From the NCBI RefSeq assembly GCF_006345805.1, contig NC_043002.1, positions 1,798,001 to 1,862,000 of the forward strand: 64,000 nt of DNA, read 5' to 3'. This DNA is from Octopus sinensis (taxonomy: Eukaryota). Below the pieces are notes generated by a model that saw nothing but the letters and a program-made list of their open reading frames with translations, was not told the DNA's origin and searched no databases. Below are positions 1 through 64,000 of this stretch, in pieces (position 1 is the stretch's first letter; every line of letters starts with the position of its first letter). A program made the translations under genes and the position numbers.

Positions 1-771
1 ATCTCAAGGAAACAATCTCCTATTTGTATAAATTTGGACAAATGCCCACTGGTAAAAGTCGATGCTTCCCTATTTCGTCTTTAGCTGTGGTGGGGGTAAA
101 TATTAAGATAGGAAAGTCAGCCTTAACATTTGAAGAATTTACCAAATGTGAATGAAAAAAACAAAATGATCGCTATATGATAAAAAATAAACTACCAGCA
201 GCGTCAAAATGTTTCATTTAGTAGATCTACCAAGGATGATATCAAACTTGTCTGTAAATTGCAATGGCCAAGTATATGGAAGAGGCCGTGTAAAAATATA
301 TGGAAAGCAATAAGATTTGAAAGGGTTTGCTTTCTTTACTAAACGAAAATAAAGAAGCAGAAGAACCAAGATTCATCTTAAAAGCAGATGTCGTTGAAAG
401 AACAATCCAATGTCCGGCTTTATTGTAATCAAGACTCATCAAAGTGTTGCTAATCACCGAAAAGTTTAGAGGACAATAATCAAAGTTAATGTAATTATTA
501 TGTAAGATGTTACAAAACCCAGAAATGAAATTATAAAGGGGAAGAGGAAGAGAGAAAGAGAAACAAACAAGAAGTAGCTCAGTGATTTGTGGTTCTGTTG
601 AAGGCTTTTGCTATCATCGATCAAGTGATTAACCATGGATGTAGTTGCGGAACGTTTTAGAGATTTTGAAACAAAAGACGAATGATATTTTCCTCAGAAA
701 TAGGAAAATCATCCAGGATAAGAATCCCATTAAAAAAAAACAACAAAGAAATAAATTACAAAACCAAGCTG

Positions 772-1638
772 TACGAGGTGTAGTCAAAAAGTTTCCCACC
801 TTTGGCCAAAAAACAACAACTAATATTTAAAACAAACTCACCATTTTGATTTAGTCCCCTTCAAAGTATTCGCCTTGGGCGTCTGCACACTGCTACAAGC
901 GTTCCTACCACTGCTGGAAACATTTCTAGAAATCCCTTTTTGTGATTCTGTAGAGCTGTGCTGTCCAGTTTTGTTTAATGTCCTGTGTTCACTCAAATCT
1001 TCTCCGTTTCAGTGATTTTTGAGCTTTGAGAATAGCTAAAAGTCACACGGAGCCAAGTCTGGGGAGTAGGAAGACTGACGAACAAGCTATGTGCTGTGCT
1101 TGACGAGGAATGCTTGGAAGATGTGGGCGGAGTCAGCGGGTGCGTTGTCATGGTGGAATTTCCAGTTCTTCGCTGCGCACAGGTCCGGTCGTTTTTGCCG
1201 CACAGCTTCACGAAGACGACGAAGAACCCGCAGGTAGTATTCTTTGTTAATTGTCTGACCTTGTGGTGCATATTCATGGCTCACTGTCCACTGAGGTGCG
1301 ACCGTCTTTGCACCGGTTGACCACTCCTTTATTTGTGTTTTTCCCAAAGTATCATCTCCAAAAGCCTTCTGAATCTTCTCGACGGCAGACTTTGATACAG
1401 TATCTTTTTCTTCAATGCTCTCGGTCATCTTGACTCAAAAAGAAAAAAATCGCACAGCATATTCTACACATCTGTATCTTCTCGCGCGTCACTGAGGGCG
1501 AAAGGCGCAACATACAGACACGAAGACTTTTGCGTGTGTTCAGGAAGGATGCGGCCACCTAGTACCCAAGTGGATTTTGCTCACGCATTATTTTGTGTAA
1601 ACAATTCAAGGTCGGATACATTCTAACTGTACCTCGCA
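772..1638 (-). mobile_element. Internally deleted mariner (Tc1/mariner) DNA transposon
   Basis: Imperfect ~29-bp TIRs (TACGAGGTGTAGTCAAAAAGTTTCCCACC at 772; reverse complement of the right end TGCGAGGTACAGTTAGAATGTATCCGACC). The minus strand encodes an HTH piece (IQKAFGDDTLGKTQIKEW), then HEYAPQGQTINKEYY...HHDNAP, and YSPDLAPCDF in a shifted frame. Confidence 0.9.
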
Positions 1639-2924
1639 TAAGGCTTTGGTATTCCAGTCGTTATAAGGCCGATATTCGCAAGTAATGTTTTCCAAGCAAG
1701 ACAATACTCGTGTGTAATCCATATCCGTGGGAAGATTAGATCTCGACATTACGATTTAACGAAATGGTTATCAATCACATTATGCTACAAACATTGCTTA
1801 TCTGGGAATCAGAGTTGCTTTCTGAAAGTCTGAAATGAAAATATCTCTACAAACAAGCTCCTGTAATGTGAAATGAAATTTTTCCGAGAAGACAAATGCC
1901 TTTCTATCAGCTTAATTAGTTATCAGGGATCTGATTAGCATTTCTTTATTAGAACTCGATGCCCGTGAACGAGTAACATCGTATGAGCGTAGAAAACACA
2001 CTAGGGGTTTCTGCCCCATTTTCGTTTTTTTTTTTAAACATTCTGATTTCGAATGCCACTGATGTTTACTTTGTCTTTTTGATTAAATAAAATACTTTAA
2101 TCCTCCTTAATAGATTAAATAAAATACCAAACACAAAATCGAGCTGATCGATTATCTCGTTCCCTTTAAAATTATTGGCTTTATGCTTAAATTAAAAAAT
2201 AACTAATTATGGTCATTAAAAATAATAGCAATTGCATATCTGTTTCCTGAATGAACAAATAATTCTTCGTTTTATTTACTTGACAAATATTTCGCAAAGC
2301 AAATGTTGTTCTTGTGCTGATAATGACGCTCCAAAATTCCTAAAATATAGTTAATAAATTTCTCATTTATAAATGTACACAATAAACAAACAACAATAAA
2401 CAAACAACAAAATGGCAACTTGAAGGATCTTACTGAAAGTTTTATTAACCTAGTTGTAACAAATATTAATATGGTTCGTGCTTTCCACTTATTTTCCAAA
2501 TCTTTTCTACTTCGCTTCAGAAGCCAGATATTTTCGTAACACAACTTTTAGTAAATATGCTATAATTACCTTCTTTCTCTGAGAATTTTACCGCAGTTCA
2601 CGGAATCTCTATTATATATTGTAAACAAAATGGTTTGCTCATGCTTATAGAAAATTGGTCAGATTCTCCAACTCCATGTAAACATAATTATGGACGCTGC
2701 GCTAATAATAACTTCAAACGGAATCTATATCTGCATCGTAATCATTTTAAAAAGGAAACACTTGCGAGCTACGATGTTTTGAATAAATTATTGCTCTTAT
2801 TTCTATTACATATTTCATATTTCAGTTCTTTATTGGAAACATTATTTTAATGACTTACTACACATCATGTGCGGTATAGTTTAGTACGATTTCTTTATTC
2901 TTTAATATTACTTTCAGATTTTGA

Positions 2925-3075
2925 CACAGAGGCAGTATTTCAGAAGGAGGGGGATAAGTCGGCTACACCGACCCCTTTGTTCAGCTGATACTTATTGTAT
3001 CGATCCCGAAACAAAATTGGTCACCGGTTAACGCTGAAGTCAAGCGATAACAGTTTGATAGGAAGTCCCGAGAAG
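2925..3075 (-). mobile_element. Degenerate SINE, family B fragment
   Basis: Resembles the reverse complement of the family B core seen at 45186 and 53500 (ATAAGTCGGCTACACCGACCCC...CTGATACTTATTGTATCGATCCCG). Confidence 0.55.
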
Positions 3076-3343
3076 GACTTTAATGCGTTCTCCGATTGCG
3101 TAACAATCGTGGGTGAAGCAACCTTGAAAAGGGTTGTAATGCGTTCTCAGGTGGTGCAACAATCGTATGTAAAGTGGTCCTAAAAAGGGCCATTTTTTTT
3201 CTTTTACACCGAAAGCAACGGAACTGTTGCAGTGAAATGTGAAACTCTGAAAGCAGAAGACAAACCTAGGTTGGACAAAGGAAAGGAAATACGGTTGAGG
3301 AAAGTTAGTAACTTTGAAAGCAGACTACAGTAGCAATCTCCTC

Positions 3344-3547
3344 CTACCATGCATCAGGTCTGTAAGGTTGCACTGATGTAGTGGAAGCACCGAGGTTCAC
3401 GAATTTGAGAAGAGTTGGCGCACGAGATGCGTACAATAACTTTCTGTGGACCACGATTTTCGTTTTGCCATTAGGGGCAAGTACGAATAGATTTTGTTTG
3501 CTTCCAACTCTGGAGCATCCGACATATAACAGGCCATAAGAGAAACA
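3344..3547 (-). pseudogene. Helitron Rep/PIF1-helicase C-terminal fragment
   Basis: CFSYGLLYVGCSRVGSKQNLFVLAPNGKTKIVVHRKLL matches the Helitron helicase end (CFSHGQLYVACSRV...L.V.AP.GKTKN.VY). Upstream helicase motifs are absent. Confidence 0.75.
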
Positions 3548-4572
3548 TGATTCACCGTCCTTCTTTGGCAGCCGAAGTAGTCTCTCTTTTACGACCAAAG
3601 TGCGTTCTCTTCTCAGCGGTAGTATTAGACTATGCTTAAATTGTTTTTAAAAACTGAAGAACGAATTTGACACGATGTATAAAAAGCGAACCTTCTAAAC
3701 GTATCATTCAAAAAAGGTGGAAGCAGAGACAGACAGCTATGTGGACACAAAGACACTGAATACAATATTTTTAAAGACACGTAAGCTAGAAACTGGCAGG
3801 CGGCAACAGTATGAAGGAGATAACTTAATTGAGTATGGGGACAACGATGGATTTCAACAGAAAGTATGAATTTAAAGCAATGATGTACGTGAAATGGCAG
3901 GCCTACGCTGTAAGTCGAAGCACGTATCAGATATGCACAAAAGCGCATCAATAATTATGATTTGACACTGGCATGATCATGTGATCAGTGTTCCACCAAT
4001 GAAATTCAGTCAAAGAATTAGTTGGACGGACTCATTACAATGGACAATCAATAGTGTTCACGCACGTAGGTCAAAGGTCATGTTCATAGTCCCCCCTTTA
4101 TTGGCAAACCATTGACATGATGTCATTAAGGAAAATGGTGCTGAAAAGGGGGCAATATGATCGTCGGCGATAAGGGGAGGGTAAGTGTGTAAACACTTAG
4201 GACGTGGCAAAAGCAGCCATTCACACCAAATAAGAGGCTGAGTGGGGGAGGGCATCATGGCCGTAGGCGATAATAGGGAGGCTTTAAGTAAACACTAATG
4301 TATACAGATCAAAGAAGTGGGGCGTGTATTAATAGTGTTCACGCCCACATGTCAAAGGTCATGCTCGCAGTTTACCCCGTGTTATCACACCATGAGGGGA
4401 GGGTAATTAAAGGAAATTTGTGCTGGGCGAAATTTCGAAGTCATTGTCAATAATATTCCTGTTAAAGAATATTAAATTTATACTCTACAAAAGTATGGAA
4501 TAACCCATCAGATTAAGGTGAACATAAAAATAAACATTCATATATATATATAGTGGGTTTTTTTCTCTAATT

Positions 4573-4622
<50 letters not shown>

Positions 4623-5407
4623 ATTTGTGTATAGTTTAGCATTAGTATAATCATTATAGGAATTATGTCCACTCAGACCTTTATGAAAAGTCTATTGAAC
4701 CGGTTATCAGGACATAGCTTGAAATAGTTTTCTTCGTTGAACTTTGATAACCATCGTTTATGGTTTTCTGTTTCGACAGTGATAAATGTTTACCATGAAA
4801 TAACATAATATTTACAACATACTAATGGCATATCTAAAGGAAATAGATATCTACGTTACAAAAAGATAACGTAATATTGGAAACTCTAGCCAGCAATGGC
4901 TCTCTCTTGACAACTGTGGCTCCGTTGCAACCAGCATCGAGATAGTGAGCGTTGCAACTACTCGCTAAAATGTAAATATCCTATGTCGATTCAAAACTAT
5001 GATTGCAATAACACGTGAGATACACATACATCAAATAAGCAGAACATTTTCACAAAAGACATGCCATGTATTAGAAACCTTGCTTACATATACACGCATT
5101 GAAAGCATTCTTTTATATGTTTGTTCCTTCTCGAGCCACACCTGGCTCATAAGGGTCGGTTTCCCGCTTTCCCTGGCATACAGATTCCCCACCTGGGCCT
5201 AGAATTTACTTTCCTCTTTAATTTATTATTCATTACTTTTTATTGTTATTTCACTTTATATCATTTCCTAAAGTTCTGTCACTTTAAAATTTATTATAAT
5301 CATATTCATTACATTTGCATACGTCTTCCTTCTTATTTATAATTTGTATTTATTTTTCTCTTTATTTATCTGTTTACTAATTATAATATTTTGAATATGA
5401 ATATAGT

Positions 5408-6039
5408 TGGTTGGTTGGCATCCTTTCTGTCTCGGGAGACAATGGAGTTGCGCATGAAGTAGTCTAGTCCGGCTTTTATATTTCATGTCCTGATACATTT
5501 CCTGCTGTGGCTGTGTAGTCCTATCCTGGACAAACACTCGCTCTGGCAGGTACCGCAAATGTAGCGAAGACTGTTCCTGGCTGGTTGTAGTGCCATAGTC
5601 TCTTGTTTACGTCTCTTCCTTTCTTTCCATTTCTCCTCTCTCTCTCTGTCACTCCTTTGTATTCCCTCTGTTACGGTATGTCGCCATTCTCCACGGTTGC
5701 CGGCAACTGACTCCCAACCGCTAATATTGATGTTGCAGGCATTCATGTCCCTTTTGCAAACATCCTTGTAACGTAAGATCGGTCTACCCACAGACCTAGT
5801 ACCCCTAGCAAGCTCTCCGTAGAGTATGTCCTTGGGGATTCTGCCATCTTTCATACGGCTAACATGCCCAAGCCATCTCATACGTCTTTGTGTGAGGAGT
5901 GCAAACATGCTTGGTATTCCTGCTTGCCTGAGGACATCTTTGTTGGGGATATGATTCTGCCGTTTGATGCGGAGGATTTTTCGGAGGCAGCGCAGGTGAA
6001 AGATGTTTAGGCGACGCTCTAATCTAATAATAATTTAAC
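5408..6039 (-). mobile_element. 5'-truncated RTE-clade LINE (3' end only)
   Basis: ORF 5483-5908 (RRMRWLGHVSRMKDGRIPKDILYGEL...CGTC...RIGLHSHSRKC) extends upstream as ERRLNIFHLRCLRKIL. It has a (CCAA)n tail and an 11-bp direct repeat ATGAATATAGT at 5397-5407 and 6040-6050 (candidate TSD). Confidence 0.92.
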
Positions 6040-6582
6040 ATGAATATAGTATATCCATAAATATTCGAAACCTATCAATCAAATAAAATCTCTAAATATA
6101 GCTTTTAACTTTAACATGGGAACACTATACACTTCCCTCAAAAGATATAATGATCCCCTAAGTTACGTTAGTTGTTTTTGAACCCCGAAGAAGTCCTACC
6201 ATAATATGGCATGAATGTGGCAACTTCATTGGCATTAAACATCGTGCTTGCAGATTCCCATCGACTAAATAATTCTACAGAAACGTATATGTATGTTTTT
6301 CTTACGTCTTTCTTAACTTTTTTGAGCTTTCAACTTCAAATCAATTTATTTATTTATTTGTAATTTTTTTTTCGAAAACACCTCATCTTTCGACAACATG
6401 CAAAGAAATCAGTAATTCCATCTATTTCTTCTCCATTTTCTTCTTGCTTTTCTTTCAATATTAAAAATCCCAATAATCCTAAACGCGTACCAGTGACTTT
6501 AGCATTATATGATACGGATTAAACGAGTGGAATACCTAGGATTATATAATCTCTAATGAAGACTTAACTTCCTCAAATTAAC

Positions 6583-6828
<246 letters not shown>

Positions 6829-7254
6829 GTAAAGTTTAAGAACTATGTCACTACTTTTTAACCCCAGGAAAACATCTTTTCTAACTGGTTATCGACACAT
6901 GATCTGTGTTCGAGACATAATGTAAGTAAGGGGGGGGCTTACTGTTCCCTTCTAGCCATTAGGAGTACCAGCAGACCAATGGTTTCTGAATAATTCTGGA
7001 TACACACATACACACACACAAACACACACAAACACACACACACACGCACACACACACACACACGCACATATATATATGGGGATATTATTTTTTATAATTA
7101 TATCAGTGGCTTAGCATGCGTAAAAAATCCATAGCAGAAAATAATTTATCTATTAATGATTAAGGGTAATAACAAGCGGTATTGGCATGCTAAATATAGC
7201 AGTCAAAATGACCAAACCACAGATTTTCCCTTAAATACAAAAGTGAAATTTCGA

Positions 7255-7385
7255 AATCGAGTGTGATACGGGTGACATGCGTATGTCTTGCATAGAAGCA
7301 AAGAAACCGTTCACCCCTTCTTAAGTGAGGATCATAATGGCTTAGGGTTCAAAAGCCCAAAGCTCTTGAATGATCTACCTTGCCA
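7255..7385 (+). mobile_element. CR1-like LINE 3' fragment
   Basis: Translates NGLGFKSPKLLNDLP, matching the NSLGFKGPELFNAL motif of the copy at 7806-9020. Confidence 0.55.
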
Positions 7386-7485
7386 CAGTCATCATATGTG
7401 CTTTATTTCCTCCGCGTCGTAGGATTTCATATCGCCACGCCTGCATGCGCTTTTTCCTTGGTCGTTGGCTAATTTGGCCTATGCG

Positions 7486-7805
7486 CAGTGCGTAGCGAGA
7501 GTAAACCACACCCGGGGCAAGCCGTAAAATAGCGCCCCCTGCCAAATAACAAAATCCAAGATATTATAAAGTACTTATTTGTTATAATAATTAATGTTTT
7601 AAAGCAATATTTTAGAAATAAATACTTTACCAGGGTTCATTTACCTGACGCTTCGGTATAGCCTGTAATTCAAAATATATTTTTTAAATGTTTTTTTTTA
7701 TAAATGGATTTCAAGCTTATCGTATTATGGTCAATTCTGCGCCCCCTACGTCAATTGGTACCCGTGGCATGTGTCCCAACGGCCTCACCCTTAGTTACGC
7801 TACTG
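7486..7805. mobile_element. Putative hAT-like MITE
   Basis: Ends CAGTGCGTAGCGAG / TTAGTTACGCTACTG, subterminal GCGCCCCCT motifs and an AT-rich core. Flanking 8-mers CCTATGCG/TATATGAG match at only 5/8. Confidence 0.5.
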
Positions 7806-9020
7806 TATATGAGAGAGACTTTGTACTGCCATCCTTGACTGTCGAGATGTTGGCTTGTCTGGTATCGGGGATAGGAGAATGTACCATTCTGTTTTGGAAG
7901 ACAGGTACATCCATATTCTACGAGTTCCTTCTTTTGACAGAGCATTAAAGAGCTCTGGGCCTTTGAACCCTAAACTATTACAGTATGTGGTCCTCACTTT
8001 AGATCGAGTAGACGGTATGACTTTTGTTGCCGAAGTGCAGCCTTTCCAGAATTTATTTTCCACACGTAAATCCTTACATATATCTCACGTCTCCACTACA
8101 GGGATAAAGTTATACTTTGTTTAGTCTCTCCCAGTAGTTCATCTTCTGTACTGTTCCATTCTTTTGGTGCAGTTGCTTTGGAAAGCTTCAACTCTGTTAT
8201 TAACTTGACACTATACTGTGACGGGACTAATGCTGTGAATAGTCTTCTACGCGGCCGGCTGAGCGCAAGAGTCTTTCACAATGTAAATATGATTGCTTGA
8301 CATGAATGAGCTTACCATTATTCCTTATCGAGCCAGTTTTGTTTGTGGATGTCTTTGCAGATTGATTTCCAGTTTGCTTTATGGAAATTTAAGTTGGATA
8401 TGGCTCGAGTACTTCTAACAGGCAGTTCGCCGAAGACCATAGATTGTTAGTTTGACAATGTTGTGGTTCGAGAGAGTTTTGGGCGTCACCTTCATGTTAT
8501 AGATAAGGTTGGTGTTATGTGTGAAACCGAGGTCCAAGATGTTGTTACATTTGGTAGACTAGAATATCACTCGCCCCATGCGCAGCATATTAGAAACTTC
8601 AAATACTGTTTCTGTTTGCCTTTGGTCATGCAGTGATTTCCTAGAGAGGCCATTTAACATTTTAGATGTTGAAGTCACGCAGCAGTTTGCTGATGTTTTC
8701 GTCCTGATTTCTCAATAACATTTTCCATCATGTTTTGAGTCATTTGGTGGACGACATGTTGTGCATACAACCAAATCAATTTGTTTTATATGTATTGTTT
8801 AAGTGTTAAATTGAGTTTGGATGTGACAACAGTAGAAGGAGTGTGACATCTTCGCGGACGTACATACAACTCCTCCATGCCCGATTTTACTTTTATCAGT
8901 ACGAAATACAGCATACTCTGGTATACGCATTTCCGTATCTGCATACTTAGATGATTGATATCTTTCTATTAGTGCCATACATAGAGGTTGGTTATGTGCA
9001 ATAAGGTGCTTCATTCACGC
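7806..9020 (-). mobile_element. CR1-like LINE relic: APE endonuclease joined to 3' end, RT core missing
   Basis: Endonuclease motifs IPEYAVFRTDKSKIGHGGV and NNILDLGFTHN...SNHNIV; then MNYWERL and TYCNSLGFKGPELFNAL...IPDKPTSRQ; many stops and frameshifts. Confidence 0.8.
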
Positions 9021-9072
9021 TATCCCTGTTAGAAGGAGAACGAGAGACAGAGATAGATTCATAGATAGATAA

Positions 9073-9152
<80 letters not shown>

Positions 9153-9156
9153 TATA

Positions 9157-9301
9157 CGACGGGCTTCTTTCAGTTTCCGTCTACCAAATCCACTCACAAG
9201 GCTTCGATCGACCCGAGGCTATAGTAGAAGACGCAGTGAGGCTGAACCCGGAACCATGTGGTTAATAAGCAAGCTACTTACCACACAGCCACTCTTACAC
9301 C

Positions 9302-9302
<1 letters not shown>
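9157..9302 (-). mobile_element. tRNA-derived SINE, family A, 5' half with small internal deletion
   Basis: Closely similar to 45655-45810; A-box-like TGGCTGTGTGG and B-box-like GGTTCAGCC on the minus strand. Confidence 0.85.
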
Positions 9303-9346
<44 letters not shown>

Positions 9347-9416
9347 CAGAGAGAGAGGGGGAGGGAGATAGATAGATAGATAAATAGATAGATAGATAGA
9401 TACATACATACATACA

Positions 9417-9448
<32 letters not shown>

Positions 9449-9454
9449 CATACA

Positions 9455-9485
<31 letters not shown>
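9303..9485. repeat. Compound microsatellite (TA)n/(GA)n/(GATA)n/(CATA)n
   Basis: Directly visible. Confidence 0.95.
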
Positions 9486-10412
9486 GTGTTGGGTGGTGCT
9501 GTATAAAGTAATTTAATCAGCCTTCTGTTTATATCTGTAATAAATATTAAATATAATTTAGCAAGTGGATGATGACACCGCATCTTCAAATGATTCTTTT
9601 AATTTTATCGAATGTTCCTGAAACATTCAGGTATTCTTGAATTCGTAAATGTTTGCTAATGATTGATGGTTGTAGAAATGATTGTTGTCGCCGTTGTTCT
9701 CCTCGTCTCAAACAAACAAGCAGCTAAAGACTTATCAGCCGAATGATATATTTACGTTAGTTCATGTGACTGAAACTGTCTGCTTGATAAATTTGGACAG
9801 AAAATGTACTTCGCCATTAGAAAGATAACATCAAAACCATTTTTATGAATCGTACGAACCAATTCCTAATTACTTCGAACATGTAAATCAAACATGAGAA
9901 ATTTTTTTCCTCATATGAAGTGAACGATTGAAATGTTAATGTCTTTCCGTGTTTCGTAATGGCGTGAGCGAACAGAAACTGATGGCGGAATCAAAAGTGC
10001 ATTATGATGAATAATAATGATCGACTTTAAGTTATTAAAATCTCTAAAACTCACTAACTCTTAAATAACACGTTATTGCTTACTTGTCTATATTTTATCA
10101 TTATCTCTATGAAAAATAACAAACTGATTGTTTGTTTGTGTGAACGTTTAATAATGTTTCTATGTATATAGAAGAAAAACCACTTTGCCACGGTATGAAC
10201 ATGAATTAGTAGGCAAAGCAATAGGACAAACGTTACAGTTAAGTAATAAATGGTGATTTTTTTTTCTTTTCAGTTTGCACAAAAGGGTAGTTGGAAATAT
10301 CTGATGTGTTTTCCTCCGCAGAAACAAATTCATTGTTTTATGACTATCAATATACTTTTTCAATAACGATATTCTCATATATATATGTGTGTGTGTGTTT
10401 GTGTGTGTGTGC

Positions 10413-10488
<76 letters not shown>

Positions 10489-11324
10489 GATATACTTATA
10501 TTTACATTTATATTTATATTTATATATTCATTTATTCGTTTGTAATAAATTACTTCCTTTGCGATTAATATCGGTTTGCTTCAATCGTTTTAATAAAATT
10601 GAATCAGCTGCTTTCAAGTAAATTCTTCTAACTCTCACTTTGATGACAAAAGCACAGCGTTGATATTTATATTAATGACAGCAGTCGACGCGGTGCAGCT
10701 CACAATTTTCTAGGAGTGTGTGTAAACATCATTCTTTTCAACCGGAAGAATCAATGTTATGTTGGAAATAATAATAATTCTTGATCTATGGAATAATTAA
10801 CGTAAATTTTGACCAGGGGAGAATTGAAACTATACACGGAAGGTTCACCAAACATCCATAACCTATTATGGGATATGCCTATTTATATCACTTAGCAATG
10901 CTAATGGTCATAGATATAAAGGGTAGCTTGTAGCAAGGAAAATAAATAAATGCTTGACCATAATCACAAATAATACTTTGGTCGAGCGTCCAGCGATTTA
11001 AAGATGCTAATATTAAAATTATGACAAATTACAAACTCTCTAAACAGTAATTTTCTCTCGTATGACAACAAACCAATAATTTGATGTTTTCAAATCTACC
11101 AATTTACAGGAGATACACAGATATTATTGATGTATTTCTCCTCAATATTGATTATATTGCCATTAGCATTCAAATTAACTGTGAAAAGAAGTCATTAACT
11201 GCAAAAATGTTATCAATATTTTTGTAGATAATAACCATTCTGTTATTTATGGATAAATGGATTCACAATGAGAAAATGTCGAACGAGATCTTAGGATGCA
11301 TTAATGCATGGAATAAATGTGGCG

Positions 11325-11420
11325 ACGATGATGATAAAGACGATGACGACGACGATGGCGATGATGGCGACGATAATGGTTGTTATGGTGGTGGTAGTAG
11401 TCGTGGCGATGGTTGTGTTA
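11325..11420. repeat. Low-complexity GAT/GAC/GGT trinucleotide tract
   Basis: Directly visible. Confidence 0.85.
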
Positions 11421-14109
11421 GAGATGAAAAATACATACAAATCCTCAAATGTTATTCATTACAACACTATTGGTATAATTATGTTAATGTCACGTGTTTC
11501 GCAAATTCTATCAATTGATATTTAGATAATGGTAGAATTTCAACGGAATTACGCAGAATAATTGCAACTGAGAGAATCGAAGGTGTTGATACGACGTTCC
11601 TTTCTATTAACAGCCATGTTTCCATAATACCGTTTCTATACTGGATATCTTTTACCTTAATTGCAAAACAAAGAAATACAAATATGAGACATTGTTCTTC
11701 CTTGTACCGTGTTTCGCTGCCACATTCCTACACTAAACATTTGACCCAAATCTTTAGCTCTATAACTGCCACTACTGAAAACCTGCCATCTTTCCTACTG
11801 ATGTAAACGTCTAGAAAATAATTTAATGTGACAATCACATTTCCCTCTCACTTTTTGATGAACCATAAAGGATTTCAGGCCTAAAAGGTAGAAAAATTAT
11901 TTCCTCGATTTTTGATGATTTATTTGTTTATTTTTATTTATTTTGTTTTTGTGAAAGACTCCTCGATTTTTTGTCTTAATTTACAAAACCTTTAAAAGTA
12001 TCCAAAATTCCAAAGTTGTCTCCAAAACGGTAGCCAACTCAGATTTTGGTTACTTAATATGACTACTTCTTCATGCAGTGGCCTTTGGTCCTGTTTCTGG
12101 TTATTTTTGGTTGAAGGGCCCGCATATAACTGATAGTTTCCATGACTGCCATTTATACACTTTATCTTCTTTGGAACATTTTCACATATACAATACCAAG
12201 GTATTTTGCTTTTCTGCAGTGATAAGGCTTATATTTGTATTTAAGAAATTGTGCATTGAAATGAATCTGTCCTAAGTTACTGTGTGTAAACACAATTGTA
12301 GACAAACCTTTCTCACCATCTTCTCTTCAATTAGTTTGCCTTTTTTGTTTGTCAGGAGTTAATCAAGGTTCACCACTGATTAGTTTTATGGTAATGTATT
12401 CTATATTTCAGTTAGTTGTGTTCGAGAGAACATGTTACAGCTCGCTCTAGCGATCCTCTTTACACGGTCTGAAGTGAATATATTAAAGCATTAGTATTTC
12501 GAGTATGAACACAACTACAAATTATGTTTTTCACGGACAATTTCAACTGTTGTTACGTTTAGCATCCTCTACAGGACAACCTTGATTTTTCACACGAACA
12601 TACAATGTGTGTTCTTTTTTCTTACACAATGATGTCCAGCTTCGTTTTGTTTTTGGTTATTATTGCCTAACAATTTTTTTGTTATTTTTTAGTTTCATCA
12701 AAAAGCTCTGAACCCACCTCTAAACGAGCGGAGTTCAGGTGCATAATTCTTTTTACGAACAATGCCAATAAGCTAGCATTGTTATAATCAATACATATAT
12801 AACGGTACGAGACGGCTGCTATGATTCAATAATTACAGTCGCAATGCAGCCGGTTTACGTAGAAACTTGTATCGCATCGCATATGCTTACTGAGAAGAAC
12901 ATGCATTTAGACTCTCTATGTAAATGGAGAAATGCAAATTGGGGCTAAAGCATAGTCCTTGATATTTCGAGAGGGGGGGACCATCTGATTAGTTTCCTTT
13001 TTCTGAAGATTCCTCTAAATTTTATAGGATTGTTGGCGTATAAACATTCTGTTCATAACCACACTGCTTTGACACGTTTATATATATATGTATATGTGTG
13101 TGTGTGTGTTGTAAATTGGAATTTTATTGAAATTCAAAGGTCTTCATAATATAGAATGATAAACTGTCCACCTGTCCAACTTATGAATTACTATCTCTTC
13201 CCCCCACTATCGGGTACTGTAATAAGATTTATCGCCTAATCCCTAATACGTCTTAACAAATCGATAAGCAAACAATAACCACGTAAGTCAGATCTGCAGT
13301 CTTACAGATTCTTCTAAAAGTAAAACCCAAAACGGAAATCTATTTACTTGAGTCAGTTCTGAGTCAGCAAGTTAGCAGATGTATTTTAACCTATTACACA
13401 TACAGTAATGTTTTGCAGTAATCTAATTGGTAAGGCTGTCAGGTATTTGATAAATATGATTAGCCTTTTCTAAATGTTCTTTATCACAGACAGTCTGTGC
13501 TAAAGCAGTATCTCTTTCCAGCATCAGTCTAGAAAAGTAGAAGCTTACCTATAAAAAATAGATCACGTGGTATTTCTGTAATGTCTGAGCTAACATTTAC
13601 ACATGATATTTTATTCCATCAAACCAAGAAAATATACATCCGACTGTTCGTAAATGGCTATAGTTCTCATTCATAATACGTCGGCAGTCTCTTTTATTCA
13701 AGCTTACTTATCGTGTCCGGCAGCTTTCTATAGTTTTTCCATGTAATTCTCTTTTTAAAAAAATCATTATTAAATTCTGTATTGCTTCGTCTAAAAGAAC
13801 GAAATCTAATAAATATAATGTCAGATAGTTGATGAGATGAACAGAATCGAGAAATGGTATTAAAATGAGGAATGTCAAAACCGCTTTGGCTAGGGAATAC
13901 TATCAATGTTGTACGGTGACGATAATTAGTTTTGTAAAGTTATGAGCTTACCGCAAATTAGTTTGTTATTCATCAGTCAATATCTATCATGGTTATCTGT
14001 AGAAAAATAATAGAATCGCCTTTGCCAACAAAGGAAAAACAACTGCTTCGTCTTTTTCCCAAACTGCAGCTATTTAATTGATAATTTCTACGTGTAAATC
14101 ACATCAATA

Positions 14110-14315
14110 TTGGCTTCAAATTTTTGTACAAGGCCAGCAATTTCGGGAGGGAAGATAAGTCGATTACATCGACCCCAGTGCTTAACTGGTACATATTTCA
14201 TCGGAAAGATGAAAGGTAAAGTTGACTTCGGCGTACTATGAACCGAGAACCTGACGACAAACAAACTGCCAAGCATTTTGCACGACACACAACCGATTCT
14301 GGCAGCTCGCTGCCT
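14110..14315 (-). mobile_element. tRNA-derived SINE, family B, near full length
   Basis: Minus strand: head AAGGCAGCGAGCTGCCAGAATCGG...GGTTCATAGTACGCC, then core CCTTTCATC...GTACCAGTTAAGCACTGGGGTCGATGTAATCGACTT shared with 45186 and 53500. Confidence 0.75.
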
Positions 14316-15434
14316 TCAACATAATATCAATATTAATAGCTGGAATGTACACAAATTTATAACTGTTGGAGCACCAACTATATTGCAGAATATGCCATCT
14401 TTCAACACGAAAATAGCGATGATATTCTTCAAATATAACCAACAGAGTATAAGGATAAAAACAAGCGCATGACAGCTTTAAATAGAATATGGATTGCGTT
14501 TAGGTAGTCGAAGGGAATAGATGCATCTTAGCGAAAATAATTTGAAATTGAATCGGAAGATTTATATCTTAAACACACCAATACACACATAAAATAAAGC
14601 ATACCTATATATCACACACGCACATATACATTATACACATGTACCAAGACATACCTCAATACATCTATATTAATTAAGCTTATATATGAATTATAAACGA
14701 TGAAGATATAATAAGATTAGTAAATGTTTGTGAATCCTATAAAGATTTTCATGTAGAAAATATGATCCTAGAATCCCGTTTCATCAAACGATAAACCACT
14801 CAAAACTAAAAATTAAAGGAAAATTCTCGTAGAGAATAATAACAATGGCTATTCAGGTTCTTGCCGAGTACGAATATGTTAAAAAGTATGTCTTTAATAA
14901 AATAATATCAACATTTATAAGTGTTTGACCAAACTTTCTATGCCCCACACCCAAGACACAATGCGACATTGTAAATCTTAGTTTTATCGTTTGGCTTGTA
15001 CTTCATTTTTGTGTGCCACGTGACAAAGAGGTTCTTGGAATTGGATTTAAGAGAAAAACATCGAAACTAAGCTGACATCCACTTGTTATAGACCAGTCAC
15101 TTTCGGACAGCAAGGGAGTTCGAAGATCTGTGTATGATAACTTGTATGTATGAACAGATATCCAGATAGATAATGTTACTGAAATTTGGAGAACTCTTAA
15201 TCAATTTTTAAAGTATAGAATTAGACTCACTAATTTGGTGATCTTTGACTTTTATTTATGTCATCGAGTATTTCCTATCAATTCGGTTTGTTTTCGTTGG
15301 TGATAATTGTCTTCATTGTTTCTGCTAGAATTGTTCCTGGCAGTTCTCTTTTCAACAGTTTTAAAATTCGTAGCTTTATTGTATTGTTATTGTTGCTATG
15401 CACATGTCACTACACACATATATGTATATATGCC

Positions 15435-15522
<88 letters not shown>

Positions 15523-15782
15523 GTGTATGTATGTATGTGTGTATGTGTGTATGTGTGTGTGTATACCAGAGTATGCATACATATGCGAAACAAGATGGAG
15601 AAAAATAGTACTCGAATACCGGAGGTAGAGTAATGTGGTGTATTATAAAGCGGCAAAAACATCACAAGAATAATACAAACTCTGCGACGCAAAGTGTCAC
15701 GTTCTCGTTCGTGTGAGAGTTGTGATGTCTTTGCAGTTTTAATAATAAAGTAAACACACAAACACACACGCACATATATATA

Positions 15783-15871
<89 letters not shown>

Positions 15872-15984
15872 ATATAATATATATATATATAGTTTGAATT
15901 TACAAAAATAAGCAAAACAAAAGACGAAGACGGGTGTGTAAACAACAAACAGATTTATTAGTTTAACGCTCGTGAAGTGAGAAA

Positions 15985-16024
15985 CCCTTTTGCGTTTCGA
16001 GCCTATGCTCTCCAACAGAAAGGA
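15985..16024 (-). ncRNA. Degenerate minimal type I hammerhead-like motif
   Basis: Minus strand UCCUUU-CUGUUGGA-GAGC(AUAG)GCUC-GAAA-CGCA-AAAGGG: stems I and II pair, but the core and U16.1 deviate. Confidence 0.4.
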
Positions 16025-16109
16025 ACACGGAAATAAGCAGAGAGAGAAAATAAAAAAAGGTTTAGTGGCTAATAATTATTCATCGCCATATACATATATA
16101 TATATATAT

Positions 16110-16178
<69 letters not shown>

Positions 16179-16200
16179 ATGTTACATTACTCGGTAGTCA

Positions 16201-16263
16201 AGATAAAACTCTGAGTTTCAGATGCCGAAGTGGAAATCCACAACACCATCTCATCGGTTATCT
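16201..16263 (-). ncRNA. Type I hammerhead-ribozyme-like motif (left arm)
   Basis: Exact mirror of 16716-16778. Confidence 0.6.
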
Positions 16264-16715
16264 GGCTATTTGAAAACGTTATGAAAAAATACCGTTAAAA
16301 ATGAAGGGAAATTACTCTGTTATAACTCTGCTTTGCCTGCGTACTTATACATCGCTCGCATTTTTCGTCATAAAAATTATATAAAAATACATAAAAATAT
16401 ATAAAAATATATAAAAATATATAAAATCTTCTTGGGACATAACACAGAAAGCATATTCTATCCGTTTTCTTTAGGGGACCAAAAACGTAACAAAAATTTA
16501 GTCACATGTGGGCATGATCCGAAAAGCTCTGTCCTTTTATGTCCCAAGAAGATTTTATATATTTTCATATATTTTTATATATTTTTATGTATTTTTATAT
16601 AATTTTTATGACGAAAAATGCGAGCGATGTATAAGTACGCAGGCAAAGCAGAGTTATAACAGAGTAATTTCCCTTCATTTTTAACGGTATTTTTTCATAA
16701 CGTTTTCAAATAGCC

Positions 16716-16778
16716 AGATAACCGATGAGATGGTGTTGTGGATTTCCACTTCGGCATCTGAAACTCAGAGTTTTATCT
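16716..16778 (+). ncRNA. Type I hammerhead-ribozyme-like motif (right arm)
   Basis: Stem I AGAUAA/UUAUCU; core CCGAUGA; stem II GAUG/CAUC plus inner GUGG/CCAC hairpin; extra U; GAAA; palindromic stem III ACUC(A)GAGU; predicted GUU cleavage after 16772. Confidence 0.6.
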
Positions 16779-16872
16779 TGACTACCGAGTAATGTAACAT
16801 ATTGTATAGATAAATTTCCTCTATTTACATAATATTGAGGTCTCTTTCTTTCTTTTGTTATCTTACCGTTTT

Positions 16873-16935
<63 letters not shown>

Positions 16936-16940
<5 letters not shown>

Positions 16941-17830
16941 TTAGATAAAACTTAGATATGTTTCGACCAAAGATTTGTCCGGGCCATGTCTAACTTAATA
17001 GCACCACCTGATAGGATTATTTGAATCCTGTTTAAGTCAAGTTTTGTTTATGGTCCATTCAAGTTGTGAGTTTTTGTTGGGTGAGTTGTATCCAATTATG
17101 GATCGCTTTTCTAGTATTCTTTCAAGGAATCTATCCAGACTCCGTTTAAAGTTGATGGGATCCTTTTCCTCTTTGATCTCTTTCGGGACAATGTTAAATA
17201 GGGCAGGGCCTGTTGAGGAAAAGAAATTATGTTGCAGTTTACATGTATGCTGTGATCTTGAATTAGGCAGGGGACGTATGGCCCGTGGTCCCAGTCTTGG
17301 ATGAACCTTGAAGCTAATGTTCAGGTTGTTTGGGAAAAGTTGGCGGTATATTCTCCGCATCGTACAAATGATGTACCGTTCACGGCGACGCTGGAGAGAG
17401 TAGAGTTTCAAGGCTTTAAGGCGATCCCAATAATCGTTTAGTGAGTGCCCTCTGGGGTGATTCAATCCTCGAGATGTTTTGTCTTGTATGGGAAGGCCAC
17501 AGTGGGCAGCAGTATTCGAGGTGTACAAAGGAGGAGAAAAGTGGTATGATAACACCTTGTTCTCTGGACCGGAAAGTTCTTAAGATCCAGGAACTTATCC
17601 TACAAGCTATATCGACATTCTTGCTGATGTGTGCACTCCAACTGAGATCGTTATCAACAATTACACCCAGGTCTCTGATATTGTTAGAGGCTGTGAGCGG
17701 TTCCCCTGAAGGAAGAGAGTATGGCTGTTTTAGTGAGGAATTTCTTCCAAAATGCATCAGCTCAAATTTTCCCTCGTTCTGTTGCATTTTGTTTCTGTCT
17801 GCCCATTGACTCACAGCATATAGATCAGAC
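16936..17830 (-). mobile_element. 5'-truncated CR1-like LINE (RT C-terminal region and 3' UTR)
   Basis: RDLGVIVDNDLSWSAH...WILRTFRSR...HLEYCCPLW, frameshift, then DYWDRLKALKLYSLQRRRERY...GPALFNIVP; tail of two AAAACTTAGAT repeats at 16936-16957. Confidence 0.92.
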
Positions 17831-17887
17831 TGGAGTTACACATTATCACATTATATATACATATATATATGTATGTATGTATGTATG

Positions 17888-17963
<76 letters not shown>

Positions 17964-18142
17964 TATCTATATAGATTACTCAGAATTCACAGCTAGCGCT
18001 GGGAGTTGCGACATTTCATACACACATACATCTAACCCGTCAGCTATCCACGAAAACAGTGCTTAAATGATACCCACTTGTTTAGCAGTGTAACATTGGG
18101 GTTAGGTGTTGATTAAAGAACAAATAAATTTTGAAATATACT

Positions 18143-18145
<3 letters not shown>

Positions 18146-18177
<32 letters not shown>

Positions 18178-19367
18178 TACCTATTTTTTCTATAAATCGT
18201 TGCATTGTTTACACACATGCTTTTGTTTACGAAACGTCGTAACTTGCAGCCCTGAACTCTATAGAAAGTATACAAAGCACGTGAAAAATGAACACAAAGA
18301 GAGACACGATATTGACTTGTGAACTTATGATATTTCTGGAAGCAGGACATTTCTGTTTGCAAAACGAAATACTGTGGACTTGCCAGCGAGATTACATGTT
18401 TTATATATTATTATTATTATTATTGTTGTTGTTGTTGTTCTTTTTCTTCTTCTTCTTCTTCTTCTTTTTCTTCTTCTTCTTCTTTTTCTTCTTCTTCTTC
18501 TTGTAATATAGTCCACAAAAAGCGTGGTGAAACACAGCTATTCAGGTGTTCCTGGCTGCAATATTAATTCATTTGGCCATTTCTCGAGTTATGTGCAGCG
18601 GTGGTGGTTCAGCTACTGGACTCGATGCAATCAATGTTTGAATGAACTCATTTGGAAAAAGACAGAAAGAATGAGAGGGGGAGGTAATTAACGACACTGT
18701 AAATGTAACCGTAGCTTCCGAATATAAATTAACATACATAAACCAACAGCTTAATGTTTATGATCTCACTTAATTTGGAAGCGATGATTTAAATACTGTA
18801 ATCTACGCTAAATCGTCCTGATAAATCATTTCGTGAAGCTGCCGATTATATCGACAGTCGAAATTTATTCGGCAGCCGTGGACAGGACCGTTGAGACAGG
18901 TCGCTTTTGAGCACTTCCTTTTGCTGTGGGAGCGCAAAATATGCTGAAACCAACGCCTTTGCAGCAACACATCCGAGTCAAGTTGGGTGTGCAATTAAGA
19001 TATGTATATGTGTGTGCGCGTGTGCGTGTGTGTGTGTATATATATTTAATAATATTATAGGATAACATTATTAATATATTAATTAATTAATTAATAAGTA
19101 TTAATTTTATCAAGTACGTTAGAAAATCAATTTTTAGGTGAATTATACAAAATTTTCTTTAATTATATACATAATTATGTATATAATTATAGAATATTTT
19201 ATATATAAAATACGAGTGGGTCCTCTCCCGATTTTGGCTTTTCAGTTTCTTGCCGACTACGAATAGGTAAAAATGTATATTTTTAATATAATAATATCAA
19301 CATTTATAAGTGTTGACCAAACTTTCTATGCCCTACACTCAAGACACAATGCTGCATTTTAAATCTT

Positions 19368-19412
<45 letters not shown>

Positions 19413-19923
19413 TATATATATGGTAAATTCCGGTATATTCTTTTTGCAACCCTTAATATGATTACTTGCTATCTACATCTGGTCAGACTGGAATTCAAAT
19501 CTTGTTAGAGGAACTTCAAGTGTTTACCACTGGTATATATGGTCTGTAGCCTATTCATAGAAAAGCATATCAGTCAAAAAAGAAGACGAAGAGTTAGTTG
19601 TTTAGAACAAGTGTAGTAGTATTCGTTACAGCTGTTTCAATATCATTCCCTCGCGAACGCCACCACGTAGAGATACAAATGATTAAAAGCCACAACGTCC
19701 GTACTAAGTTGTCCATCGCTGTATAGCCCGTGTGGCACCACAGATGCGCCTGGTGCTAGCCTGATGAGGTACCACTACGGGTCATTCATCCATGGCTGAA
19801 AGATGTTGTGGATCCTGTTCATTTGATTGTTGACGTGATGTCGTTCGAAACGTTATACTACTGAACTGATTGTGGTTGCATTAAACCTGTACCACTTTAA
19901 CGCTTCGCCTTCTTCCTTGACTT

Positions 19924-19961
<38 letters not shown>

Positions 19962-21155
19962 TACCTATTTTTTCTATAAATCGTTGCATTGTTTACACAC
20001 ATGCTTTTGTTTACGAAACGTCGTAACTTGCAGCCCTGAACTCTATAGAAAGTATACAAAGCACGTGAAAAATGAACACAAAGAGAGACACGATATTGAC
20101 TTGTGAACTTATGATATTTCTGGAAGCAGGACATTTCTGTTTGCAAAACGAAATACTGTGGACTTGCCAGCGAGATTACATGTTTTATATATTATTATTA
20201 TTATTGTTGTTGTTGTTGTTGTTCTTTTTCTTCTTCTTCTTCTTCTTCTTTTTCTTCTTCTTCTTCTTTTTCTTCTTCTTCTTCTTGTAATATAGTCCAC
20301 AAAAAGCGTGGTGAAACACAGCTATTCAGGTGTTCCTGGCTGCAATATTAATTCATTTGGCCATTTCTCGAGTTAAGTGCAGCGGTGGTGGTTCAGCTAC
20401 TGGACTCGATGCAATCAATGTTTGAATGAACTCATTTGGAAAAAGACAGAAAGAATGAGAGGGGGAGGTAATTAACGACACTGTAAATGTAACCGTAGCT
20501 TCCGAATATAAATTAACATTACATAAACCAACAGCTTAATGGTTTATGATCTCACTTAATTTGGAAGCGATGATTTAAATACTGTAATCTACGCTAAATC
20601 GTCCTGATAAATCATTTCGTGAAGCTGCCGATTATATCGACAGTCGAAATTTATTCGGCAGCCGTGGACAGGACCGTTGAGACAGGTCGCTTTTGAGCAC
20701 TTCCTTTTGCTGTGGGAGCGCAAAATATGCTGAAACCAACGCCTTTGCAGCAACACATCCGAGTCAAGTTGGGTGTGCAAATTAAGATATGTATATGTGT
20801 GTGCGCGTGTGCGTGTGTGTGTGTGTATATATATTTAATAATATTATAGGATAACATTATTAATATATTAATTAATTAATTAATAAGTATTAATTTTATC
20901 AAGTACGTTAGAAAATCAATTTTTAGGTGAATTATACAAAATTTTCTTTAATTATATACATAATTATGTATATAATTATAGAATATTTTATATATAAAAT
21001 ACGAGTGGGTCCTCTCCCGATTTTGGCTTTTCAGTTTCTTGCCGACTACGAATAGGTAAAAATGTATATTTTTAATATAATAATATCAACATTTATAAGT
21101 GTTGACCAAACTTTCTATGCCCTACACTCAAGACACAATGCTGCATTTTAAATCT

Positions 21156-21213
<58 letters not shown>

Positions 21214-21713
21214 TAAATTCCGGTATATTCTTTTTGCAACCCTTAATATGATTACTTGCTATCTACATCTGGTCAGACTGGAATTCAAATCTTGTTAGAG
21301 GAACTTCAAGTGTTTACCACTGGTATATATGGTCTGTAGCCTATTCATAGAAAAGCATATCAGTCAAAAAAGAAGACGAAGAGTTAGTTGTTTAGAACAA
21401 GTGTAGTAGTATTCGTTACAGCTGTTTCAATATCATTCCCTCGCGAACGCCACCACGTAGAGATACAAATGATTAAAAGCCACAACGTCCGTACTAAGTT
21501 GTCCATCGCTGTATAGCCCGTGTGGCACCACAGACGCGCCTGGTGCTAGCCTGATGAGGTACCACTACGGGTCATTCATCCATGGCTGAAAGATGTTGTG
21601 GATCCTGTTCATTTGATTGTTGACGTGATGTCGTTCGAAACGTTATACTACTGAACTGATTGTGGTTGCATTAAACCTGTACCACTTTAACGCTTCGCCT
21701 TCTTCCTTGACTT

Positions 21714-21746
<33 letters not shown>
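18146..21746. repeat. Tandem duplication of a ~1.79-kb unit bounded by (CA)n tracts
   Basis: 18177-19926 and 19961-21716 are near-identical; (CA)n at 18146, 19927 and 21717; duplicated ORFs offset by 1784-1786. Confidence 0.97.
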
Positions 21747-21749
<3 letters not shown>

Positions 21750-22089
21750 CCGTACACATAATTGTGTATGTATGTATGTATTGACAGACATTTACCCTGA
21801 AACTAATAAATCTTAATCTATTTATATTAATGTTTATTTACTTTGTCAATCAGGTTCGTAAAAATCATTTCTGAATTTAATTATAAACTTCAACATTGTA
21901 TCATAGCAACTATAATTTTTTAAACATTTCAAATCAGTGAAATAGTGTTGTTATATTAACATATATTTCAGAAAATTTATAATTACATAGTAATTAAATT
22001 ATTAATCTTACCACACACACACACACACACGCGCGCGCACATGTGTGTTTGTGTGTGTGTGTATGTATGTGTGTGTGTATGTGTGTGTG

Positions 22090-22127
<38 letters not shown>

Positions 22128-22846
22128 CACAATTTAATATAACGTTAGTATTAGATCACATAGAATGAAGTTATTAAATATCCAGTTAGATATATACTTA
22201 TGTATGGATGGTTGGATCTCGGCGTTTATAAGTTTGTGAATGGCAGCATAGAAACAGACTTGAGTGCGTTCCTGTACTCTAGTGTACAATTCTAAAACCG
22301 AATTCCTTTTTTTTTGTACTCTTTTCATCCAATTCTATCCTCAATTTTCTGTCAGATGGTTAATAAGCAAATATGTTCTATATATCACTCAGCACCACAC
22401 TAAAACACTCGCAGAGATCCTCATCTATGTTAATGAAAGTTGATTTAATTATTTTATGTCATGTATTGTTAAATTCTATCGTTAGCTTGATAATAGAAAA
22501 TGAAAACACTTTCAATGCGCAACGTATTGAGTCATTGATTTGATATTAAATAAAGTTTATTGCGAAACGATTTGTGACCGTTAAGTACTGATGCGGTATT
22601 TGTCTCCCATGGCATTTAATTAGTCCAAGAGGTCGTTTGTGGGTTTCGCTGAGAGTGATTTTTGTATCTAAAATAAATTCATCTTTTCTATTTTCATTTA
22701 TGTGAGGGAGGAATTTATCTACTATTTACAGACACACACACACGTACACATACACACACACACACAAACACACATGTGCATATATATATATGTGTGTATG
22801 AACGTATATATATATATATATACATATGTATATAGGTATATGTATG

Positions 22847-22896
<50 letters not shown>

Positions 22897-23099
22897 TATA
22901 CACATGTGAGTATGTAGGTGTTTGTGTACGTGTGCATGTGTGTCTGTGCGTAGTTTCCTGTTAGTGTATAATACCCGAAAAAAGTACTACACCCCAGCGA
23001 GAGATAAATATCATTCTATGAATACAGCCATTAAACATGAGATAAATCACTTCCAGTTCATCAGTTTGGTGTTCATTTCCTTTTAGATTTCACCCATTC

Positions 23100-24090
23100 G
23101 AACTAATAACGGGAACGAGACTAAGATTTGAACAAAGAAAATTTATCCTAAAATGCTACTTGAAGTTTGAAAAGACAAAGTGCAAAGAGGAAGTTTTAAA
23201 CAGCTCCATCTTGGCATTACTCGGATTAACGACAAATCTAAGTTAGATGGAATTCTACAGAATGTCCGCAAGAAGGGTTTTAGAAGACTGCGGACATCTA
23301 CAAACCCCACAAAAGAAGAAACGTATTGCCAGAGTTGAAGTACATCTCTTTGGCAAGCGAATCGTCGGATAGGAATTTCAAACTCGAGCGACTCTCGTCT
23401 ATTGAAACTCTGTCGCTGGAGAAGACACATTCCAAGAGTTGTCCATGCTCTGAATGCAGACCGTCTGGAACGAAGAGTTATGTGAGTGATACTTAGTAAG
23501 ATGTGGAGATGTTCATCACTCAAATACAAAAAGGTTGCTTGGAATGATGAAGCTATATTTAAATTAAATGGCTCAATTAACCGCCATATTGGCACTTACT
23601 CGGGATCTGAGAATCTGCATGTTACAGAAGACCATTATGTTAATTTACCAGGTGCTACACTACGATACGGCTTATCAAAAGGATTCTGTTTTTACGGTAT
23701 TTGACTGGTCTTATTTACTTCAACTTACTGCGACAATCTGTCAAGCAATGAAAGGGAATTTGGGGATGTAAGGTTTTATTTCCAGCAAGATGGGGGCATT
23801 ACCACTCTACCAAAGCAATGTAAAGATCTACTTGGATGAGATTTTGCCAAACAGGTGGATTAGACAAAGAGGTTTAGTAGAATACTCTCCGTGATGACCG
23901 GAGATCACATCACAAGATATTTTAGAAACAGCATCCTGAGAAAATCGCAACAGTTGATGAATTGAGAGCAGAATTTGAACAAGAATCCTTAGAAATACCG
24001 AGCGAAATGAATTTGTGTGTGCGTGCGTGTGTGTGTGTGTGTGTTTGCGATTCTCTTCATTCACGTTATCAGGAGTGTCTGGATCAGAAT
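23100..24090 (+). mobile_element. Decayed Tc1/mariner-superfamily transposase (rosa/DD41D-like, tentative)
   Basis: Plus-strand pieces [72 protein letters not shown]; many lesions; TIRs not identified. Confidence 0.72.
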
Positions 24091-24098
24091 ATATATAC

Positions 24099-24198
<100 letters not shown>

Positions 24199-25424
24199 GT
24201 ATATATAGTGAGAAAGCATCGGAAATGGCTTCTACGTTGCCGTTGTTCAATTTTGTGGTTGGTAATGGAGAGTGGAAACAGACGAGCTTTCAATATTCAA
24301 AGCAATGAAGTCAGCTTTTAATTCTCTGATTGCTGTTGTTCACGAATAAATACCTAGCAACTGGTTTTGGCAGGGACTTCCTTCATTAGTATCAAGTAGA
24401 TTTCGTCTTCGATATGCCTTGTTATGAAGATAAGCAAGAGGCAAGGTATTTTGAGGAGTTGATATCTTGATCAAACGTAAAAGTAGGAGGCACGTTTTAA
24501 GTGGCAGACAACTGGAAATGGCAGACGACAACTTCTACTGAACGTAAGAGCAACGTTATGCATCGTGTGATTTCTTTCCGACTAAATATTTATATAAAAT
24601 ACCAATACATAAAAAAATATTTCTAAGTAAACTTCTAACCTCATTAAGCTATTAATTAAATATTCGATCTTAATGATAATATGAATTATTCAAAATTCTA
24701 TGTTTGATTCGAAAGCTTATCTATGAAGTAAACTATATTAAGAAAACTGTATCGAAATTCCTTGCTACTAATTCTGTCAGATTGCAAATTATATTAGACT
24801 TTTACGAGATATTTCTTTTAATGCTTATAATTACGACACACATTTAGTGTTATCAAGTTATATTAATAGTTTAAGCTATATATTATACACTTTCATTTGA
24901 TGTAGATATATTTATTTGTACTTCATATATATTTAAACATTCAATCAATCACAACCAGGCAAACTTTAAAGACAATATTAAAGAATAAATTACAAGATTG
25001 AGAAACCACTCTTAAGATCGTCACTTGACAACAGTTCCCAGACATACAGCCATGTCGTCAAATATATAACAGCCGTTCACTTAACTCTGAAAATATAATA
25101 TATACACACTTTCACACCGCATCCATATAGAAACATGCACACAAAAACATTGACACACAAAAGCACTCATACACACTCGCGTTTATTCTTTCACTACAAA
25201 GACTTTGCATTATAACTCGAACGAATTCATAGTTTATATAAACATTTACTGTCCACTTATGGTGGAAACACCCCACAAAAAATAATGACGAAGAATCCTA
25301 ATTAGTACGTATGAGTTTGCTTATTAAACTTGTATGGCGTTTGAAATAATTTCCATATCCACCGTTTAATGATAATTTTTCATTACTCTGATTCAGTTGC
25401 TTATAGGTTAATTAATATAACCAA

Positions 25425-25560
25425 TTGCCAGAGTCGTTAGAGCGTCCGAGCGCTTGATTTACATTATTCTTTACAGCTCCCTGGGTTGTGAGTTCAAATA
25501 CTGCCGCGGTTAGCTTCTGCCATCTATCCATTCAGGGACAAACAAGAAAGTACCGACCCT
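25425..25560 (+). mobile_element. Degenerate SINE, family B
   Basis: GCCAGAGTCGTTAG head, GAGTTCAAATACTGCC B-box region, degraded core. Confidence 0.5.
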
Positions 25561-25756
25561 GTAACATGGCCCACTTTTATCTTCTTATTATTTTTGCTGT
25601 CTGCTTATCACAAATTCTAGACAAAGTATGGAGACATCAGACCAGAAGAGTGATGCGCTCTACTAAGTTACGATAGATCCAGGACAAACTGCATATCAGA
25701 ATAGGACAGCAGTTCATCAACTCCATTAGACGGCGAAAGCCCAACGCATGACTCTC

Positions 25757-25804
<48 letters not shown>

Positions 25805-25869
25805 CCCTCTCTCTCTTACTGTATAATTATGTATGTACATGTATATATATATAGTTATATTTTTCTTAC

Positions 25870-26800
25870 GAAACACAGACTCCATAGAAGTGGTCAAGTC
25901 GAACCTGAGACGTTAGACAAGTAAAATAAATGAAATAGAAAAAGTTCAACTAAAATTAATTAATATAGAAATCATCCAAACTAAAACATATATTGAATTA
26001 TGTCCATTCGCTGGAATTTGTTTACGAAAAAGCGTAATTTTTAAATGCAGTGTGGCAAATGACAAACATCAAATAAGAGTATACAATGGAAACACCATAG
26101 ATTTTTAAGAGACGATGTAGAACCCATTTAAATTCCTTCAGTAGGCTAACATTTAAGAAAATCCAACGGCACTACCTTGATACATACATGATCTAAAATT
26201 ACAGAACATCAATTACACATTATCTTCGTCTATTATAGATGAGCCCCGCCCCCTTACAACACGAATATGGGCCGATGTAGAATGTGCATAAAAGAAGTAT
26301 ACACTATTCTTCGCATGCATAATTCTACCGTATTAAATAAGTTTTCTGACGCTATTCATTCGTGTAACCACAGACATTACTCAACTTTCATGAGACTCTT
26401 TAAATCCGAATGTATTCAACAATAGCCTTAGAAATTTCCATCGCATAACTTAACAACCTATTGCCTATAACAGTATATTGCCAATACAAATATAAATTTT
26501 AATAAAGACTGTAAGTAATGTAATTCTTTACTCCCGTCAGCCTTCATAAAGACTTCCGTCATTTACAAAGCTATATCTGTTCTTCTATAAAAGCTTCCAA
26601 TCATCTCATTCCTTGGCAACGACCTGAATGCATTTCTACCGTAAATATCACTTTTCGTTCATGAAGGAAACATTCTCTGAAAATGAATTTTAAGATTCAT
26701 GTCTTGCTCGAACGAATGAATCCCAGAAACAGCCGTAGGAATATTTTCCTTTAATATGTTGCCCCAAACTATTTTTAATGCCTGCTATTTTCTTTTCTCT
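25870..26800 (+). mobile_element. Penelope-like element 3' relic (GIY-YIG endonuclease plus pLTR-like tail)
   Basis: 26001-26410 across frameshifts reads CPFAGICLRKSVIFKCSV...VYNGNT / FKRRCRTHLNSF / TALP*YIHDLKLQNINY / APYNTNMGRCRMCIKEVYTIL...VLNK...CNHRH, the Penelope GIY-YIG pattern. Confidence 0.8.
26672..26742 (+). ncRNA. Degenerate type I hammerhead-like motif downstream of the Penelope ORF
   Basis: Stem I AUUCU/GGAAU; core CUGAAAA (G8 mutated); stem II contains GAUUCAU/AUGAAUC; GAAA; near-palindromic stem III ACAGCCGU; GUA site. Confidence 0.55.
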
Positions 26801-26992
26801 ATATTTTGGATTCTTTTTTAAAAACGTTTATCTATAATCCTATACTTCATTATATTATTACTATGTTTATATATTCATATATTCATATATTTGTATTTTT
26901 ATATGTAATTTTAATATATCAATATATGTTTTATATTGGACAATTTTTATCTTAATTACATCCGTACGTAAATTCCAACTATATATGAAGCT

Positions 26993-29900
26993 CTACGATC
27001 TACGACATATGAACGACAGTAGGAAGACAGCAGTCATCAACACCGAATTGAAAAGGCTGAACATCGACATTGCGGCGCTGCAAGAGACCAGGCTCGCCGC
27101 AGACGGCGTGCTACGGGAGAAGGACTACACCTTCTACTGGCAGGGGAGACCCGTCGAGGAGGCCCGCCAGCATGGCGTGGGGTTTGCCGTGAGGAACAGC
27201 TTGCTCCCTATGGCGATTCCTCCTTCAAATGGCTCAGAGCGCATCCTCACTCTTAACCTTGCAACATCAACGGGAAAGGTAAACATAATTAGTGCGTATG
27301 CCCCAACACTCCACTCTCCTCAGGAAATAAAAGACCGGTTCTATGAGGAGCTCGACGCCACCATCAGCCAGATACCAGGGTCGGAGCCCATTTTCCTTCT
27401 AGGCGACTTCAACGCAAAGGTGGGATCCGATCATGGGGCATGGCCAGATTGCCTTGGACGCTTTGACGTGGGGAAGATGAATGAGAATGGCCAGAGACTG
27501 TTGGAGCTTTGCTGTTACCGGAAACTCTGCGTTTCCAACACATTCTTCATGACTAAGCCACAACACCAGGTCTCATGGAGGCACCCAAGGTCCGGACACT
27601 GGCACCAACTGGACATGGTCATCACCCGGCGAGCCCACCTCGGCAGTGTGCTTCTCACACGCAGCTACCATAGTGCTGACTGTGATACAGACCACTCTAT
27701 GGTGTGCAGCAGGGTCCGATTGGCCCCAAAGAAAATCCACCGTCCCGTAGGGAAAAGCCGCCCACGCATCAACACCGCCAGGACAACCAACCCCGACCTC
27801 CGCTCGGAATTCACCAACCGCATGGAGGAGGCCCTTAAAGATCACGCAGCCACGTCCATCGAGGAGAGATGGCAGCTTATTCGCGACACCACTTGCAGAA
27901 TAGCCATGTCATCCCTAGGAAAGAGGGAGCGGAGAAATCAAGACTGGTTTGAAGCTCACCTGCCTGAGATGAAGCCTGTCATTGCTGCCAAGAGGGAAGC
28001 ACTGGTCAACTATAAGCGCGACCCATCAGAAAAGAACCTGGCTACTCTGAGAACAGCCAGAAGCGACGCCCAGAGGACGGCCAGACGTTGCGCCAACATC
28101 TACTGGCAGAACTTATGCCAGAACATCCAGTGCTGTGCTGACAGTGGTAACGTGAAAGGGATGTACGAGGAGATGAAGAAAGCATTCGGGCCCACTGTCA
28201 GCAAGGTTGCTCCACTGAAGTCCAGGGATGGCGAGGTCATCAAGGACCAAGCGAAGCAGATGGAGAGGTGGGTCGAGCATTACCAGAACCTCTACTCCAT
28301 TGAGAATGTGGTTACCAGGTCTGCCCTCGCCGGCATTCCTGCTCTGCCTGTCATGGAGGAGCTTGACCTGCCTCCAACAAAGGAAGAACTGAGCAAAGCA
28401 ATTGACTCACTCGCTCGGGGCAAGGCACCAGGGCAAGACGGCATCCCCGCAGAAGTCATCCAGTGCGGGAAGCCAGCCCTTCTGGGCCATCTCCACGAGC
28501 TGCTCTGTCAGTGCTGGGAGGAGGGCTCTGTCCCTAAGGATATGCATGACGCAGACATCATCACACTGTATAAAAACAAAGGGGTAGAAGCGACTGCAAT
28601 AATTACAGGGGCATATCACTGCTCAGCACTGTCGGTAAGGCATTTGCCAGGGTGGTCCTGAAGAGGTTACAAATACTTGCAGAGCGTGTGTACCCCGAGT
28701 CTCAGTCTGGCTTTAGGACAGAGAGGTCTACAATCGACATGATCTTCTCACTCAGGCAGCTTCAAGAAAAGAGTCGAGAACAGAGACAGCCCCTATACGT
28801 GGCCTTCATCGACCTGGCTAAGGCGTTCGACTCAGTCAGCAGGGAGGGGCTGTTTGCGCTCCTGGGTAGGATAGGTTGCCCTCCCAGACTGCTGAAACTC
28901 ATCACCTCCTTTCACGACGGTATGCAGGGAACAGTGCAGTTTGACGGATCGCCCTCGGAGTCGTTCCCCATCCAGAGTGGAGTGAAACAGGGTTGCGTTC
29001 TGGCGCCGACGCTCTTCGGAATTTTCTTCTCCCTTGTCCTGTCCTATGCCTTCAGAACGTCCGACGACGGAGTGTTCCTCCACACCAGGGCTGATGGTGG
29101 ATTGTTCAATCTTGCGCGCCTCAGAGCTAAGACCAAAGTCCGTCAGGTGCTGATCAGAGAGATCCTCTTTGCTGACGATGCCGCCCTAACATTACACAGC
29201 CAGCCGGGTCTCCAGAGGCTGGTCAGCTCCCTGACGGATGCCTGCCAAGAGTTCGGCCTTACCATCAGCCTGAAAAAGACAGAGATCATGGGCCAGGACG
29301 TCGGAGGGGTCCCCAGCATCAGTGTCGGCGACCACAGCTTGCAGGTGGTGAACGAGTTCACTTACCTGGGATCGACGGTCTCCAGCAGCCTGTCCCTCGA
29401 GCCGGAGCTGAACAGACGGATTGGGAAGGCTGCTGCTGCCATCGCTAAGCTCTCCAGGAGAGTGTGGGAAAACAACATGCTCACAATAACCACCAAGATC
29501 GCAGTGTACCGAGCCTGCGTGCTGAGCACCCTACTCTACGGCAGCGAGAGCTGGACGACATACACCCGGCAAGAATGCCGCCTCAGCGGCTTCCACATGC
29601 GGTGTCTTCGACGGATCCTTGGCATCTCCTGGAAGGACCGAGTACCAAACGGAGTCATCCTAGAACAGACTAATATGCCAAGCATGCATGCCCTCCTCGT
29701 GCGGAGACGACTGCGCTGGCTCGGACACGTCTGCCGCATGCAGGACGGTCGCATGCCTAAAGACATCCTGTACAGCGAACTCACCACGGGATCCCGACCC
29801 AAGTGACGTCCACAGCTACGATACAGGGATGTGTGCAAACGCGACCTGAGGACTGCCAACATCTGTGTGGACACGTGGGAGGAAACAGCTGCTGACCGCT

Positions 29901-30162
29901 CTGCCTGGCGTCGGACAGTGAGGAAAGGCGTTTCCATGGCTGAGGAAAGGAGAGCACAGCTGTGGTCGGACTGACGGGACAGGAGGAGGACAACTGCAGC
30001 AACACCCCACACGTACCCATCGATGTTCGTGTGCAGCAACTGTACCAAGGACTGCCACTCTAGAATTGGATTGTTCAGTCACAGCAGACGCTGCTCATCA
30101 TCGAAGTAGGCCCCACCCCTGGCGTGACCCATTTTCTATCAAGACAGACGGGAAAGAGAGAG
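26993..30162 (+). mobile_element. Near full-length RTE-clade LINE
   Basis: 10-bp TSD ATATGAAGCT at 26983-26992 and 30163-30172; (GA)n tail; EN and RT domains present; much more GC-rich than the flanks. Confidence 0.97.
26997..30109 (+). pseudogene. RTE ORF: APE endonuclease + reverse transcriptase + C-terminal CxxC/H motif, disrupted
   Basis: LQETR, YAPT, LGDFNAKVG, DTDHSMV; QSGFR, FIDLAKAFDSV, GVKQGCVLAPTLF, LFADD, YLGS; FVCSNCTKDCHSRIGLFSHSRRC*. Lesions: 1-bp loss near 28585, TGA at 29804, TGA near 29971, 1-bp loss near 29992; extreme N-terminus missing. Confidence 0.93.
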
Positions 30163-30193
30163 ATATGAAGCTTTTATATAAATATATATATTC

Positions 30194-30238
<45 letters not shown>

Positions 30239-30499
30239 TAAATAGACACACGCGCACACATACATGACAGAAGTAAATGGACCCCCCCCCCATAAAACAT
30301 CGTTTTGCGTTTATTTTAACTTTTAAAGGTTTATATTTTTTATTAATTGACATTTATATATTTCAGGTTCTATATGTGACTGTTTAATCCTTGGACCTGT
30401 TTAAGCCTTCGAACTGTCTGAATTTCAAAGAGGCCGTATTGTGGATCATTATGAATGTGGATATAACGTCAAATCGTAGAAAACCTTGAGATCCCGCTT

Positions 30500-31255
30500 T
30501 GTACAGTTAATAGGGTGATTGTGCAATTCACCAGAGAGGGGAAGGTGTCCACATCCCCTCACCCAGATCAACTAGAACACTAAGTGAAGTGTGGTGGGTA
30601 ATCATCATTGCAAGGCCTCTGAGATAGCAGAACAATTTGATGTCAGTCCCAGAACAGTTGTCAGCTATGTCCACAAACTGCGATCAGCCAACATCAAGTG
30701 GAGAAAGAATTGGGCCATTGGAGTGACCATTAGCATTTTGGAACACTGTTATATTCTCCGATGAGTCCCGATTTGCCGTATTTCTTGACAGTGTTTGAGT
30801 TTGGTCTGGAGACTCTGTCATCAAAAATTTCAACAATGAAACACAGCAGCCAATCCGTGATTATCCGGGAAGCAATTAGGAGGAATAGTCGATCAGAGCT
30901 GGAGGAGAGTGATGGAAACATACATTCAGATAAATATGTGTCCATATTACTGAAAGGATTTCTTACAATCTTCTCTAGTTGTGAAATGATTAAAGAAATG
31001 ATTATTTATGGAAGATGGGGCTCCTTGTCACGCGGCTAAAATGATCCAAGATTTGTTGGATGAAAATGGCATTTAAACGTTTCCATGACCAAGCCAGTCA
31101 CCAGATATAAACCCAACGGAACACCTCTTTTGAGATTCCTGCATGAAAATTGGTAAGAAATTCCTGAAGAGAATATTCGTCATCTTATCGGCAGCATGCC
31201 TAACAGGGACCTTTCATTGAAAAATGCAAATGGCATTTCCACTAAATATTAAATA
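30500..31255 (+). mobile_element. Decayed Tc1 (DD34E) transposase
   Basis: WNTVIFSDESRF (D at 30760), FMEDGAPCH (D at 31014), SPDINPTEHL (E at 31119) with exactly 34 codons between the second D and E; in-frame stops. Confidence 0.82.
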
Positions 31256-31344
31256 TCCACATTATAACAATTTATAAATAATTTGACTGTATTTCAGATT
31301 TAAATCTATTTTAATGAATATAAGGGTGTCTATTTACTTCCGAC

Positions 31345-31765
31345 GTGCACACACACACACACACATATATATATACACACACACATATTTATATATATAT
31401 ATATATATACACGTCTTTGTGTATATGTATGTATGTACGCACGTATGTATGTATGTATGTTATGTATGTATGTGTGTGTGTTTATGTATGTGTGTATGTA
31501 TGTATGTATGTGTGTATGTGTGTATGTATGTATGTATGTATGTATGTATGTGTGTGTGTTTATGTATGTGTGTATGTATGTATGTATGTGTGTATGTCTG
31601 TATGTCTGTATGTATGTATGTATGTATGTATGTATGTATGTATGTTATGTATGTATGTATGTATGTATGTATGAATGTGTGTATGGGTGTGTATGTATGA
31701 GTGCGTGTTATGTATGTGTGTATATGTATGTATACGTGTATTACTATAGATGTATGTATGTATGA
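31345..31765. repeat. Long compound (CA)n/(TA)n/(TATG)n microsatellite
   Basis: Directly visible. Confidence 0.96.
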
Positions 31766-32474
31766 AAGTTTGTTTCCCGATTCGCTCTTCAAGCGGAACT
31801 CAAGCTCCGTTTGAAGATCGCCGGGAACCTGGAGTCGGGAGAGAGTCTCAGATTCAGCTTTAAAAGAAGTAATATAACCTCTACATCAACTGACCACTCC
31901 TTTGTATGTGTATGTGTGTGTGTGTGTGTATGTGTGTGTGTGTGTATGTGTGTGTGAGAGAGAGAGAGAGAGAGTAATATGTGTGTATATCATGACTATT
32001 TGACGGTGCAATATCATATCTAATGCCACGTGACCGACAGCCATATACTTCTGTACCACTGGGCAGTGTGCGGTGGTGGTTCTCACTTTTATGTATAACC
32101 TGATGAGAAATAGATTTCTCGAAGCAGAACGCTTTGCAGCGCAGAACATATCAATATCGTTTTACATTGTATCAGATACTTGCTTCCCTTGTTTATTCTT
32201 TGTATAGAACAAACGCTGTAGCTCTAAACACATGTGGCCTACTTTCAGAGAAAGATAACTCTTTAAGGCCTACTCTGTGTGTTACGCATATGACCTGTTG
32301 CGAAGTGGATATGAATATATAAAAATACAAGCATACATACATAAGTATATATACACATATATATATAGATATATAAAGTTAATCCAAACATGAAAGCACA
32401 AAAAAACACAACGACGCGAGGACGTGGAACAAATATAGTATTATTGGACGCTCAGGAAAGAAGAAAGAAGGAGG

Positions 32475-32509
32475 GTTTAACAATTCGAGCGGAACTCTTC
32501 GTCGGAAAC
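32475..32509 (-). ncRNA. Degenerate minimal hammerhead-like motif
   Basis: Minus strand GUUU-CCGACGAA-GAGU(UCC)GCUC-GAAU-UGUU-AAAC; GAAA is mutated to GAAU. Confidence 0.35.
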
Positions 32510-32586
32510 ATAGGAGAAGGAAAGATCCAGAGAAGGGAAGACGCAGGAAAAAAATCGCCAACGGTACACACGCGGTCACATTTTGA

Positions 32587-32620
<34 letters not shown>

Positions 32621-32637
32621 CACACACACACATATAC

Positions 32638-32688
<51 letters not shown>

Positions 32689-32803
32689 CATACATATATA
32701 TATATACATATATATTAGAAGAAATGAGGTGCTCAGAAGATCGGATGGTTTATATTTACAGATATTTATTTGTATATTACATTTTTTATATATATATCAT
32801 ATC

Positions 32804-32859
32804 ACTTAGATCATTAGCGCTTTCTCCCATTCTTGTGGGGTTTTCAAATCAAAATAAGT
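32804..32859 (-). ncRNA. Hammerhead-like motif, U3-A8 variant (left arm)
   Basis: Mirror of 32868-32923 with one extra mismatch in distal stem I. Confidence 0.4.
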
Positions 32860-32867
32860 TTGATCAA

Positions 32868-32923
32868 ACTTAGTTTGATTTGAAAACCCCACTAGAATGG
32901 GAGAAAGCGCTAATGATCTAAGT
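32868..32923 (+). ncRNA. Hammerhead-like motif, U3-A8 variant (right arm)
   Basis: Stem I ACUUAG/CUAAGU plus AU/AU; core UUGAAAA; stem II CCCA/UGGG with a C-A mismatch at its base; GAAA; palindromic stem III AGCGCU; CUA site. Confidence 0.42.
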
Positions 32924-33082
32924 GATATGATATATATATATATAAAATGTTATATACAAATAAATATCTGTAAATATAAACCATCCGATCTTCTGAGTAC
33001 CTCATTTCTTCTAATATATAATACCTGTACATCATCTCCAAACCTTCCTATACATACATACATATATACATACATACATACA

Positions 33083-33116
<34 letters not shown>

Positions 33117-33984
33117 CATATGTACGTTTTCTGCAAGGATTTGGTAAGCGATGTCGATTTTACAATACTGCAAATAATAATATTTTATAAGCTGAAAGCT
33201 TATGAGCCATCACCGTGTATTGACGAAGGAAAAAAGTGGGTGGGGGTACGTTGGAGGTATGGGTTCGAGTCCCAAGCATACGGAAAAAAAACCTCCTTTT
33301 TTCCTTCGAGGGCTTATATGCCCCAGTAGATTTAGTTTCGTTGTTTCTAAAACCTGTTGTCCTCAATTGTATAACTTAAGGTTATGTCTCGATTACATTG
33401 TTTTGTTCTGGTTTCATAGTGAAAACAAATGCAGTACATGTAAATGAATACCGAATATCACGACCAGGTCGTGCTTGTAGACCAAAGTGTTTTGACTCTT
33501 AACACTAAATAGAAAGTGATGATAATATAACAGCATTTTAACTGTTGAATATGACTTGCTAAACAAGTAAAATGTCACTACAAACGACATTCATTTCTTT
33601 CCAGATGTATTCTCCACTCTTTTATTCGCGAGGTTCCAATATGAATTCTGCGACTATTTACCTCCCAACCGATGAAGAACCACCAGGAAAAACGTCGGAC
33701 CCTCCTCTCTTTTGTCGGATTTTAGAGTATGAACTTTAAGGAATCTATACGTATAAATAATTGCCATTCTCTCTTGCTTTCTTGATTTTCCAGTTTTTCT
33801 GCTTAATTTACATACACACACGCACACAAACAATACACACAACACACACACAGAGCGCGCGCACAGACTCACTTCTATGTGACTACTTTATAAATATCTC
33901 GATGCCATTAATAACTGTGTGTTCATCTCTTTTTTGTTACACTTATCTACGTAAATACAAAAACTCACAACACAAATCTTTATG

Positions 33985-34125
33985 TACAGAACCAAATTCA
34001 TTCACAAGTTATTGGCACATCGTGAGACAAAACAAGACCTTTGCCCAAATTGCCATGTACTGGGATTGAACCGATAACCACGTGGTTGAGAATCGGCCTT
34101 GTTAACAACATAGTCATTCCTGCCC
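33985..34125 (-). mobile_element. Degenerate SINE, family A head
   Basis: ACCTTTGCCCAA...GGGATTGAACC...AACCACGTGGTTG resembles 45720-45810. Confidence 0.55.
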
Positions 34126-35379
34126 TTGCTATAACCACGGATATATTTAATCATGGTATAATTATGTTTATATTTTATGCTATTCGTGAACATCTTTCGT
34201 TTTTAAAGATTTAAAATCTCCCTGTTTCCTTGTGTTTTATTCATGAAAAGCAATAAATGAAGAATTTAGGCAGTAAGATATTTTCTTTAAAGACATTTTC
34301 GAGTCTTTTTATTAAAATTTCATCATTAATGCAACCTAAAGAATATTACTGCATTAGTATTTCGATAATTAGTAAACATTACACACTTTTGTCGTATGAG
34401 TTCCTTACCCAATACTTTTATAATGAATGCCTGAATAATTAGCGCAGTACTTTAAAATTGATTGGAGACAATTATTTACAGAAACACATAAATGATAACA
34501 ACGGTTGAAGAATTTTCAGGCGATAAATAGCCAGAGGCGAGATTGCCCGAAGCTGTTGTTACAAGACTTGATCGGAATGGTGATAATTTTCTATAAATAG
34601 AATCCAGTTGGAAGACGTTCCTTAAACAAGAGTATCGATCGTAGATTTTCTGAAATATTGATTTCTTAGAAAAATCAAGGCACGAACATGGAGTGTCGCC
34701 TGGTTGAGTGAGTCAGCGATGGAAGTGAAATAGATCAAAGCTAACACACAATCACGCATTACATGAAGCTTATGATTTGTTGTGAGGCACCTGAATATCT
34801 AAAATGGAAAACGGAGGTGATTTTTCATTCTGTGTGCAACAGAAATTGGAATGTCGGGCGTTCACGCTTTTCCTTGATGTATAAACTTGCTTCATCCCAA
34901 AACACAATCCATGTGGCAGTGTTTGGCACCTTCTTTGAGCCGAAATTAATTTCAATCAAGTGAAACTATAAACATAATTAGAAGAAAATTAATGAGTACT
35001 AATGAAAATAAATTGAAACTCAGCCAATCAGAGAGTTGTCGAATATATAACTGAGCAAATGTTTATGAACGCTCTGCCGGAAAGGAGTGCGTTTGATGTC
35101 TGAGAGTTACGGTTTCAATTTTATGTCACTTTCTCAGTGAAGTATTATCCACCCAAGGATGATAAGGTCACACAACTACCAAACATTCTCAGTTTGGAGA
35201 ATTAAATTACTTCCCTAATTAGGAAAAGTAGAATAATGAAATTGTGAAATTTGCCAACGATGACTTGTTTCTGAAGCACATAGACATGTTCAGACTACCA
35301 TACGGTGTACATGTAGGGGTGTATTTTTAATCGATAGAAATTATAACGCTGCTGGGAATTATTAATGGTAACGAAAATG

Positions 35380-36490
35380 AATCTCAAAATGTGGAAGGGA
35401 GAGAATTCGGGAGATATCAGTAGTTCAATACTTCACCGGATATATTGAAAGACAGAAACCTCTTATCGAATTTCTCAACATCATTATAATGGCAAAATTT
35501 TAACGTTATATACAATAGCCGTTCTTATTTCTTGGTAGTCTTCTGTACCATATATTTTTATGCGACTGGCTAATAATGTATCCGGAATTTACACCATTGC
35601 TTTCAAAAAAACAAACTCATTTCTTCGCCATAACTTCAATTAATTTTGGATAATTGGAATGTTAAGAGTCATGTCCCTTACTTCTTTTGACAGCAGTTTT
35701 CTTTAACACCGGGTAATTTTCTCTCTGTTACAGTTAAGATATCAATGTATTAAAACTGCTTGACTCGTCACCAGGAGCACGATACACAGCACTTAACTAT
35801 TTTCTTCACACGGAAGGCAACTTTAATTTTTTTTTCTAATTTAATACTTGGAATTTTTTGAATAGTCAGTGAATTATAGTCACATTAAAATTATATCTAT
35901 TGACTGTCCTTAAGTATTATCAGCGTTCAGGAGATGATCCTCATATCGGAAAATTTCTCCATAATCATCAGCCTTCACACAGCCTTTTCTTCGCTGTATA
36001 AATCCAATTAATTTGTGCCATCTGAATGTCTGTGGTATCTTTTCGTTGTTTCTTTTGAGAACAAAATTTAATAATGCTAATGTGTTTTCTTTCATTATAG
36101 CTATGATTTCAATTCATTCACAGTTTGACCCGCATCCTACACTAACAGAGCAGACATAATCGTCTGGGGTTGATGACTGAAACCAGCTGCCCAACAGATG
36201 TCAAAGTATTAAAGGTTACAGAAAATAACCCCCGCCCATGTTCAAGAAATTAGGAATTTGTTCTTCAGTTATTTCCACCCGGACAATATAGTTTTAAATT
36301 TCTACCAGTAATTATTGGAAGAGTTGGTTTTGAGTCTAACTGCTTTGATGCAAATCTTTGGAATTGAGGCTTTTACAAAATCCGACAGAACTCCCCAACT
36401 CAGAAAATTAGAATTATCAAAAGTAGAGACAAAATATGCGAAACATTCGATAAATTTAGCATATATTAAGATCCACATAAGCAATGACAT
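35380..36490 (-). pseudogene. Possible decayed intronless class I SAM methyltransferase (HNMT-like)
   Basis: Short collinear resemblances only: AKFIECFAYFV, DFVKASIPKI, SVGCGS, TFRWHK, SIDIIFNVTIIH; many stops; spacing imperfect. Confidence 0.28.
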
Positions 36491-37914
36491 TTTTGTCTCT
36501 GTATGCGTGTGCACATACATATGCATATGTATGTATACTCTCATACATCTGCACATGTATACATACACACAGATATTTAAGTGTTTATGTATATGTACGC
36601 ATGTGTTTGTGTGTGTGTGCTTGTGCTTGTGTGTTCATATGATGTTTATGCAATCGTAATTTACTTCACGAAACTATTTCCTCCATATGCTGTTACTCGT
36701 GTTACAACAATAAATAAAAACATAACATAAATATGAAGTGTTAGTATTGATAAATAATGGGAAATATATCAATAAAGTTAACATCAATGCGCAACACTTT
36801 ATCTTCCACATTATTTATACGTGCTCGAAATACAGACACAGACTCTAACTGAGATTAATAAATAGAGAATGCAGACATGTTTCCATGTTTTCTTAATTAT
36901 TGAAATACGCAAAATAATTTCATAGAAAATAAATTAGTAACGAAAAGTAATATAATTTTAAAATTAAACAAAATTCTAGTTAATAATTATATAGTTTTTA
37001 ATGAAACTATATATTTTAACTTTGAAATTTCAATGTAGTTTAAAGATCTCCCAATACATTACGGAACAACAGCAGTGTAATTTATTAGACGAAACTGAAT
37101 ATCAATTTATGTTGACATTCCTGAATGTATTTCAATTTTCATATTTCTTAAAACATCCGAACTAATATCCCATACATTGATTAATATAATTTTGGAAAAT
37201 ATTTCTATGCATAAGTAATAACGTGTGTCTCTTTTTTACATTATTTAATTGACAAAATACGACTGTTGCTAAAGTTTGATATATATTTCATTAATAATCG
37301 ATCTTAGTTTTAGAAGTTGTTTCAGAAACGATATTACTTTTATTAATCAGACATATTAAACATAACGGACGGATAAGATACTGATTTTCGTGGTCGTGGG
37401 AAAGGTATCCAAAAGATATATTGGGTTAGTACATCAGATATGATGGCGACTAAAGGGGGATATTAATTGGAACAAACGGTTTAAAGGATAAAATTATTTG
37501 CTTTCGACAGCAACGTAGTTGTTGTGATAAAAATGCTAAACAAAATATTGTCAAGCAGTTTTTTTTTGTGATAAATGGTTTTCTCATAATGGTATAAATA
37601 GCATATTAACACTAAAGAATTAGGAAATGTGAACATTTTTTTTATTCAGAGTAACTTGAAGATTTTTTCTGTGGGTAATAAATGTAAATAAAAAAAAAAC
37701 ACAATAGATTATCTATAATGGAAGATAAAACGCTTGAAAATAAGTTGAAATATTTGAGAGAAAGCAACACATGTAAGATGTATAATGCGATTTATGATTG
37801 CTGCTAGTAGGAGGCGAAGAAGATAATGATAATGATAGATGGCCACAGAAGAGAAATGATTGCACAGACGACAAAGCATCGTCTTTAATTCATTATCTTA
37901 TTATTATTATGAAA

Positions 37915-38080
37915 GGGAAATATCCGTTGTTGGGGGAAGAAAAGGAAACCATGATCCATGTGAGGACCCCAAAGTGATGTGACCTCTGTGGAAGCAGACC
38001 GTCGAAAAGTTGTTTTTGCGGGTAGATTCGTCAATCGCGAATTTTATGGAGAGGAGGATATTGGACTATATGCATGGTGA
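37915..38080 (+). mobile_element. Possible L1/Tx1 ORF2 C-terminal relic
   Basis: YPLLGEEKETMIH...CDLCG resembles the C..C.EEET..H...C..LW zinc motif; heavily degraded. Confidence 0.28.
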
Positions 38081-39899
38081 TTAGGGTTAACTATGAGTAC
38101 TGTAAGCTACCCGATAAAAAGTCTGAAGCAAAAAGAAAAGATAGAGAAAAGGAAGGATGTACAGGAAGAGGTAGAGAGGGATATGAGAAGTATATTTAAA
38201 CTGTTATCGTTTTAAAACAGAATGAAATGTGTGAATGAAAGGTGTAGAGGAGAGAAAGACTTATAAATACACACAGTGCTTATCTATGCTAAAATTGATT
38301 AAAATTAATATTAGTCACCCTTTAACATTATCTTTCCTCAGAATTAAATCTTGTTAATGTTATCGGCATTGAATATATCATAATTAACTTAATTATTTTC
38401 CCAGAAATCCTAAGTTTAGATCGAGGTAGCAAGACTGAGAGGTGAGAAAAATTTTAAGGAAATAAAAGACAGTTTAAGAAGTTAAAATTTCAAACTCACA
38501 CCGTTTCTATGATCACTTGGGATCAGTTCGTTTAAATAGGAAACTAATATGGGTACCACTAATAGTAATTTCTCTATCAATTCGAGTTAGGTGGACAATA
38601 CTCGGAAACTAATTTGTTGAAGTGATGGCAAGTGAATAACCAAGAAATAAGAACGTTTTTCTACTTAAAAATGACTAATTAGAAAATAGATAATTAACAA
38701 CGAGGAGCAGAACAAATTTTACGATTGGTATAAAATGTAGTGGAGATGCGGGTGAGAAAGAGGGGGAGAGGAGGAAGAGAAAACCGGCAGTGTTGCAGAA
38801 CAATGCCAATCTGACGTGATGTGAGTATAGCATGAATGTTTTCCGAATTCTGCCGAAACCATCATTCTATTCTTGACAGCTACGTTTGTCTTCAGCCATT
38901 GAAAGGAGTTTCTACATGGTCACTGAATCTGCTAAAAATATCAGGTAAATCTCACTGACATCATAACTTAATGTCTTACAAAGGAAGAACACAATAGGTA
39001 CGTCAATCCTTCATGTACTGTCTGAGATGGGGCTGCCATGGTTGAAACGTCTTGAACCCTATTTTCTGTTGTACAAGTCTTGGTCTCAAATCAAACAATA
39101 ACACCAAATGGAATTAATTATTAGTCTTTGCGGATTTTGCGAGTTGGAAACAGAAACGAAAAAGAAAATATCCATCTGTTTCTCAACGTTATTCATTACG
39201 AATGGATAAGAGTGGATGAAAATTCAAAGTCGTGGATTTGTGGTTGAAATAATAGAACCACATCACATTAAATATGGCGTATGTTCAGTAAGAAAATAAA
39301 GGCGCAACATGAAAGAATGATAAGAAATGCTGTAAGGAGCAGATGGGCCATAAGCATCGATATTGTGAGCAGACATTAGAAATAAAGATTCACTTAGAAA
39401 TATGAGGTGCACAGATATTATTGCTGTAAAATGCAGTGCTACACCACGCGCATTCAAATCCAATCAGACAAAACATTTTACAACACTGCGGAACACTATT
39501 AGAATAGCATCAAACGAAAATTGTCTCTGCCGCTAATTAAAGACAAATATGAAAACACGAAAATCGCCATTAATAAGTTCAGCAAATAAACAGCTCTCAG
39601 TCATCCATTCATGAATATTTTGTCAACCTCCTCTGTTACGTCAATGTGGTTTACGGAGCAAGTTAGATAGTGCAGAGAATATAAAACGTCCAAATTGTCA
39701 AAGAGCGCCACTTGAAACTACCCACTCTATACCTGAATGTACCTTCTTCAGTGTCTATCATTGGTGTACTCCATGCCACCACTTCCAACAACGCCCTCTT
39801 TTAATCAGATATTACGACTCGATTTATTCCTAATACATCCCAATCATTATACTAACATTCTTTGGTGAGACCATCTCAATTGTGTCTATTTTATCTGCA

Positions 39900-40290
39900 G
39901 CCCCAACGCAATAAACTCAAATACTACTCATATCAGTAAAACATTTCAGCATCGTACATTCTCTAAGTATAAGCAACGTCATTGGATGTGGTGGCAAAGA
40001 GGAGAGTGATGTAAAGAAGGAAAAGAGAGACAAAAGCAACTTCTGAAGCACACCGGAGTTGATTGAAAGTAAGATAGAGATATCTCCCTCAACACATGTT
40101 GTGTGCGCTAGATCTGGGGAGCAACTACTAAGGCAAGACATGAAACATCACTGGGCAGGCAGTTTTGATAAGAGATCCGAGGGTTACCAGCTTGATTGCG
40201 TAGAAGGTACATATGAAGGATATTGCGCCATGGTACTTTTTGTGGAGTTGAGGTCATGTTTGCCGAGCCATTGTTGATTAGGAGCAGATA
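39900..40290 (-). mobile_element. Old non-LTR RT relic (CR1/L2/Jockey group)
   Basis: LLSKLPAQ, VEGDISILLSINSGVLQ and KCFTD resemble the LLSKL / SGVPQGS / FADD region. Confidence 0.45.
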
Positions 40291-40984
40291 CTTGTAATAT
40301 TTTTGGCTTTTAGACTGTTTTGTTGAAGTCAAGTCACTACCTATTAAGAAAACTACTTCCATTTGCAGTTGAGTTACCTTTCGTTTCAATTAAAAATCCA
40401 TCTTTACAAACAGCAACAGCTTCATATTCAAGTTCCTTCCTTTCATTGCCTTCTGCTAAATCAGATTCTTCCAACAATTTTCAATTTTACATTTCCATTA
40501 TCCATTCTTCTTCGTTCAAGTCTTTTCCGCTTACTAACCCATATCTTTCCACTTCTATTAACATTTCATTCAATTTTTAAAACAAAAAACATATTATCAA
40601 TAATAACACCTTGTTTTTCAGGTATGTTTGTTTGCTTTCCTATGAAGTTCAATTAATATTTGTTTCAATCGGAATTTCTTTATGGTTCCTCACGAATGCT
40701 TCATTGTTTTGCGTCTTCACACTGTGTGCTATTAATATATTGGTCGTCACCAGCTCAAACTTTAGAAAACAACAACAACATGCACTAAATGATCAACATA
40801 CACGAAATACAGCATGAATGCTAAAAAATTATCTTTAATGATGATGAAGAATGCGAACATCTGTAATAAAACAAAAGAAATATATATATTAAAAATAAAT
40901 GACGAAAATTATATTTTGTGGTTGTTGATTATCCTATAAACCTCTCTCATACATATTAGACACATACATTCATACACTATTTTA

Positions 40985-41174
40985 TACATACATACACACA
41001 TGCATACATACACACATACGTATGTACATACATACATACATACATACATACATACATACATTATACATACATATATACATACATACATACATACATACAT
41101 TATACATACATACATTCATACATACATACATACATACATATACATATACATACATACATACATACATACATACA

Positions 41175-41207
<33 letters not shown>

Positions 41208-41262
41208 TATACATACATTCATATATACATACATACATACATACATACATATACATACATAC
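40985..41262. repeat. (TACA)n microsatellite
   Basis: Directly visible. Confidence 0.96.
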
Positions 41263-41634
41263 ATGATGGCTAGAAACTCCAGTTCGAGAATTGCCATCCC
41301 TGATCGAAAGTCCCTGACGAGCCATTTTTGTGACAGGTCATTCTTGAAACGAACGCCTGTGCAATGATGATTTTTTATAGTGGAGAAAGGATTTGCACAA
41401 ATCGAATCCCACTCTCTGATCATGGAGAAAATAAACCCGAAAAGAAGAACTAGTCTATGTCATCGAAAATTGTCAGTGTGGCAGATTTTCTCTCACGCTT
41501 TCCCTCTCATAGAGACATGTTGTGACAATAACAGAGAGCCTCCTGCTCCCAGTGGACCAACCGCGCCTGGACACCAGCCCAGCTATTTCCACGTACGCGA
41601 ACATATATACATGCATACATACAAGTCTCTCATT

Positions 41635-41901
<267 letters not shown>

Positions 41902-42114
41902 CACAATGGACGGACGCTAGTCATATCGGCTCCACGTAAGTTGGCCACTTTTACATGTTTAAAACTCCTTGTTGTCAAATATTTTGTTTTAATCGTTGTG
42001 CAAGTTCATTCACTAAAAAACCTGAGAATTACTCACGTAGAATTCCGCCCCTGTATGTGCGAAATTACCAGAAACTTTCAAAACTTTCGTTGGTTTTTTT
42101 AGCCATTTTTCATT

Positions 42115-43436
42115 TTGAAAATGGCAACTAGAAACCACGTGGCTAGCCCGCCAGTCATGCAGAACAGTAGCGAAACACTATTGCTACCACTAGCTGCTAA
42201 ACCTCGCAGCTTGAACACCGCTGTCACCACCATCACCACCACCAACAACAACAACAAAACTAGCGTCGCATTCACCAGCGCCGCGACCAAAGACATTAAC
42301 TTAGATTTCCCCCCACTCCCTACACCACTTGTCGATGATAAAAGGACGAAGAAAGGGATTTCAAAAATGAATACAGACGAAAACATGAATGCCAGTACCA
42401 CCACCATCACCACCACCAACAACAACAACGAAATGGGCACAAAGCCGCCTACCAATAACAACACCGCCAACACCAACACCACCACTACGACTTCAACTGC
42501 TACAACTAACCCTCCTGCTGCTAACACCGCCAATACCAACACCACTACCACGACTTCAACAGCTACAACTAACCCTTCTGCTTCTAACACCGTCAAATTT
42601 TAAACGAATTTTGCGGATGTGACAAAACAAAAAAGAACAATTGTAAAATTCACCACACAGGAAATAAACCGCACAAAAGCACTCTTCACCAAAGAAGGAG
42701 ACAAATTGCACCTTCACATTCCACAACACATCGTGGAAAACACACAAAAAAAACAATAATTTATAAAGTAATAAACAAGAAAACAAGACGAACAGAAAAT
42801 GTACCGCAGGAAAAAATCGAAAAATGCCTTCGTCCTGCATGGGACTCCAAGGAATATATCAGTTGGGGAAACAAATTTGGTACAGTCCAAGTACGTTTCC
42901 TCAACGAAAGTTTAGCAAAACGTTTTTCCACATTGGAGCTGCATTCGGACGACTTGGTAATGATACTAGTCTATTTAAACAAAAGGGTCACGAAAGTCCA
43001 AATAAAAAATATACCACTTGAAGTCGAAACACAATGGTTAGTCTCTGCCATCTGCTTTGAAATGACAGAGACAATGTCAGAGACAAACATCCTTGAAATC
43101 GCTGTTCTAGGAGAGAAAGACTATGTGGGAAAATCAATCGAATTCCTGCTTCAATTGGATGAAGCAGCAAGAGAGAAGATACCCACCCCTATAGAACTGC
43201 CAGGAGGCTACAAACTCTATGTAGTGGTAGAGGGCAGGCGACCACGCTGCTATTTGTGTGGAAGCCAAACACACTTGAAAAAGACGTGCCCAACCACTGC
43301 ACACCAAGAGCAACAACAACCACTACCACAACCAAAGCACTCCGGAAAAAAAGCTCTACTACCCACACCACCATCAACACAGAAGACGACAAGAGAAGCA
43401 CACCAAGCAAATCCGTCATCAACCAAAGATAGATAG
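42115..43436 (+). pseudogene. L1/Tx1-clade ORF1 (gag-like) with CCHC zinc knuckle, disrupted; no ORF2
   Basis: Thr/Asn-rich N-terminus, stops at 42601 and near 42766, frameshift near 42865, then FGTVQVRFLNESLAKRF...TKVQIKNIP...IPTPIELPGGYKLYVVVEGRRPRCYLCGSQTHLKKTCP; runs into (AGAT)n. Confidence 0.78.
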
Positions 43437-43443
43437 ATCGATC

Positions 43444-43506
<63 letters not shown>

Positions 43507-43507
43507 G

Positions 43508-43594
<87 letters not shown>

Positions 43595-43607
43595 GATAGA
43601 TAGATAG
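43427..43607. repeat. (AGAT)n microsatellite
   Basis: About 180 bp, nearly pure. Confidence 0.98.
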
Positions 43608-44007
43608 TACTTTCTCTCGATGTTGAGATGTTATTGGTCGAAAATTGCAATCCGATGGTACAACGCGAAATTAGTTGAGTATTTCGGTTAATTATTAAGT
43701 TGCATTTCTATTATGCACCATTCCTCATTCATTTATTATCATTTACTTGACAACAAATGCACTTTATTGTTGTTATACAATCCTGGATTGACAGGTTTAA
43801 ATATCATTAATTCTTTAATTAATTTATACTGGTTAATTACTGAGGCCTTCTGTTAGTACTTCTCTTTAAGCACACCGACGGCCAAGTAATCGCATGAAGG
43901 GTTACTGAATTGATTGCCTGTATTTAAAATATTTCTACTGATAATGTGTTCAAATGAGTGCGTGTATGTGTATGCGCGCACACACATACTTACACACATG
44001 TCGTTTA

Positions 44008-44340
44008 TTTGTCTCAGTCATTAGACTGCGACCATGATGGTGTACCACCTTTAAGTGTTTATCCGCTTGAATCTACACCAATAATCTTTTTTTTAAGCCT
44101 AGGATTAATTCCAGCGAACATCTTCTTGCCAAAACGCTAAGTTAAGAGGACGTAAATGAAGCAACACTGGTTGTCAAGTGGTGCTGAGGACCAAAGCAGA
44201 CACTCACACACATACACGACGGGCTTCTTTTTGTTTCCCTCAACCTAATCCACTCAGCCCAGGGATACTGTCCAGTGTGCCAGCAGCGAGACCGATCCAG
44301 GAATTAGGTGGATGAAAAGCAAGTTTCTTATCAGACGGAC
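44008..44340 (-). mobile_element. Degenerate full-length SINE, family A
   Basis: Collinear with 45363-45810, including the internal (CA) tract and the CGACGGGCTTCTT junction. Confidence 0.7.
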
Positions 44341-44396
44341 ACGCCTACATCTTGCAGGGTTTATTGAAACTGAATTTTATTTTCGTTTGAAGATCG

Positions 44397-44438
<42 letters not shown>

Positions 44439-45185
44439 TGTATGTTTCCGTACTTATTAATACACAACATCTCACAATGTCGCAGCTTCCGATTTGTGGA
44501 ACTTTTTCACAATGCATTGAAATGTTTTGTTTCATAGTTACAAAGTCACGTGTCATGAATGCTTTGAGAAAAATCATTGGAATCGATACCGTTTCAATGG
44601 AACTTTCAGGAACTTTGGTCTTCTGAATAGTAGTGTATTTTATGAAAAAGCTAATTCGATAAACAGTTGCAAAGACTATGAAATAAATCTAAATCATATT
44701 TTGATTGCCTTTCAACTGCTGGTTGCTGAATTATTGTCCAAAATAGAAAACCATACAATCTTAATTAATATCAGTATATAACAGAATATATTCAATTTAT
44801 AATGAAATATCAGGCTCTCTCTTATATTTCCTTGTAATATACTCTTGAGATCACTTTTAAAAAGGGATTATTTTACGTTATTTATAGCTATTTATTCTTT
44901 CAATATTTTCCATTTCTTTCTATTTATTTCACTATTTAAACCGCCAGAAAATTGAAAATGTAAGTTTTGGCGAGCGTGAAGAATGAGTATAAGCAAAAAT
45001 AGTGAAAGATGATTTACTTGGAATGAAAATTATGGCCAAGCCCATTCGTCGTTGGGGAGTTATAGATTGTCGTAATCTTATAAAGCGCTTGAAAATGGTA
45101 TGAACCTTGGAATGTACACATAAACCACCAAAGTAACCTTTTCTATTCGTGTAAAAACAATTAACGCCTAAAACATACCCATTTC

Positions 45186-45322
45186 TTTGCCTTTCATCCT
45201 TTTGGGGTTGATAAATTAAGTACCAGTTACGCACTGGGGTCGATATAATCGCCTTAATCCGTTTATCTGTCCTTGTTTGTCCTCTCTGTGTTTAGCCCCT
45301 TGTGGGTAGTAAAGAAATAGGT
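45186..45322 (+). mobile_element. SINE family B, 3' part
   Basis: GCCTTTCATCCTTTTGGGGTTGATAAATTAAGTACCAGTTACGCACTGGGGTCGATATAATCG core. Confidence 0.8.
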
Positions 45323-45362
45323 AATATGGGATCTATTTATAATACGTTTAACGTGCATAATA

Positions 45363-45575
45363 TTCTCTTTACTCTTTTACTTGTTTCAGTCATTTGACTG
45401 CGGCCATGCTGGAGCACCGCTTTTAGTCGATCAAATCGACCCCGGAACTTATTCTTTGTAAGCCCAGTACTTATTCTATCGATCTCTTTTGCCGAACCGC
45501 TAAGTGGCGGGGACGTAGACACACCAGCATCGGTTGTCAAGCAATGCTAGGGGGACAAACACAGACACAGACACA

Positions 45576-45650
<75 letters not shown>

Positions 45651-45810
45651 TAAAACAGGCTTCTTTCAGTTTCCGTCTACCAAATCCACTCACAAGGCAT
45701 TGGTCGGCCCGGGGCTATGGCAGAAGACACTTGCCCAAGATGCCACGCAGTGGGACTGAACCCGCAACCATGTGGTTTGTTAGCAAGCTACTTACCACAC
45801 AGCCACGCCT
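45363..45810 (-). mobile_element. Full-length tRNA-derived SINE, family A, with internal microsatellite
   Basis: Minus strand A-box TGGCTGTGTGG, B-box GGTTCAGTCCC (45752-45762), internal (TA)n(TG)n, 3' domain and GTAAAAGAG-type tail. Confidence 0.92.
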
Positions 45811-46645
45811 ATATTGTGCAAGAAATTATTTTAGATTTCGCTTAAAATATATCTTTGCTATTGTTGTATGGTAACATATGTTTGTTATGTAAGGAAAATG
45901 CCATAAGCAAGGCATGAACACGGTCAATACATTGGTGTATACCAAATTTTTACAAGTTACGACCACCTGATTTATTTATGATATTCTGTTTTGTTGCTAT
46001 TTCGAATTTCTGATCATGGTTTAAAAGAGGTTTGTGAGTCGATTTGAAAAGTTTTATTTGTTGTATAACAATTTTTATTCAAGCGAATACAAGTCAACGG
46101 ATGTGTGTTTAACTAAGACAATTTTCAGCGAAAATGTTACAATGACCTGTAGATTCACAACCCGAATCAGAATTAAATAGTGCAAAATTACAACAGTTCA
46201 TTAAATGTTTTTTCAGATTTGAGCGACTTTTTCTTTATTCACAAGAAATATGTATGATTCGCCGACTAAATTCTACTATGAGAAGATTAAGGAATAATGC
46301 TATTTTTCTATTAGATATTGTTTGCAGTGTAGTTCGTTTTTGAAAGAACAGGTGCGTGCAATTTCTGCGTAAGATACTTCGAAGATTATACACTGCTATA
46401 GTTTGGTCTGAAAACGATTCTCAACGTGGTCTATAATCAAATTGTTTCTTTGCTTCCTCTGACTTTTGCTTAGATATCACTGGCAAGAATCAAAGTGTTT
46501 GACACTTTAGGAAATAGAATACACCATTGTTTGTTTCCGTAGATTCAAACAAATCCCTGTCAAAACTAGTTTAGCGAGATTCCATACTGAGCGTATTGAG
46601 AACAATGGAAAGGAAGTCTCTGGTCCAGTGTCCTTATACAATAGG

Positions 46646-46890
46646 AAAGATGGCAGACGTGTTCGTAAATATTGATCTCATGTATTATTTGTACAGTTTG
46701 GTTACCGAGGAAGGAGAATGTTTTGCGTGCAGAGTTGCAGATAAAACAGGCAGTATTGTAGGTTCGTTGTTAGATTTATTGTTATTTACTGAAGGAAATT
46801 TAGCTGTAGAGTGACCTGTAGGAGAATTCTACGAGCGTTATAGGATTGGAAAGGGCCCAGCAGACACTCATAGCAATTTGAGTGAGATGG
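46646..46890 (+). pseudogene. NABP/SOSS-B-like OB-fold ssDNA-binding protein fragment
   Basis: CRVADKTGSIVGSLLD versus CKVADKTGSINISVWD of NABP proteins; KDGRRVR upstream in another frame; LLLFTEG and VGEFYERY downstream past a stop. Confidence 0.45.
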
Positions 46891-48599
46891 CATTCTACCT
46901 TTAATACTTTTGTTTGAAATCCGGTTTCTGATGTTTGAAAGAAAGTCAGAAAAATCGAAATAAATCGAAATAAGATTTATGAACTGCGAGATTAGACGCT
47001 ATTCAGCGTAGTTTTAGTCACGTGTACGTAAAGGAGATACTATAAGTGTTGTTAGCACATTGACCCTTCCTTGTGGTCAGTTTGTATTTGTGAAGAAAAC
47101 CACATGTATAAATCCACGCATTCTCATGCGTGGATGAATGAAGTCAAAGACGATGTCTTTCTTTTTTATGATATTTTAATTATACACAAAATGTGATCGT
47201 GTGTCGTGATGCCTCTTCGATTTGAATTTTGTAAGGTTTAAAAATCATCGATACGCAATTCAGATCGCTAGATTTGAGAAACTGACAATGTTGGTAGTAC
47301 GGATTGTTGATGATGTTGGGGAGAAGAGTAACTCCATCAACATCTAAATGTTTAGGAGGTTATTTCAGATGGTGAAACTAGAATTGATTTTAATCTTTGG
47401 AATTTCCCTAACGCTGTTGTTCTGTTTTATGAAAGGCGTCAATACCATGTTCTAAATAAGAAATGTCTACTTTGCGTTCCATTTTTCGCCGTCTCTATTG
47501 TTTAGAATTGGTGATGGGCTTTTTCTTGTTTGGTGAGGGTAAGTTGTTACTGGAAGTTTCTCTCTAGTCTGATGCAATTTGACCATTGCTAAAATTGTTA
47601 CTGGTTCTGCTTATTTTGTTGACTGTTTTACTACTTATTTTGGATTTCAATTCAGCTACCAATATTGTGCTAGTCTTTGGCGTGCTGCCACATTTAGCTG
47701 CTTAATATCTAATTAGATTTATGTTGTATGTTAGGTTGGCCTGTTGCATTTCTATTTGTTGCTCCTTTTTTATTTGATACTATCTTTCATCTTTGTAATT
47801 ATGGTTGTATTCTCATGTTGATTATCGGGATATGTATTTTCGTTAAATGTGTGTTGAGCTAAATCTATATTGTTGAATGTAGTCTCATTGGATTCTGGCA
47901 AATGTAATTCTATCATTCAGTGAAAATGGTTCTACTGGGATATTGTGGTAGTTTATTTCCATGCAAGTATATATATTTTTTCCCATTGATCTACGAGCGT
48001 GTTGAGAGGTTGATAGCCAGGTGATTGGAGAAGAATTGGTAAATTGTTGTTTGCGGTATGTTTCAGTAGTCAAATGAGGTGGGGTGGGTGGGGTGGATGA
48101 AAAGGAAGGAGAAAAAAATGAAAGGAATTATTGGAGTTCACATAGTCTTTAGAAATTATTGACGTTAACGTAGTTTATTGTTGTTGGGGGGGAGTGGGTT
48201 TAGGTTGGAAATGGAATTTGGTTTTGATCTTATTGGAACCCATCCAGTGTTATATGAATTAAGTTTTATAACAAGACGTGTCGTGCGTATTGAAGTATTT
48301 CCCTTGTGATACTGTGTGAGTATGTGTTGCGATAATTTAGTTTAAAAAGTGTTCACTATCGGAAAGAGAGTGAAGACGATGCTGGTTTAATAGGTTTATT
48401 CTGTTAATGTGTTCCCGTTTACTTTATTTATTCAGACTGTTTATAAATCGAGTATATTTTCGATACCTATTAGACTCTAATACATGTCGAAAATATACTA
48501 ATATTTAGAGTAAAAGTAACTTTCGTGATGTGCTGTATACTTTACTGCTTTCTGCTTGTTTGTTTCTTCTGTTATTGATAAATGAATGTTGTGTGTGAT

Positions 48600-48960
48600 G
48601 TTGAATAATTTTCAATTCTATGAAAGTATGTTTTAGACGTTTTTTTTATTGTATCGTAATAGATTTAATTCAATGGTGGGTTATACAGTGGATTCCGTTG
48701 GTTGTAGGTGAGTATTTTGTGATTGTGTTGTTTACATTTAGTATATTACTTGTGTTTGTTGTTACTATGTTCGCGTTGGTATATCTAGGGAATCTAATGG
48801 ACGATAATGGTAGTACATCCAGATGATTTTAGTTTATTTATTCTTGTGATTCTCGAGAATATTTAAACCTGTTTTCGTGGTGTTTTAAAACTGAACTTAC
48901 AATCTCCTTTTAGAATTTATTTCTTCCTATATTAAAGTGTCCTTGTTTTATATCATAATC
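48600..48960 (-). mobile_element. Possible second Penelope GIY-YIG relic
   Basis: HFNIGRNKF...HHENRFKY...KYSPTTNGIHC loosely follows the GIY-YIG pattern; lies in a strand-skewed degraded region. Confidence 0.28.
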
Positions 48961-51900
48961 GTTAAACGACAACATCGGTGGTTATAGTTTTCCCATAGGT
49001 CAGTTAATGTCTAAATATATTCTGATGTGCAAAGTCCCAGTTGAGTATCTTTACCTCGGTGAGGAACAAATGCTACAATAGACTTGGTTCAAAATGTAAC
49101 GATGTTTTGCATTTTCGCCGATATCTGTTTTCTTCATTGATATATTCTGGTGAATCATATAAATCGCCACATTTAAAAACATGTATTTAAACATACATAG
49201 GTTCATACAGGCATGTCTACATCTATTCATAGAGATGAAGATCATGAATAGAGTTTCCAGTGACTAGGTCCCTTTGAAATTTTTGCTCAACTTGCACCGG
49301 ATGTAGCGCTCTGGAATCGAACTTGAAACCATTCGGGCACAAGGTAATCGTTGTAATTACACATCCATTCTTTTATTTGTCAGTGTTTGTCATTTTTAAC
49401 CATTAGCAAGACACATGTTATTACGCCGGTGGTGGGTGGTACCACTTTTCGCGATGGTACTTTAACAGCAATACATGGTCTTTTTTATCCCTCTGTAAGT
49501 TAGCATATCCCAAAGCGTGATCCCTTTGTTACTCCTTAAGACTTTCTCTGGTGTATGTTTATGGCACCTTTCTCTCGTTCTTTCATTCTGCTGCCAATGA
49601 AAGCTCCAACTTTGTCATGCATGTAGAACTATTCACTTGTGGCTACAACTGGAAAGTCAGAAACCACGTGATTAAATATTTCTTCCAAACCGGCAGAGAT
49701 GAGCTAAACATGTTTATTATGCTGCATTGAATGCTTTTGCTCGTTTCCGGTCGTAAAGTTTTGCCTTATACCTAAAAAAACCCATTCTCTTGCAACTCCA
49801 ATCCCTACACTGCCCAGCCATCGCCGAGATTTTCCTTCATCCCTGCTTTCAATTTTATCGTGTATTACCATAGTTTTCATATCGCATTCTCTAACATTAT
49901 GTTCAGTTATTACTTTCTTAACAGAGTTATTATTTCTACATTCTCATCACAAGATTCATTTCACTCATATATTTACTGGTTTCCTTTAATCAAAAAGCAG
50001 TGGTTTATTTGATTTTGTCTTGCAGTTTTGTTTTGTTTTGTGGATGTGGTTGCATTAATTACCATTTTAGTTATACTAGACATCTTTGTGGTCCAGCACT
50101 GGATGTTCTATAATACGTTTTTTTCCTTCTAATTGCAGGAAACCTCTTCTCCTTCTATATTCTATAACTATAATCTTTCTCTTTCGGATTTTGGTAGCGT
50201 ATTCGACATAAAATCTCTATTATCTTGTTTCCGAAGCTAGCCTTCGTAAAGCATTTCATGTTCACTATGATATATCATAACTGTAACCTGTAGCGATTAT
50301 TATTGTCCTGTAGTTTTATTTTTCTGCTATTTACCTAATGTGTCTGTAATATTCTTTCCTGACTTTTCCTTTATATGTTTGCGTATTGTTCCATGGTTGA
50401 ACTCATTAATGCATAAATATGTTTGCTTTGATATGCTTAGATATGCTTCTTTATCTAACGTAATATTAATTGGGTTAATAAATATTTCTCTTTCAAAATT
50501 TATCCTGCTACATTTTATAAACTAGAATTTCATATAAATTATTCCTTCAGTAAATCAGTGAATTTATTACTTATAATAATGTTTCCATTTATCTATCGTC
50601 TGCAGCATACAAAATGACGTCATTCACATTCAAACGACAGTTGATTATTTTTCGATACCATTTATTACTGAGTGCAGCTTACTTTAAATGTTTAAGGACG
50701 TTAACAGTTTCCAGAAAAGAAATGACAAGAGGGGGTTGGTTTAAAATGTTCTTTTTCTAATAGAAACGGTTAGAACATTTTTAATTCCCTCCACTTTGTG
50801 CTTCTGTGAAATTGGTTTCCTTTAAGTTATGCCATGTTTAAAAGCAATCAATCGATGCTCAGAGCTTCTGTCAGCATTCAGCCACGGCTTCGTTATTCAG
50901 TAATTTATTCTGTACTGTCAGATAAGCTTGTGTAACCAACATTTTAATGATATTATTTCTACTACTAGATAATCGTTATGTTCATTTTCCATACATAAAT
51001 CTTTCTGATATTTTCTGTTATTCATACTTTCGTTCATGTCTATCACTTTCCGGATTTGTGGACCAAATGCAAAGGTTCGAGTTTCCATGTTGGCTGTTGA
51101 TATTTCTATTGTTGATAGCTATTTATGTCCACGATTTCCCTTCTCGAACTCATACAGATCAAAGATTATAATCCCATTGTCTTAATTTTATGTTGTTTTG
51201 TTTGTATTTCGTTATATTATGTTGCTGTTTTTGTCTTTTAGATTTCAATTTCTGTGCTTGGCATCTTTCTACAAATAGTTATGCATTAATTAGTTGGTAT
51301 TTCGATATGCAGTTTTTACCATTAGATCCTGGTTTATTTCTCTACAATACTCTATGTGTGCATTTTGTGAGTTTCGCAGAACGTCATTTCAGGTTTCATA
51401 AGTCGTACTCGAAATAGGGATTCTCTTATGAATACAAAGCCTAATGATATGATCTTCATTAGTGTTTATCGTTTACTGAATCGGACGCATCCCTATTATG
51501 ACAGTTCCCTGTTAGTAGGTTTATACATACTGGGTATCCGTTAATTGACGTAAAATTGCAATGCACTGTGGGACAATCGTCGATACATTTTCACTAAGTT
51601 AAAATGTTTTTGGAGTATATATCATTCAATATTCTTTAAAGTATTCGGTATTACTTCGGTGGTATTCGATTCATGAGCCCATAAGATGTTGGAGGAGAGG
51701 GATCAGCTCAGTATCAGCGTCTATCTCTTTCTCGACGGTACTACATTGTTCTTCCAGGCCCTTAATATTACCGTCATTTTTGTCATCACAAATCCTCCGT
51801 TTTTTTTTGTTCATTTTATTGATAACTTTTCAAGAAACGTCCGCATTTCTTAATGGTGACATTTGAAGTCGAAATATGAAAGCTTTACCAGACGGTTTTT

Positions 51901-52643
51901 ACCATACTTCTAACCCTTTTTATAGCTTATGCAGAACTTATGTCTTTATTTTCTTTTAGTAAGATGTCTTGCTTTATCTACAAGTGTCAAATCTAAATAT
52001 AGAAATTCTATAGACGTTCTCTATTTGTACAAGATTTCTATTTTGTCAAACGGTATAAGTCATGTGAGCATTTTGATGAGTTTTATTATTAATGCATTTT
52101 TTTTCTTTCCTGTTCGCGATTCTTTATAATGCTTAGGTTTTCACTGTTGTAAGACAAAAATAAAAATGTCTTTCTATCATGACGGAAAATCTCAGAAAAT
52201 ATATTTTTAGATTATTACACATTCCAAGAACTGTGGATTTTTGCATGTGATTGATGCTTGCTTTCACTTATTTTCACTGGAGGTTTGATTGTTGTTTAAC
52301 CCTAGGTCAGCCTCCATAACTATGATCACAGGTTGTCCATACATAAACTTATCATAGCTCTGTATTTGAAGGTCTACAGTGTGCAATATATCCATATTCA
52401 TTTTAGTCTTCCGTTATGATTTAAAAAGACTTGACTGTTATTTCTTGAAGATGGAGCAATAACGCGCAGGATTGCCCGTTGGTTTCTGTTCAAACAGGTT
52501 TCTCTGTAGAGAAACACTTGACGGAAATACTTAGAGCAAATTATTTACAATATTGAAGGTTTCATAGAAACAAACATTTAGTAATGTACTCACGTTTTTT
52601 GTTTACCGAACTGTGCATCACACACACACACACACACACACAT

Positions 52644-52705
<62 letters not shown>

Positions 52706-53159
52706 GATAACAATGCTGGAGCATGTGGCGAAAGAATGCTGAACATGGACATAATTAGAAATTTTGTAGCGGAAAGAGAGATTGTTCCAAACAAATGATA
52801 CTTTGTTCTTTAGAAATGGAAACATTTGAAGATGAGAATAAAGGAAAAGAAATATCAAGGAAAGGATCTTTCAGCAAAATCTCTTCTTTTATTCTGCAGA
52901 TTCGTCTTCAAGAATATATTCGGAAGCTGAGCGATAGAAGAGAAAATAAACTGTATAATAGATCCCAATCAATCCTTTCAATAATTGCTGAAAAATACCT
53001 AAAATGGCACAAAAGAGACGCACAGTAATGAGAGATATTAGAAAGAATTGGATCGTGAGACTCTAATAAGTCTTAGACACTGACAGCCCCCCCCCCCTTT
53101 TCCGGTCAGATATTTCCTATCTAAAACATCCTAAGAATAGACATGGACATATTTGATCC

Positions 53160-53270
53160 TATAATTATTTATATTATTTATATTATTATTATCATCATTA
53201 TCATCATCATTATCATCATCATCATCATCATCATCATTATCATCATCATCATCATCATCATCATTATTAA

Positions 53271-53312
<42 letters not shown>

Positions 53313-53328
53313 CATTATTATTATTATT
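53160..53328. repeat. (ATT)n/(ATC)n microsatellite
   Basis: Directly visible. Confidence 0.96.
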
Positions 53329-53474
53329 AATATTTAAGGATTGATGTTACTCCTCCCGAAAGTAAAGAAACGATAAAAAGAATGCCACTTTTATCGAATG
53401 AACAAGAATAAAGAGTCGCACTCTTCTTGCTGTTCTTTTACCTTCGGGAGGAGTAACATTAATCTTTAAATATT
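53329..53474. mobile_element. Short MITE-like element with ~42-bp TIRs
   Basis: AATATTTAAGGATTGATGTTACTCCTCCCGAAAGTAAAGAA versus the reverse complement of the right end, AATATTTAAAGATTAATGTTACTCCTCCCGAAGGTAAAAGAA. Confidence 0.78.
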
Positions 53475-53499
53475 ACCAAAATGAAGTAGATTGATTTAC

Positions 53500-53645
53500 G
53501 GTATGAGTTCAAATTCCGCTGAAGTCGACTTTGCGTTTCATCTTTTAGGGATTTGATAAAATAAATACCAGTTGCGCACTGGGGTCGATGTAATTGACTT
53601 TGATCTTCCCCGAAACTGCTGGCCTTCTGCCAAATCCTGAAATCA
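53500..53645 (+). mobile_element. SINE family B, B-box to tail
   Basis: GAGTTCAAATTCCGCTGAAGTCGACTTTGCGTTTCATC...ACCAGTTGCGCACTGGGGTCGATGTAATTGACTT. Confidence 0.75.
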
Positions 53646-53697
53646 TTGTTATTGTTATTAACTATATATATGTATATATATATATGTGTGTGTATAT

Positions 53698-53753
<56 letters not shown>

Positions 53754-55119
53754 GTATATATATATATGTATGCATATATGTATATACATATATAGATATA
53801 CACACATAGATATCTATGTATATATACGTTCATGGCTTTGTATACATATGTATGTATATGTGTGTGTATATATACATATAATCAAAATAAGCAACAAAAT
53901 ATCAAGTAGTGATGCACTACGATCGTTTCAAGCGGCTCCATTTAATTGAACAATGCAATCATTACATCAACTTAAATACAATGACGTTTTCTGCAGCACA
54001 AATAAATAAATAGAATTTTAACAAGTAGGACTTCCAAGAATCGCATGAAGCCTATTGCTGACATAGTGTTGTAAGGGATTGTAATTCGTTTCTAATTCAT
54101 TTATCTCTTTATCAACTGCTAAATCTCATACTAGAACACTGTGTCTATTTTGAATAAAGAACAAAAGTGAGTTGATAGCTCATGGCTAGGTATGGTCATA
54201 AATATTATCATATGTATCCCTTTTCCTCAGGGAGGAAATAACACATTCGGAATAGTCACTGTGTATAGAAAGGGCTAGCGTAGAGGAAGACGTTAATTAC
54301 CAGTTAAAGGGGCATGACGCCAAGAAACCTAACATGTTGATACAGGGGAAATTTTATTTTGGGGCGCTATGGCTGATTGTTTATAAACAGTATTGTTATC
54401 ATGTATAAAAATAAAATTTAAGAATTTCAAGAATAATATCAGAACCAAAATACGTAAAAGGTGTGTATATATCAATTATAAACATTAAAAAGGAAAGACT
54501 ATATTAGAATCAGTTTAATATTCATTCATGTACTTAATTAATTACTTATTCGGTAGTTTCTATAAAGACTGCTTAAGGCATTTACTTATGGAACAGCTGG
54601 AAAGATACACATGCTATCTATCAATTTTAAGCTATGAATCAGAAAATAGTAAAGATGCAAAGAGATACACACACATTTATTCATGTGCTTCTATACACAT
54701 ACACAAATATTTATACTTTATGTGTATATAGTGCAACTATCTCGCATAGACTTAAGTACTGAAAAATATCTATTTAAGAACAAGAAAAATAACAATTTAT
54801 AAGGAATAAGAGGTTGTTAGGTAACGATATCAAAATAAGAAAACAAAAAAATAAGAATTTATAGAAAATAATAAGAAATACGTATAACCTACATATAAGA
54901 GATATGGGATTAAAATTGGATGTAGGGAAGAGATAAAGGTAACCCGAAAAAAGGAGGTAATAGGTATGGTAGTAGTGAGGGTAGTTAAAGGTATTCAGAC
55001 CAAAGAGATTGTATAAATTGTAATGTTACAGGTGCTATTGAGTGTATGATGACAGAGTCTCCAGCGGGTATATGCTTTAGTCAAAAGGAGATTTACATAA
55101 AGTCGCTACAAATATACAT

Positions 55120-55690
55120 AATATGATCAGTCGGGTAGAACAACATAGAATGGAAAATAGTGCAATCCCCAAAATAGGATAAAGTCAGACTAACTAGGGG
55201 TCGACAATTTTGGCAAGACATTAAATAGCTTCCGGCCTTTGAACCCCAAGCTATTGCAATGTAGGCTCCACACTCTGTGTGGGGCCTTTGCAAAAACGCT
55301 GTGGCCTCCTCTTCGTGAACTACTATAACCCTCGATATTAGGTGCCAGGCCCTCTAGGATTTTGCATATATATATATCACCACATATCTCTCCAATATTC
55401 GCTCCACAGAGTAGAGTCGTTATTCTTTCCGTCTTTCTCAGTAGATCGAGTTTCTATTTATGCAATTTTCTCACCATTAAACTACATTTGACACTATGCA
55501 ATCACCATAGTTGGAATCGACAAATATCCTCTCCAAGACCAGAATAGTTTCCCCATTTCTTATCCTGAAAGTTCCCAGAATCAATCCGCCGTCTTGGTGG
55601 TAAATACATGGAAAGATGCAAGGCTGCTCGTATCAATCCCTAAGGGACACATTGGGTTTCACGCTGGGTTTGCAACTCCTTTCGCTGCAA
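55120..55690 (-). mobile_element. CR1-like LINE 3' relic
   Basis: ILGTFRIRNGETILVLERIFVDSNYGDC and HCNSLGFKGRKLFNVLPK, homologous to the 7806-9020 family. Confidence 0.7.
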
Positions 55691-56016
55691 AGCATCTTTA
55701 TTAGGCAGTTACATAGATAGAGAGAGAGAGACAGATAGATAGATACATAGATAGATAGACAGAAAGATAGGTAGATATCAAGGTGTGATATGTGCACAGA
55801 CACCACACGGTTGTATATATTCCAGTAAGATTTATATATATTACATATACGCATATACACACGTTTGCAGGGACACACACACACACATTATATAATATAT
55901 ATATATAATATATAATATATATATATATATATAATAAATATATATAATATATATAATAAATATATATATAATATATATATAGATATAATAAATATATATA
56001 ATATAATATATATATA

Positions 56017-59000
56017 TAAATGAAGTAGCGGGACGCCAAACGAGATCAATAAAATGACTTAGCGGTTCGCCAAACAAGAGTGATAAAATAACCTAGCGGT
56101 TCGCTGAACAAGATCGATAAAATAACATATTGGTTCGACAAATAAAATCGATAAAATGACTTCGCGGTTCGCTAAACTAGTTCGATAAAATGACCTAGCG
56201 GTTCGCCAAAGGAGTTCGATAAAATGACGTGGCGCTTCGCCGAACGAGATCGATAAAATGACTTAGCTGTTCGCCAAAGGAGACCAATAAAATGACGTAG
56301 CGATACGACAAAATGATGTAGCAGTTCGCCAAATAAGATCGATAATGTGAATTAGCGGTTCGCAAAACGAGATCGATAAAATGACTTAGTGGTTCGCCAA
56401 ACGAGATCGAATAAATGACCTAGCGCTTCGCCAAAAGAGATCGATAAAATGACGTAGCAGTTCGCCAAACGATCTCGAAAAAATGACTGAGTGGTTCGCC
56501 AAACAATTCGATAAAATGAACTAGCGGATCGCCAAATCAGATCGATAAAATGACGTAGCGGTTCGACAAACGAGTTCGATAAAATGAAGTATAGGTTCAC
56601 CAAACAAGATCAATAAAATGACCTAGTGTCTCGACAAACGAGATCGAATAGATGACTTAGCGGTTCGCCAAAGGAGATCAATAAAATGATGTAGCGATAC
56701 GCCAAACAAGGTTGACAAAATGATGTAGCAGTTCGCCAAATAAGATCGATAATGTGAATTAGCGGTTCGCAAAACGAGATCGATAAAATGACTTAGTGGT
56801 TCGCCAAACGAGATCGAATAAATGACCTAGCGCTTCGCCAAAAGAGATCGATAAAATGACGTAGCAGTTCGCCAAACGATCTCGAAAAAATGACTGAGTG
56901 GTTCGCCAAACAATTCGATAAAATGAACTAGCGGATCGCCAAATCAGATCGATAAAATGACGTACCGGTTCGACAAACGACTTCGGTAAAATTAAGTATA
57001 GGTTCACCAAACAATATCAATAAAATGACCTAGTGTTTCGAGAAACGAGATCGATAAAATCACGTAGCGGTTCGCCAAACGAGATCGATAAAATGACTTA
57101 GCGGTTCGTCAAACGAGATCGATAATAAGACTTAGCGTTTTGCCAAACGAGATCGATAAATTGACATAGAGGTTCATCAAACGAGATCGATAAAATGAGT
57201 TAGCGTTTCGCCAAACGAAATCGATGCAATGACGTAGCGGTTCGTCAAACGGGATCGATAAAATGACATAGCGGTTCGCCAAACGAGATCGATAAAATAA
57301 AGAAGCGGGTCGCCAAACGAGATCGATAAAATGACTAAGCAGTTCGTCAAACGAGAGCGATAAAATGAAGTAGCAGTTCACCATACGAGATCGATTAAAT
57401 GATTTAGCGTTTCAACAAATGTGATCGATAAAATGACTTAGCGGTTCGATAAACGAGATTGATAAAATGACGCAGCGGTTTGACAAACGAGATCGACAAA
57501 ATAACTTAGCAGTTTGCAAACCGATATCGATAAAATGGCCTAGTGGTTCACCAAACGATATCAATAAAATGAATTAGCGGTTCGCCAAACGAGATCGATA
57601 AAATGGCGTAGCGGACGCCACACAATATCGATAAAATGAATTAGCGGTTCGCCAAACGGGATCGATGAAATGACCTAGCGGTTAGTCAAAGAAATCGATA
57701 AAATGATGTAGCGGGTCACCAAACGAAATCGATGAAATGACGATAAAATGAATTAGATTGATAAAATGAATTAGCGGTTCGCGAAATGGGATCGATAAAA
57801 TGACCTAGCGGTTCGCCAAAGGTGTTCGATAAAATGACTTAGCGGTTCAACAATCGAGATCGATAAAATGATTCAGCGTTTCGCCAAACGAGATCGATAA
57901 AATGACTTACCGTTTCGCCAAACGAGATCGATATAATGACTTAGATTATTTAGACTTAAATGATTAGACTTAGACTAAAATTATTTAGCGGATCGCCAAA
58001 TGCATTCGATAAAATGAAGTAGCGGTTCACTAAATGAGCTCAATAAAATGAATTAGCGGTTCGCCAAACTACATCGATAAACTAACTTAACGGTTCGCCA
58101 AACGAGAACGATAAAATGACGTTGCGGTTAAACAAACGAGATCGACAAAATGACTTAGCGGTTCCCCAAACAAGACCGATAGAATGACGTAGCGGTTCGC
58201 CAAAGCAGATCGATAAAATGACTTAGCGGACCGAAAAATGAGATCGATAAAATGATTTAGCAGTTTGCCAAACGATATTAATAAAATGACGTAAACAAGA
58301 TCGACAAAATAACATAGCGGTTTGCCAAACGAGATCGATAAAATGAATTAGCGGTTCGCCAAACGAGATCGATAAAATGAGTTAGCGCTACGCCATACAA
58401 GATCGAAAAAATGATGCAGCGGTTCGTCAAAGAGATCGATAAAATGACTTACCGGTTCGCCAAACGAGATCGATAAAATGACGTAGCGGTTCGCCAAAGC
58501 AGATCGATAAAATGAAATAGTTGTTCGCCAAACGAGATTGATAAAATGACTTAGCGGTTTGCCAAACGAGTTCGCTAAAATGACGTAGCAATTTGCGAAA
58601 CGAGAACGATAAAATGACCTAGCGGGCCGCCAAAGGAGATCGATAAATTGACGTAACAGTTCGACAAACGATTTGAGAAAATGAGTTAGCGGCTCGTCAA
58701 ACAAGATCGATGAAATGAATTAGCGGTTCGCCAACGAGATAGATAAAATGATGTAGCGGCTCGCCAAACTAGATCGATAAAATGACTTAGCAGCTCGAAA
58801 AACGAGATCTATAAAATGACTAAGCGGTTCGCCAATTCGACATACGAATCGATAAAATGATTTGCGGTTCGCCAAACAAAATCGACAAAATAACATAGCT
58901 GTTTACCAAACGAGATCGATAAAATGAATTAGCGGTTCGCCAAACGAGATCGATAAAATGACTTAGCGCTACACCATACAAAATCGAAAAAAATGATGCA

Positions 59001-61521
59001 GCGGTTCGTCAAAGAGATCGATAAAATGACTTACCGGTTCGCCAAACGAGATCGATAAAATGATGTAGCGGTTCGCCAAAGCAGATCGATAAAATGAAGT
59101 AGTTGTTCGTTAAACAAGATCGATGAAATACATTAGCGGTTCGCCAACGAGATCGATAAAATGATGTAGCGGCTCGCCAAACGAGATCGATAAAATGACT
59201 TAGAGGCTCGGAGAACGAGATCTATAAAATGACTAAGCGGTTCGCCAAAGATATTGATAAAATGATGTAGCGATTCGACAAACGAAATCGATAAAATGAC
59301 TTGGCGGTTTGTCAAGCGTGATCGAAAAATGACTTAGCGGTTCGCCAAATGAGATCGACAAAATGACTTAGCGGTTCACCTAACGATATCGATGAAAGGA
59401 ATTAGTGGTTCGCCAAATGTTATCGATAAAATGGCATATCGTTTCGACAAACGGGATCGATAAAATGACGTAGCGGTTCGCCAAACGGGATCGATAAAAT
59501 GACATAGCCATTCGAAAAACGAGATCGTCAAAATGATATAGCGGTTCGCCAAACAAGGTCGACAAAATAAATTAGCGGTTTCACTAACGAGATCAATAAA
59601 ATGACTTAGCAGGTCGCCAAACATGATCGATAAAGTGACATAGAGGTTCGACAAACGAGATCGATAAAATGACTTAGTGATTCGCCAAACGAGATCGTTA
59701 AATTGACCTTGCAGTTTTCCAAAAGATATTGATAAAATGACCTAGTCGTTCGACAAACGAGATCAATAAAATGACTTAGCAGTTCGCCTTACGATATCAA
59801 TAAAATGAATTAGCGGTTCGCCAAACGAGATCGATAAAATGACTTGGCGGCTCGAAAAACAAGATCGATAAAATGGCCTAGCGGTTCGCCAAAATATATA
59901 GATAAAATGACTATAGCGGTTCGAAAAACGAGATTGATAGAATGATTTAGCGTTCCAACAAATGAGATCGAAAAATGACCTAGCATTTGGAGAAACGAGA
60001 TCGATAAAGTGAACTAGCGGTTAACCAAGCGATATCGACAAAATGACGTAGCAATTCACCAAACAAGTTTGATAAAATGACTTAGCGGTTCACCAAACGA
60101 GATCGACAAAATGAATTAGCGGTTTGCCAAAGGATATCGATAAAATGAACTAGCGGTTCGCCAAAGATAATCGATAAAATGACTTAGCAGTTCGCCAAAC
60201 GAGATCGATAAAATGACTTAGCGGTCCGCAAAACAAGGTCGATAAAATGACTTAGCGGTTCGAAAAAATAGATCGATAAAATGACCTAACTCTTCGCCAA
60301 AAGATATCAATAAAATGACGTAGCTGTTCGACAAACGAGATCGATAAAATGATGTAGAGGTTCCCCAAATATGGTCGACAAAATAACTTAGCGGTTTGAC
60401 AAACGAGATCGATAAAATGACGTAGTGGTTCGACAAACGAGATCATTAAAGTGAACTAGCGGTTCGCCAAAAGATATCGATAAAATGACATAGCGTTTCG
60501 CCAAATGTGATCGATAAAATGACTTAGCGGGTTCCCCAAATGAGGTCAATAAAATGGGCTAGTGGTTCGAGAAATGATATCGATAAAATGACGTAGCGGT
60601 TAGCCAAACCAGATCGATAAAATGAAGTAGTGGTTCGCCAAACGAGATCGATAAAATGTCGTAGAGTTTCGCGAAACTGGATCGATAAAATGCACTAGCG
60701 GGTCGCCAAAGAAGATCGATAAATTGGCGTAGCAGTTCGATAAACGGGATCGATTAAATGACCTAGGGGTTCGTCAAACGAGACCGATAAAATATGTAGC
60801 GGTTCGCCAAAGGAGATGGATAAAATGACTTAGCGGTTCGCCAACCGCGATCGAGAAAATGACCTAGCGGTTCGCCAAACGAGGTCGATAGAATTATCTA
60901 GCGGTTCGACAAGCGATTTCGATAAAATGACGTAGCGGTTCGCCAAATTTGATCGATAAAATGACTTAGCGGTTCGCCAAACGAGAACGATTATATAAAT
61001 TAGCGATTCGCCAAATGAAATCGATAAAATGACGTAGCGGTTAGCCAAACCAGATCGATAAAATGAAGTAGTGGTTCGCCAAACGAGATCGATAAAATGT
61101 CGTAGAGTTTCGCGAAACTGGATCGATAAAATGCACTAGCGGGTCGCCAAAGAAGATCGATAAATTGGCGTAGCAGTTCGATAAACGGGATCGATTAAAT
61201 GACCTAGGGGTTCGTCAAACGAGACCGATAAAATATGTAGCGGTTCGCCAAAGGAGATGGATAAAATGACTTAGCGGTTCGCCAACCGCGATCGAGAAAA
61301 TGACCTAGCGGTTCGCCAAACGAGGTCGATAGAATTATCTAGCGGTTCGACAAGCGATTTCGATAAAATGACGTAGCGGTTCGCCAAATTTGATCGATAA
61401 AATGACTTAGCGGTTCGCCAAACGAGAACGATTATATAAATTAGCGATTCGCCAAATGAAATCGATAAAATGACGTAGCGGTTCGCCAAAGGCGATCGAT
61501 GAAATTAATTAGCAGTTCGCC
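56017..61521 (+). repeat. 34-bp satellite array (~160 monomers) with higher-order repeats
   Basis: Consensus ACTTAGCGGTTCGCCAAACGAGATCGATAAAATG; period 34 (e.g. GCGG at 57067 and 57101). Confidence 0.98.
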
Positions 61522-62900
61522 AGTTTTCGACACAAATTTCCGGATGTTAGAAAATCCTCGGAAATTCCCATGCAGTTAGAATATCCTCGGAACTTTCCAT
61601 GCATTTTAAGTCGTAATTTCCCGGCAGTTAAAATATCCTGGGAACTTTCCATGCAGTTTTCGACCAAATTACCCGGAAGTTAGAAAATCCTCGGAACTTC
61701 CCATGAAATTTCCCGGAAGTTTAAAAAAACCCGGAACGTACCATGCAGTTTTCGACGAAAATTCCCGGAATATAGAAAACCCTCGGAACTTCCCAGGAAT
61801 TTTCGATCAACTTTCCCGAAAGTTAGAAAATCCTCGGAACTTTCCATGCATTTTTAGTCGCAATTTGCCGGGCGTTAGAATATCCTCGGAACTTTCCTGG
61901 AAGTTTTCGACGAAATTTCCCGGAAGTTAGAAAATCCTCGCAATTTCCCATGCAATTTTTGACGAAAATCCTCGGATCTCTCCATGCATTTTTAGCCGTA
62001 ATTTCCTCGGAACTTTCCTGGAAGTTTTCGATGAAATTTCCCGGATGTTAGAAAATCCTCGCAATTTCCCATGCAATTTCCCATGCATTTTTAGCCGTAA
62101 TTTCCGGGGTGTTAGAATATCCTCGGAACTTTCCGTGCAGTTTTCCACTAAATTTCCTGGAAGTTAGAAAATCCTCGGAACTTTCCTGGAAGTTATCGAT
62201 GAAACTTCCCGGAAGTTAGAAACCTCGGAACTTCCCATACGGTTTTAGTCTTAATTTCCCGTGAGTTTGAATGTACTCGGAACTTTCCATGCAATTTTTG
62301 TACCAAATTTCCCGGAAGTTAGAAAATCCTCGGAACTTCCCATACAGTTTCTCACGAAATTGCTGGATGTTAGAATATCCTCGGAACTTTCCATGCGGTT
62401 TTCCACCAAATTTTCCATAAGTCAAAAAATCCTCGGAACTTTCCTGGAAGTTTTCAACCTAATTCTCGGAAGTTAGAGAACCCTCGGAACTTCCCATGCT
62501 TTTTTCGACGAAAATTCCCGGAACGTCCTAGGAATTTTCGATCAAATTTCCCGGAAGTTAGAAAATCCTCGGAACTTTCCATGCATTTTTAGTTGTTTCT
62601 TTTGGGACTTTCCTCGGAACTTCCTATGCAATTTTCGACCAAATTTCCCGGAAGTTAGAAAATCCTCAGAACTTCCCATGCAGTTTTCCACGAAATTTCC
62701 CGGAAGTTTCAATATCCTCGGAACTTTCCATGCAATTTTTTACTAAATTTCCAAGAATTTAGAAAATCCTCGGAGCTTTCCTGGAAATTTTCGACGAAAT
62801 TTCCCGGAAGTTAGAAAATCATCGGAACTTTCCTGGAAATTTTCGACGAAATTTTCCGGAAGTTAGAAACCCTCGGAACTACCCTTGCATTTTTCGTCAG
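61522..62900 (+). repeat. 52-bp satellite array (~25 degenerate monomers)
   Basis: Consensus AAATTTCCCGGAAGTTAGAAAATCCTCGGAACTTTCCATGCAGTTTTCGACG; monomer starts at 62641, 62693, 62745, 62797 and 62849. Confidence 0.95.
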
Positions 62901-62959
62901 GAAGTTTCTCGATCTTCTTGAAACGGATCCGCTAATCTGCTCGCACGAATGCAGTGAAA

Positions 62960-64000
62960 TCTCTAGATGGTACTTTCAACGGTTATTTTGTCGGTGCTGA
63001 GATGATTTTGGTTCTTTATAGTTTTGAAGATAACCTTAAGGACCAACTTGTGCCTCCATGTATACCTGTTCAATGCTAATGAGCAGTTGGACAGAATATG
63101 TTTTAGTGTATCGACCTTTCCACATTTGCAGATGTCATTCTCTGACTAGATGGCAAAATTTTATAAGATGAACGAATCAGGAAACTCAACCGAGATGTCA
63201 TCCACGTTCACATCTCATCCAAACTTATCTTCCTCTCAACAACATGTTCTTCCCATCTCGTCATCTAACCTTGATGAACACATCGGATCAAATGAAGCTC
63301 TCTTCTCTCTGCTTCTCTTGTTTTGACGCTGATGCTAACAACAGATCTGCGTTCACTCCACATCATGCTTGCAAACGGTCTGAACTGATCCGCGCCAAAA
63401 CCAAGTCCCTTCTGTGTTGCTCCCACCATATCTCTATGTATAAGAGAAGACAAGATGTCGTCAGTTTCTGCTTCTGCTTTCCACTTCCTGGCTGTTTTCA
63501 CCTCTGGTGGGTTACGCCTGATTTCCATATCCTTTGATTCTCTCAGCATCATGACCGTCCGTCCCAGCTTATATATTTCGACTATTGATACTATTGGTAG
63601 CTGCAACGAACGTCTTTTACGATAAAGAGCTGAACTGTTCAACATACGAGGTAGGCCTAGCCACTTTCTAATGAACACATTACATTTTTGTTCAATGATT
63701 TCAACTCGTGACAATGCTACCTCGTATATTAAAAGTGGCCACTCAAGTCGCGGGTACAAGCCGAACTACAAGCACCAAATTTTATAGTTACCTGGTAACT
63801 TGGAATTATCAATCGCTGATAACCCAGCCTCGGCCTGTTTCATAATTTCAATCCCTCGACTTCTGCCTGACAATGTTCCAGCGTATACTCGCCCCAATCT
63901 CTTGACGGGCTCTTCCTTGACTGTTGGAATGCTTTCTTCAGATATTCGAAATTTAAATTCTTTCTGCACTCCCTTAACAAATGTCAGACTACGCGAATTT
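62960..64000 (-). mobile_element. HERO-like RLE-clade non-LTR retrotransposon relic (continues beyond window)
   Basis: IPTVKEEPVKRLGRVY...SKLPGNYKIWCL; PRLEWPLLIYEV...KWLGLPR...LQLP...VKTARKWKAE...QG; then CKCGKVDTLKHILSNC...RYTWRH. Ends before the PD-D/ExK nuclease. Confidence 0.86.

What the first reader, a model, noticed from the sequence alone, without database searches (positions are those of the whole stretch)
56017..61521. 5.5-kb satellite amplified from a 34-bp internal segment of the resident SINE
Monomer ACTTAGCGGTTCGCCAAACGAGATCGATAAAATG versus the reverse complement of 45472-45505, ACTTAGCGGTTCGGCAAAAGAGATCGATAGAATA: 30/34 identical, no gaps, and the match equals one monomer length. 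TE-derived satellites are known in general; I know of no description of this one. Transcripts of the array could pair with antisense SINE RNA or titrate a factor binding this SINE domain.
Basis: partly seen in the sequence, partly recalled or inferred. Interest (0 to 1): 0.84.

Follow-up and report, generated by a model that had tools for sequence, protein, structure and literature searches.

The report
Octopus tandem array born from a SINE
A 5.5-kb block of about 162 head-to-tail copies of a 34-base unit in the Octopus sinensis genome really is a copy-and-expand derivative of a short piece of the common octopus SINE, an ordinary kind of junk-DNA birth that had been documented in detail mainly for reptiles.

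Summary
Window 56018-61522 is an uninterrupted 34-bp tandem array of about 162 units.

The unit matches a SINE copy at 45472-45505 (minus strand) at 30/34 without gaps. The best match in 30 dinucleotide shuffles was 21-23/34. Against a majority consensus of 13 SINE copies it still matches 29/34.

The window is Octopus sinensis GCA_006345805.1, CM016864.1:1,798,001-1,862,000. The array lies about 1.85 Mb from one end of that chromosome record.

The homology spans one unit and no more. SINE copies much older (JC 0.3-0.5) than the array units (JC 0.13-0.16) already carry the segment in SINE context. The SINE-to-array direction is therefore favoured, but it is inferred.

- **What is missing:** the array has no SINE flanks, no higher-order repeat and no intermediate units.
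- **How it evolves:** it decays with a GC-to-AT bias, and three recent block duplications show unequal exchange or slippage.
- **Function:** nothing supports one. The longest exact word shared with any SINE copy is 15 nt or less, and the RNA fold is unremarkable.
- **Abundance:** genome-wide abundance could not be measured. No further array was seen in 166 kb of other O. sinensis DNA.

Verdict: a new member of a known kind (TE/SINE-derived tandem array), of modest interest.

The parts
56018..61522 (+). 34-bp tandem array of about 162 units, consensus ACTTAGCGGTTCGCCAAACGAGATCGATAAAATG. The + strand is the SINE sense strand.
   Evidence: Identity is 85% to the consensus and 78% pairwise. There is no higher-order repeat and no decay of identity with distance. 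The edge units are the most degraded (76%).
60579..61483 (+). Very recent block duplication inside the array: a 441-bp block (13 units) present 2.05 times at 100% identity.
   Evidence: 464-nt perfect self-match at offset 441. It could also be an assembly artefact.
56316..57027 (+). Older block duplication inside the array: 56316-56620 versus 56723-57027, offset 407 bp, 98.4% identical.
   Evidence: A third pair, 58312-58514 versus 58893-59096, is about 97% identical.
45363..45810 (-). Full-length copy of the octopus SINE. It has a head with pol III box-like motifs (45656-45810), an internal (TA)n(TG)n microsatellite (45555-45652) and a tail (45363-45554). It is a family member, not the progenitor of the array.
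   Evidence: JC 0.056 from the majority consensus.
45472..45505 (-). The 34-nt SINE segment homologous to one array unit (tail positions about 50-83).
43991..44256 (-). Old, diverged copy of the same SINE (about 69% identical to the majority consensus). It still carries the segment with the SINE-type G at diagnostic positions 14 and 30; positions 19 and 34 also lack the array's bases.
   Evidence: JC 0.40.
55889..56019 (.). AT-rich microsatellite, (TA)n with interruptions, forming the left border of the array. A short (CA)n precedes it. No SINE sequence is present.
61523..62896 (+). Second, unrelated tandem array of about 26 units of 52 bp (AAATTTCCCGGAAGTTAGAAAATCCTCGGAACTTCCCATGCAGTTTTCGACG). 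It abuts the 34-bp array directly.
   Evidence: no similarity to the 34-mer; no copy in the other loci.
62950..64000 (-). Decayed, truncated retroelement fragment forming the right border. The ORF remnants correspond to the region just C-terminal of the RT domain in RT proteins of 1000-1100 aa.
   Evidence: the long homologues have RVT_1 at about 300-600, and one has zf-RVT. Pfam finds nothing in the fragment itself.

Best explanation
This is a non-coding 34-bp tandem array, minisatellite-sized in unit and satellite-like in length. Its unit descends from one 34-nt stretch in the 3' half of the abundant octopus SINE, downstream of the SINE's internal microsatellite. One already mutated SINE copy, or an early array, carried four private substitutions (C14, C19, A30, G34). 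That stretch became tandemly duplicated and then expanded by replication slippage or unequal exchange to more than 160 units. The main expansion happened roughly 35-45 million years ago. This date assumes a star-like burst and the octopus TE clock of about 0.0036 substitutions per site per million years. Since then the units have drifted independently with a GC-to-AT bias. Occasional multi-unit block duplications have kept the array growing. The array sits beside an unrelated 52-bp array in the distal 1.5% of an O. sinensis chromosome record. It most likely has no sequence-specific function.

Shown: the array, the homology, its one-unit extent, the decay pattern, the block duplications and the genomic position.

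Inferred: the direction of origin, the mechanism of the first duplication, the date and the neutrality.
For: The 30/34 match is far above chance. The match to the SINE family consensus is 29/34. All 12-13 SINE copies have the SINE-type base at positions 14, 19, 30 and 34, and none has the array's base.

Homology is limited to one unit. BLAST hits cover tail positions 50-82, and the rotation scan agrees. That is what a duplicated segment predicts by construction. A capture of satellite DNA by the SINE would not predict it.

SINE copies span JC 0.056-0.49 from their consensus, and the oldest already contain the segment in SINE context. Array units are at JC 0.164, or 0.134 without CpG sites. The clock comes from PMC13282606.

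The decay looks neutral. Conservation is A 0.94, T 0.86, G 0.86, CpG 0.83 and C 0.74. G>A, C>T and C>A are the leading substitutions. Pairwise identity is 78% at every distance and there is no higher-order repeat.

Unequal exchange or slippage is seen directly: a perfect 441-bp x2 block, plus pairs at 98.4% and about 97% identity. The SINE consensus itself has an old direct repeat of about 22 nt (AGAATAAGTACTAGG / AGAATAAGTCCTGGG) that overlaps the end of the segment and runs on just past it, so the region is duplication-prone.

The window equals CM016864.1:1,798,001-1,862,000 of O. sinensis.
Against: No SINE sequence flanks the array on either side. The usual hallmark of SINE-derived satellites, a terminal unit running on into the SINE, is therefore absent at this locus.

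No unit carries more than one SINE-type diagnostic base, so no ancestral intermediates survive. No SINE copy with 2-4 tandem units was found among 13 copies.

The SINE ages rest on one mixed-subfamily consensus, which inflates distances for members of other subfamilies. The array date assumes a single burst. Only about 230 kb of one genome could be examined.
Confidence: 0.72

Rival explanations
1. Common third source. The unit was amplified not from a SINE copy but from another element that shares this module, for example the 3' UTR of the SINE's partner LINE or a related non-autonomous element. In that case SINE and array are cousins rather than parent and child.
For: SINE 3' parts commonly derive from partner LINEs (established knowledge, summarised in PMC10702118). 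The array has no SINE flanks. The four diagnostic bases of the array are found in none of the 13 SINE copies. One copy in L001 begins its homology almost exactly at the start of the segment, inside otherwise unrelated sequence.
Against: In 64 kb plus 166 kb of O. sinensis DNA, every other occurrence of the segment lies inside a recognisable SINE tail. None of the LINEs in the window carries it. The L001 case is most simply a 5'-truncated SINE insertion, and other truncation points occur too.
Confidence: 0.12
2. Reverse direction. A 34-bp satellite came first, and the SINE master copy picked up one unit of it while its body was being assembled.
For: SINE bodies are of unknown origin in many families. 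MITEs are thought to have captured pre-existing tandem repeats in some cases (PMC12628747). Nothing at this locus polarises the change directly.
Against: The captured piece would have to be one unit long to within about 1 nt. SINE copies at JC 0.3-0.5 already have the segment, while array units coalesce at JC 0.13-0.16. SINE-type bases at the four diagnostic sites are rare in the array (1, 7, 4 and 11 of about 162 units) and never co-occur.
Confidence: 0.06
3. Functional array. The repeat acts through its sequence, for example as a sink for a DNA-binding protein (each unit holds a GATCGATA core, close to the insect DRE/BEAF type of motif), as a source of RNAs that pair with SINE transcripts, or as structural subterminal heterochromatin.
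For: The array holds 76 intact ATCGATA and 91 TCGATA sites. The CpG at unit positions 25-26 is somewhat better kept (0.90) than the other three CpGs (0.72-0.88). The array lies in the distal 1.5% of the chromosome record next to a second array. This is the kind of place where satellites cluster.
Against: Conservation per site is explained by base type. There are no exact consensus units and pairwise identity is 78%. The longest exact word shared with any SINE copy is 15 nt or less. There is no Rfam match and no unusual fold. The motif resemblance is recalled from memory and was not tested. No expression or chromatin data were available.
Confidence: 0.07
4. Chance resemblance between an unrelated minisatellite and the SINE.
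For: Only 34 nt are compared, and the unit is AT-rich at its 3' end.
Against: The match is 30/34 against a shuffle maximum of 23/34, over 34 rotations and both strands of about 57 kb. It persists against 13 independent or semi-independent SINE copies.
Confidence: 0.01

Closest known systems
SINE-derived satellites (sSats) of squamate reptiles (Vassetzky, Kosushkin and Ryskov 2023, PMC10702118)
   Same: These are tandem arrays whose unit is an internal portion of a tRNA-related SINE. Arrays reach hundreds of units (up to 320-950 there, about 162 here). They prefer distal chromosome regions and are not strongly homogenised.
   Different: The squamate unit is longer (67 nt in snakes, 34 nt here). 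Most squamate arrays end in a longer unit that runs on to the SINE terminus, and this array has no SINE flank. Long squamate arrays are 89-94% homogeneous, against 78% here. The squamate arrays occur at tens to thousands of loci, whereas only one locus is known here. The host here is a mollusc, and that paper left open whether sSats exist outside squamates.
Transposon-derived or transposon-borne tandem arrays of molluscs, e.g. satDNA-like arrays carried by Helentron non-autonomous elements in the Pacific oyster (PMC7492417) and pearl/MITE-type elements (reviewed in PMC12628747)
   Same: Both are in molluscs and both link a mobile element to a tandem array. They share the general route of an internal TE segment being duplicated and expanded by slippage or unequal exchange.
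   Different: Those arrays sit inside DNA transposons or Helitron-like elements and are spread by them. Here the source is a retroposed SINE, and no terminal repeats or element ends flank the array. The 2025 review does not mention SINEs at all.
SINEs with short (about 30-nt) internal duplications, and minisatellite (VNTR) regions inside composite retroposons such as the human SVA element (from my own knowledge; the first is also noted in PMC10702118)
   Same: The unit size is tens of bases, and the unit arises by duplication of a piece of a non-autonomous retroposon.
   Different: In those cases the repeats stay inside a mobile element and are copied with it. This array is a free-standing 5.5-kb block with no element around it.
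Classical satellite DNA
   Same: It is a long, uninterrupted head-to-tail array of non-coding units lying next to another array in a distal chromosome region.
   Different: Multi-locus abundance, heterochromatin association and concerted evolution were not shown. Homogenisation is weak.

Membership tests
SINE-derived satellite (sSat sensu PMC10702118) | Tandem head-to-tail array whose unit is homologous to part of a SINE present in the same genome | tested here: met
   The match is 30/34 to a window copy and 29/34 to the majority consensus of 13 copies. The shuffle maximum is 23/34.
SINE-derived satellite (sSat sensu PMC10702118) | A terminal unit that extends into the adjoining SINE sequence up to the SINE end (the common but not universal pattern) | tested here: not met
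   The left border is an AT microsatellite and the right border is the 52-bp array. There are no SINE head or tail hits within 2 kb on either side.
SINE-derived satellite (sSat sensu PMC10702118) | Several to many loci per genome, including short arrays of 2-8 units | not testable with these tools
   No whole octopus genome can be searched. There were no further arrays and no SINE copies with duplicated segments in 166 kb from six other O. sinensis loci. Scans of the metagenome, prokaryote-genome and viral collections were empty.
SINE-derived satellite (sSat sensu PMC10702118) | Source SINE older than or as old as the array | tested here: inconclusive
   SINE copies lie at JC 0.056-0.49 and array units at JC 0.13-0.16. 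This fits the order SINE first. However, it rests on a mixed-subfamily consensus and on one species.
Classical satellite DNA | Long arrays (kilobases or more) of tandem non-coding units | tested here: met
   The array is 5,505 bp, about 162 units, with only 72 indel bases.
Classical satellite DNA | Concerted evolution: units more alike within an array, or near each other, than expected from their age | tested here: not met
   Pairwise identity is 78% at all distances, no unit equals the consensus exactly and there is no higher-order repeat. Only three local block duplications were found.
Classical satellite DNA | High genomic abundance and heterochromatic (centromeric or subtelomeric) location | not testable with these tools
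   Only the position is known: about 1.85 Mb from the start of the 120.5-Mb record CM016864.1.
Minisatellite / VNTR | Unit of about 10-100 bp in an array of 0.5 to tens of kb at a single locus | tested here: met
   The unit is 34 bp and the array 5.5 kb. Length polymorphism between individuals was not testable.
tRNA-derived SINE (source element; possibly the CORE-SINE OR1 group named for octopus in PMC4824008) | Short non-coding dispersed repeat with a pol III promoter-bearing head, found as many diverged and 5'-truncated copies | tested here: met
   Thirteen copies at seven loci have varied 5' truncation points. By eye, the head reads box A-like TGGCTGTGTGG and box B-like GGTTCAGTCCC.
tRNA-derived SINE (source element; possibly the CORE-SINE OR1 group named for octopus in PMC4824008) | Head recognisably derived from a tRNA; CORE central domain | tested here: inconclusive
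   ARAGORN finds no tRNA. Rfam gives no tRNA match even at E<=1. The TTGGGCAAGT stretch looks like the start of the CORE domain, but only from memory. No OR1 or CORE consensus was on hand to align.

The most novel reading that the evidence does not exclude
The 34-mer is not a one-off locus. It would be a family of SINE-derived arrays shared by Octopus species and concentrated near chromosome ends. That would make it the first documented SINE-derived satellite outside squamate reptiles, in an invertebrate. It would also show that the SINE-to-satellite route is a general property of SINE-rich genomes. A bolder add-on is that its roughly 90 TCGATA cores per array bind a BED-finger or insulator-type protein.
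Probability: 0.25. Interest if true: 0.5.

Novelty: new member of a known kind. Interest (0 to 1): 0.3.

Why it matters
Direct links between interspersed SINEs and tandem satellites are thinly documented. The 2023 squamate study judged the older claimed examples inconclusive and left open whether such satellites exist elsewhere. A 2025 review of transposon-derived satellites never mentions SINEs.

A clean case in an octopus extends the phenomenon to invertebrates. SINEs make up about 11.6% of the closely related O. vulgaris genome. The case also gives a concrete probe, the 34-mer with four diagnostic bases, for tracing when and how often a SINE fragment turns into an array across cephalopod genomes.

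On its own, as a single decayed locus with no sign of function, it is a modest addition to repeat annotation rather than a surprise.

Tried and rejected
1. **External DNA scans.** I scanned for the unit and the SINE segment in the JGI metagenome contigs (two patterns), the GTDB genome contigs and IMG/VR. All returned nothing, as expected for collections without cephalopod genomes.

2. **Translated array as a protein query.** I searched the open reverse-strand reading of the array against the 5.8-billion-protein set, hoping to catch ORFs called on other arrays. There were no hits. Exact look-ups of the in-array ORF and of the LINE ORF also found nothing on record.

3. **Third protein search.** A second LINE fragment as query gave only contigs of about 1 kb of unknown origin. 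P0005 turned out to be an unrelated organism with no SINE.

4. **Array inside a larger mobile element.** There are no terminal inverted or direct repeats, and the flanks share no similarity with each other or with other loci. The idea is rejected.

5. **Array as a LINE 3' UTR repeat.** The adjacent retroelement ORF is on the opposite strand and is truncated inside its coding region. The idea is rejected.

6. **A relationship between the 34-bp and 52-bp units.** The alignment score is below the shuffle mean. The idea is rejected.

7. **Higher-order repeat structure.** There is none. The small rise at lags 12-13 is caused by two block duplications.

8. **Ancestral, SINE-like units at the array edges.** None were found.

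9. **Structured RNA or a known RNA family.** Rfam gave nothing at gathering thresholds and only microsatellite noise at E<=1. The fold z-score is +1.0.

10. **Literature.** Sequence strings and the topics octopus satellite or satellitome gave no description of this repeat.
Full report
**What is there.** Tandem Repeats Finder reports one continuous period-34 array at 56018-61522. The period-68 and period-102 rows are multiples of the same array. It needs only 24 inserted and 48 deleted bases. Units are on average 85.3% identical to the consensus and 77.7% identical to each other. No unit equals the consensus. Identity does not depend on the distance between units, and there is no higher-order repeat. 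The first and last ten units are the most degraded, at about 76%.

**The SINE match.** The minus strand of 45363-45810 is a complete short interspersed element. It has a head with pol III box-like motifs, an internal (TA)n(TG)n microsatellite and a tail of about 190 nt.
- BLAST of this tail against the window lights up 82 places in the array, nearly all covering tail positions 50-82.
- Ungapped, the unit matches the reverse complement of 45472-45505 at 30/34. This is the best match of any rotation on either strand outside the array.
- In 30 dinucleotide-preserving shuffles of the remaining ~57 kb, the best match was 21-23/34. Chance is excluded.

**Where the window comes from, and the true SINE consensus.**
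- The window's LINE ORF is 95% identical to an Octopus sinensis protein.
- Fetching the loci of that protein's cluster members showed that L005 equals window 17210-60240 at 100% over 43,031 bp.
- The window is therefore O. sinensis GCA_006345805.1, CM016864.1:1,798,001-1,862,000. The array lies about 1.85 Mb from the start of a 120.5-Mb chromosome record.
- The other six loci (166 kb) plus the window yielded 13 SINE copies covering the segment, or part of it.
- Their majority consensus reads ...CCCCGTC ACTTAGCGGTTCGGCAAAAGAGACCGATAGAATA AGTACTAGGCTTAC....
- The array consensus matches it at 29/34. At unit positions 14, 19, 30 and 34 every informative SINE copy has a non-array base (G in 12 of 13, A, G, and A or T), while the array has C, C, A and G. 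Position 24 varies among SINE copies (T 4, C 6, A 2).

**Direction of origin.** Three observations favour SINE to array.
- First, homology is one unit long to within a base. Shifting the frame by -1, 0 or +1 keeps 30 matches and further shifts lose them. The SINE flanks (CCCCGTC on the 5' side, AGTACT on the 3' side) do not resemble the neighbouring unit. A duplicated segment predicts this by construction. A SINE that captured satellite DNA does not.
- Second, SINE copies range from JC 0.056 to 0.49 from their consensus. The old copies are window 43991-44190, L001 4996-5190, L002, L006 and L003. They already hold the segment in SINE context, mostly with SINE-type diagnostic bases and never with the array's. 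The array units sit at JC 0.164 from their consensus, or 0.134 without CpG sites.
- Third, SINE-type bases at the four diagnostic sites are rare in the array (1, 7, 4 and 11 units) and never co-occur.
- These are inferences. The SINE distances come from one mixed-subfamily consensus, and the array shows no direct trace of its birth. It has no SINE flank on either side, no ancestral-type unit and no SINE copy with two or more units among the 13.
- The SINE copy at 45.4 kb is intact, on the opposite strand and 10.5 kb away. It is a family member, not the progenitor.

**How it grew and how it evolves.**
- The array contains three multi-unit duplications of different ages. A 441-bp block (13 units) is present 2.05 times at 100% identity (60579-61483). 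A 9-unit block is duplicated at 98.4% (56316-56620 versus 56723-57027). A 6-unit block is duplicated at about 97% (58312-58514 versus 58893-59096).
- These show unequal exchange or slippage acting on blocks. The perfect one could also be an assembly artefact.
- The substitution spectrum is led by G>A, C>T and C>A. Conservation by base is A 0.94, T 0.86, G 0.86, CpG sites 0.83 and other C 0.74. This is decay towards the AT-rich background (36% GC), with no CpG hypermutability and no protected motif.
- The TE clock used for octopus is JC 0.09 at about 25 My and 0.2 at about 56 My (PMC13282606). On that clock the unit divergence corresponds to roughly 37-46 My. This would predate the O. vulgaris / O. 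bimaculoides split of 13-33 My cited there, so orthologous arrays are predicted in those species.
- The SINE consensus itself carries an old direct repeat of about 22 nt that overlaps the end of the segment and runs on just past it. This suggests that this part of the element is duplication-prone.

**Surroundings.**
- On the left the array starts straight out of an AT-rich microsatellite at 55889-56019.
- On the right it abuts a second tandem array of 52-bp units at 61523-62896, with no spacer. That array is unrelated to the 34-mer and has no other copy in the window or in the other loci.
- Beyond it lies a decayed minus-strand retroelement fragment. Its 164-aa ORF has 910 relatives. In the long relatives it aligns just after an RVT_1 domain, and one also has zf-RVT. 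Pfam sees nothing in the fragment itself.
- No terminal repeats enclose the two arrays, so they are not the interior of a recognisable mobile element.
- A RefSeq model, LOC115212842, spans window 27210-50240. It is built on LINE ORFs, and the array lies 5.8 kb beyond it.

**Function.** Nothing points to one.
- The longest exact word shared by the array and any SINE copy is 10-15 nt. This is short for small-RNA cross-targeting.
- A trimer RNA folds no better than shuffles, z = +1.0.
- Rfam finds nothing.
- The forward strand is closed in all frames. The reverse strand opens only where unit position 3 is not T, giving one spurious 118-aa ORF.
- The GATCGATA core recalls insect DRE/BEAF-type sites. 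This is memory, not a test, and the core is no better kept than base composition predicts.

**Comparison with what is known.**
- The closest described kind is the SINE-derived satellites of squamates (PMC10702118). They share an internal SINE portion as the unit, hundreds of units, a distal chromosome bias and limited homogenisation.
- They differ from this array in unit length (67 nt against 34 nt), in usually ending in a unit that runs on into the SINE (absent here), in higher homogeneity (89-94% against 78%) and in many loci per genome (unknown here).
- Mollusc precedents link satellites to Helentron and MITE-type DNA elements, not to SINEs (PMC7492417, PMC12628747).
- I found no paper describing octopus satellites or this repeat. 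The recent O. vulgaris repeat annotation does not discuss satellites.

**Verdict.**
- It is unproven as to direction and as to 'satellite' status, and unsupported as to function.
- It is a new member of a known kind, and interest is modest.

Noticed in passing
window 61523-62896: A second tandem array of about 26 units of 52 bp abuts the 34-bp array directly. It is unrelated to the 34-bp array. It has no other copy in the window or in 166 kb of other O. sinensis loci. Its unit contains the palindromic TTCCCGGAA (10 intact copies). Its origin is unknown.
   Followed up: partly
window 18143-21746: A block of about 1.8 kb (18143-19956) is tandemly duplicated at 19927-21746 with 99.3% identity. 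The duplication includes its microsatellites, so it is a recent segmental tandem duplication.
   Followed up: partly
window 26985-30166 and 27210-50240: There is a near-intact non-LTR retrotransposon (endonuclease ORF 26985-28661, RT ORF 28652-29806) that is 96.6% identical to a copy in L001. The RefSeq gene model LOC115212842 (XP_036359362.1) spanning 27210-50240 appears to be built on these transposon ORFs.
   Followed up: partly
window 62950-64000 (minus strand): A decayed retroelement fragment lies here, with stops and frame changes. It corresponds to the part just after the RT domain of RT proteins of 1000-1100 aa that show no N-terminal AP-endonuclease domain in Pfam. It is cut off where the 52-bp array begins.
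   Followed up: partly
L001 109-3266 (O. sinensis CM016873.1, last 19 kb of the record): A (TTAGGG)n stretch at 3017-3266 sits next to a 2.9-kb array of a 15-bp unit (TTCAGGGGCAGGTAA, about 196 copies) close to the end of a chromosome record. This is a candidate telomere-associated satellite.
   Followed up: no
L001 13000-19133: A tandem macro-repeat of about 1.75 kb is made of SINE pieces and long TA/TG microsatellites. One SINE piece (16814-16953) starts its homology almost exactly at the start of the 34-nt segment, inside otherwise unrelated sequence.
   Followed up: partly
SINE tail consensus; window 45430-45480 minus strand: The SINE itself carries an old internal direct repeat of about 22 nt (AGAATAAGTACTAGG / AGAATAAGTCCTGGG) that overlaps the end of the 34-nt segment and runs on just past it. 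One subfamily (L001 15305-15481 and its copies) has a 17-nt deletion in the same region. This part of the element seems prone to slippage.
   Followed up: no
window 56018-61522 versus the rest of the window: The CpG observed/expected ratio is 2.2 in the array and 0.85 in the rest of the window. The four CpGs per unit decay no faster than other C/G sites. This suggests the region is not methylated in the germ line.
   Followed up: no
window 1087-1428 (minus strand): A short ORF has a partial mariner-type transposase DDE match (Pfam Transposase_1, E = 7e-6). It is a remnant of a Tc1/mariner element.
   Followed up: no
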